Below, piece by piece: positions 1 through 64,000 of a DNA stretch of 64,000 nt (the first letter of the stretch is position 1; every line of letters starts with the position of its first letter). The stretch spans positions 25,009,216-25,073,215 of the forward strand of contig NC_086385.1 of the NCBI RefSeq assembly GCF_036588685.1, given 5' to 3'. A program made the translations under genes and the position numbers. This DNA is from Mytilus trossulus. Lineage: Eukaryota. Under the pieces are notes generated by a model. That model worked only from the letters and a program-made list of their open reading frames with translations. It was not told the DNA's origin and ran no database searches.

Positions 1-434
1 TTAACGAGAACCCTTGGAACGAATTGACATTTTCATGTATTGTATTGGTTTCTTACCAGAACTAAAAAATGACCCTGTCATAAATAACAGACGCTAATAG
101 AATTCATTGACACTATCTTGGTACTAATTTGTTTGCTAATGTAGATTATCTATTAGCAAAAGCTTGTATATCATTGGTGTTCAAATTATGAATTCTAGAA
201 TAGTGCCCTTTATATTTGAAAAAAACAAGGACATTTTAAGTATAAACACTGTATCAATGGATAAGCACTTATTACGTATCTGTGAAAACGCACAAATAGT
301 TTTCAATACATGTGTAGGAATTGTCTGCCATTTACCGGGCCTACCCCCTTTAACGGTTGTTATGCTTTCTCTTCGTTGATATTTTTCTTACCTAATAAAC
401 TCATCATAGATAACAGGATTAAAATTCTATATTT

Positions 435-478
435 ACGCAAGACGCGTGTTTCGTCTCCAAAAGACTCATCAGTGACGC
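435..478 (-). ncRNA. Minimal type-I hammerhead ribozyme in a Penelope-like terminal repeat
   Basis: Reverse complement reads GCGUCA CUGAUGA GUCU-uuugg-AGAC GAAAC-acgc-GUC UUGCGU: complete CUGAUGA/GAAA/GUC core, 4-bp stem II, minimal stem III. Confidence 0.8.
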
Positions 479-1093
479 ACGAATCAAAGTATTTTTATAG
501 GGCCAAATAAAGTACGAAGTTTAAGAGCATTATGGTCCACAAGTTCCTAAATGTTTTATCAAATACAGCTAAGGTAATCTATTACTGAGGTAGAACAACC
601 TAACTTTTCAAATACTGAGGGTAATGCGCCTTTAGTGTTTCATGGATGATTTTGGTTAATTTTATTTAAGAATGAAACATGAATGCGCTTCATTATAAAT
701 ATGTGCGCACATTCAACGCTTTTACATATGCACTATTCTTTGTCTGTTCTTCTTTTTCATCTTTATCCATGGCGTTTTCAGTTAATTTTCGATTTATCAT
801 TTGACTGTCCCTCTGGTATCTTTCGTATCTCTTTCACAACCCTATGAAGTTACAAAAAGACACATTAAATACTTATAATTTCATTTTTTAGCTAGGATCA
901 TGAAAAAACAATTTTTATAATTTTTTTAATTATTTTACCTGTGCAATTTATTGATGGACCTCATAATAACGTATTATAATGAAACTTACATCTAACATTG
1001 TCTAATGTAATTAGGACTATGTTTATTTGTTGATTTATCAAATATAATGCTATTTTTTCTGTTTTTACTATATATATCGTTTTATATTGAAAG

Positions 1094-1345
1094 AAATGCC
1101 AGAGACAATAAAACGTATGTCAATTCAAGACAGAGCGGAGTTTCTGAAGGCAACAAAGTCTGGTATAACGAAACGGCATACTATCAGAGTTATGATTGTG
1201 GGTGAAAAATCAGTTGGAAAAACATGCTTATTAAGACGATTGATGGATGAACAGATAGATGATGTTGAAAGCACTGATGGGATCAATATTGAAAGGCGGA
1301 AATGTCAAATTGACATAGAGACTGGAAAGTGGCATTTCCGTACAA
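1094..1345 (+). CDS. ROCO exon: Roc P-loop (G1) and switch I (G2)
   Basis: [20 protein letters not shown]...VESTDGI; acceptor ttgaaag|, donor a|gtaaat. Confidence 0.9.
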
Positions 1346-4300
1346 GTAAATTATAATTTGATTCTTCATTTATCATGTTTATTGAATTTATCAATTGTAT
1401 TCTACAAACCCTTTCCTTGAAAGCATCCAATAACAGAAAAGTGTTCCAGACGCACGAATGTATATAGCCGAATATTGGATATTATATAGATAGACTATTA
1501 ACTAAAAACCTTTTTTTTTCTTAATACACAAAACTTTTTACTTAAATGCTTAAGTATAGGCAGATGGTAGTGATAGCTAATATCCCTTCCCTTTTTGTAA
1601 CCAAAAGAAATTTAAGTGATCGTTGTCAGCATTTATGTAGTTTGGCACTACAAAATGTGATAAGATGGTAATTTTCGTCTTCCTTCCTCGATCTGTCAGT
1701 TAATAACAAACTGTACGACCAAAAAGATGATTTAAAGTTTACAATTGTGAATTTTCCATTTTCAAGATATTGTAGCATTATTTAAGCAGCACTTGCATAA
1801 GTAATACAGTATATTTCTACCAGTATGAAAAATTGATATAATGTTCATGATGAATAAAAAAGAATTCACACATTCATTAATATTGCCGTTTATTCTGTTA
1901 GATAATATATCTAGATCACCAGCGATTTTAAATTAAGAATATTATTCCTCTATGTGTAGCCATATTGACAGCTGTCTGGTTTATCAATCCACGTAATATC
2001 TATAAATCGAAAAGAAAATGTAGAAATATACTCGTTGTCTATAATTATGTACATTTTTATCGGAAGAAATATAACATGTATAAGAAGGAGTGATTAATCG
2101 GGCAATGGTTGGTGCAATATATAGTCTTGTTAAATTGCTTTGAGCAGACAAAACTATATAAATGCAATTTATATTTTTCTCTGGACATTTTAAATATTCA
2201 AGGTTACCGACGACATTTTAAAATGTATTTTTGTTTAGTTTTAACGCTTGTTTTTCAGGGGCAATTTTTATTTTTAAAATCAAACAATTGAAAGTAATTC
2301 AATATTTTATTGATACAACACAATACTCACCCATTCATTTATAACTGAGCAAACGCAGAACAAACAAAAAATATACAACGGCGATTCAGATATTTTGCCA
2401 TCATATTCCTTCCCCAAACAGTTTTGTTTTCTGTCTCAAACTCTTTTATCATTCTTTCGATTTGTTGTTAAAATCTGAAACGGTGAATCCTTGAGTTAAA
2501 ATAAACTCGAGTAAAGATCAAAAGATTAAAATAACACCTTGCTAATCTTTTAACAATGTTTAATGGTGTTTTCTTCCAATGCAAACATTTTTATGTTACC
2601 TATTCCTTGAATGTCAACACAAATATTTCAATGGATGTTTATATGATAACAATAGATGTTTTTATAACTATTTAACTGGGAAAGAATAATCAGTGAACTT
2701 GATGAAATTGCAACATTTTACCACATTTTTATAAGATGAATAGTAAATATAAGGGTTAAACAAAACACGAATTTTAAAGAAATGAAGAAATGAAAACATT
2801 TTTATTTCTTTTTGTCAAAGATATTTTGAGAATATGAATGTTTTAACATAAGACAATTGGGTTGAATACAATTTTTTTCAACTAAAAAAAATTATGTTAG
2901 ACATTCATTTATTATTTCAAATATTGTGTTACATGAACTGTATGAAGATTTCAATTAAACAAGTCATTCAACTTTAAAAATCATGAAAACAACATATTAT
3001 TTTATGCGTCCTAAGCGCTTTTTTGGATTTACCTTTTTCTGGAAGTCACAAAGCCATACATTTGAAAGCCAAGGATATATAAGGACCATTAGTGGTGCTC
3101 GAATATAAAAACAGTCAAAATCAAATACAAAGGTGAAGAGCATTAACACCATATTTGAAAGTTGTGCCAAGTGAAGATATAGTAATCCATACCTTGGGGT
3201 TAACAAACCTAATATATCGATTAATTCAACATTTTACACATAGTTAATTTACAGAAATGAACTAATCAATAATATTTCATGCTAACATAACTGTGTAAAC
3301 TAATAGACTAAGCAAATATTCATGTATGATTCCATTTTTTAAACGCGTATCTACAACCTCTGCACTTAAGTACCTGTCCTTGTAAACATCATGCAGAGGG
3401 TGATTCATGACATGTCACAGATGTATTTTTTTTGCCCTATTATCTATAATATAAGAACTTTGGTAGATAAGTAAAATTCTGTTTTTATTTTCCCTGTATA
3501 CTACCCGTTGCTATGGTAACAACTCAAACAACATTTTGTCTGAATATTTGAAAAAAGACCCTTTTGAAAATGCAAAATTAGGGAATTTAATGTCCCATGG
3601 AAATTAAGTTAATCAATAAAAACAATTAGGGCTTTTACAATCGACTAAATTCATACAGTATCAAGCTTGAGTATTGTGTCCAAATTTGCCCCAACTGTTC
3701 AGGTTTCGACTTCTGCGGTCGTACCATGCTCTGCTCAGCGAAACAATTTATTTTGACATAGATATAATTAAACTTGGACAGTGGTTATTTTTTTAAGATC
3801 ACCAAATAGTGTCTCAAGATTTAAAAACAAATCAATGTATTTAGGAACGCAGCAATTCTTCATTCAGTCATCAGCTTTTCTGCTGTTTTCTGGTGTTTGG
3901 TTGGGTTGTTGTCTCTTTGACACATTCCCCATTTCTGAAGAAAAAAAATCTAATTTCTAAAAATGGGGAAGGGGGTTCTATTATTGCCCTAAGCCTTTGA
4001 AGAAATTTCATGCTTTAATGCGTAAAATGTTCACAATTAAATTCCATCTTTAAAATTTTTGATAAATTTGATAATTTTGAAGAAGAAAAAAAAGGGGGAT
4101 GAGTACTATACCCAGAGAGAACAATTTTCATTCTCTAAAAACATATCTCGTTCGATCGTATATTTGCATTTATAATTTCCAAATTTGTGTAAGAAATGCA
4201 CATATAAATGGAATAATTTAGCTTTTTAAGTTCAAAATGTTTTGAATGACAATTTTTGACAAAAAAAAAAATTTGAAAGAAAAAAAAACACACGACTTTA

Positions 4301-7300
4301 TCTTTATTTTATGAATATATAGAATGTTGTCTCTCAAAATTTGTCAAAGACATGTCACGGATTTGTTGGTCTTAGGAGATTAAAAGATTTAAAATTTAGG
4401 AGTTTTTTGAAATTTTTTTATTTTCGAATTTTAACACATTTTCAAATGGTTGCTATGGAAACAAAATATTTAGTAAATTCAAAATTTTAAAGTTTTTGTT
4501 TAGTTTGGGGTTAGTCAATACTGTAAATATATCTATTGTTTGTATTAGTTTACTTTATTTCTATGGTTTTTTAAAATCCAATATATTTTAATTTTCAAAG
4601 GCTAGTTATGTAGTACTACGTATTTAGGCAAAATTTTGTAAGGATGGTTTCCATGGCAACCAAGGTTCAAAAGAAAAAAAATAATACCATCCCTTCTTCA
4701 TAAACAAAATATTACGACATTTGAAGAGGGGTCATGAATCACACATCAACAGGAACCTGCATGATTTTTACAAAAACAGGTACTTAAATATGAAATGGTT
4801 AATTTCAAACATCTTCATCAAATAATAAAAAAAAAAGTCTGAACTAATAGTATTTTTTTTTTAAATAGTTTTCTTTATCGTCGGCATTATATTAATGTAT
4901 TACAATTTGATGACGTCAATAGTTTTAATTCATTTATACAGTTAATCTAGTGGATGTTTTTCCTTTCTTATAGCCGGTCAAAATTCTTATGGATCTCCTG
5001 ATCATATGGAGCAATTTGCAGACTGTGGATTTTGGGATTTTGCCGGACAGAGGGAATTCTATGCAACACATCAAACCTTTCTTAGTTCAAATGCTGTTTA
5101 CCTGTTGGTTGTAGATATATCTAAAGATTTTACAAATAGAACATATGATAACATGATTGAAAAAGAATTCGATAGTATTGGAGGTATGCAAAATAAATTC
5201 CAATGACGAATTAAGGAATATCAGTACTTTATTTAAAGAGTTGCCACCGTCAATTGTAGAATTGACGGTCGCAAATACAGTTTTACTGGCGACGCGTAGC
5301 GGAGACAGTAAAACGGAGATCTGAGACCGTCAAATCAAAATTGACAGTGGCAACTCTTCAACTACAGTACTTTTAATCCTATTCTAATGCATTACAAAAA
5401 GAAATGATACAATTAAACTTGATAAAATGTCTAAATTTGACAAATGAAACTTTATAAATGATTTGGCGCAAAGACGTCATGGGTAAACGTGACGTCATAC
5501 AATTGAAAACTTACAAACTTGAGGTTATTACGTTACCTGTACGATTCGAATTCGAATAAAATTACATTAAAACGGCGAATTCGAGGTAGGTGTTGTTTTA
5601 TTTTCGATTTTAATCGAACATTTGTTGATTCAATAAAGTCAAAACGGCGGGTCCCTCCTTAGTTACGCCTGGTCAACTGTGGATTTGACGGCAACTTTTA
5701 ACCAATGAAAAAAAATGTTACATAAAAATTGCATAAGAATGCCATGTTTATGCAATGGTTGGTCAAATAAATCCGAATGTTCTATGACATTGTAAGAAGC
5801 AGAATTCGAGTAGAGTAATTGCAGTACTTAAGCCTTCCTTTGAAATAATAATAAAACCGGCAACTACATTGTATGGATAAGAAGAGTCATCTATTCTATT
5901 CATCTTTGGTTTTAGTATGGTGATCTAGTAACAGTTCTAATTGCCTTTTTCGATTTACATTACTGTACAAACTGCCTTATAAATACAATATAACAATTAT
6001 ATATTTACATGTTTATCATTATTAGTTGGTGTATTCACCTTTCTGGATTTATATTTTACTTGATTTTATCATTTACGGTTTGTACTTTCAAGTACAAACA
6101 CTTTTTAATCGGCGTATATTTCTCAATCTACCATCAAATGAAAAAAATCATTATTATCGTTTATGTTATTTTTTTCTGTGGAACTTTAGTCAGTTGTGTT
6201 GTATTTAGATGTAAGAAGATGTGATATGAAACAATGAGACAACCCTCCATCCAAATCACAATTTATAAAAAGTAAACCATTATAGGTCAAAGTAATGTCT
6301 TCAACACGGAGCCTTTGCTCACATCAAACAGCAGGCTACGACAGTCCCAAACATGGCTAGTGTCTATTTAAACGGGGAAAACATCGGTATAATCTATATA
6401 AAAACGAGAAAAGAGAAACACTTATCAACCATATCAACAAACGTCAACCACTGAACGTCGGGTGTCTGACTTAGATCAAGTGCTAAAAATTGCTAAAAAT
6501 TTTAAATGTTTTATCAAGTACCAACCTTCACCCTCACCTAAAACAACAGTATAACATCACAACATAGAAAGGCACACTATACAATATAAATTGAATCTGT
6601 AATGTATATTTACATAATTTTGGCTGCTGGATCCTAATTATTGAACTTTCAGCCTATTTTTATTTTTTTGGCTCACTAAATGTTGTCAATTTCATCCACC
6701 TATAAACAACGGCAATACAAGTGACTGGTTTTTACATGTTGCTAGCTATAAAACAGGTTAAACTCGCAGTTTTCTTCGGAAAATGTATTTTCCAAGTTGA
6801 TAATATAAGTGTTTGTATCGGTCCTTTTGGTTGATAACCTTTGATTTTGTCACTTTTGATAGAATTCCCCTTTTATGGAATTACCTTAAACGTTCTTGTT
6901 TTGTGGCTCTTTTTTGTGCAAGTTGCTGTAACAGTTACACAGTAAGTCTTAAAGACCAAATGTCTTGAGATATGAGGTTGTTGATTCATGAACAAACAAT
7001 TAAGGTCAAAGTCAAAAGGTTATGGTCAAGTTTTATATCTTCACATTGCTGAAAAGATTTGTTTATCAATTGAAAATTCAAACAATGTACCAACGTATCT
7101 TATAGCTCTTATTCATCAATAAAATGCATCTCATAAGCTTTCGAGTGTAAAAAAAAAATTAAGTTTCAACCTTTATACAAAAAAAAGTAAAAACACAAAA
7201 ATACCGAACTCCGAGGAAAATTCAAAAAGGAAAATCAAAAATCAAAGGCAAAATCAAAAGTCCAAACACATCAAACGAATGGGTAACAACTGTCATATTC

Positions 7301-10300
7301 CTGACTTGGTACAGGCATTTTCTAATGTAGAAAATGGTGGATTGAACCTGGTTTTATAGCTAGCTAAACCTCTCACTTATATGACAGTCGCATCAAATTC
7401 CATTGAATTGTCAACGATGCATGAACAAAACAAACATACTCAAAGAGTAAAAATGTCAAAAATAGGGGTACAACAGTCAATATTGTGTTATCATCTTAAT
7501 ATCTCTACATAAACAACAAATGTAACAAAGAAGCACAAAAAGGCATACATTAATTTAACATTCTCATTTTGCTTTTCTTATACGGCTGAATTTATCTATG
7601 TAAAGTCTACCCATAATGATAGAAGGTTTCATTACTGGTTTAAAATGCGCGTTTGAAATTCGCACAGGTAGACATACAAATAATTTTGTCGTATGACGGC
7701 ATACATAAATGAAGACTTACGTAAAGTTCATGCTTCCCAATCATTTCAGAATATATTGACTTCTGGTTAGATAACATACACTGTTATTGCAGAGACGATA
7801 CGAATACATCAAAACACCAAAACGAAAATAACTTGCTCAATCCACCTGTTATAATAGTGGGTACTGGGATCGACAAATTACCAGAGGTATGTCATATTTT
7901 CGTGACGGTGGAATATATCCTTAAAGGATTTTAAATAGATACTTTTTAACCATACACACAGATTTTTTTTATCAAATGCAACGACTGGTCAGCTTGAACT
8001 TACAAGATATCTAGTCAAGGTGACGTTTTCATGCGAATAAATGCATAGCCCTCTTCCAAAACAAATACTTGAGATTACAAAAAAAATTAATTTAATTACT
8101 CAAATAAAGTGATATAATGTTTGCACCTGCCCTAAGTCAGGAATCTGATGTACAGTAGTTCTCGTTTGTTTATGTGATTTATACGCGTTTCTCGTTTTTT
8201 ATTTACTAGATTAGACCGTTGGTTTTCCCGTTTGAATGGTTTTACACTAATAATGGGGCCCTTTATAACTTGTTGTTCAGTTTGAGCCAATGCTCCGTGT
8301 TGAAGGCCGTACATTGACCGATAATGGTTTACTTTTATCAATTGTTACTTGGATGGAGAGTTGTTTCAATGGCATTCACACAACATCTTCCTATATCTAT
8401 ATAAGTCCAAATTATTGATTCTTTTTCGTAAAGACTAGTATGTATTAGCAATTCATGAAAATTGTAAGTTATAATTCAAAGTTAAGTTTCTTGTTTTTCC
8501 AATTAATGTTTCTAGTCATTTAAAATTACCCTGCTATTGATAGTATCTATACTATTAATCGAGAAGACCTCATTGTGTTTGTCGCTTCCTTCCTGCCTTT
8601 ACGCATCATTGTAAATATAACGGAATTTGGTGAGACAGTCATCACAGTGAGAGTGTTAGCGCTAAAAAAAACAGGTTTAATCCACCATTTTCTACATTTC
8701 AAAATGCATGTACCAAGTCAGGAATAGGACAGTTCTTGTCCATTCGTTTTTGATGTGTTTGTTATTTGATTTTGCCATATGATTATGGATTTTCCGAATT
8801 GATTTTCCTCTAAGTTCAGTATTTTTGTGATATTACTTTTTAATCATCATAATTTGTGTCCTTTAGGTACCATGCATAGTCGCAATTGTCATCCTTGCTT
8901 ATGGTTATTCTGCTTGTGTAATTTTAGAGAAAAACGATAATAAAGGCATCCAGATATTGTTTCCGTCATAGGTTAAACTAGACCTCCGTTTAGAACGGTT
9001 TGAAATTGGACATAGCTTTCATGTCGTTCATAGGAGCTGGGGGGACAGGACATATTTTCTCCCCGCTTTATCTGCATACATTGAACAGACATATACTATA
9101 AATAAAGTGAACATTGTATATGCTATTTCCATCAATTCCAAGTTTACCATCAACGGCGGTCGTATATTACATGCTTACTTTTGGCTACTTATTATATGTT
9201 TATTATGTACTAAACATATATGAATATCTATTAATATTTTCTCCCTTTTTGGCTGTTTGTTTGTTATCTATATCATCCACACTTGCATTACGATTCGTTA
9301 TCGACATATTCTTTAAGAGCTTATAGTTCTGATTAATCTTTTTTTTTATCTCATTGTTTGTATTGTAATGAAAATTATTGATGTTGTAATTTTCATGGCC
9401 TATGGGCCCATAATTGGAAAAAAAAAATTATTTCAAATTGGTCAAAACATTTATTAATCAATCCAAAAAGTAGGAGAATTCAGTACGAAGGTAATATTAT
9501 TTACGCGGCTTATAAATATGTGCATACATATATGTGTATTGATCTGTATCTAAACTCTACACTGTTTTATAAATCAAAAGATAAACCAATCTTTTAAATA
9601 TTAAACATGTTTTAATCAATTTCTGTTCTCTCCAATTTGTCCCTGACCTCATTTTCACGGTTCAGTGACTACTAGCTTATTATTAGCAATTGGATATTAA
9701 GTCACACGCAACAAAGTTGAAGAGGGTATACTGTTTTTTGATCCGTCCGTCAGTCTGTTGGTACTGTTTTTGTCATCCCATAAACCACACAACAGAATTT
9801 CATGAAACCTTTTAAGATAATAAGGCCATGCTATGTAGATGTGCATATCGATAGGAAATTATGAATTAATTTATTTTCTAGGAGTTAAGCCCCATTGAAC
9901 TTATTTGCCACTGCATTTTAATACTACTGCAACAGTTTGTCAGGGCAACTCCTCTGAAACCACACAACAGAATTTCATGAAACTTTGTAGATAATAAGGA
10001 CATACTATTTAGATGTGCATATCGAAAGGAAATTTCAATACAATTTTTTTTTTCGAGAATTACGCCCCTTTGAACTTATTTGCCCCAATATACTACTGCA
10101 ACATTTTGTCATCTCTGCACCTCTGAAACCACACAACAGATTTCATGAAACTCTTTAGATAATAAAGAAATACTATGTAGATGAGCTTATCGACAGGAAA
10201 TTATGATTCATTTTTTTTCTTAAAGTTATTTTATTTATTCAGTGACAATTTGAGGGTGTGGGGTATGTGAGCGCGCGTACTAAGGTTCTTTAACTATGTT

Positions 10301-13300
10301 TGGTATGTGCGTACATTTTCCTAGCAACATCTCAGCGGCACCAGCATATGGAGTATATGTGTCTCAATTGACACTTTACTCTAGAGCTAGCTCAAAGTAC
10401 GTTGATTTTGTTGAACGAGGAATACTGCTTTTTCCAAAGTTACTTAGACAGAGCTATGAATCAATCAAATTAAGGTCATCACTCAAGAAATTGTACGGTC
10501 GCCATCATGGGCTGATTGGCCGTTATGACAAAAGTGTGTCAGAAATCAAATCTGATATTCTTCCTCAGTCATAATAACCTTCCATCATTACCGAACTGAA
10601 CAAAGAAATAACACGACGGGTAGCGTATAAGGTGCAAGAAATGCTTACTCTTCCGGGGCACCTGATTTCACTCCCGGTTTTTAGTTGAGTTCGTGTTAAT
10701 TCTTATTTATTATTTATAACTGTTGATGTAAATGTCCTTTGGTTTTTTGAGTCTTTGTTTACTACTTGGTTTCAATTGTTATTGTCTTGTAAGGTCCCTA
10801 TGCACGTGACATCATTTCATGGATCAGTTAACAAGTTGAAGTTTTGGTGTTCAAATCCATATCTCAGAGTTTATAAGCAATAGTTCTAGTATATTTGGCG
10901 TATGGAACGATTGTAAGAGGTACATGTCCAACTGGCAGGTGTCATCTGACCTGAACCTCATTTTTCATAATTCAGTGGTTATATTTTAGTTTTTGTATTT
11001 TGATTTTTTTTCTTATAATGTATTCAATGGTTCTACTATACTTTGTGTATGAAATGATTGTAAGGTGTAGATGTCAAATGGGAGGTGTCATATAACCTTG
11101 ACCTTATTTTCATAGTTCAGTGGTGAAAGTTAAGTTTATTCAGTTTTTGTCTTTCTTTTCGTATACTATATGCAATAGGTCAACTTTATTTGGTGTAAGG
11201 AAATATTTTATGATGTACATGTCAGTCTTGCAGGTTTTAATTGACATTGACTTCATTTTCATGGTTCATCAATCAATGTTAAGTTTGATGTGTTTTAGAC
11301 AGTTTTTCTTAAACTATAACCAATAGGTCAATTTTGTTTGTGTATGGAAGGATTGTGAGCTGTATCTGTCTGTCTGGCAGGTATCATCGTACTTAGACCT
11401 AATTTTTGTGGTTCATTGGTCAATGTTAAGTCTTCATTGTTAAGTGTGGTTCTTAGATACTTTAAGTCATAGTCTTCTATATTTAATGTGTCAAAGAGAG
11501 ATCAAAACGACCATAGAACAGACAACATCAAAATGTCACCAACAGGTCTTCAATGCAGCGAGAATTCCCGCACCAGGAGGCGTCCTTCAACAGGCCCCTA
11601 AACATGTTTTTATACATACTAGTTCACTGATAATGAACGTCATGCTAACTCCAAATTGTACACAAGAAACTAAAAATAAAAATAATACAAGACTAACAAA
11701 GGCCTGGGGCTCCTGACTTAGGACAGGCGCAAACCTGCAGCTGGTTTAAACATGTTTATGAGATCTCAACCCTCCCCTATACCTCTAGCCAATGTAGAAA
11801 AGTACACGCATAACAATACGCACATTAAAATTCAGTTCAAAAGAAGTCCGAGTCTGATGTCAGAAGATGTTACCAAAGAAAATAAACAAAATGACAATAA
11901 TACATAAATAACAACAGACTACCAGCAGTTAACTGTTATGCAAGCGCCAGACTTCAATTAAACTGATTGAAAGATTATGTCTTCATCATATGAATATCAG
12001 GCACAATCCTTCCCGTTAGGGATTTAGTATCATACCATCAAAACATGTATGAGAAGACTATAACCCGTGGCATGCCAACAAATGTGTTTATTTTCGATGC
12101 AAAGACCCTATAAGTGAATCAATATAAACGCCACAAAATATGCAATCTTTAATGACCTGGCAACAGTTTCGTAACTATATCCCTTCTTAATAAGTATATT
12201 TAAAGGTTTTGATAGCTTCTGAGGTGAATACTGACATTGTTGTCTCTTATAAAGAATATTTCCATAAAAAATTGGATGTGAAATACCTGAACATATAAGA
12301 AGTCTGTATGTTGAGCTATATTTACGAATGATGTCTTTATACCGATGATGAAATTTAGTAAATGTTTGACTAGTTTGAGATATCGAAAACCCTGGTGTAA
12401 TAATTTTTCAGTAATACAAAAATTTCTCTCGTTAAAATCTAAAACATTGTTACATACACGAGCGAATCGTACAAATTGAGATACATAAACATATAAACAC
12501 CGTTAGATGGTGACAAGGGCACGTCACCATCTAAAAATGGATAATTAACAATCGGAAATGAAAAATCATCTCTTTTATCATAATTTTTTGTATTAAGTTT
12601 TCCGTTGATGATATAATTATCAAGATTGAAGAAAGGGCTGTGGTCATTGTTATGCATAGATTGATTGTAAGTGTCTGTGTAACATTGGTCATCTGACTTC
12701 ATTTTCATGGTTCATTGGTCAATGTATTGTTTTCTTCGTTATGTCTGTTTCTTTGAAAATAAAAGCAATAGGTCAATTTATTCAGTGTAATGAATGATTT
12801 TAAGGTGTACATGTATTTTTCGTTTGTTTAATCTGACCTTGAACTCATCTATTGGATCATGTACAGTTTATGTGATGGTTGTAGTAAAGCGTTATATTTA
12901 GGACCATTAAAATAATATCAATTATAGGTAAAGAAGGGGAGACATTTTTGCGTGTGCCCTCATGTTCAAAATAGCTGACTTAGGCCAAATGAAAGCTTTG
13001 TTTTGAATGACTCAATACTACATATTTAAAACTTGAACTGATGGTATGATTTCAAACACAAGTATTCATTTTAGTAAGACAAAGTTGATCGTAAAAACTT
13101 TGTATTTAAATAGAAAAATATTGTTATTAGAACTTAAACATAACAATAGTTAGAGTTATTCAAAGTAATCATGTTTATCACTTTAAAAGTATCATCAAGT
13201 AATACAAAGCTACTAGTTAAAGTAATTCAAAGTAGCATCATAAATACATTGCTAGTTATTCAAAGCGTGTGCCATTTCCTAACACCTATCATGGATTTAA

Positions 13301-16300
13301 GATAGTATGTCATTAATTACATTAATTACAACAAAGAGGTACAGAAGATTTGAAACAAACTTCCCATCACATTATGAAAATTATAGACAGACGAGTACCA
13401 ATTTTCAAAACATGCATATTTGATCTGTTGAAACATTTTGTAATGCATTTTTGTTATTCAATGTTTACTTATTTGATGCTATATCTCGTCTCATTAATTT
13501 TTATATGTTTCACCTTTGGTAAGTATTTGGTTTGGCGATACATTTTCATTTCTGTACTCGTACTGTGAACAACAAGTTAATTTATTTCCGTACTTCTGAC
13601 ACCAAAATGAGTACATTTAAATTTACCGTTAAATATTATTTAATTAATGTCATTTTTTTCCACAATTAAGGTTGTCTTTTTGACATGTTCTACAATTCCA
13701 ATTTTACTAAAAAAAAAATATATTGTGTCATAGATCAAACTTAAAAGTACAGTGTATGTTTACCTGGTTTTTTTTTAGTTGTCTTTTTGATCGAGGTAAG
13801 CTATTTCAGTTGATATTGCATAGTGTGTATTCTTATATTGTTATGTTACGCTACTGTGTCGTGTGAGGGTGACGAATGGATCCTGTTGTAATGTTTAAAC
13901 CCGCTGCATTTGTATACACCTGTCGTAAGTCAAAAGCCTGTTATTTTAGTGGTTGTCGTTTGTTAATGAGGTTGGTGAGTATTTGTCGTTTTTTAAATCG
14001 ATTAGACCGTTAGTTTTTCTGTTGGAATGGTTTAACACTAGTGATTTGTGGGCCCTTTATAGCTTGACAAAGCTCCTTGTTGAATGCCATTCTTTGACCT
14101 ATAAGTGTTCCTATTTTTATTCATTGTGTCTTGGATGAAGAGTTGTTTCATTGGCACTCAAACCTCATATTCTTATTGTAATATGTGAACTATTTATAAA
14201 TATAACTGAGTTACATATATAGTTGAATCATGTATATAAACGTTCTTTAGGAATAAGACGAATCTGAAAATTCATGTAAACCAAACACAACATTAATTCA
14301 GTCTAAACAATCCACGTTAAATTATGGAGCAAAATATAATAGTACGCTTTATCTGTATTTAACCTCCTGCTACTCAAGAGACAACTTGATTGGCTGGAGT
14401 TTATATAAGTTAAGCCTATATAGTTCTAAAAAGTGTTCTTTCAAGTAATCAGAAATAACATCAATATGCTGATGGGCTTTCTTACAATAATTGATTTGAG
14501 TTTCAGTAAATACTTCCAACAGGTAGTTATACATTACGCGAAGTCTAAGAGAGAAACAAAAATTACTGATCAAATGAACATGTCCCAAGTCAGGAGCCTC
14601 TGGCCTTTGTTAGTCTTGTATTATTTTTATATTAGTTTCTTGTGTACAATTTGGAAATTAGTATGGCGTTCATTATCACTGAACTAGTATATATTTGTTT
14701 AGGGGCCAGCTGAAGGACGCCTCCGGGTGCGGGAATTTCTCGCTACACTGAAGACCTGTTGGTGACCTTCTGCTGTTGTTTTTTATTTGGTCGGGTTGTT
14801 GTCTCTTTGACACATTCCCCATTTCCATTCTCAATTTTATGCATGTCGTTTTGAAAATGATAAGCCTGTATTTGGTATAGAAACATTATAAATGATTAAC
14901 CTTACAAATGTACTACAAATAGTTTTTCTCTGTTTGATAAATTTGTTTTTATAGTGACAAACCAGATGAAAATAGGCATATTATTAACTATGATAAGTGT
15001 TAGACAGGTACATTGTATTCTTGAAGTGCAAATATTGAGCTGATTATTAGTGATGCATTATTTTGCATGAATAGTACTCTTTTAAGCTTGATTTAAAACC
15101 TCTATGTCCTGGCCGTTCAGTCTATAAAAGAAAACATAATACTTGAATGCAATGAAATGTCCAGAAAGCAGTTTATTTTTTTTTGGCATTCTTTAACAAG
15201 TAATTTATATAACTACATTATGTCAAATCAGCTGGTGGACCTCTCGAACCTAAATGTATTATATAACTGTAAATGTTATGTAATATGTATAGTTTATATC
15301 GGTTCTAACTTATTTTCTTCTTTTTTCCATGTATAACGAATGGAAAAATATGAGGTCTTATACTCGTGCGATTAGAAATATAAAAATAAAGATATTTTGA
15401 AATATTAAGCAGATAAAAAGCTTCTAGTGTTCACACAATACATTAATTTTCCATTGACCAATAATTGAATCTATCTAAATGAAGTTGTCAAGTACTTTTT
15501 CTTACTTTAGTTTCAGGTTGAGGAAAAGAAGAATGATTTTGAACATTATCTGAGTAAAATCCTTTCTAGACATGCAAAACGACGACATCTTCGAAAACCA
15601 CATTATGTTTCAAATACGTTTCCATCGGAATATAAACATGAATTCAATAGTCTGCGAAAAGATATCTTTTGTCATGCTAAGGACTTAAAAACTTGGGGAG
15701 ACACTCTTCCTACTCGGTGGATAGTTCTTGAAAAAGAGATTAACCTAAAATTACCGGAACATGTAATTTCGTATATTGACGCTGGAAAGTTAGCAATAAA
15801 GTGTTCTTTCCATGAAGACAGTCGTATGACCATAGAACTAGACTCGTTTCTTAAGTTTGAACACAATATTGGCAATATCATTTTTTTTGAGGATGTGAAA
15901 AGTTTTATTGTATTAGATCCTGAATGGTTGGTGAACATATTTAGATGTTTTGTTTCACATAAGTATACAAATGAGTCTATCGGTATGCCAGAATGGGGTG
16001 AACTTGAACGAACGGGCAAATTGTCAGATAAACTTATTGAAAAATTACTAGAAAAAGTTCCGGATCTGAGCACAGCAGAGCGTAAAAGATTTGTTTTACA
16101 AATAATGGAAAAATTTGATATAATTGTAAAACCAATGAATTATGACGCCAGGAATGACTTTTATATGCCATGCATGATAAAATCGGAGCCATTTGAAAAC
16201 CTTATAGGAAGATCTGAATCTGAAGACTACAGAAGAACATCGTGGTTTTGTCTGAAGTTTAATTTTCTACCACCGTCATATTTTAATCACATTTTAGTAA

Positions 16301-19300
16301 GTTTTGTGAAAAGCAAAGAACTTTTGGTCGAAAAAAATAGACGGTTGCGCATATATCGCAACATTGGAGAATTTCAACTCAACACATCTGGTAGCCAAAC
16401 ACTTGTTATTTGCCTCTCTAAAAATGCAATCGCTATGCAAGTCAGGCAGTTGAATTGTAAAAATGAAGATATCTGTTTTAGTAGCGTTAAAGACATACTA
16501 AAAGACCTTGTCAATTCAATAAAGCAAAGATATGGTATAAATATATCATATACAATAAAATTTAAATGTGCAAATGGAATTTACAATAGTAACAGAATTC
16601 ATTTGGATACTTTAATGGAAACTGGTGAATATCTCTGTAAAGAACATGAAGCAATGCATACAAGCAAGGAAATATACAGCAGCTGGTTAACAGTATGTAC
16701 ATATAATATTGATAAAATAAATGTAAGAGAACATGCCAACTTGAAAACAGAAGATAAATCGCCTTATATACTAGCAAAAAAAAGGTGTAGTGTTTAATTA
16801 GAAAATTTAAAATCACCGGCATCATTCGGAAGTACACTTTGATAGCCTTCATATTCATGATGGTTCTTACGACAATTTCCATTAGTATTGGTGTGCCTAG
16901 GTTTAATTGATTATTGAGAAATCAGAATTTGAAGAAAAGAACCGAAGCTAAATGTTTTTTGAAAATTCTTATGTGTATTAGAAAATGTAAATGATATATT
17001 ATTCTTTTGTCTAAGGATGTAAAATCCAATTCAAGCTGATATTTTGCAGGAAGAAGAGGTTGATTTAGAAAGCAGTGAGTACAAATTTAGCTCTTGTACA
17101 TATTTTCCCTTTAAAACTGGTAACAAACGTAGAGTTCTATTTCTTTCTACGTTGTGAAAAAAACTGTTTCTTTCGATATTCAACTTCATACTTTAATTCT
17201 TATATTTGTAGGTATATTGTATAAATTCTGACAAAACCAAATTTATGTAAGCACCAAACATATCATAGACATATCAAACAAATACCACTGACCCAAACCC
17301 TCAGTTATAACATACTCCTTAACCATTATGTAACGTTCTACCTATTTTTTGATCGACGAATTTTTCAACTAAAATTTGATAGGATGACAAACTACAGACA
17401 AAAACAGGACAAGTATTATCTATAATAAATATTACCCTGTCAAGGATTATGGTTTTTGAAAACATCATCAGAGTGTTTAGCCTCTTGAATTGATCCGTTA
17501 CCAATTGCAAAACAAAAACAGACATGGACATAAAACTCAACGTTAATTACGGATACCATGAAAATAAAATCAGATAGCCATTGACAAACAAATATGTATA
17601 AATATTATTTCAAAGAGACATATCATGTGCATAAATACCAGTTGAGAAAAGAATTGAATTACTGCACTATAAGGCGAAGGAGATTTCCTTTCAAGACTAA
17701 TATTTGTTTCATTAATTTGAATGACCTTCACTGATCCTTCAGAACCAGAAATCAAGGAAGCAATAGACACGACCCTCTATGTCTCATTTTTAGACTTATA
17801 TTTATAGTATGTCATCAGGGATCATCTAAGTACCAGTAATTATGACAAAGGAGGCGATTTTAACTTCAATATTATCAATGTCCCCCACCCAAGCAGCAAT
17901 TTACCAACTTTACCTGCATATGGGATAAACATTTTCAAAGTCATGCTTTATCAAAATATTGTAGCTTGGGATTTTTAAAATGTCACCAATGTTTGATCAG
18001 AAGATTGATGAATCAAGATTATGTCTAAGAACGTCTGGTCTTTTTCAAAAAAAGGTTCATCTAAAGATACCAAGATCTTGTTGATTCCGCATCAACTTCA
18101 CAAATAAAGCATGATTGTATATAAGTATAGACTCTTGGTACTGACGTTGTTCATCATTTAGATTACATGTTTTTGATTTCTTATTTGTCTTTTTTAAATT
18201 ATTAACCATTCCTGTTAAGGCCCTTTTTGATAATAAATTTTTGGCTAGTCTTGGTACTTATGCATTCCGTCATTTTGCTGTGGCCAATTTGTATCCGTTG
18301 TTATTCTGTAATTAGTCACCACTTCGGTTTTATCATGTGTATCTATTATTTAGTCATTTGATAAAATTTACTGTTTGCGAAAGTATTAATTATTCCAAAT
18401 AATAAGGATGTTCTTATGCCAGGCAGAAAACCTAAGGCGAATTGGTCAAAACTTTTTGGAACTTTTGGTCTTCATAGCTCTTCATTGCTCTTCAGTGCTC
18501 CGTAACTTTGTACTTGTCTTTCGAACTTTTTTCATCTGAGCGTCACTGGTAAGTCTTGTATGAACGAAGCGCGTGTCTGGCGTATTAAATTTTAGGCCTG
18601 CTACCTTTTGTTAGCTATTATTCTTTTGTTTCTGTCCTATATATTATTCCATTTATTTGTATTGTTATCTTGTCATGTAATGTTGTCATTATAATGTTAT
18701 ATTTAACATTGCCATTAAAGCGTGGGGTTTGGCATGCCACAAAATCAGTTTTAACCCACAATAACCCATAATTTGGTTCTTAAAATGTCCTATACCAAGT
18801 CAGGAAAATGGCCATTGTTACATTATAGTTCGTTTCTGTGTGTGTTACATTTAAATGTTGTTTTTCTGTTGTGTCGTAGTTTTCCTCTTATATTTGATGC
18901 GTTTCCCTCAGTTTTAGTTTTTAATCCGGATTTTTTCTCTCAATCGATTGATGAATTTCTAGCAGCTGTATACTACTGTTGCCTTTATTTTTGTATAATT
19001 GTTGAGTTTCTTTCCTTGTCTATATTCCATTTTGTTTTTCTTTGTTGACATGCTAGTTAGTTTATATAGTGATTGAGGTAATATCACAAAAATTATAATG
19101 GAGATTTTTGCGACTGTCATATTAGTGAGAGGTTTAGCGCTATAAAATCCTACATTTTCTACATTTGAAAATGCATGTACCAAGTCAGAAATATGACATT
19201 AGTTGTCCATTCGTTTGATGTGTATTATCATTTAATGTTGTCATTTAATAAGATACTTTCCGTTTTGAATTTTCTTCGGATCTTACTTTTAACCTAATTT

Positions 19301-21391
19301 GAAATTTTACCTAATTATGTCTGTCTGTTTTTACACACATTCTGACATACACAGAGTGAGGTTAAGGAAGCTTTTAAACCAGGTTTAATCCATCATTTTC
19401 TTTTTAAAAAAATGCCTGTTCCTTGTCAGGAATATGATAGTTGTTTTCCACTCGTTTGATGTGTTTTAGCTTTTGATTTTGACATTTTGTAACGGACAAT
19501 CAGTCTTTAATTCTCCTTCAACTTCTGAAATCGTCGTTGGAGAGAAAGTGACTAAATAGATTGATGTTTTTTGTCAAATATATGTTTAGTATGATTATTA
19601 AGAACTATTTATCATTCTGCTTCTACGATTACTCTTTAACAAGTAAAACATTTTCGGCTGAAAATGGATGTTAGCTGTCACAGGAGCAAAGAATATAGAA
19701 CAAAAATATTACGTTCTAAACAACTGTGACCACACAATTCAAAGAGAAATTTGTAATGCCGTTGGAAACTTGCAAATTTTTTACCTCTCCCTAATAGTAC
19801 CGTGCAAGGACTGTTTAGCCAGTCAATGTCGTTAAAAACGTCAATTAGTTGTTAATCGTATATGGAATAATGCGAATATTGCTGGTAAGTTGCAGTAGTT
19901 TGATTTTATGTAAATTTTCATTTCAATAAGATCTTTGCATTCTTTTTGCAGAAAACAAAAGACAAAGAATGTAAGTTATGTTTTTGATATCTTAAATTTT
20001 AACGGTATTTATAGATATAAGAAGATGTGGTATGATTGCCCTATGAGAAAACTCTCCATCCAAAACACAATTTTATAACTGTCATGGTACATTCTTCATG
20101 TATGTTGAAAAACACAAAAAATATAAGAAACACAGACGAAAAAATACACTTCATTACATTGTATAAATTGAACCTCAGTGCATAATTTTATTACTATTTT
20201 TAACAAAGGACTCAAACTAAATTCATGAATGAAAATGTATCATCATGTTTATATAATTTCGAAAGAAAACAGTCTCAATTGAAAAATGAAGTCTGCAAAT
20301 ATTTGACTTTTTCTTTGTCTCATAACAGATTATTTCATTTCTGTTTAAAAAAAAAAAGTAAAACTGCGAAGAATAAACAAAAATCGTTTATATTTCTTAT
20401 ATCCAAGTTGAAATCAATTATGTTTTAAACGAATAATTTGTTAATATATTTGAAGATGAAGTTGGCGTTGATTTCATTATTATTTTGTTCTTTTTATAGG
20501 TGCAACAGCTGTAAAAACATGTCAGAGTACAAGTGCTATGATTGCAATAAATATTTTTGTAAGGACTGTTCCAGAACACACGAGGAAAAGTATATAAGCC
20601 ACGCAACGCAACTTATAAGTAATAGTTTCAAATTGAACTGTAAATTCAAAGTGACACAGCATTTTCATCATGATATAACAAGTGATATAAAATGTTTACC
20701 CAATGGGGAGTTAATTGTATCATTAACAGTAGAACAGGTAGTAAAGACATTTTCTGTCACTGGGATACAAAGACATAATATACATTTAGAAGACGAGCCT
20801 TTGAAAATGACTGTAGTGGACAAAAATACTGTTGCGGTGCTCCTTATAAACAGAAGTTTGGCTATAGTTGACATTCAACAAAACCATGTTCAATACATTC
20901 GGAATATTGCAACAACATATAGTTCAGATACATTAATATACATAGAAAACGAATTCTACATAAATGATACCCATGCTATTGTCGTATTTGATATGTCAGG
21001 AAGTGTAAAAAGACATATTACACTTAGTTTTAAACCATATGATATGTGTTACGATGTTGATTCACAACATATCTACTGTATCGATGGAGACACTAGTCAG
21101 CTGTTCTGTATTGATAGAGATGGTAATGATATATTCACATTTACTGATCCGAATATGACAAATCTAAGAAGTATTACCATAGATAACGACGGAAATGTGC
21201 TAGTGCTTTGTAGAAAGGACAATGATAAATCGGTATATGTTATCAAGGTAGATTCTAATGGCGAGAAAAGTGAAGTAGTAATTGAAAATATCAACACGTC
21301 ACCATATAAACCTCGTATTTGTTACGACCACTTAACCAATTCAGTAGTTATTGGATTGGATAGTAAAGTGTACGTTTATAGGAAAAAATGA
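1094..21391 (+). CDS. Spliced ROCO-family gene (5' end outside window): Roc GTPase - COR - B-box - beta-propeller. Exons 1094-1345, 4974-5183, 7750-7886, 15517-16692, 17050-17074, 19952-19970, 20500-21391
   Basis: All introns are GT..AG and the phases (1,1,0,0,1,2) chain into one frame. Roc motifs [30 protein letters not shown] and [11 protein letters not shown] are present, followed by COR motifs. Confidence 0.85.
3370..4783. mobile_element. Non-autonomous TIR DNA transposon with TTAA TSD (Kolobok- or piggyBac-like)
   Basis: TTAA|gtacctgtccttgtaaacatcatgcag ... ctgcatgatttttacaaaaacaggtac|TTAA; subterminal gtgattcatgac/gtcatgaatcac; several GTTNCYATGGNAAC palindromes inside. Confidence 0.75.
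4974..5183 (+). CDS. ROCO exon: Roc G3
   Basis: [33 protein letters not shown]; acceptor ttcttatag|, donor g|gtatgc. Confidence 0.92.
5222..5740. mobile_element. Non-autonomous element: ~150-bp palindrome followed by a module bounded by short inverted repeats
   Basis: aagagttgccaccgtcaatt (5236-5255) pairs with aattgacagtggcaactctt (5339-5358), with further nested stems; attctaatgc (5381) / gcataagaat (5731). Confidence 0.65.
7750..7886 (+). CDS. ROCO exon: Roc G4 region (absent from the ORF track)
   Basis: Hand translation gives [46 protein letters not shown]; acceptor catttcag|, donor |gtatgt; phases fit both neighbours. Confidence 0.9.
9700..10293 (+). mobile_element. Helentron/HINE-like element with ~170-bp internal tandem repeats
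   Basis: (gtcc)n-like tract at ~9743; unit aaaccacacaacagaatttcatgaaac at 9782, 9957 and 10126. Confidence 0.6.
10315..10790 (+). mobile_element. Penelope-like element 3' fragment (RT thumb plus tail)
   Basis: [24 protein letters not shown]...LKKLYGRHH. Confidence 0.75.
10790..12967 (+). mobile_element. Second HINE-like tandem array (~148-bp unit), split by a retroelement insertion at ~11487-12655
   Basis: tgacctcattttcatggttca-like motif at ~10950, 11100, 11248, 11395, 12693 and 12835; related copies at 9644 and at 33060-33420 (-). Confidence 0.6.
11487..12655 (-). mobile_element. Penelope-like element, 5'-truncated and degraded
   Basis: [30 protein letters not shown] followed by a tail homologous to the repeat at 14580-14840. 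Confidence 0.75.
14580..14840 (+). repeat. Well-preserved copy of a common interspersed repeat (tail of the 11.5-12.6 kb element)
   Basis: Matches the reverse complement of 11487-11727; other copies at ~3870-3935, 30930-31000 and 56365-56590; flanked by catgtc direct repeats. Confidence 0.7.
15517..16692 (+). CDS. ROCO exon: end of Roc plus COR domain
   Basis: [67 protein letters not shown]; in frame with ORF 15826-16797; donor aca|gtatgt. Confidence 0.9.
17050..17074 (+). CDS. ROCO linker micro-exon (EEEVDLES)
   Basis: ttttgcag| ... a|gtgagt. A longer version from 17016 is frameshifted (see findings). Confidence 0.55.
17690..18130 (+). mobile_element. Degraded Penelope-like RT fragment
   Basis: VSFLDLYL...[30 protein letters not shown] with stops. 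Confidence 0.7.
18540..18583 (+). ncRNA. Degenerate hammerhead copy
   Basis: gcgtca CTGGTAA gtc..GAAGC gcgt GTC tggcgt; core mutated at several positions. Confidence 0.55.
19952..19970 (+). CDS. ROCO 19-nt micro-exon
   Basis: tctttttgcag|aaaacaaaagacaaagaat|gtaagt has strong splice sites and converts phase 1 to the phase 2 required by the last exon. Confidence 0.7.
20500..21391 (+). CDS. Terminal exon: B-box-type zinc finger plus NHL-like beta-propeller
   Basis: CNSC-x7-CYDC-x4-CKDC-x3-H, then blade-like repeats ([35 protein letters not shown]); acceptor tttttatag|. Confidence 0.85.
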
Positions 21392-21402
21392 AATATATAA
21401 TG

Positions 21403-21438
21403 GATGAGTCTTTTGTAGACGAAACGCGCGTCTGGCGT
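21403..21438 (+). ncRNA. 5'-truncated hammerhead copy in the ROCO 3'UTR
   Basis: gatga gtct tttgt agac gaaac gcgc gtc tggcgt; lacks the CU of CUGAUGA and the 5' strand of stem I. Confidence 0.65.
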
Positions 21439-23058
21439 ATATACAAAATTTAGTCGTGGTATCTATGATGAGTTTATGAATACAATTACGTTCTTCTGAG
21501 AAAAAAAAAGCAATTCTCATCAAGTAATATGTTATGTGGACTATGATGTGTGCAAAACAGAACAGATTACTCAACATCCAAGGTGTTGTTAAATATAGTT
21601 TTTATTGTTTTGATAGTTTGTATATATTCCTTCTAATTTAGTGAATAATCCTTATTCAAATATGTCGTTTTAATGAGTGGTGTCACCGCATACAATATAC
21701 GTATTAATTTGACAACAGTGTGTATTGTTTTTGTTACTCTTTTATGTCCCTTTAGGTTAAAAATTTCAAAAAGTATATATTCGTTATTGTCATATTAACT
21801 TTTCTGGACTATTTCAAAAACAGTGTAGTTTTGTTAACTGTGTTATCAATCACTTGTTGTTTTGTTTTCTTTTACATTAGAGTAAATGTTAATTATTGTG
21901 TCAATTTTTGTGTGTGTGTGTGTGATGTCTTGGTTTTTTTTCATAGGATGGATTGAAAAACATTGTGGATATGAACTTTTCTTTTGTCTTTTTAGTGTGT
22001 GATTATTAAAAAAAAATTAAAAATATTTCCTAAAACTTGTTCCTATTTCAATCATGCCAGATCTTCAAACAATTCGGAATCTTCGTGTAAAGTTATCATA
22101 CTGTTAAGTCTGGTACTTTTGATAACTATAATCATGCATATCTAGGACACATCACAGAAGAAAATTTAGTAAAAGATGTCGTCGGCCAGTCAGAAGAGGG
22201 TTAGTTATGACTACTGTTTAAAAGTATAGGCCAGTATGTACTATATGAATTTATGGGTTGTTAGGCAACATGCACACTCATTAGAAACGTTTAGTATGAA
22301 TGCTTAACGTTTTTAGAGACTGTCACTTTCTCTATAGCGTGCATTATATTTAATGACATTATTTACATACAAACTAAGACTAAGACTAGCGTTTTATATA
22401 CGTATCAACATTTCAAAAAGGGTTGCTGCGATCAGTGTACAATTGTCATATCGAATGCAAAAGTAGGTTCATTTATCTTAAACTTAGCATATTAAGGTAA
22501 ATAATTATTTATTAAATCACAATTTTTTCTAAAGATAGTATTTCTAGAGCATGAAGGTTAGCTTCTTTCCTAAGGTCATATCAATCCACGAAGGTTTACA
22601 CATATAATAATAAAATGTAATCCCAGATTGTCTATGACTGTTAGCCACAAAAACAACTATATATATATAACATACTGAAAAATAACACATCGTTAAATAG
22701 GGATTGGGCGACGTCAAATATGATTAAACCCGCCACATTCTGTATGTGCCTGTTTCAATTCAGTAGCCGATAGTTCAGTAGTTGTCATTTGGTGCTTTTT
22801 ATCTGATCTTGTTGTTTTTGTTCATCGTTTTGTATGCCATAGATCAGACATCAACCTGAATGCAATCGACATTCTTTTTTTTTTTTTTTTTAACAACAAA
22901 TATAGTCTTTATTCTAAAGATATCTTGTTACAGTTATACTTCACTGTCCAAGCGCCAGTGGAGTATTCCTGTGAAAAAACTTCTGAGTTGCCAGGAACAT
23001 ACTCAGAATATAATAAACAATATTACATAAACTATTACAATATTTTCAACTTATTCTA

Positions 23059-26000
23059 TTAAATCAATTTCTTCAAATTTATGAAAAATACATTTTGAGA
23101 AATTATTTTGCTTTCCTTCTTAACCCTTCTTAATTCCTTTATAAACAATTCATACACATCTATATATTTCAATTTTTGCTCTGAAACATAGTATGACTTG
23201 AAAATGCAAAAACCTAAAACTGTCAAAAAATAGTTAAAACCATAATAACCTTTATCTGATATTTTGTATCCAAATACTAATTGTTTAACTGATATCTTAT
23301 TTTTAAAATTGAGTTTTGCAAGAAGATGTTCCACTTTATCCCAAAAGTCTTTTAAAAAAGAACATGTTATAAAGAAATGAAAGTAATCTTCCTCTTCTGT
23401 TTGACAAAAATTACATTTACTATTAGTAGAAATTTTCCATTTAAATAGTAATTGCTTTGTGGGAATAATATAATTTAGCAGTTTCCATCTAAACATTTTC
23501 ATCTTATTCTCTCTTAAAAATTTAAATATAAAATTGTTTACGAATGACATATTTGGCTTGCTATCTAGCTTTAAATTTTTTGTCCAAATATTGATACCAA
23601 TCGGCTGTGTATACTTTTGATCTACTAGACTATTATATAACATTTTATTAAAGATATCTTGTGCTTGTATTTGTTTATTTCCCCATCTCAAATTATCCTT
23701 ATTAATACTAATTTTACTCTTTAAAGAGTTTTCTTTAATTAGAATTTGCTGCCATTCCTTTGGGATGGAAGATTTTAATATTGTAAGCTCTGAAATCCAA
23801 TTAGACTTATTGCTTAATTTTTCTAAAATAAAACCCTCTGATAACTTTCCCTCACGATCAAGTATGTCGTTGATGTAAATCAAACCACTTGCTACCCAGT
23901 TTTGAAAGAACAAACTTTTGTTACAATGTTTAACGTATCTATTTCCCCAAATAATCTGTTTTCTTATATTTGAATAATGATCTTTACATTTTGTAAAACC
24001 TCCCCCTGTTTTCACCCAGCTTGAAATTACTTGCAAATAAAAGTCTGGTATATTTTCAAATTCTTTTAGTGATTTAATGTTATCTAAATTCATGTTAAAG
24101 ACAAGATAATTTTTTCCCAGATTGTTGAAATATTTGGTAGGAATAATCTTCCAGTTCGGCATAGTGGTTGAATTGAATTTGGAAACCCATGAAGCTTTCA
24201 GTGATGTAAAATAGCTATCAAAATCAACCATTTTTAACCCCCCTTTTTGATAATCGCCAATAAGTGTATTTCTTTTTACTTTGTCATTTTTACCTTCCCA
24301 AATATATTTAAAACAACAGCTTTCAATCTCTTTTATGTATTTGTTTGGAACAATACACGAAGTAGCCAAAAATGTAAATTTAGGTAAGATCAAAGATTTT
24401 ATAATTAATATTTTTCCAATTGTTGTTAATTTTCTTTTTTTCCATGCCTTCAGTAAGGATTTCATTTTATCAATTTTAGGTTCCCAATTTAACTTTTCAC
24501 ATTCGTTTATGTTGTGACCAAAATAAATCCCTAAGGCTTTAACTGGTTTGTCCGTCCAGCGTATTCCCTCAATTTTATCTTTACTATGTTTAAGCGCCCC
24601 TATCCATATTCCTTCTGTTTTACTGCGATTTAATCTCAGACCTGAGAAAGAACCAAACGTTCTTTTATATTCATAGCATTTGATATGTCGGTTTTTGAAC
24701 TACAAAAAAGAGTTGTATCATCTGCCAATTGAGATATTTGTATGCTATGTGTTTTTTTATCAATAGTAATTCGAATACCTTTGATGTCGGGGTTTTGTCG
24801 TAATCTCAAAGCCATAATTTCTACTGACAAAACAAAAAGTAAAGCAGATAAAGGGCATCCTTGACGGATTCCTCTAGAGTTTTCAAAAATCTCAGATACC
24901 CATCCATTATTTATTACACATGTTTGTATTCCCTTATATAAAGTTTCCACCCATGATATAAATGATTCATTAAAACCGAAATGTTTTAGAACGCTTAACA
25001 TGAATTCCCATTCCAAAGAATCAAAAGCTTTAGTAAAATCAACAAATACGATAGCCCCATCTATTCCATATGATTCTGCATAGTCCATAATGTCTTGAAT
25101 TTGCCTTAAATTGAATCCAATAAAACGATTTTTTACATACCCAGTTTGATCTTCATTGATTAGTTTAGGAAGCAGTTTTTTAAGTCTCTGTGCCAAAACA
25201 TGGGATAGTATTTTTAAATCTACGTTTAATAATGATATAGGACGATAATTGTCCAAAGATAATGGGTCATTCTTTTTAAATAATAAAGATAGTACACCTG
25301 TTCGTTGGGTATACGATAAAAGTTTTTCCTCGTGTCCCTTATTAAGAACTTTAACTAACATTAGTTTTAATTTTTCCCAGAAAGTCTTATAAAATTCCAA
25401 AGTCAAGCCGTCAAGACCTGGTGATTTATTTAGCTTCATCGTGTTTATTGCACTGGTGCATTCATCTATAGTTACTTCCCCATCACATTCTTTAAAGTCA
25501 TTAATATTTATATCTTTTTCCATAATAGTATCAGCAACGTATGAATGTAACAAATTTTTATCGGGGCATGTTGTAGTGTATAATACTTTATAATAATTCT
25601 TTATCATTTCCAAAATTTCATCCTGGTTTGTTGTTACTTCGTTTCTTTCGTTTCTAAGCTTATTAATAGATTTTTTAACCTGTCGCTGTTTTTCTAACCC
25701 TAAAAAATAAGCGTTATTTTTCTCCCCTAATTCCACCCATTTTTCCCTTGATCTAATTTGAGCCCCCTTGGCTTTATATTCATAAATTTCGTCTAAATGC
25801 ACCTCTAATTGTTTTATATCTTTTGTTAACTTTTCATCTTCCTTTAATTTTTCATCTCTTAATTTCGTAAGTTGCTCTAATTCGTTTTCCAACTTTCTTG
25901 TTGTCTCCCTTGATAACTTTGATTTTCTTTTACAGTAAAGTATAGATTCGTCCCTGATTTCGACTTTTAAATTGTCCCATAGTAAACGTATATAACTGCT

Positions 26001-26839
26001 GTCACTATTGATTATACGACCTTTAAACCTATTTATCACATTATTGATTTTATCTTGATATTCAATATCTTTTAAAATAGAATTATTCAATTTCCAGTAC
26101 CCATTCCCTCTTTCAGAATCTAAAACCCGAATGTTAATTACTACCCCTTGGTGGTCCGTCACTTTAATAAGTGCTGGTTTTATTTTACAATTCTCAACAA
26201 GAGACTGAAAATCTTTTCCAATTAAAATATAATCTATCCTACTTGCTTGAGTCTTCTCCATGTAAATTGTTGTGTGCTTTCGTGTAGAAAGCGCCAAATA
26301 TCTATAAGGCTATGACTTTTAATAAAAGTTTTTAAACTATTAACAGGCTCGGTAAATCGTGCATTTTTATTTAAACTTTTTCTATCAATATTTCTTAACG
26401 CTTCATTGAAATCGCCTCCAACCAAAATTATGCCAATCGAGTTTTCCTTTAAAAAAAGGTTGACCTTTTTATAGAAAGAATTCCTATCAGTCCTGTAATT
26501 TGATGCATACAGACAAACTAATGAAAAAATCAAATTATTCATTTTTACATTTAATAGGATAAGTCTCCCGTCGTTATCACAGAATTTATCAATTACCTCG
26601 ATATCTGCGTATTTATTTATAGCGATTGCTACCCCCCTACTAGCTGTAGTGCCATTACTGCAGTAGAAAATAAAATCAGATTCTTTTTCAAGATTTGTTT
26701 TTGTGTCTTCGTTTAAGTGCGTTTCTTGTAATAAGGCAACGGAGCATTTATTGCGTTTAATCCACTCTATAACCCTCAATCCTTTTTCTTTATTTTTTAT
26801 ACCATTAACATTAAGTGTACAAAAATTGATGTTTTTCAT
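23059..26839 (-). pseudogene. LINE ORF2 (APE endonuclease - reverse transcriptase - C-terminal zinc knuckle) with two frameshifts (~26255, ~24660)
   Basis: EN motifs TLNVNGI, LLQETH, VGGDFN, SRIDY and TDH; RT motifs KSPGLDG, YRPISLLN, DFTKAFD, GIRQGCPLS and QLADD; after the -1 nt lesion the frame resumes FGSFSGLRLNRSKTEGIWIG; CNFC-x8-H-x4-C. Confidence 0.95.
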
Positions 26840-28205
26840 AATGGTATCGATAGTTTAAAAAAGTATTTAATTTATGTGATTTATCTACATGATCTACTAC
26901 TTTAAGATACAGTTTGTCAATCGACAAAAGGTAACAATGTGTGACCTTGGTTAAGCTCGTGTCAATTATCAACTCGTGAAGTACGGACGTACCCAGGTAC
27001 AAATCATTTGTAACATAGCGTATAATATAGAAAATATGTGGAACACAGTTAATGTTTGAATTGGACTTTTCTGAAAAAGTGAATCTTGTATATCGCAATT
27101 GCCAGATGTACTTACATAAGTGGAAAATAATACTATTTGTATCTAGAAAGGATTTAATTAGTAATATAGAATTGAGACAGAATTGCCTGTTTGTTTTATT
27201 TTTACGTTTTTGGAGCGACTGTGTCCCGAAGGAGAGTCCATTTTCAATAAGGTAGGTACTTTTGTTTTTCTTTAAAACATCGATAACATATTTGTATTTA
27301 TAATTTACTTTGTTATGATTTAAAGCAAGTGATTCTTGTCTATGTGTAAAAATAGTTTTACAATTTTGAATACCGTCAAGTATGTCTAAAAATAGACTTA
27401 GAAAAACCCAACATAGCAGGTAAGTATAAAATGTCTTTAGCATGAGCATTCCAATCATAATAATATAATCATACAGTATTAAGCTAATAACTAGACACGT
27501 TGTCCTAAGTTTAAAGAAACTATAGTTGTTATACATTGTTTGCATTTTTGATACATGTAAGAACATTCTAAATTTAATCAATTGACTTAGTACAAATAAC
27601 AGGTAGATAGTACTGTATACACATGTCCATAATAAAATCAGTGCAGTACTAACTACCAAGCATACATTCTTGCCTCTGTATAGTTGATTGAAGTTAATTA
27701 AACAATAATAATGCATATTATATAATTTCATGCGGTTTATTGTGAATGAGTAGTGGTTTACTTTGAAATGATAAACGTAAAATTTACGTGACAAATTTTC
27801 AATCCGATATGATGTTTCTATAAATAGAAAAAGGAAAAACCACTTTATTTGGAAAAGTCTATCAGTTGTTTTTCGTATATAAAAACAATTTTTGAACAAA
27901 AATTTACATATAGTCTGATTGAACATATTTTTGGATATAAATATAAGCGCTTGTCTTTTTAAATCATATATGTTACACCATAGTTTTGTATATAATATCA
28001 TTAATTGACATTTTATAACATCTAACTTTTGTAAAGTATTGCACATACACATGTATGTCATTTTCAACATTATATTAACTATTGCATATAGCCATTTTTT
28101 GAAAAAATGTCTACTGTTTTCATCATCATTTAAATTAAACTCTGTATTTGAGCTTGATCTTTTTTTCATGTTTAATCTTTTTTTTATTTTATTTTTAAAT
28201 AACAT
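26811..28205 (-). CDS. LINE extra ORF (ORF-X), 464 aa, putative membrane protein of unknown function
   Basis: ATG-initiated, stop-free 1395 nt in very AT-rich DNA; fills the ORF1-ORF2 interval; hydrophobic segments at aa ~181-210, 237-256 and 259-276. Confidence 0.7.
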   Translation of the reverse strand: MLFKNKIKKRLNMKKRSSSNTEFNLNDDENSRHFFKKWLYAIVNIMLKMTYMCMCNTLQKLDVIKCQLMILYTKLWCNIYDLKRQALIFISKNMFNQTICKFLFKNCFYIRKTTDRLFQIKWFFLFLFIETSYRIENLSRKFYVYHFKVNHYSFTINRMKLYNMHYYCLINFNQLYRGKNVCLVVSTALILLWTCVYSTIYLLFVLSQLIKFRMFLHVSKMQTMYNNYSFFKLRTTCLVISLILYDYIIMIGMLMLKTFYTYLLCWVFLSLFLDILDGIQNCKTIFTHRQESLALNHNKVNYKYKYVIDVLKKNKSTYLIENGLSFGTQSLQKRKNKTNRQFCLNSILLIKSFLDTNSIIFHLCKYIWQLRYTRFTFSEKSNSNINCVPHIFYIIRYVTNDLYLGTSVLHELIIDTSLTKVTHCYLLSIDKLYLKVVDHVDKSHKLNTFLNYRYHYEKHQFLYT

Positions 28206-28285
28206 AAAAATATAGAAAAATATAATAAGTTAATAAATTATATGGTTTAAAACTATTATACAACAGTTATTTGACAAGATAAGTT

Positions 28286-29551
28286 TCATGCTTTTGATTT
28301 CTTTGGTCCAATGTTTTCAGTAGGTGTAGGTGGAGTATGATTTCTTGCAGCTGATTTTCTTGACATTTTAGGTGTATTTACGAATTTGTCAATGGATGGT
28401 TGCGATTTGTCTTGACCTGTGTTGTTCACATTTGACATTTGCACATTTCTAGCTGGACCTGTCTTTGTGCTACTAGCTTTGTTGGATGTACTACTAGTAT
28501 GTGATGGTTTTAGTATAGCTGTATTTGGTGTTTGTTTGTCAGCTGTTTCAGACATATGTTCTATTGTCTGATTGTCATTGGACTGTACAACTTCACTTTC
28601 ACTCTCTGGGACATTTACATCTAGGTTTTCTGAATTTTCATTTTCAGTTTGTAAGTCAGATTGGCAATCTAACATTTTATGACCACTTTTGTTGCATGTT
28701 CTACAAACCCAATCATTAGGGCATTCATATATTAAGTGACCTGGTTTTAAGCATTTATGACATGTCTTTATATTGCTACTAGTATCATAGTTGATACTTC
28801 TGTTAAATTCTGGTTGTCCAGCATTGAATACTCTAGCCATATATTTACCAATCTGTAAATTTCTTGGCACTACTTTATCTAGGCATTTACTTATAACCAC
28901 TCTGTCTCCAGTCTGACAAGCAGTTACTCTACCATTGATTCTCAAGCATTCTCTAGACAGACTTTGGATGTCACAACCCTGCAGTGTTAAAGCTCTGTGG
29001 ATTTGCCCATCATCCGCGGATAGAGGGACATTTTTTACTTTAATGCGAATTGTATTTTCTTGTAGCCTACCCGGATTTCGAGGATTTTGCGAGTACAGAG
29101 GTACCTGCCTGCCACGCAGGTGCAACCCTGTCACTAACAAAGACAGTCTGTCCTCCTCGTTGTCCATATACAGGCGCAACATTTCTCTTATCCGTTGTAT
29201 ACCTTTGATTCGTTCTGCAGGTACCTTGACATCTATTGCATTATATATCTCGACATTCGTCAGCCATAGAGATTTCGGAGGTTTCCCTGAACCATGGACA
29301 TCTTCATCTTTAAGGAAAATGGGCTTTACAAAGTTCCCTGGGTCATTGTCAGTGTTTTGAGATGTTACATTTAAATTTGTTTGATGATTAGTTACCACCT
29401 CAGAAAAAGACGCCATTTTTTCTTTGTTTTGATTTTGTTCGACCACTTCATCATTGATATTTTCACTTTCTTCACTTTGTAGGACACTTAACAGACGTTT
29501 TATACGATCAGCTGTCATACGTTTACACATAGATTCGATTTCTGAATCCAT
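28286..29551 (-). CDS. LINE ORF1, gag-like nucleic-acid-binding protein with two CCHC knuckles
   Basis: CHKCLKPGHLIYEC and CRTCNKSGHKMLDC; IRIKVKNVPLS RRM-like strand; low-complexity C-terminus; intact 421 aa. Confidence 0.9.
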   Translation of the reverse strand: MDSEIESMCKRMTADRIKRLLSVLQSEESENINDEVVEQNQNKEKMASFSEVVTNHQTNLNVTSQNTDNDPGNFVKPIFLKDEDVHGSGKPPKSLWLTNVEIYNAIDVKVPAERIKGIQRIREMLRLYMDNEEDRLSLLVTGLHLRGRQVPLYSQNPRNPGRLQENTIRIKVKNVPLSADDGQIHRALTLQGCDIQSLSRECLRINGRVTACQTGDRVVISKCLDKVVPRNLQIGKYMARVFNAGQPEFNRSINYDTSSNIKTCHKCLKPGHLIYECPNDWVCRTCNKSGHKMLDCQSDLQTENENSENLDVNVPESESEVVQSNDNQTIEHMSETADKQTPNTAILKPSHTSSTSNKASSTKTGPARNVQMSNVNNTGQDKSQPSIDKFVNTPKMSRKSAARNHTPPTPTENIGPKKSKA

Positions 29552-29714
29552 TTTACCTTAATTCTACTATTTTAACAACTTTTTAGGCGGAGTGCTATCT
29601 CAACGAGCCGTAGCAACAAGGGACATCACTCAATTCGACATTCTTACCAGCATTTTAATCAGCCTGATCATTCAATCGATTCTCATTCCCAAGTAGTCAG
29701 CACTCCGGTGAATA

Positions 29715-32390
29715 TCAATTATATGGTCATTTTTATATATTTATTGTTTTAAAAACTAAGGAAAAGTAAGGATTTTCTTATCCCAGGAAAATGATACCTT
29801 AGCGGTATTTGGCACAACTTTTTGGAAGTTTGGGTCATCAATGCTCTTCAAGGTTGTACTTGTTGGACTTTATAACTATTTTGATCTGAACGTCACTAAT
29901 GAGTCTTATGTTGACGAAACGCGCATCTGGCGTATTAAATTATGATCATGGTCACTTTGATAAATTTCTTTATGACGGTCCGCATTATCGAAAAAAATAT
30001 ACCACAGGACTAACAATCCTCATTTTGCAACGCCTCTCCATAGATAAAAGAGGACTACTGGATTCGACAATTAGGAACTGCGACACCATATGGTAGCAAT
30101 ATGATAAAATTGATGGTATATGTAATATATCTAGTCCTTCCAGTAGCTCGGTGATTGTGATGAATATTTTAAACTCTACTCCTCGAGGTAGACGCATTCG
30201 TGGTCATAAAAATTATACACCACCAGTGACCTACTCTACATGGTGTCTCTGTTAATTACTTGCTGCCATTAGTACACAAGCCGATTCATCACATTCGCAA
30301 AAAACTTTATTCCTTACCCCTTTCAAAACGTCATTATCTGTTTAATTTATGTTTGGAAACCAATGTTATAAACACTCATTCGAATCAATACAAACTTACA
30401 ACTATCATTTCGGATATTGCAAGTCACAGACTTTTTAAACCAGTTCGCATTGGAAAGGATGAAAAAGAGAAAAATCTTTTTTCATACTTTTTTTTGCCAA
30501 CAAAGGTCTCGACGGCGTCAACTTTGGCAATATCCTCCATTATAAATAAGTTCAGTCGAAAATACCTCCTTTTTTAAAAGATCAGTTTTTACAATTATTA
30601 CTTCTACCTTTACCAAACCAATTGCGACTAAGATTTTCAATTACCAACACGTTGTGCAGGATCTAAATAATGACGACTTCAAGTCTAAACCTCCTGATTG
30701 CACGTGTGTTAGTTCCCAATTCATATATAATATATATTATCCGGCTGACCACATTATTACCGGTGACCTGACTGTACGGTGACCTATAGTTGTTAATGTC
30801 TGTGTCATTTTGGTCTTTTGTGTGTAGTTGTCTCATTGGCAATTATAACACATCTTCTTTTTTATATTGCTAATTAAACTTAGCTGCGAAATGTGTTATC
30901 CAAAGTTTCGAAATATTGTAACCCCAATAAAATTGAGAAAAGAAATGGGGAATGGGGAACCCGACCATAGAGCAGACAACAGCCGAAGGCCACCAATGAG
31001 TCTAAATCCATCAATTGGAAATGCAACTTCAAAATATTGATGGATTCAGTCAAAGAATATACTAATCAATCGGCCTAACGCGAGAAAAAAGATGTATCTA
31101 CCCCTACCTAATGGATAAAGGCTGTGAGGTTGTTGATACAAATCAGGTCTTTGGGATTGATAAAATCCTCCTTTGTACAGAATCAATCTGATTCAAACAA
31201 AAAATCCTCTGATAATGACATTATCAAGATGCTTGATTTTTGATTGACAACATATGTGTAACGCTTAGAGGAACATATTGTGCGCTCTTCTTGTCAACTT
31301 GTTTCTTTATTATTATGAGGCTGACTTCATACAGGATTTTCTGAGGAAGAAAGATAAGAAATTAGCAATATTCTTTAACTTTACGTTCCGCTATATAGAT
31401 GATGTTCTCTCACTAAATTGGTGACTGTGTTGAACAAATCTATCCCATCGAAATAGAGGTTAAGGATACAACAGATACAGTTAAGTCTTTGTGTTTTCTC
31501 TTATTTTTGAGATATTGAGATAAGACGTGGCACGGTACTTATCTATCCCAAATTCATGTATTTGGTTTTCATGTTATATTTGTTATTCTCGTGGTGTTTT
31601 GTCTGATGCTTGGTCCGTTTCTGTGTGTGTTACGTTTCGGTGTTATGTCGTTGTTCTCCTCTTATATTTAATGCGTTTTTCTCGGTTGTAGTTTGTTACC
31701 CCGATTTTGCTTTTGTCCATGGATTTATGAGTTTTGAACAGCGGTATACTACTGTTGCCTTTCTTTATCTACCTCATATCTTGACTTACATCTAGAAATT
31801 GACAATGAGGTTCGGTTGAAAACAAAACTTTACGATAAAAGAGATGATAACAGCTTCCCAACTGTGAAATTTCCATTTATATGTAGCAACATTCCAGCAG
31901 CGTCTGAACATCTCCTCATTGAGATGATATTCCCGGGCTTGTATTTCCTATCAAACCAAGATTTCCAAATGGTGAAGTTGAAATCATCCCTTAGTTAATT
32001 TTACGGACGCTATCATGAGTTGTTTGGCCGTTATTGAATAGCAGTACTTGTGTCACAGATGATAGCGAATGTGTTCGTTATGTCGTAACTACAATCCCCT
32101 TCCCTTTCCACGAATGTGATCTACCGAATTAGACAATTTAACTGACTTGTAATAACATGAGCAACACGACGGGTGCCACATGTGGAGCAGGATCTGCGTA
32201 CCCTTCAAGAACACATGAAATCACTTCCAGTTTTTGGGTGGGTTCGTGTTGCTTAGTCTTTAGTTTTCTTGTTGTGTTTTGTTTACTTTTATTCGTCTGT
32301 GTGTCTTTTTCTTTTTTAGCAATGGCGTTGTCAGTTTAATTTCGGTCTATGAGTTTGACTGTTCGTTTGATATCTTTCGCCCCTCTTATT
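29715..32390 (+). mobile_element. Degraded Penelope-like element: hammerhead-bearing terminal repeat, RT body and tail, with nested insertions
   Basis: YYEADFIQDFLRKKDKKLAIFFNFTFRYIDDVLSLN (~31310-31418); SYLDLHLEID..KTKLYDKRDD; nested repeat at ~31488-31768. Confidence 0.8.
29890..29933 (+). ncRNA. Degenerate hammerhead copy upstream of a Penelope-like RT body
   Basis: acgtca CTAATGA gtc..gac GAAAC gcgc ATC tggcgt. Confidence 0.6.
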
Positions 32391-35300
32391 ACACAAATGA
32401 TACCGATTATTTCTATTTCAATCGTGTTATATTTGTAAATTTTGCGGACCGTTTATAGTTTATTGTGTTGCATGTATTTTGCTTTTTGTTGATGGCAGTA
32501 CGATGACCTAAAGTTCTTTGGTCTTTAATGAATAGTTGCCTCATTGGAAATAACACATCTTAGTTCTTTTATGTGTACATCTTGACATTCAATATTTTTC
32601 TGATTTTACGTTTATAGGAGATTTGATTCTTTCAAAAAAACAAATAATTAGACTTTTGCATTAAAATTGATATCATAAAACTATAACTATTTATGTAGTA
32701 TAGTACAATTTTGTTAACGCTGAAATGTCACGCTCCTTTAACTGATTATTGATTCTATGTTGCTATTCGAAATATAACGTTTTACTGCATTTTTCCTTAA
32801 CATATTACAAGAAAATGAGGCCAATGTCAGAAAAACTAAGTCGCTAAAAAAAGAATTTACAATCATTCCAAATCGTACAGTTGACTTATATACAAGAAAC
32901 AGACCAAACCCTGAAAACTTGATATTGACCAAGGAACCATGAGGATATGCGGACAAATGAACCCTGCAAGAAAGACAAGAACATCTTGCAATTCCTGCAT
33001 GCATCATGTATAGTTGAACTATTGCACAGCGTATTGAAGAAAACACATATTAACTACGAAAACTTAATTTTGGAAAATGAACCATGAAAACGCGGTCAAG
33101 GTCAGATGATACCTATCACAGAAACATACACACTGTACAATCAGTCCATGTTGCTTATAGTTTAGGAAAATCAGACTAAACAAAACATAAAAACTTAACA
33201 TTGAGCAATGAATCGTAACATGGGCCCTAGGTAAAATAAAACTGCCGGACTGACAGACACATCGTAAATACACCAAACAGTTAACCTGTGGAATATAGTA
33301 TGTGACGAAAAACTTTAACCACTGAACCATGATAATGAGGTCAATGTCAGTTGGATATGTAAACCTTACAATCCTTTCATTCACCAAATATAGTAAACCT
33401 ATCCGAGATGTGGACTTGTGGCTCATGGCTGTTATTTTACAATATCAATCTGTAGAAAACCCTGATTATCTTTATATAAGTGTGTCTCAACTTCATATAC
33501 TAGCTTTAATATTGAATGATAAACACTAATAAATTTCATATGCATCTGTTTTCCTAAAAACACAAGTCCCCAGTACAGCCATATTGCTGCTCCATGATTC
33601 ATTGTCGCCATATTAATTCTAAAGTGACTGTCTAGAGAGTAATGAACGAAACGTTTTCACAATGGGTTCAATAATAAAATTATGTAATATAATTACTGTT
33701 ATGCATCACATCAATTATTTATGAAATAAGGCACCCTTTTTAAGTCTATCCATGTTTTAATACAGAAGACAGTGTGCATGCACCCCGAGTACATGCGTCC
33801 CAAAAATAAGCAACCGAGATCCACTGCCGAGAGAACCTGATGTTACATGAAAAGTTTACTATTATATCAAAAAGAATTCAGTCAGAATCAATAATCGTCG
33901 CTGCGCATTTTTTTCAAAACACAATTGAATAAGGAAAAGTGTTAGCTTACATATTATTTAGGCGTAGTTTATTCGTGTAAAGAAGCTCGTGTCTGCATGT
34001 GCTACTCTTATTGGTTGTTTCTTATTTAGAAGAGATACACGTGGCAGAACTCATCTTTGTTTTTCTGTTTGGATAGAAGGACGCTATTTTATATTGTCCG
34101 AATCAATGATCATCGCTGCTGATCCATTTTTTTAAAACACAATTGAATAAGGAAAAGTTACAGTTAAAATGAGGCAACCTTTTTGGCCCATTGAATTTGA
34201 TAATCAAATAATTGTACAAAACCAAACAACGTCGGTAAGACATTAAAATGTCAGACATCTGTAATTATATTTTAGAATTTAGTTTTCACAGCTTGGTAAA
34301 CTTTTTACATTTTTTGCAAAACACAAAAATTGCTAAAAGTTGTATTGGATATAACTATGTATGTGACACAAGTTTTCTCCAACAAGATAATTTGTTACAA
34401 AATGTTTCTAAAACCACATTAAGATTACTATTTTTGCCATGTCAGGTGGTAAATTATTCAGCTCTATGGTAGATATTGAAAATATGAAAAGTTACAAGAG
34501 GAAAGACAGACAAAATTAACAAGCATTATTTTTACAATAGCCATTTGCATTATGTTACTATTCTCTTACATCTGATCTGGTTTGTTCTAGCATTGTTACA
34601 GGAGTAAAAGGGGTAATTGTGATCATAAAGCAGTTCTTAACCAATCAATGACAGCTGTCATAAAACAATAGTCTGCTAAATTCAGTAAAAGATCCTTAAT
34701 AAAAGGATATGTAATGCTCTTTACCTTGCCAAAGAAACTATTTTACTTTCATATTTTTCAATAGCGGTCTTATCAAAATGGATAATGCTACATGACAAGA
34801 AATTCATTATATAAATTCATAATTATATTTATAAAGTCTTAATCAATATAGTATATTATGCAATTATTCAAGATATGTATATGTGCATTATAAACTAATG
34901 AAAAAATGCAATTATAAAAACATATATATTTTTTTTTATTTATTTACATAAATAACATGCATGAATAAACAAGTACTGATATGTAACAAAACAATTTCAC
35001 AACAGTTGAATAAAAAATGCATAATAAATGCACTCATGATAATTATGAAGTTTGTTCCTGGTTTGAATCTTTATGTAAATTAAGCTTCATGGCTTCAAAT
35101 CGGGAATGTACTTTCTCCAAATTGATGGTAGATTGGGCTTCTGACTGGAATGGCTGTGTATATATTGAAGCATTTGTGACCGAAGATGAACGAGACTTGG
35201 AGGATGGCTTATACTAAAAAAAAAAGAATAAACATCAAATCTGAAAAAAAAATGTGCATGCAATGAATGTCATGTAAAAGAGACGAGCAAGATACCAAAT

Positions 35301-37075
35301 GAATATTCAAACTCATAAAATTAAGATAAACTGATCATGCCAAGACAAAATAGGAAAAACAACAAAAAGATAAACAATAGTTAACAAAACACAGTATAAA
35401 AACCTGAAGAGCAGCAAGAACACATAAAATATACCAACATCCTTCATCGTTATAACTTGAAAATGTTAACCACTAGACAAACAATGAAATCTCTCTTGTC
35501 ATTATGATTCAGGAAAACTAGCAAAATCTGCTAACCTCAGTAGCAATGTACAACTATTTGTTGATGTCACACAGAAGGTGACTCCCTGACAGATAAAAGT
35601 ATCAATAGCATAATATAAACAAGCATTCAAAATTCAAGGTTGATATTTAAGCAGTTATAAAAATTACACTGCAAGGGATCACTCTTCATTGAACTATTTA
35701 CATGTACAAAACATATATTCTTATTGTGTTTCTGTCACTCAATTGCATAAAATAAAAATCCTTTCTTTATTATCCACTAAGACCTCTGTTTTTGCAAAAT
35801 GGGTTCCCCTGTTGACAAACTTAAGGTAATACTTCAGGTGTCTGTTATCTAGATCAAGAAGTTTTGAGCAAAAACAAACTTCTGGAAAATTCTGATACCT
35901 TATTTTGATCACGATAAAGTTTCTATACAAGATTCCATTAATATTTGACAAAGTTATTGACTGCACCTTTATTTCATTAATGGCATAGACAGAATGTAGA
36001 AACTGAATGTCTTGCTTGATTTTCTTCCCAGGTATGACATTAACTTCATTGGTTAAAAGTATACTATCTTACCTGACAGGATGTCCACATCTGCCCCTCT
36101 GAACTAATTTGATCGTGTTTTGTTATTGGTCATCTCTTCAGCTAGTTTTCAATCAAACGTCGGAATATTTGAATCAGTCTCAGGAATTCTGCAACAAAGA
36201 GTAATAAATGCATGTACAAAATAACTCATAAAAAGTAGGGTTTCTTATTTCTTTTGGTCTATTTTTTAGGTTTTGATTATCTATCATGTGTATGTTATAT
36301 GAGAAACTAGGCAGAAGGACAGCTTTAGAATATAAACTTGCTCACCAATTTTTTGGTGTAAAAGCAACAAATAATAATCTTTTTCTTTGCCTAGCTAACA
36401 CAAGATTTTGTGGTGGTTCTTATATGATAAATTGATTTATCTTGCATTTAAGTTACTCAATTGATAATTGTGAACTAATTCAGTAGTTACATATCACTAA
36501 TATAACCTGAATTCATACAAAGGGTAAGGACAGGTCAGTTCAAACTTTGTTTAAATCAAATACAGTGAAACCTGTTTAAACTAAACCTTTTTAGGAGTTA
36601 ACAGATTTTTGGTTTACTGTGGATTCAGTTATGTTCAAGGGTATCAATTTTTATGACTTGCTGAAAACTTGCATATTCCGGGATATTTGATTTCGTTGTT
36701 TTGATTATCTCTGTATACAAAGCCTATTGAAAATATGATATTCATTGAACATATGAACTTGTGGTTCACCTGTACCAACGTCACCCACAAAAATTGGTAT
36801 CGGACGAATAATAATGAATCCACAATAATCATGTTCACAAGGTATATTTAACATTTAATTTGTATTAAACACATGTTTGGTTTAGACATGTTTTCAGTTT
36901 ATGCAAGATCCAGTTTAGACAGGTTTCACTTAATTTGCTGTCAACTTATCAAATACAAACAGTATACTACACTACCAAGAATTTACTCGCGTTTTTTTGG
37001 TACATTTCTACCCTCGTATATATCAGTGCTGTTCGGCAAGACAGAAAACTTGTAATGTTATACTTTTTGTTTATT

Positions 37076-37337
37076 CAGTACTGTTTTTGACAGTACTGTT
37101 TCAGTACTGATTTTAACAGTACTGTTTCAGTACTGATTTTGACAGTACTGTTTCAGTACTGATTTTGACAGTACTGTTTCAGTATTGATTTTAACAGTAC
37201 TGTTTCAGCACTGATTTCGTCAGTACTGTTTCAGTACTGATTTTGACAGTACTGTATCAGTTCTGATTTTATCAGTACTGTTTCAGTACTGATTTTGACA
37301 GTACTGTTTCAGTTCTGATTTCGTCAGTACTGTTTCA
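37076..37337 (+). repeat. 26-bp tandem array (gacagtactgtttcagtactgatttt)n
   Basis: About 10 units, each with two CAGTACTG palindromes. Confidence 0.95.
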
Positions 37338-38440
37338 TTATATCACTAATTAAATCAGTACTGTATCTGTAGGGAATTTTTCATTACTGTTAAACATATA
37401 AACATGTACCTGCTCTTTTCAGTGCATTTATAAATAGATCAGTGTTCATAAAAAATGATGTCCTCTCTTTTATTACGTAAATGTGCATCTTTTTTAATGT
37501 TTTTATTTGTTTCTTTTTCAGGTAAAATTTAGTTTATTTACCTTAAAATTAGTTACAATGTTTACATTTGAATGCATACAGTGATGCCTATTTAAAAGGT
37601 ATTAGGTTATTTTGTATATTTGGGGTGAGTTAATTGTTCTTTTTGGACATTTAACCCATTTCCATTCATTTTCTATATCGTGACATGTTGTTGTTTCGTT
37701 ATGTTTGTTTTATTCCTCGGATTTATTTTTGTCCTGATTTGGTTTTGCTTTAGTTCCAGCTCTTCAACAGTTATTTTAGTTTTTTTTAATATTCTGGCTT
37801 TATGTCATATTTATTGTCAGAACTGCATCTTGTGTGGTTATTTTATAAGGTTTGTGTTTTAGTAAGATCATATTAATATTTCTATTTGACAATACCATAT
37901 TACATGTATTTGTATCTTGCTTGAGTCAAATCAGAACATATTGAACAAGAATTGACATTGGAACTCGGTATATTACTTTTGAGAAGATGGATGGTTGAAT
38001 GGATGTTATGTGATCCAGTGGCAAGTTGAGTGCAAAAAGAGGACATGATACTCAGATATAAATACAATGTAATTAACCTATTTTGTACAGAACTAGACCA
38101 ATAATGCTCTGAAAAATACTTTTTTTTAACATGCCAGTTCACCACAAGAAGAGAATCTACTATAAGACATGTCCCTCTACATGATCAGGTACCTTCAGAC
38201 TGAACAGTCTATGTTATTTCTCCTTAATGCTGTGTGCTGAGGGAATAATCAGAATACGACAACTTTTCCAGTCTTATTTCTCATAATTAAATTTTCAATC
38301 ATAATGCCCATTGTTAAAGAAAGAACTATTTTTCATATGGATGAGGTGCGCACTAAAAAGTAAGTTTATTACTAAAACAGTGAATGGAAATATCAACTCA
38401 ATAATAGAATTAAAAAAATCGGTATACTTACAGTATAAAA

Positions 38441-38657
38441 TCAGTACTGAAACATTACTGACGAAATCAACACTGAAACAGTACTGTCAAAATCAGTACT
38501 GAAATAGTACTGACAAAAACAGAACTGAAACAGTACTATCAAAATCAGTACTGAAACAGTACTGTTAAAATCAGTACTGAAACAGTACTGTCAAAATCAG
38601 TACTGAAACAGAACTGTCAAAATCAGTACTGAAACATTACTGTCAAAAACAGTACTG
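38441..38657 (-). repeat. Inverted copy of the 26-bp array
   Basis: (aaaatcagtactgaaacagtactgtc)n, about 8 units. Confidence 0.95.
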
Positions 38658-41600
38658 AATAAACAGAAAGTATAACATTACAAGTTTTCTGTCTTATCGA
38701 ACATTACTGATATATACGAGGGTAGAAATGTTGGTGATATTATCCATTTTCAGAGTTCAGGCGATTCCGTACACATGAAACTTTGAAGCAAATAATACAT
38801 GAAATAAATTAGATATCAGCAATTAATTCTATATTCAACTTTATAAAAATCAAGGCAAATATATCAAGTTTAAGAAAAATTTGGTAATTTCAATGACTTC
38901 ATTTAAAAATAAATTAAAAAAAAAAGGACACAACAATTTCTAAAAGAGGGGTATAAACACTATGGTTTGGGAGATGTTTTTCTTTATCATTCTTACATAG
39001 GTCAGGCCTAAGCTATAGGTTTTCTGGATTGATTTGTCTTACATTTTTTCATATTGGATCCTATCTTTATTTCAATCATACAACACTTTCTTAATATTTT
39101 TATACTTGTTATAGTTGTTATAATTTCTCTGCGAATTTCATCAGCTTAGTTGTAAATATTTTAAAACAGGCATTGTTCTCCCAAAAAAAATCTATCATAC
39201 TTTTATTCAACCAAAACGGACATTTTCATTCATAGCTTTCCAAAATTCTAAAACCTCAAAGAATTGTAAATAAATCATGTGATAGGTTTAAGCAGCAGCT
39301 AGGCAAGGGTATTTTAAAATTCTGTTTACACTACCGTAATAAATGGATAGTCCTGATGATCGGCTAATATCCTGAAGCAAGGACTCAACTTTTCTGTTCT
39401 CTTTCACCTCAGATCTACAATCATTATGTTAAGTCAGAAAAGATAAGATAAAATATAGCTATAGCAACCATTCAAAAGGAGCAGTACAAACGCAGATCAA
39501 CGTATACTGGAGTAAAATAGACAGTGCAATTTCAAAACAATTATGTTCATTGAAGCATTTGTTGGCAGATAAAACTGAATAAGAGTATATAATCAGAGTG
39601 CTTGTAAGAAATGAAGGGTAAAGATTGCTATAATTTATCACTGGGAAGAGAAATTAAATATTGCACTACTGAGCTTTGGCTCAACAAAGGAGGATAACTG
39701 TGACAATGCCATCATTGATGTTTTAGAAAAGATATTAGATTCATGCACCATGCAAAAATTAAGTAATTTTCTTGAAAAGTGTAACATCATTTTGTAACTA
39801 GAATATCTCAGCAGAAATTCCATTGATAAATTTCTGGAAATGTTAATGGATAGGATGTATAAAATGTTATGATCAATGCACTATATTCTCAAAAGTGGGG
39901 ATCATGATCAACCTTGGAAGATTTAGATATCAAGTCAGTACCATAGGGTTATGATTGCATATTATGCAATCTTCACCAAAAAAAAGTATGTGAGGAATGA
40001 TTTTGTTTTGGTGTGGTCATCTTCATCTGATATAACATGCATCGATATCGGCCCCACTTCTCATTGTATACATAAGTTTTCTCTTCGTTCATTTTTTTAG
40101 GTTTTTTTTTAAGGTCCCTTATTTTCAGATTTTTTGTGTAAGAAAATTATTGTATCCTTGGTTAAGAAAAAAATACAATGATTAAATAACTGATTAGATA
40201 TGTTTAATACCACTTTCAGCAACACATGGCTATATCAAAACAGCCAGCTTTATTGTTGGTTGTAAATAGTCTTATTCGGTAGGTCACATTCATGAAAAGG
40301 AAAGGGATTGTAGTTACGACGTAAGGAACATATCAGAAATCGTTTGTGAAACTGTTATTCCATAACGGTCAACCAACTAGTGATGGCGTCCGTAAAATTT
40401 ACAAAAGGGATGATTTCAGCTTGTTGTTCAATAAAATTTCCACAAATGCATATTTTATATGAAGAAGAATTGTCAATATTGAAAGATTTTCAATTCATAT
40501 TATTGACAAAAAAGCGTAAACAAAAATAAGAAGATGTGGTATGTTTCCACAAGAGAACAAATTACCAAATGACACAGAAATTACATATTGGGCACTGTTC
40601 AGCCGTCAGCAGTGAACAAAATCATTACCTCATCGTCAACTAAATTCACTTTACAATAAAGAGACACATCTATATGCAATCTCAGTGGAAGAGAACCTTT
40701 CTTACCTCATTACTGGAGAGTTTCTCACATCTGGATCATAAATATAATGAGGTTCACCTACAACAAATAAAACAAAGTAATTAATGTTTTGAAACTATAA
40801 AGTTAACCATTATATATGCTTCATACAATATCTATTTTTTTTATTATGTTCGTTAATTCACCATACCATCATTTTCTTACATTAGATATTTTTCTACCTA
40901 CAAAATTGAACAATGAATAATCTGAGTCATTGATAGCAAAATATGAGACTTTATGTTGAAAACATTTTTTTAATTTTTTATTTTAAACATGAAATTGAAT
41001 AAAAATGTCTGTTTTATAGTTTTATTATCAACCTTCCTGACTATCAGTTCTTACAGAATCAGTATCCAGAACACCAGAATCATAATCTGAGTATCCCCTC
41101 TGGAAAGATAAATCCGGTTTTTTCTAATATGTATTTGGTTTTCCCTTATTTTCACTTTACTATTTAAATACAAGTTATCATCAGTGTAAAGTGATTTTTT
41201 CGGGACGTCAGGATATGGCCTTGGTGTTTTGCGGAAATTCGGGAGTGGAACTTTATTTTCACAGGAATTCGGGATTACCCCTTATCGGGACTCGGGAATT
41301 AATGATTATTTTTTCCGGTTCCTAAAACAAATGCTTCATTTCTTCGGGAATTCAGGATGACACCCCTTACTTCCGCCTCTTTATCGTGTGTCATCAATGT
41401 GTTATTTGAGCTCAATTTCAATATGTATTTATAAAGCTCCTGACATGTTTGGGCATATAAACCTCCTTGGCTTTCAAATTTAAGGTTTGACCGTATTGAT
41501 GAAGACAAATCCATAAAAGCACTGATGGCACAGGAAATTATTAATTGATACTACTAATATTTGTTTCCTGAAATGATTGATCGCAAAATCATGATCGAAC

Positions 41601-42967
41601 ATCTATAACAACGATTAATGATTGTGACTATGAGCTAAAATGACATTTTTGACATCTGTTTTAGTGTGAATAATTTTTTCCCTTGGCCTACAGCGGAGAA
41701 TTCAGGTTGAGACACACCTTAACCGTCTCTACTGACTTGTCTAAATCTATTATTTGTGACATGAAATATATCTTCCCAGCTTGCTCTGCTCATCCCAATT
41801 GTTAGGGTTACAACTCAACTAATGTAATATCCTCAATTTTAACATGTTCTTCTAGCAAAGTATGTTGATATGATGTACATGATGAAACAAAAAAATGAAA
41901 ATGCGATAAAAATGAACGCAGATGATGTGGGTAAAATGTCAGTAAGACTTTAACATTTAATCCCTAGAAATCCCCGAAATATTATTGCATGAAGCCCTGG
42001 TTCTACTACTGCTGCAATCTTCTATTTGAATATTAGAATTTGAATGCACGTATATTTCGTTTAAAAAATAAGGATATTTAATGTTGAAGGGCTGCAATTG
42101 TTATGTTATTGGAAGGAGTGTCGTGATTTTTTTTTCAAGGAAGGGATCTGAACATAAATCATGAAATTTCAATATCATCTCCCAGGTCCTTCCGATGAAA
42201 GAAATTGACGAGTCCTTAAGATATGGTTGTTCAACCTCCAACACATGAACGTCGTGTGCCGTAGAACGACACTTTGTGACGGATTTGTAAAGAGAAAGAT
42301 AACTATCTAGTAACAATTCGTTAAAAGACACTATTTTTAATCCCAGATGGCATTTAGTCCCTCACTCACTCTGCAACACCAGGAAGAGAAGAAGTACATG
42401 CAAACTCTAAATTCCCAGGTTCGCCACTACCGGGTTTCGAACCGCTTATCATGTTCTCGATGCGATTTTGCATTAAAAATATAATTTTGAAGTTTTAGTT
42501 CATCTCTCTTACGCTAGTGAGGTTGGATGGCGTATTTTGTATCGCGTAAAGTCGTCTGTTTTTTTTTGGTTTCCGTTAAAACCCAACGTGGAAAATATTC
42601 GTTGATGAACAGTAAATTCACATGAACCAAATATTCATATCTGTTTATATTATATTCACAATATAGTTCATCATGTTCACACATCAATAATTACATTAGA
42701 ATTTAATTGACTTTAAAATGTAGGTGGTTGGTAAAAGTTTAAATTTAGACAATGTCCACGAGATGATCAATTATATGTTAAAAATGGTTATTTTTGAAAT
42801 CTCAAAAAGAGATTTTATATGAATTTATAGGGTTAGATATACCATGAAATTACATTTATATTATAAAGAATATGTTTGCTTTCACAACATGTTCTCATCG
42901 CAATTAACTAGGTAGTTAAAAATTACATCTATAAGATGTACTCACCTACGTCATAATTTACCTGTGT

Positions 42968-43433
42968 AAAAGAGGGACGAAAGATACCAGAGGGACAGTC
43001 AAACTCATAGATCGAAAATAAACTGACAACACCATGGCTAAAAATAAAAAGACAAACAGACAAATAATAGTACAGAAGACACAGCATAGAAAACTGAAGA
43101 CTAAGCAACACCAACCCCACCAAAAACTAGGGGTGATCTCAGGTACTCCTGAAGGTTAAGCAGATCCTACTCCACATACGGCATCCGTCGTGTTGCTTAT
43201 GTTATTACTAATCCTGTATATAAGTCTGATCCGGTAGGTCACATTCGTGAAAAAGGAAGGGTATTGTAGTTACGACATAAGGAACATATCCGATATCATC
43301 TGTGAAACGGTAATTCCATAACGGTCAACCAACTCGTGATGACGTCCGTAAAATTTAATAGCTTCCTTAAGCTTGTGAGCTGCAATCCTCTATCAAGGAA
43401 ATCATGATAAGAAATACAAGCCCGGAAATATCA
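42968..43433 (-). mobile_element. Penelope-like element 3' tail inserted in the left inverted arm
   Basis: Homologous to 31930-32390 (+), 40270-40420 and 56860-57010. Confidence 0.75.
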
Positions 43434-43618
43434 TACAGTAACTTCAGTTTTAATTTGTCGTTTAATTGAATAATTACAATTGTGTGAACAAAAACCTGAA
43501 TTCATTATAGGGGTGGTGGTGGATTATGGTAATAAAAATTCCCGAGGCACATAAGTATAACGGGAATTGATTGTCTTCTTGCGCATGTGTAATTCATGTA
43601 CGTGTAGGCGTAGGAATT

Positions 43619-43630
43619 TTTGGCGCCAAA
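43619..43630. promoter_or_regulatory. Palindromic E2F-type site TTTGGCGCCAAA
   Basis: Perfect 12-bp palindrome in a locally CpG-richer patch, ~40 bp after tgcgcatgtg (NRF1-like). Confidence 0.35.
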
Positions 43631-46323
43631 CAAATAGGTTGTAAAGTGACTGTGTTATATAGTTAATTCTAGCCTGAACTTCGTACTGTGAACATCGTAT
43701 TTTTAAGGGGTTTTAAGGAAAAAAGATTTGCACAATTTTGTATTTTGATAAATATATCGATTTTTATGAAGGTTGATTGGCTATACAAACGTAATCGTAT
43801 TTCGACTTTTGTACCAAAATTGTTTATAGCCCTTGAGTCCTAATTACTAGCTTTCTTATCTATTGCAATATTTACAAACAAAATTATGTTTTTCTTTTTC
43901 TCATATGATAAGTGAGGTCCAACAGAGTTTCGCTGGCATGGACAAAAGGACTCAGGTTTCCTAAATAGGTTTTCCTGGTCGGCCACGAAACATTCATTTA
44001 TTCAGATATTCAAATACAAAAGGTTAACATTTATAAGTATATTTTGTTGAACAATGGTGATATTGTTTTCACATTGTATAGTGTATAATTTGTTTATATT
44101 GATCATTAGTCTTATTAAACCGGCAGCTCACAATTTGCAGTACTCGAGCTAGTCAACAACATAAGTTTGTGTTGTGTTTTTCTTTAAATAGTTGAGTTTA
44201 GATGTAGTACGTGGTAAGAAGACGTATATTTAACCCTATAAAATCATATACAATCTCTTCTTGAGAATTCAAAAATAACCATTTTATATGAATTTGGTTA
44301 AATATACTTACCATGAAAATATAGAATATTTACTGATTAACAATTAGTATTTTATTTTGGTGGAGAATGAATTCTCTCACACATATACAATTTCCAACAC
44401 ATAAAAACTATGTCAAAATTATTAAAAAATAACTCGATTAAATTTTGTAAATACGTAAATTAGTCAAAACCGAAGTTACTAAATTTAAAATTATTACACA
44501 AAAAAACTATGCTGTATAACTATATGTATCAATGGCAAAACTCTGTAGATTGCATAAATAAATGCAAAAATAGACTTGAATAAATAATCTGCAGGCCAGT
44601 ATGAAAATTATTTCATTAAAACTCCTTCATTATGAGTTAAATTTGTTGTAATAGTATTGCAACAGTAAAAAAGCATTATTTTTTTTAATTTTTAATTTGT
44701 CATGTGAATAGGTTGTTTGTATTGCTTGTAAAAATCGACAAGAACTAATCCAACCTTAGTATCATTTACTTTTCATCTTTGAAATATTACTTTTCCAAAC
44801 TTTAGTTTATTTTAAAACAATTAGCTTCTCTCTAACTTTCGTTTGTTTTTTCTATAATTCTAATACAATAACAGAGTTTATATGATTGCTGTCATCTTTT
44901 GATAACCTGATCATTATCAATATCTTTCCAAATAAATTCTTTTGTGCTTAAATGTCAAAGAATTATCATCAATTAAAATATTCTTTGTAAATCAATGTCC
45001 TTAATGCCAACAAAGTATAATAAGACTCAAGCAAAAGTTGTTTCATGATTATGCTAAATCTGGATCAATCTATACACATTTTTTTGAAGTTATAGTCTCC
45101 TTGAGTACTTATTTTTCTAGATATACTACTCTTGTTAAAATTTAATAGATTTAGATTGAAAATATTTTTGTCAAGAGAAGTCTTTCATTACAGGAACGAC
45201 ATGATAATTTTCCAAACCGACTCAACTTTAGAGTCTGATAGAAATTTCAATGAGTAGTAGAACCTTTGAATACAATGTCTCCCAGATCAACAATGAACAA
45301 ACATTATCTTTGTGTTTAGTAAAAAACTAAAGATATGGACAAATCAGTGGACATGTTTAAGTATACATGTTTTCAAATGGTATCATATTGCTTCTACAGA
45401 ACATTTGGATGTTGAACAAGCCAAAACTGTTGTCCTTATAAGCCAAAAAGAATGCTGACAGATGATTTTCCCCAACTATGAAAAATCTGTCTGTCAATGT
45501 TGTTTTGATATTTCTAATTAATACCTCACACAATGGCATACTGTCTAAAATGATAACCTTTAGGCACGATTGATAATAAATTATAAATTGCCATGTACAG
45601 TTCCAAATTTAAAGAAACAAAAGTTTAACATATTGAACAACACTTGAACTGTTGCTCTTGACAAATTTTTTTATTTGTTTCAGAAAGTCTTTCACAATCA
45701 GAATAACTAATATGCAACTTGTCAAATATAGTTCTATACATGTATTTGTCTCATTGGCACTCACACCACATCTTCCTATATCTATTTAAAGAAAACTATG
45801 TTTGACAATATGGAAAACTCTTGTACTAACTTGCTTTTAATAAGTGTTCTTTGTTGTTTCAGAAATGGTTTCACAATCAGAAATGCTCATTTTATTTCTC
45901 TCTTAGTTCACCTTATCTGAATTCTATACATTCTGATATGGTTCCATATATACCAACCAAAACACTTTTGGTAGTATTTTTTTGACTTCAACCTAATTAT
46001 TTGGTTAAACTAATAGTCACTCAGAAGAATTTTGCATTTGTCAACAGATTTGACAAAACAAAATAAATGGGATTTATATAATCACATCTTTCAGAACAGT
46101 ATTGAATCAAAATAAACACTAGTTTTTCTAGTATATTCTTGCATAGAATACTAACTCTATGCTAGATATTTAATATTAATTCTGCAATGTTGTTAGATTA
46201 TTGTCTGGTTATTATAAAAGTTGAATAGTGAATACCATCAATTTGGGGATTTAATCACACCTTATATATTTGAAAACCTTCCTACATGTAGATAAGTCAC
46301 AACTTGACTTTGACAAATCTTGA

Positions 46324-47034
46324 CAAGACTAGATTTTTTTTTCACTCTTTGTTAATAATGAACAAAAATAAAAAATTAACAGTGACATTTTAAATTTAGA
46401 TATTATTAGTTACATAGTGTGCTAGTGACCTAATATGGTATACCTGGGGTCAGTACATTCGCTCTCACCCCATATTTTTTTTCATTATTAACAAAGAGTG
46501 AAAACAAATTCTAGTCTTGGGGTTAGAGCGAATTTACTGACCCCATATATACCGTATTACGTCACTAGCACACTATGTAACAAATTTATCTTACTGACTA
46601 TCTTAACGTGTAAAATTTAGACTAGCGACGTATCAATTGAGCAAGTTTTTAATACAGTTAGCATTAACATGATTAAGAAACTACTTCCTTTGATCCTAAA
46701 AAACAGATGCCAACAATGACAACGTGTTAGATTTAAATGTGTTTTATGACTTTATTTCGCTTTATCATCACTTTCTTCGTCTGTTGAAACTTTAAAGATT
46801 TTTTCTCAGTACTGTTTTGTTTTTCTAAAGGTACGTAACACCAATACTAGCCGTGTATGTAATAAGCCCCGCCTCCTTATTATCTTATATGGAATATAAA
46901 GGGACGCAACTCCACTACTAACCGTGTATGAAATAAGCCCCGCCTCCCAACTAACCTAATATTAAATATACACGGTTTCCACGAGGACACTTTTAACCAA
47001 TCATATTCCTAGAAATGTATAGGAGGTAAGATAA
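46324..47034. mobile_element. Non-autonomous element: interleaved inverted repeats plus a TTATCTTAC...GTAAGATAA module
   Basis: A 46324-46370 / A' 46473-46519; B 46409-46472 / B' 46519-46581; module 46586-47034 flanked by the 8-bp direct repeat TAACAAAT. Confidence 0.65.
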
Positions 47035-48409
47035 TAACAAATGTCTTGCACTTATAATCATGGAATTATCATATTGCATTTTACTTCCATGTACTAACAG
47101 ACTATTGAATGTTATTTGCTAACTTTTAATCAGTCTTTTAAATAAACTGCATTTCCTATATTTTGCTCTTACATTAACTGCTTCTACAGGTGCTAAAATT
47201 TGAGAACCAATTGAAATATATATAGTTGGTACAATGTTAGCCCAAAAGACCTCTTCTTTTTTCTGCGTCTTGTAAAGACTGGTTAAAAAGAAGCTTTATA
47301 TAAAGAGATGTACGAGATAGTTCATTTCTAAATCTTGTAAACTACTCAAATCTTCACGTCCATGTCTAACATTTTATTGAATCTTGCATCAACAATGCTT
47401 TAAATTTGTTTTTTTTTTAATAATATTTTACTAATGATATCTAATTTTTGCAAAATCTATATGATATGCCTTTATTCTGAAACTAAATTCTCAAAAAATA
47501 AATTCTAATGATAATAATTTTTTTTATATATATATATCAGTACCTTTGAGTCCTCTATAGTTCAGCTTTCTGATTCAATATAAACTCAAGGAAAAACTTG
47601 TAGCAGTTTGCTTAGCTGTTTTAACTACCAATCGCACATTAAGATTGAAAACAGACCCAATGAATGAATCCCTTACATCAAACTCTTGCCAAACTTGTCA
47701 TTGCTTTAAAAACTTTTAAAGAGCTTTTATAAGCAATTTCCGTGAATGAAGTCTTTGTGAAATGCACCATAATGGCATACATAAACTCTTCTTAATCCAA
47801 GAGACACTCTAGTCTTTACTTAAAAACATATAAAAGTCTTTGTTTCGTTAATGCAGACAAACAACCAATTGGTCAAGCAGTACGTACTGATAATATAAAT
47901 GTTCTTCTTGTCAGTAATTAATTGACATTGAAAATTAAAAATTGATAATATGAGTTGTCACAAGCTATCAACAGGTTTTAGAACGGTGTTTTATTCTAAC
48001 TGACTCAACATATAAGTAGTTTCTTAACATCTGTAAGAGAACAATTTATTAATAAAGACAAACGTAGAGCAATTTCCTGCTCCGATAAAAGATTTCAGGC
48101 TAGAATCTTAGAAATTACTGTCCTGATTAAATCTGGACATAATTATACATTTTGTGTATTGACATGTTTTAACTACATACACATTTGTAAGTACTAAATA
48201 ACTCTGTACTATTGCAGAGGTTTGATCCGTCTTGACCATTTCCAGACACTCTTTCAATATATTATCCATTTGAGTATATATACAATTGGCTGTACTGTTG
48301 GTTCATCACAAAATTCAATGTGCAACCAAAAATCAGCTAATATAGAAATGTGTGTTGTACAAAACAAGCAAACTGCTTGTGCTTGCAGGTTGTTTTAAAT
48401 ACAATAAAG

Positions 48410-49060
48410 GTAGACCTACGTTTCCTTGATGGAACAATGTCTACAACAATCAGATAGACCTGGACTAAAATTCACTATTCTGATTCGAATTTATTTTATT
48501 TCAGTACGTCAAATACTAAAGTTTTTATTTGCAATAATGATCTATGCTTCCTAAATATCAATGTGCAATCAATTAATAAGTATGATTGTTAGGTAAGATC
48601 AAATCTGTATTGTAGAATGCATGCAACTTACAGATCAAAATCATGCATGTTGTTCTAGTTCTTACGTTTCCTGGATGAAACGATGTGAACATTAATCAGA
48701 TAGTCTTGGGCAAAATCCCTCTTCTAATTTTATTTTATTTGTGTTGCATCAACCACTTTCTATTTTCAATAAATATGGTCTATGTTCCCTTAATGGAAAG
48801 TTAAACAAATAAACATAATCAGTTCTGGGCAAATTCCCTATTCTGATAGTGATTAACTATTAACTTTTAATAGTATCAATGTTAGTCTTCGCTCCCTGTA
48901 TGGAACGTTATCCAAATAAAACAAGCAGATTTTGGCAAATTCCCTATTCTGATTGAAATTTATTGAACCACTTAAGATTCTAGTGACAATAGTGGTCTAC
49001 GCTCCCATAAGGATATTATCCACATTAAAATAATCAGATCTGGTCAAAATACCTTTTATG
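48410..49060 (+). repeat. Degenerate ~110-125-bp tandem repeat
   Basis: Recurring aatcaga..ctggg/gcaaattccctattctgat and ggtctacgctccc motifs. Confidence 0.55.
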
Positions 49061-50569
49061 GTTGTAATATAGTGATGTGTTTACTCCGTCTCGTGTACCA
49101 GCTGTGTAAAGACTGTAGACAATATCAATTCATCCGAACTTTCCACTTAACCCGTTCCGTAGATTGGTCTAAACAGCTACAATTCGGTCAGCATGGAAGA
49201 AGAATTAAAACATCCGTTTATTTTCAAAAACGGAGCATTCATGTTACATGTCAGATTTTGACAGAAAAAAACTGCCTTTCCTCGCAACGGACTGAAGGTT
49301 TGAAAATGGCGGCTCAACAAAGGTTAATTTCTAGGTCGTCGTTTTAACTCGTAATCAGCACAGTAGTGTTGACGACATGTGCATATCAGAAACTTGACAA
49401 AAGCGCTATATGAACTTTAAATTAATCGTAAAACGATATTCCAAAAACAAATAAAGTCTTTTATAAAACATAAGTCAACAGTAGACTGTAAAAAATCCTT
49501 GTCGACGAGAAACCTGCGTTCACCTGAACGCAAAAAATTAAAACTGAAGTTACTGTATTTTACATAGGTAAATTATGACGTAGGTGAGTTCATCTTATTG
49601 ATGTAATTTTTAACCACCTAGTTAATTGCGATGGGAACATGTTGTGAAAGCAAATACATTCTATATAATATAAATGTAATTTCATGGTAAGTATATTTAA
49701 CCAAATTCATATAAAAATGTATTTCTGAAAGCAAATGATCGGGAGAATATCAATTATTCATCAAAACGTAATGATGTATAAAACATCCAAAAATGGTAAC
49801 AACTCCTAAAAAATAGTATTCTCTGACAGGTTTTAAAAGATTTCTTATATTCTATTAAATAATGAATCTCAGAATAAAAAGAGTATGAATCAATTACATA
49901 ATAACATGACCAATAAGAAAATCAAAATCTTTAAGTTAATAACCCGGATATTACTTACAGTCAAGTTACAATAAATGGCAACGTGTATTTGAATCAGGGA
50001 AATGGTACGATGGGTTGTAATTTACGTCCATGACCAGCACTGGGGCAACCAGGAATATTTCGTTAGTCAGTGATATATGTATTGGAGGAGATATATATAA
50101 ATATTTCAGGATCACGAAAGCTCGAAAAATGTAAAATTGTAAACAAAATTCTCACATCCATTAGACGAGAAAAAAATAGATTGTTTGCATTTAATTATTC
50201 TTACAATAGCGGAAAAATACATTGGTCTTGCAATCGGAAATATTCTGAAAGATTTATGTATAGATGTATGCACTTTATTCAGTTGTTTACTATATTGTTC
50301 AAATAATAAATGTTTTTTCTCATTTATTAAAACATAAAATAGTCATCATCCTATAACGAGACGTTCCGAAAATAAATATAACGACGTGAATATTTGTGTT
50401 ATTGTTTTGACTAAAAGTTGAAAGTTGTTTCACTTGTGTCAAGATTTGAAATGAAACAGGTTTATTGCATTTACAAATGATTTTATTGATCGACCTACAT
50501 ATTCAATGTATGACGTCAAATTTAATTAACCTGTTCCTTCCTGCAGACCACAGCAATTGATTTTTATGA

Positions 50570-51620
50570 AAAAAATCTTCCATCGAAATAATTCCTTCCC
50601 TTTTTTTGTCAAACAAACCATCGTGAGGTATAAAAAGAACTCAACTATAAGGCCAGTACAAGCATATTGTATGAAAAATTATATTAGCACTTTTTATTGT
50701 TTTCGACATAACCATTTCATGTGTTAGTAACCATTGACTTAAAGAATTCTCAATTATCCATCCTGCGGTACAAAAAGAACTGGATTCTAATGCTGTTTTT
50801 CAATATTCGGACAGAAGGTAATTTTACTTAATATTGATGTTGACACCAAATTGTGCAATTTTTAACTTTATATTCCTTCCCTTTAATGTAAAAATAAATC
50901 CATTCTGAGAGATAAAAGTTCTCAATTATCAGTCCAGCACACGAAAAAAAAGAGACAGAAAAACATATGGGCACTTTTGATTGTTGTCGACATAACATTT
51001 TAGTAACGGTAGATTTATAGAGCACTGCATTTGTGTTTAATTTTCCACCCTGATGTACAAAAAAAATTAATGCTGTTATATAATATTCTAGAAACAGGGA
51101 AAATTTTAGCACTTTTTATCAAAGCCGGCAACAAATTTTGCAATTTTAAACTTAAAATCCTTCATCTTCACACTAAGATATTAAAGTACTTAATTTTCAG
51201 GCAAGTAAATATTATAAAAAAAAAAGACAAAATACTGATATTTTTATGGTTGTCCACAAACGTTTTAGAGACCGTAGACATTTAGTGCTTTCAATTTGTG
51301 TAAAACTATCCATTCTGAAGTGAAAAAAGAATAAAATAAATGCTGTTACATAATATTCCACAAAAAGTAAACAAATTGGCACCTTATATTAAAGCCGACA
51401 ACTAATTTTCAATTCAAACTTAAATTCCTTTCCTTTCATGTAAAAATATCCATCCTGGGGTATAACAGTACTCAATTATCTGGCCAGTACATCATTATTA
51501 TAAGAAGAAGAAATATTGGCACTTTTTATTGTTGCCGACACAAGTTTTAGTAACCGTAGACTTTTAGAGCCTTCAATTTGTGAAAAAAAAATCCATCCTG
51601 AGGTACAAAAAGAATATTAG
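50570..51620 (+). repeat. Degenerate ~140-bp tandem repeat
   Basis: atccatcctgaggtacaaaaagaa-like motif at ~50620, 50756, 50897, 51045, 51308, 51448 and 51591. Confidence 0.6.
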
Positions 51621-51999
51621 TTATATTACATACAGCATCAGGAGTAAGTGGTCAACAATCTTTATGTCAGTTTATAATGAGTCAGGCTTAAATTCATAAT
51701 TAAGAAAATTGTGTTTGCGGATAAATTAATATCTAAAAAAAAAACGATGCCATCTCACGAAAAGGAAAGAAATTAAATATTTGGTACACAAATTCAGGGG
51801 CCAACAAAAGTGACCTGATCATGCTCTATTCTTTCTGTCAATAATGGTTTGTTGCCTCATATAACACATAATATATGACCCTTACATAACATTCTATGAG
51901 TTTGCACAGAACAATAATTGAAAAAAAAACACCAAAACAGTGTATGATTGACATACATGTAGTTGTAAAAATCAATTCTAAGTCTACTGTACCTTATCC

Positions 52000-54600
52000 A
52001 AATAAAAAGATGTGCTATGATTGCAAGTGAGACAACTCTCCAATGACACAAACATTAACATCTATATGTCACCGCACGGCCTTCAACAATGAGAATAGCC
52101 CACATCGCATACTCAGCTATAAAAAGCCCCGAAATGACAAATGTTAAAACAATTTAAACAGGAAAACTAACGGCCTAATTTATGTACAAAATAAAGAACA
52201 AAAAACAAATATGTTACAGAGTAACAAACGATAACCACTGAATTACAGGCTCCTGACTTGGGACGGGCACAATCATAATGTGGCGGGGTTAAACTCGTTT
52301 AAAGGCGCCAACCCTCACCTAAACATGGTACTGTGGTGCAACAGTACTACATAAGAACACGCTATTAAAATCAATTGAAAAAGGCTTAACTCATCAGATG
52401 GATACATATAGAAATACATCTAATAAAAACACAGAGTGGACGTGGATGGGTACTTATACATCCCAACAACAAAATGACACGAAGTACAGATCTGAGAGTA
52501 TTCACAGTTACTGACAGCTTGTTCAAAGCCAATATATAAAAAATAAGATGTGGTATGATTGCCAATGAGACAACTCTCCACAAGGGATAGCAACTAATAA
52601 ACAAAATCATGCATCTTAGACTAAAATATCAATCATTTATATTATAACATCCAATGGATTTAGTGTAAAGACGTCATAAACAGTTGGAGAAAAACATGAC
52701 CTTGTGCAATGCTAAGATACAGGTATCGACAGACTGTAGAACCGTGAAGTTGCATATGTATATAAAAATAATATTAAGTTGGATTTTAATTTACTGATAA
52801 CAAAATCAATATTATTACCAATAAAAACAATATTCAAAGATCTTATTACAGTGTTGAATTGGTAACCTTTTGGAATAGTTTATTTAAAGGATCGATAAGT
52901 TCACCAGGATCGTTTCTAACTTTCCGGGCTCGGTAAACAACATCTCCGTAAAAATAAGGATGTGTTTTCCCGTTTGAAATAAGTTTTCTACAGGTACAAC
53001 CAAACTTCAAAACCAAATATTTATATCTTTGGAATAATTTAGTAAAGGTTTTAAGTAACATGTGGTAACGAAATCCCTGACCTAATAATTTACCAGTATT
53101 ACACAGATTACGTTCATTGAAATCCAAAACGTCACAACAGACACAGGCATAGCAAACGAGTTGTGATATATAAACACCGTAATATGGTGCCAAAGGAACA
53201 TCACCGTCCAAAAAAAGGTAAATTAACAATAGGGAACGAAAAATCTTCCCATTTGTCGTTAAATTTTAGTGTAGAGTTTTCCGTTTAAATCTGAAATATT
53301 TAAGTCTAGGAAAGGACAGTTTTATTCAAAGTAATTTCCTTTAGGTAAATTTCGGCAATATATTTAGAAAGTTATTGTTTAACTGACGACACAAATATCA
53401 TCAAATTAACGGTAAGTGTTGTGGAATTTATAAATTAAATGAAATTTAGACGGGTCTTTACTGAATTTGGTCATAAACTGTGATTCATAACAGTACAAGA
53501 ACAAATCTGCTATGAAAGGGGGGCAATTGTTGCCCATAATAATACTTACAACCTGTCGATAAACTTCATTGTCGAAACGTACATAAATATTGTCAAGGAG
53601 ATAATATTATCAAGGAGAAAATTAACAGCTTCAATCATCTCATCACACCTCCAGTAAGTATATCTAGCATAGTTACCTTTCTCATTTGAAAAGAAGGCTT
53701 TAAATGAGTTGCAGCAAATATATTTGCATTCAGATTTACCAAAGAAAATTATCCAAAACATCCAAAGAATTGTTTACACTGCAAAAATAGTAAATTCCAC
53801 TATTTTCATATATTTTATTACAAAAATTAAGGATACGTTCTTTGATAAGAGTTAGGGAACTGGTAACAAGCACTGAACCATTAGTTGTAGAACACTTACT
53901 AGAGGCCGAGATGAAACGATATTTAACTGTTTTTTGTGTAGTATGGGTAACCAATACATAGTTTTGACCTTCAAATGTTCAGAAGAGGCTTTAAGCTGTG
54001 GTTGTGATATGTTTGTTTACTATATGACTCTCTGTGGCGGTACACACACAAACTGCTTTGAAAGTGAACGAAGTTTGTTTCTTATTCTAGAAATAGGCGT
54101 ATTACGTATTCTTTAATTGTATCTGAATTCTTTTCAAAATGTGATATTCGAATATCCACAACATTCATACATTTATTTAAAAAAAGAATCAAGAGATTTC
54201 TTATCAGATTTTTCCCGTTTACACCAATTTTTACAATAAGATGAAAGAGCGTTTTTTGTGACCTGACGACAATGTTTCCAATTTATTTTAGATGGAGGAC
54301 GATATTTTGGTCCTTTTTTCAAAAAGCGTTTAACCTCTCGGTCTTGAAGAATATTGAGGTCCCCCGTAATAACATGACCATATGGATCATATCTAAAATT
54401 TGACGGTTTACAGTCTCAAGTTAGAGGCGTATTATTTTCTACATTGACGTCAGATGTTACTGACGTACAATTAAAAATAAAACTTCTGTTGGTTTTTTTT
54501 TGTATGTATACGAAATAAAAGAGGGTTCTGTGTTATCAAAATGGGGAGGTATAAAGTTTTTTTAATATTCAAAAAGTGTCGTTAATGATCTTCAGGTTTA
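52000..54600 (-). mobile_element. Long degraded Penelope-like element
   Basis: [70 protein letters not shown]; many stops and frameshifts. Confidence 0.8.
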
Positions 54601-57600
54601 TCGATAACCATGAACAGCCTATGGTGACAAACAGCTGTAATTATACGCGAATATTCATAGAATGGGCTGAAGAACGAGATTGTGTCACACGCCTTGAAAA
54701 TATCATGTAATTTACTAATTGGTATTTGACCCAGATTACATAATAATTGATGCCTACCATGTTGGACCTATTTGTAAAAATCGTTTCAAAGTCTAATATA
54801 CATCTACCTTGCAGGGATTTGAAAAAAATTGTAGTCATTTAAAATAATTTTCAAATATAGAACACGAAAAAAAAATGCTACCACGACCTTAGACATTAAA
54901 ATCAGAAACAAGCTGATCTTGCCAAATCTAAATTTTGAAACTTTAAAGGAAGGGAATATGGATTATTGAAACTCCAGTTATGTCAATGTATTATGTATAA
55001 AAAGATTAAAATATACCACTTTTCTGAAACTACCATTTATGTTCATCAACTAAAAACTGATCAGTATTTTATGATGTTGTTTTCAGCATTGGTAAACCAA
55101 TTAACCTTGATCGAATTCTCCGGTCACAGCTTATATATAGGACAAATTGTATTCCGGCCTATACAAATATTTACATGAATAGGAATAAAACATTTCCAAA
55201 ATATTATTGTAATTTTGTACCAATAACTAGATGAGCGAACCAGCCTATGTATCTTTTGAGGTTATGCCAACTGCTTTCCAATGTTGTATGCGTGTATTAT
55301 TTACAACGTACCTTGTTCAACTTTTTTGAACTAGTAATAAAGCTTATACTTTTCATGCGCAAAATAAACTTCACCATTTTACTACATATTACGCATATCA
55401 AATATTCTATGCCTATTATAATGGTTTATATGGCGAATATTCCTTCTACCTTTTGATATCATAAGAAGTTTTGTTCTTCTATGGTTTAGTAAAACAATAT
55501 ACATAATCAATGTCTTCAAAAGTGATTAGGGGGTGATTGCAAGTTATTATTTTTCATAACTTTGTTTAGGCCGTTTTCTCCTTTCTTTATATTATTGTCA
55601 GTTATTTTCTATTCTTTATCTTTTAGCCCTCCTTATATCGTTTATACTTTCACACCCGATTGTTTATAGATTGTTATTACGTTGTGTCGCTACCCAACTG
55701 TCTATTTGAGGCGGTTGGCCGTCAGCAAATATGTTCAACCCGCGACATACAATATGTGACCATCCATGTTGAGGAGCCAGTAATTCGATGGTAGTCGGTT
55801 GTGCATCTAATCACATGTATTTTTCTCTTGTTGTTTTGAACATAATTAAGGCCGTTGGTTTCCGCGATTAAATTGATTTAAAGTTAACCTTGTCTATGCT
55901 TTTTATAAGCTTGATATGCAGTATTGGTTTTACTAATTTGTGAAGGCCGTCGGAGACTTTATGTGACAAACATCTACGTTATCTGGTCTTTAATGAATTG
56001 TTTGCTCATTGGCAATCATATTAAACTCCTTATTTTATATACAGTCCTGGAGTAACATATTATATTCCTAATGAAGTTTAATTGACGTCTATCATCTGGT
56101 TTGAAAATATTGATGATTACAGTTTTTATACAACGTCATATTTACACTTTACTTTTGCATTACTTAGTATATATATAGACCTTTTTTACAAATCAAACTT
56201 TACTCTCAGTTACCTAAACTAATTTTTTATCGACGCTAATGCATCCATTACACAACCAAATGAAGACAAAACATAACACCTTATTAAACACAAGGACATT
56301 TATATGTAGAAAAGAGGCGAAGGATACCACATGGATATTAAACTCATAAGTCGAAATTAAATCGAAAATGGAAACAGGGAATGTGTCAAAGAAAAACCAC
56401 CCGACCAAAGAGCAGAAAACAGTCCACCAATGGTTATTTAACAAAACGAGAAAATCTCACATCCGGAGGCGGGCTTCAGCTAGCCTATAAACAATGATGG
56501 ATATTAGTTCAGCGAAAATGGACGTCATAGTTAACTTCGAAACATATACACGAACCAACATTAGAAATAATACAAGTCTCCTGACTTACGAAAGGCGCAC
56601 ACATGCGGCAGGGTTAAACATACGTTTTGATATATTAACCCTCTCCCTATACCTTAAGCCAATGTTGAATTAACCCAAACAGCAATACACACAGTTAAAA
56701 TCAGTTTAAAATGAGTTTTTCAAGTCCGATCTTAGAATAGGTAACAAAAAAAACTTAGAAGAATGACAATGATGAACATAAATTAACAAAGGACTGCTTG
56801 CAGTTATTGATATGCCAGCTCCAGACCTCAGGTAAACTGATCAAAAGATTATATCCTCATATGAAAACAAACTGACAATGCAATGTCAAAAAAACGAAAA
56901 ATGAACAAGGACAAACAACAGTATGAAGAACACAACAAAGAAAACAAAAAACTGAGCAACACAAACTCCACCAAAAAACCGAGCTGATATCAGGTGCTCC
57001 AGAAGGGTATGTGTTGGGATAAAAGGGAATGTGAATCTCTCCGGTAAAACATTCAGGCAATCTTTAGAAGTACAATTGTCAATTCAACACAGCTTATACG
57101 GGTAATTCTTTCGATTTGTTCACTACTTGAGTAGAGTCTGTATAGGTATAGAACTAGACATGAAAACAAAAAGCTAAGACTTAGCAATTATTATAACATA
57201 TTAGGCAAAATACGTTCTATATAACCATTTTGGTGCTTGCTTCAAGTGAGGAAATAGTGGTTTTGTTCCTAGCCCGGTCGAACCAGAGACTTTTAAATTG
57301 CTACCTCTTTGCTAAGTACACGGCATTTAGCTGAAAGAGCAATGACCACATGATCGGAGTCAAAATAGTGATGCGAGTAGAATACCCTGGTCTTCTGTGG
57401 ACTTTTATCTTCTTCTCTAAACCAGTGATCATGGAGGGTGCTGGTCTTGTTGAATTACATTAAGAGTACCAATTGTAACCCCTTGTTGGTAGGGTTCGTG
57501 TTGCTCAGTCTTTAATTTTTTCTATGTTGTGTTTGAGTACTGTTGTGTGTCTTTTGGTCATTTTCTTTTTCTTTCTTGCCATGGCGTTGTCGGTTTATTT

Positions 57601-58282
57601 TTTCGACTTATGAGTTTGAATATACCATTGGTATCTATCACCTCTCTATTACTGCACAAGATGTACATTTCGACAAATATTATCTTTTCAGTGATAATCA
57701 AGGCAAAACTATTTGAAAATCCAAAACTTAAAGTGCTGATAAAATAAAAATGCACCAAACGTTTAAAGTTGGACAAGGAATCAGAACTATGCTATGCAAA
57801 CCAAGGTTAATGTCATATCACAATATTGTGTTCAAGTTCTGAATATGTTTTCGATCATGATGGCCATCATCATCATCATCATCATCATATTAATGTATTG
57901 ATTTGTTTATTAACTATAAAACATTCTTTATGTAATTTGCGTCTCGTTATCTCATCTCAGCCTCGCAATCAGCACTTATCAATAACAGCTATTGTTTGAA
58001 CCTCTATTTGACCGCCCTGAAAAATAAACAATCGTTTTAAAAATAGATTCAATGTAAAAAAAACATGTAAAAGACCTGACAAAAACTTCAATTAGATACT
58101 TATTTTCAGATATTTATTTTGATTGCAATAATGTAATGCATAATGCTTAAACCGGTCGAAATACAGACAAATGGTACAACTATACATAGTGTATGCCTTT
58201 TTTCCCTTTATTTATGCTACAATATTGTAAAGAAAATTACATGTTAAAAAACATATGACCTGTATTTTAAGACTGACATTAA

Positions 58283-58544
58283 GGGGGTACCCAACACCTT
58301 GACTAAAATTATTTTGGCTCGTTTAATTTACACAAAATATTTACTTTGACCCTTTGAAAAAAATATAAAAATTTCAAAAACTTGAACCGATTTCTTTCTC
58401 GGAAAAAAATGGTTGGATATATAGCAGTTTGACAAACACTAATTTTGATCACTGAGAAGCTTGATATTCCCTGAACAATACAACATGATTGAAACGTTTA
58501 GCTGATTTTACAGAGTTATCTCCCTGTAGTGTTAGGTACCACCG
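58283..58544. mobile_element. Kolobok-like MITE
   Basis: TTAA|gggggtacccaacac ... gtgttaggtaccaccg|TTAA. Confidence 0.7.
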
Positions 58545-59148
58545 TTAATATTAGAAAAATATTAGCCAACCCTAACCCTATTGGCTAACCTGACAGAGTC
58601 TTAAATTGTAAGATAACATCATGACACTGAATACATTTTTAATATATATTTATAAAATAATTTTACTCAACTAAAAAAAATCAATTTAAACTTTCCAATG
58701 AAAGCCTTAGACATGCTCTCACACAGAACATCCTGGGACCAAGTAAGTTAACATGTACATATCTATGAAGTCTTGTATATCCAGTTTATGTTTCTTGAAT
58801 CAGAAAGTTATGTTGATATTGATTTTTTCTAGTGTTAAGTGCATACAAGAATAGTGAGCCAATAAATGAAATAACAGTCAAATGTGAAATCTGCATGAAA
58901 CCATATCTTGTGGAAGGAGACAGAGGAAATTCTGCCAAAGTGACATATTTCAAGCGTAGTAAGTTACATGTATATAAAAAAAATCATTATGACATACATG
59001 TTTTCAATTTCACTGCTTTGTTATTAGATATTTGAAATCCAAATTATGCTTTTCACAAACCCAGTTATGGTAGACCCGAGAGAAGCTGTTGCGTATTTTG
59101 ACTAAGGTTTTACTTTAAATAATCTGGGCAGAAATTGACAGAATGGAT

Positions 59149-59152
<4 letters not shown>

Positions 59153-59180
<28 letters not shown>
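59153..59180. repeat. (AT)n microsatellite
   Basis: Seen directly; also (CAT)n at ~57865-57888 and (TG)n at ~21909-21923. Confidence 0.95.
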
Positions 59181-59183
<3 letters not shown>

Positions 59184-61225
59184 CTTCAAAATGAGATAAA
59201 TAGTTGATATCGGTTTCCTAAAATTGAAAGGAAATTTACTATACAATAAAAATAAAACAACATCAAACCTAGTACACACTATACGATCAAAATAGAATTG
59301 AACATACAATTATTATAAAAATACTACAACCTTTGCAAATTACGTGGCACACATACATATTGTATATAATTAAGACTTAGCTATTGTTGTCCCACTTTGA
59401 CGGAGTCAAAATGCAAGACAAAAATATGTTGTTCCTGATGGCGTCGGTGGCGACTACGTCAACAATTTGTTAAAGTTTATGATTAGGCCAGTTTAAAATG
59501 AACCACTTATTGTAGGTCAATGATATCTGGTGCGCAGTTGTATTTGCACACCTCATTTCTATAGAGACAATTTGGCCCCGCTCCTTCAGTCATGATATAT
59601 TGAAAGTTTTCCATAGCGTCGGCTCATCTCATTTCCAGAGAGATTGTTTTACAACAACCACTTAGTCATCGTTTAATGACTTTGGTGTATTGCCTAACTG
59701 TTAAAGATTATTGTTAGGTTAGTGCAAGTAGAAACTAATAATTTTACGTCAATAATATTTGGTATGCATTTATATTAGCATTGGCATATATCATTTCCAA
59801 CACGGCTGTTTTGCCTCTCATCTTCAGTCATGGTTCATTGACTAGGAGCATTTCCGTAGTTAAAATGTTTAAGTGTTGCAATTTGAATTTATACAATTGC
59901 ATTCAACTATCAAAATTACATAAAGGTGAGACATATCTCTGTGTCAACTGTTTATATACACTTTTGGGTAATTTCGTATGAATATTTATGTTTGTTCCAA
60001 ACCTTTTATTGATGGTGTTTGATTATCTCATTGATGCAAATAAGCTGCCCATTCTTTTTATAATTTTTCTTTTATAAGTTTTTTATTCTATTACAGAACA
60101 TTATGATGATTGTGAAAACCAATATGTAAAGAAAAATCATTGGCGACAGGAAAAGATAATTTTAAAAACGCGATGGCATCCTGGTTAAAAAGTAGCGTAC
60201 ATACACAGCATCACTCAAGTTCAGATGATTCAGATATTGATCATGAACTTGTTCATATTGAGTCTTCGGGGTAATCATTGCAGTACTTTTGTGTTGTGAC
60301 TTTTTCGTACATAGCCGAAATGTCGGGCAGTATGTGACACCCTCACACATATCTATTGACACTCTTTTTGGAATAAATTATATAACACTGTTTATATATA
60401 ATAATTGTTATATTGATCATTATTATAAGTTTACAAATATATGAATAAAACAATCATGTTTAAGTAATTGATGAGAATTAAACTATGTTCCAAAACAAAA
60501 ATTATGAATAAATAATGATTGAGACAGCGAAAGAAATAAGTTAGATAAAGATGAATCATCCCGTCAGCAGATTAAGGGGGGGGGGGGGTATTACAGCTGA
60601 ACCTAGTTGTATTTTGCCTGTTTACACGAAGGCCGTGAGTTCGAACCTTCTAAATAGAAATCTGTCGAATTAAGTCTTAATTGATAACAATTGCCAGTCA
60701 TTCCCTAGAGTTTATACTTCATCCACCAATTGAGAGTGGTCACCATGAGATAGGCAATCAAGATAAATATGGCGTTAAAAATCAAACAAATTTCGGTTAA
60801 TGGATACAGGATCCAAAGATTGTTTGGCTTGAATTGAAAGATATGTTTAATTCCTATAAATGAACAATAGGAATGCATTCTGACTATGTAAGCACCTCAG
60901 CATATTGTTTTATAAGAAATTATGAATAACTATAAAATACAAAATGGACAGTCATAAACTTCAAAAGAAACTCTCTGTTTTCCAAATTAAATATAAAAAG
61001 ACAAGCCGAAAATATTTATAAAACAGGCAACTTCACACAAAAAATACGAAACAAACATGACGTACTATGGCCTAATATACGAGGTATACGTCTTTCAGAT
61101 ACCATCCCTTTTTATTTGAAAACAGACATTAACTGTTCAAGCACTAATACCAATTTTGACTAACTGCATATTAATAAAAAATACCCTGTCTATAAGTCAA
61201 CCCTAGACATGAATATGACAGTGAT

Positions 61226-64000
61226 GTGACAGAGTTTCACAATACAGTGGAATTTCTTGGGGGAAGACAAACATCAAATTTCATTAGAGGTCCCATGTGT
61301 CATTCACAAGGGTCTGTCTATCAAAAGGACCTGTCAAATCACAAGCTGAACTTAGGAGGACCAAGTCGTTCAGTAAGACAGTTATTGAAAGGGGACTTTA
61401 CAACCTCAAATGGAGTAATTGGTAAATTACTGAGTACATTTCTACAACTTATTAATGGCAATGAAAGCGTAGAACCATTGCTCAAAAATGCAATTACTCA
61501 GGTCAAGTCGGTGTGTCGGCGTTTGATGGAACAGCACTAAAGACTGTATTTGAGGTCGACGATAGAACTAAACGAGTAATAGGAGGCAGTCAGGATTATG
61601 ATGTAGTATACATAAAAGCAAATCCAGATCCGAAACCAGAAGATCTGAGAGGGAGCATTGTCACAGAGGCTGCCGTCTCCTATTTGACTACATTATGCAA
61701 CAAAGTACAATGTAAGCAGAAGCTATTGATTACCTTACAAAGGCAGGAAAAACAGTTACCTTTATGAAAAAAATATTCATTAACACAATGCTCACATGCC
61801 AATTATGTCTACACTGCCTCGAAGGCGTCGAGTATGTCGACAATATTGTCAAATATAACCATGAATGCAGCTCAATTTGTGAAACATGTATACGTGACTC
61901 AAAAGTATGTGATCTTTGTATCACAGTCGGCCAAACTAGTATCCATCCTTCTCTGAGGTCCTGCAGAAAATGTGTAGAAGATAAAAAAGTTTGCATAAAG
62001 TGCTCAGTGTTAGCCTTGATATCGGACTGTAAATCTGGGAACAAAGTTGCATTGGAGGCTTTGAAAAAAAACATAGAGGATGGTTCCGCTCATCCATTAT
62101 TGTCTGTTCTTTCGATACTGTCCGACTGCGTCCATGTTGGAAAATCAATCAAATGCAGTTTTTCAAATTGGTACCTGCTTTTCAACAAGGAGAGGGCAAA
62201 TCTGTATATGCTCCACACGTGTAGATATTCGAAAAAGACTACGGAAACAGTCGATTGTGTAAGAAACAAAGACAGAATGTCTATTGACACTGTTATAAAG
62301 ATCAGTAGTACGGCAGTCCGCGACATTCTGCGATCAGTAGATTTGATTGTCCATAACATGATACCTGAACGTTTTAGACCTACTGAGAACAACAAACTAG
62401 GAATGTACCCACACCCAACTGCCATCGCGTGCAACAACCTATGTAACATTGTTTTCTGTGACATGAACGCACTAAATAAATCATCAAGTATTTGGAAAGC
62501 TAGATTTCACAATCATGTGCAAATACTAGAGCTTCAAACGACAGAAATCACTCACTGTAGAAGTTTAGTAATTTTAGCTGGTATATGTTTTGTATGCCAG
62601 TTTGGTATAAATATATTAGTTTTTAGATTAACCCGAACCGTCGGTTTATCATTAAAATCATTAGAGTCAAAAGTCCAACTAAAGAGTACGGCTGAAACCT
62701 TCAACTTGTCAACAGAAGGTACAATATTTGATTTACGCAATCGCATTGAAAACCATCAGAAAAATGTTGAACAATCAAGACCCCACAAAAATGAACTATA
62801 CATGAATGAAGACATCCAGCCGGGGATTATAACAAAGGCAGCTGAAGACATGATGTTTTGCAGTAGTGATGTAAACAGACTTGTATATCAAATCAACATT
62901 AAAGCGGATGGGGTTGGTTACAAGGGATATGCTGTTAATATGTGTACGTATCCGAACTAATATTCGCGAATTCTTGATCTATGCTGTTCTGAAAACCATT
63001 TATATGCTTCTTGGAAAGGCTTAGATGGAAACGGGGAATTAATGGTATTCAATTTAGACGGGTTAAATGTACATGAGGCAAAACAACACAGATGACTGTC
63101 AAGAAATTTATGGTCTTACTAAGTTGAGAAACGAAATAGCCTTCACAGATACAAAAGCAAGAAAGATCAAACGCTTTACAGCCGGAAATACAATTGTCAT
63201 TGCTGGCACAGGGATCGAGGGATGCTCAGTTGGTTCGGCTTCACATTCCACATTCGGACAGCTCATGGGTATTGCATGCGAGAACGCTACAAAAAACCGT
63301 GTGTGTGATGATCAATTTGGGTCGGTCAAACTAGTCACTACAATTAGTGGAACTATTCCCTTTCTAGAAAGTTTACATAAACTTTACTTTACCTTTGGTA
63401 TTCATGCAAAAGGAACAAAATCACCAACAGATATGACAATAGAAAACATTGCAGGTATGAAGGACGCACTCAATTTATTTGAAAATGCTGAACAAAATGT
63501 AAAAGACCTCACCAATCTAACAACAACAAAAAATGGACCGGAGGGAACAATTTCGTTGAGAACCATGGAGTCAGTTGCACTGTCACATTCTTCAACAAAA
63601 CGTGTTCTGGAATCATCTAACATGCAGTCTTGTCTAACAACTGTTGTCGAAAACCTTCATGCTGTCAGTCATGTTAAGCAGAACCTTCCAACAAAGCTCG
63701 AATATTGTAGGGATTCGGGACAATCTTTAGAGAGAGCGTCAAGACGATAACTAAATGGTCCGCCTTCTATTTTACGAAAAAGTTCTCATATTATCCTTTT
63801 CCAGAAAACAGCGTAAGACTCTTATCGATTTCGTCGTTAGAAAAAAACAGACCAAATAACTGTAAGTCGTGATAACCTAAATCAATTATATGAAAGGGCA
63901 AATAGACACGGGAAGTGTATACCACAAAGAATCGTTCGACAGGAAAAGACAGCATACAAATATGGTACTCTGCCTCTTAACATGTACCAGATGTCGAACC
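61226..64000 (+). pseudogene. Decayed P-element-like DDE transposase with Cys-rich insert, SAP-like motif and NHL-repeat propeller; continues past the window edge
   Basis: Collinear ORF pieces 61226-61540, 61513-61767, 61764-62960, 63067-63750 and beyond; motifs AFDGT, LISDC..GN, DCVHVGKS, DRMSID and VVENLH...PTKLEY; NHL-like HPTAI and IAGTG..G...G.A....F.Q.MGI. Confidence 0.6.

Follow-up and report, generated by a model that had tools for sequence, protein, structure and literature searches.

An L1/Tx1-like non-LTR retrotransposon in the window (the whole 64,000-nt stretch of Mytilus trossulus DNA that we analysed) harbors a third long sense frame, hereafter ORF-X, between ORF1 and ORF2, and this layout is real and clade-wide. 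Our sequence comparisons indicate that, in active lineages, selection keeps one sense frame of a 0.6–1.7-kb AU-rich spacer clear of stops and frameshifts while leaving the amino acids free, and they suggest that the frame exists to carry ribosomes over the long spacer to the reverse-transcriptase gene, not to encode a conventional protein.

A sequence-only reading of the window had described a full-length element bounded by a target-site duplication, and this was borne out: an 11-bp duplication lies at 22866 and 29635, enclosing 6758 nt. The parts of this element, the window's representative of what we call family A, are the following (positions in the window; minus denotes the reverse strand).

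22877..29634, minus: full-length L1/Tx1-like non-LTR retrotransposon, family A, 6758 nt, defined by target-site duplication, ends, domains and sister copies
29635..29645, no strand: target-site duplication, 5′ side, 11 bp
22866..22876, no strand: target-site duplication, 3′ side, 11 bp
29552..29634, minus: 5′ UTR, very short at 83 nt; its first bases are common to several families
28286..29551, minus: ORF1, 421 aa, with a CCHC zinc knuckle; dN/dS 0.16–0.21, indicating purifying selection
28206..28285, minus: gap from the ORF1 stop to the ORF-X AUG, 80 nt, AU-rich, free of AUGs in the window copy
26811..28205, minus: ORF-X, the putative bridge frame, 464 codons, 26.7% GC, dN/dS about 1
27372..27665, minus: three hydrophobic segments of ORF-X (aa ~181–278), at chance level for the composition
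27417..27427, minus: ACTTACC-type motif, seen again in other families but not in held-out ones
26975..27001, minus: 27-nt block identical in families A and B, whose ORF-X are otherwise ~67% identical
26941..26949, minus: RGGTCA motif, 108 nt upstream of the ORF2 AUG, a position common to non-alignable families
23059..26839, minus: ORF2 (AP endonuclease, RT, zf-RVT), interrupted in the window copy
22877..23058, minus: 3′ UTR with an AATAAA (22908–22913) and a 15-nt poly(A)

In Pfam searches, ORF2 matched PF03372 (AP endonuclease), PF00078 (RT) and PF13966 (C-terminal zinc-binding, zf-RVT), while ORF1 scored above the cut-off for zf-CCHC and the element gave no match to Transposase_22. Among solved structures (PDB), the RT profile was closest to human L1 ORF2p (E 1e-45), with R2 at E 1e-24, and a relative of ORF2 (56%) comes from Mytilus edulis. 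Tx1 ORF1 is of the CCHC zinc-knuckle type and vertebrate L1 ORF1 of the coiled-coil type; the window element has the Tx1-type feature, a CCHC knuckle and not a coiled-coil. A poly(A) tail and a target-site duplication are present, as in the L1 group. Many Tx1 members have sequence-specific targets; no such target site was seen here, the 5′ flanks differing between copies as judged by eye. By its sequence features the element is an L1-group LINE; the RT tree described below consists of unnamed sequences only. Its sister copies are 97–99% identical across ORF-X. ORF2 of the window copy is 99.3% identical to that of an intact sister (L037); it is broken into three pieces, with small deletions near 26255 and 24661, and the window copy is therefore not autonomous.

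The 464-codon frame that the earlier reading had seen filling the ORF1–ORF2 interval encodes 464 aa, starts 80 nt past the ORF1 stop and ends with a stop 29 nt inside ORF2. Its GC content of 26.7% agrees with the earlier estimate of about one quarter, and the frame is longer than chance allows, as that reading had argued: the longest open stretch in any of the six frames of 2000 shuffles was 150 codons, and the other two sense frames of the interval contain 42 and 45 stops. That ORF-X is a chance or single-copy artefact is ruled out by these shuffles and by the clade-wide layout. No internal repeats accounting for ORF-X were found. The frame lacks codon-position bias, with first-position G at 0.12 versus 0.18–0.27 in ORF1 and ORF2. 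Met13 (28167–28169) aligns with the start of the frame in family B and may be the true start in family A.

To place the window copy among its relatives, 140 stretches were fetched from ORF-X matches and best-scoring endonuclease matches (the best 150 of 1151 and the best 150 of 1475 candidates, respectively, were scored); since they were picked from the best-scoring matches, young copies are over-represented. Together with the window this gave 141 stretches, of which nine had no usable ORF2 start; the remaining 132 fell into 24 families at 90% endonuclease identity, 19 of them with a whole spacer. These 19 spacers measure 618–1744 nt with a GC content of 24–28% (best copies). Eighteen of the 19 families have at least one copy with an AUG-started frame of 202–536 codons over at least 80% of the spacer, and thus three sense ORFs, not the usual two of the L1 group. 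Two sense ORFs are usual in that group, though not strictly defining. In the 18 families, the ORF-X AUG lies 19–147 nt past the ORF1 stop and the ORF-X stop between −63 and +38 nt from the ORF2 AUG. ORF-X is intact in 49 of 81 whole-spacer copies; the nineteenth family comprises three copies, with the middle frame in pieces. Conservation of the frame across family copies, which the sequence-only reading had put forward as a check, therefore holds for 18 of 19 families: the segment is not unique to the window copy, is not closed in its sisters while ORF1 and ORF2 stay open, and matched no described family in the searches reported below.

Family B, the sister of family A (endonuclease 79–80% identical), carries a homologous frame of 513–536 aa in four copies, with ~44% protein identity, and ORF-X similarity is detectable only between families above ~74% endonuclease identity. 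Metagenome contigs of other assemblies extend the picture. Among 33 loci inspected of 80, ORF1, middle frame and ORF2 are all present in seven (L171, L175, L178, L179, L181, L183 and L200; L171, L178 and L179 end early), and two further loci contain part of the middle frame. In the RT tree, the 16 included families of the genome and seven of these metagenome loci form one clade (support 97/93), with L200 outside it on a long, unsure branch. In the sister lineage L176 the spacer measures 524 nt and the longest open run is no more than 108 codons, and in four more distant elements of the tree the spacer is almost nil. No relative of the element's RT was found in viral contigs.

Across the 18 ORF-X, there are 0 stops in frame versus 638 and 611 in the other sense frames. 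Likewise, none of ~78 expected stops was seen in five pairs, which were chosen as intact, although several intact copies exist in most of these families. Ten close pairs, which are not independent, differ by 31 indels, of which 29 have lengths divisible by three and two offset each other across 64 nt; in distant pairs, where alignment is unreliable, the corresponding counts are 16/18, 13/17, 10/22 and 17/46. The open stretch begins on average 6.9 codons upstream of the first AUG, which 0 of 100,000 simulations matched when openness was unrelated to the AUG. Eleven differences inside ORF-X in one contig set comprise seven nonsynonymous changes, four synonymous changes and no stop.

The sequence-only reading had proposed a dN/dS below 1 as a check on ORF-X, and ORF-X does not show it. 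In nucleotide-only alignments, blind to amino acids, the pooled value for ORF-X was 1.00 versus 0.11 for ORF2, and pooling five independent pairs (1520 codons; one pair from metagenome contigs) gave 1.0 (0.87–1.15). In codon models, none of seven informative pairs (0.85–1.6) differs from 1, with values of 0.99 and 0.94 for families A and B, 1.14, 1.6, 1.16 and 1.16 for subfamilies of a third family, and 0.85 for a fourth pair. For the same pairs, ORF1 is at 0.16–0.21 and ORF2 at 0.10–0.29 (0.05–0.29 overall for the two genes). Three near-identical pairs (0.75, 3.6 and 3.4; all p>0.1) are uninformative. For the pair L179/L183, in which L179 is a broken copy, the interval around 1.6 (1.1–2.0) excludes 1. 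Along ORF-X, codon positions 1+2 and 3 do not depart from a 2:1 ratio across 30-codon windows (p=0.985) while their rates covary (rho 0.50, p=3e-4), arguing that the rate variation lies at the nucleotide level. Tryptophan, glycine, proline and cysteine (W, G, P, C) are not preferentially kept (retained at 0.37, 0.31, 0.37 and 0.44, no better than other residues). Between families A and B, synonymous sites of ORF-X have diverged about half as much as those of the flanking ORFs, and in another pair to a similar extent. With stops purged, the frame kept and dN/dS near 1, selection therefore acts on the frame from its AUG to the ORF2 start, and not on the residues.

Several short nucleotide motifs recur in the spacer, and in families A and B the last 200 nt of ORF-X are more conserved. 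RGGTC(A/G), a motif found post hoc, lies 70–400 nt upstream of the ORF2 AUG in 12 of 17 families (1.4 expected) and recurs in four of seven held-out families (0.57 expected, p=0.002), two of these four being closely related to discovery families. Its occurrences are spread over the three frames (7/6/2), and it is present in the metagenome elements L171, L175, L173 and L178 and absent from L179, L181, L183 and L200. We take RGGTCA to resemble a nuclear-receptor half-site. ACTTACC, CACGTG and a TGACCC-N6-TGACC repeat each occur in subsets of families, with ACTTACC in 0 of 7 held-out families. Read on the opposite strand, the ACTTACC-type motif would match a consensus 5′ splice donor, and on the element strand the 5′ end of U1 snRNA; E-box is likewise a putative label among the recurring spacer motifs. 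At the junctions we found neither a shared RNA structure nor a TURBS-like element, 100-nt windows gave no consistent folding signal, and Rfam returned no match. A search of sequencing runs listed no RNA run containing the sequence. RNA reads on the element (48, 38 and 0 in three raw runs, plus 14 records in one contig set) are too thin for statements on expression or splicing; they contain no joints, at a coverage too thin for this to count.

How ribosomes might traverse such a spacer is constrained by its start codons. Sixteen spacers contain 494 AUGs versus 328 expected, or ~31 each, with no depletion, and a scanning 40S subunit would meet all of these, which favors elongation over scanning. 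The gap between ORF1 and ORF-X itself holds 0–4 other AUGs across families, so that the ORF-X AUG is often not the first. At the other end, ORF-X stops within 30 nt of the ORF2 AUG in 14 of 18 families and 33–63 nt from it in the other four. From these features, ORF-X is probably a translated bridge that delivers ribosomes to ORF2 by termination–reinitiation, across a spacer kept for nucleotide-level signals. Ribosomes ending ORF1 would reinitiate at the ORF-X AUG, elongate across the spacer, stop next to the ORF2 AUG and start anew on it; ORF2p would thus be made at a low level via two successive termination–reinitiation steps. The spacer, in turn, might be kept for RGGTCA and other short motifs, for damping of ORF2 output, or for both; perhaps it contains an internal enhancer that offsets the 80-nt 5′ UTR. 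The ORF-X product would mostly be a by-product, although in most families its N-terminal hydrophobic stretch may anchor the RNA at the ER during translation or earmark the peptide for removal. Of the two functions that the sequence-only reading had offered for the frame, delivery of ribosomes to ORF2—then its alternative—fits best.

Even a frame that is merely open to the spacer end would be expected to stop close to the ORF2 AUG. This speaks against a bridge, as do the four families whose stops lie 33–63 nt off, the lack of a shared junction structure, the AUGs that often precede that of ORF-X, the single pair at dN/dS 1.6 and the N-terminal hydrophobic stretch described below; RGGTCA, missing from four metagenome elements, and ACTTACC, missing from the held-out families, weigh on the same side. 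The bridge alone also leaves the spacer's escape from deletion unexplained.

The earlier reading had favored an accessory gene under selection, such as a membrane or anti-defence protein. What survives of this is the clade-wide maintenance of the frame; the protein itself is unsupported, with dN/dS at 1.0, no constrained windows and no homologue. As the reading had noted, no domain is recognisable, with no Pfam family at E≤1. A search of 5.8 billion proteins yielded no ORF-X homologues among 3049 candidates, a full HMM scan gave five matches that are all 69–218-aa pieces of the A/B type, and the ESM Atlas offered no usable match. AlphaFold2 returned a pLDDT of 33 and a pTM of 0.19, although a six-sequence alignment makes this a weak test. 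The three TM-length segments that the reading had pointed out do exist at a Kyte–Doolittle (KD) threshold of ≥1.6 (aa ~181–278), but they are not above chance for the composition: amino-acid shuffles give 1.6 and stop-free random codons 2.2 such segments, and the peak hydropathy has p=0.13 and 0.22 against the same two nulls. A membrane role fares better at the N-terminus, where a hydrophobic 15-mer (peak ≥2.0) within the first 60 codons is found in 14 of 18 ORF-X (3.0 expected), with a hydropathy z of 7.1 in frame versus 1.8 and 3.4 in the other frames. The stretch recurs in five of six held-out ORF-X (1.5 expected, p=0.002) and, in all, in 19 of 24 versus 8.6±2.0 in local dinucleotide-preserving stop-free shuffles, interior windows being at the null; it is called by hydropathy alone, in related families that are not fully independent. 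This frame-specific signal indicates that the peptide is not wholly irrelevant, but it is missing from family A of the window (peak 1.47).

Two rival readings assign the peptide a larger part. A true accessory protein (env-, movement- or anti-defence-like), for which purifying and positive selection average to a dN/dS of ~1, would explain why the ORF is kept clade-wide with its own AUG, why hydrophobic segments summed over 18 ORFs exceed shuffles (45 versus 33±4) and why L179/L183 lies above 1. We nonetheless consider it improbable: no window leaves neutrality (p=0.985), retention of W, G, P and C does not exceed that of other residues, the composition tracks the nucleotide background like that of other frames, the length varies from 202 to 536 aa, similarity vanishes below ~74% endonuclease identity, and neither the searches (no homologue beyond A/B fragments, no Atlas match) nor the fold prediction on six sequences, weak test as it is, points to a protein. 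The other possibility, compatible with a bridge and here taken as the primary reason for the frame, is a membrane tether acting in cis, whereby the nascent N-terminal signal-anchor brings in SRP and keeps the LINE RNA at the ER or nuclear envelope during translation while the remaining chain need only be long and stop-free. The frequency of the N-terminal stretch argues for it, and SRP-dependent ER localisation of Ty1 RNA is a precedent (PMC3945221, accessible portions). Yet family A lacks the stretch, codon positions inside the stretches diverge equally (0.30/0.34/0.32 over 79 codons), hydrophobic–polar changes are not suppressed overall (1.02 versus 1.19, p=0.09), a T-rich block supplies part of the signal (frame +2 is also raised), and a tether gives no reason for the frame to reach the ORF2 AUG. 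As the primary reason we thus hold it to be unlikely, if worth keeping in mind.

The remaining rivals dispense with both the peptide and ribosome delivery. Ribosomes on the spacer could shield the RNA from surveillance (nonsense-mediated or AU-rich decay, premature polyadenylation) with ORF2 initiated independently. This predicts the same signature, openness without amino-acid constraint, and suits an AU-rich spacer in which the 18 ORF-X contain 67 sense AATAAA versus 46 expected; however, most ribosomes would presumably still terminate at ORF1 with more than 5 kb downstream, and a stop at the ORF2 AUG is not required, so that we give this reading little credence. Least credible to us is that ORF2 is reached by an IRES, an internal promoter, splicing, readthrough or frameshifting, the open frame being incidental or part of a fusion. 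IRESs have been predicted in silico in long vertebrate L1 spacers (PMC5381506, in its accessible portions), RGGTCA is positional, and in 13 of 18 families ORF2 is in frame +1 relative to ORF-X. But an IRES or promoter needs no open frame. Readthrough from ORF1 is ruled out, as ORF-X occurs in each of the three possible frames relative to ORF1, and a universal frameshift fusion to ORF2 is ruled out by variable frames and by the four of 18 families whose ORF-X and ORF2 open frames do not overlap. Among 35 copies that are truncated or interrupted, the 5′ ends are scattered between −1722 and −1 without clustering, which speaks against this reading and leaves a retrotransposed subgenomic RNA unsupported.

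Taken at its broadest, the translated bridge would make this a deep, tricistronic LINE clade in which a kilobase gene works by being translated: a neutrally evolving bridge by which ribosomes cross an internal regulatory cassette, and which in most families carries a signal-anchor at its N-terminus that tows the RNA to the ER in cis, on a principle that may also explain long vertebrate L1 spacers. We advance this combined picture tentatively, as a serious possibility that falls short of being probable. L1 ORF2 translation and the persistence of inhibitory long spacers are stated open questions in the accessible portions of two studies (PMC5381506, PMC4072516), and the clade offers a sharp natural test, in which the functions of frame, peptide and nucleotides can be told apart by means of a stop codon, a compensated frameshift and synonymous recoding. 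The clade also provides one of the few replicated examples in which selection keeps long ORFs open while dN/dS stays at 1, with a bearing on de novo gene birth and on gene-calling rules under which conservation of a long ORF is taken to mean conservation of a protein.

We found no account of a middle sense ORF in a LINE in the literature searched; Repbase, Dfam, subscription papers and supplements were outside its scope, so that a bare annotation may exist. The comparisons that follow draw on the accessible portions of the papers cited. Tx1 and L1-Tx1 elements are reported to be widespread in molluscs, and a bivalve survey names Tx1 without ORF detail in those portions (PMC10294476); a eukaryote-wide survey there mentions only ORF0 and reverse-strand ORFs (PMC5203782). 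With L1/Tx1 elements the studied clade shares an APE-RT-zf-RVT ORF2, a CCHC-knuckle ORF1, poly(A) and target-site duplications, and it differs in the additional sense, AUG-started frame of 200–540 codons filling the inter-ORF spacer. Other additional ORFs with hydrophobic character are ORF0, the ORF3s and the Ty1 case. Primate L1 ORF0, however, is a short antisense ORF in the 5′ UTR whereas ORF-X is internal and sense (PMC5203782), env-like and other ORF3s reside in LTR elements (PMC5408684), and ORF-X, unlike ORF0 and the ORF3s, is without amino-acid constraint.

For the junction, the nearest parallels are the TURBS of caliciviruses and influenza B, SART1 and human L1 ORF2, where, as for ORF-X, stop and start are close and usually out of frame (PMC10275272, PMC4072516). 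Reinitiation after long ORFs has a range in which the stop lies within ~30 nt of the downstream AUG (PMC10275272), and for L1, termination a short distance before ORF2 has been named as key to ORF2 translation (PMC4072516, citing Alisch et al.). In those systems the upstream ORF is a functional protein whereas ORF-X evolves neutrally, and the ORF-X/ORF2 junction, unlike theirs, has no fixed UAAUG/AUGA overlap and no shared structure that we found. For the spacer, the parallel is with the long L1 intergenic regions of fish, frog, lizard, afrotherian and megabat, 257–1032 nt in vertebrates, which are treated as non-coding or IRES-bearing (PMC5381506, PMC4072516). The long spacer of megabat L1 holds retrotransposition back, activity drops still more once the spacer's AUGs are taken out, and the fact that such a spacer persists is described as hard to reconcile (PMC4072516). 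Vertebrate L1 spacers and those of the studied clade are alike in being long, often AT-rich, paired with a short 5′ UTR and unexplained in their persistence; by published descriptions, the clade stands apart in its spacer length of 618–1744 nt and in its selection for an open frame.

At the junctions compared, ORF2 lay in the +1 frame relative to ORF-X—the AUG-started sense frame that fills the AT-rich spacer between ORF1 and ORF2—in 13 of the 18 family representatives, a pattern that may stem from shared ancestry. Four families (L067, L068, L069, and L147) carry a complete or partial TGACCC-N6-TGACC-type repeat at about −270 to −400 relative to the ORF2 AUG, and apart from this repeat, their spacers could not be aligned.

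A similar layout was found in two metagenome elements. In L200, a 180-aa frame (1447-1989) fills the spacer and ends at the ORF2 start; in L193, a 131-aa frame (1732-2127) also ends at the ORF2 start and spans part of a 1-kb spacer. Since both elements fall outside the main clade, these ORF2-abutting frames hint at a wider or repeated origin of the arrangement.

Among further genomic copies, we observed a tandem pair of family A elements (L031/L032; G000:C20:1.69-1.71 Mb) separated by 5984 nt. One copy has a broken ORF2 and an intact ORF-X, and the other retains a 1234-aa ORF2, with a single nonsense change in its ORF-X. The AT-rich spacer harbors insertions of 0.4-3 kb in several copies (L034, L035, L036, L042, L049, L061, and L074), and L061 appears to contain the 3′ end of a different LINE. 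At the 5′ terminus of the element, divergent families with 5′ UTRs of ~80 nt have approximately ten bases in common (window 29552-29634; 5′ ends of L034-L060), a candidate initiator element.

The window also contains four further ORFs:

15826-16797, + strand, 323-aa ORF carrying a Roco-family COR-A domain (Pfam match, E 4.7e-10)
20456-21391, + strand, 311-aa ORF with weak, below-cut-off Pfam matches to B-box and beta-propeller/NHL
61764-62960, + strand, 398-aa ORF (ORF call)
63067-63750, + strand, 227-aa ORF (ORF call)

The COR-A ORF is probably a host-gene exon, and the 311-aa ORF may be TRIM-like. Pfam returned no match for the 398-aa or the 227-aa ORF. Atlas features of the 398-aa ORF pointed, with a score of 0.81, to P-element/THAP9-like transposases, marking it—as a lead only—as a candidate member of this group.
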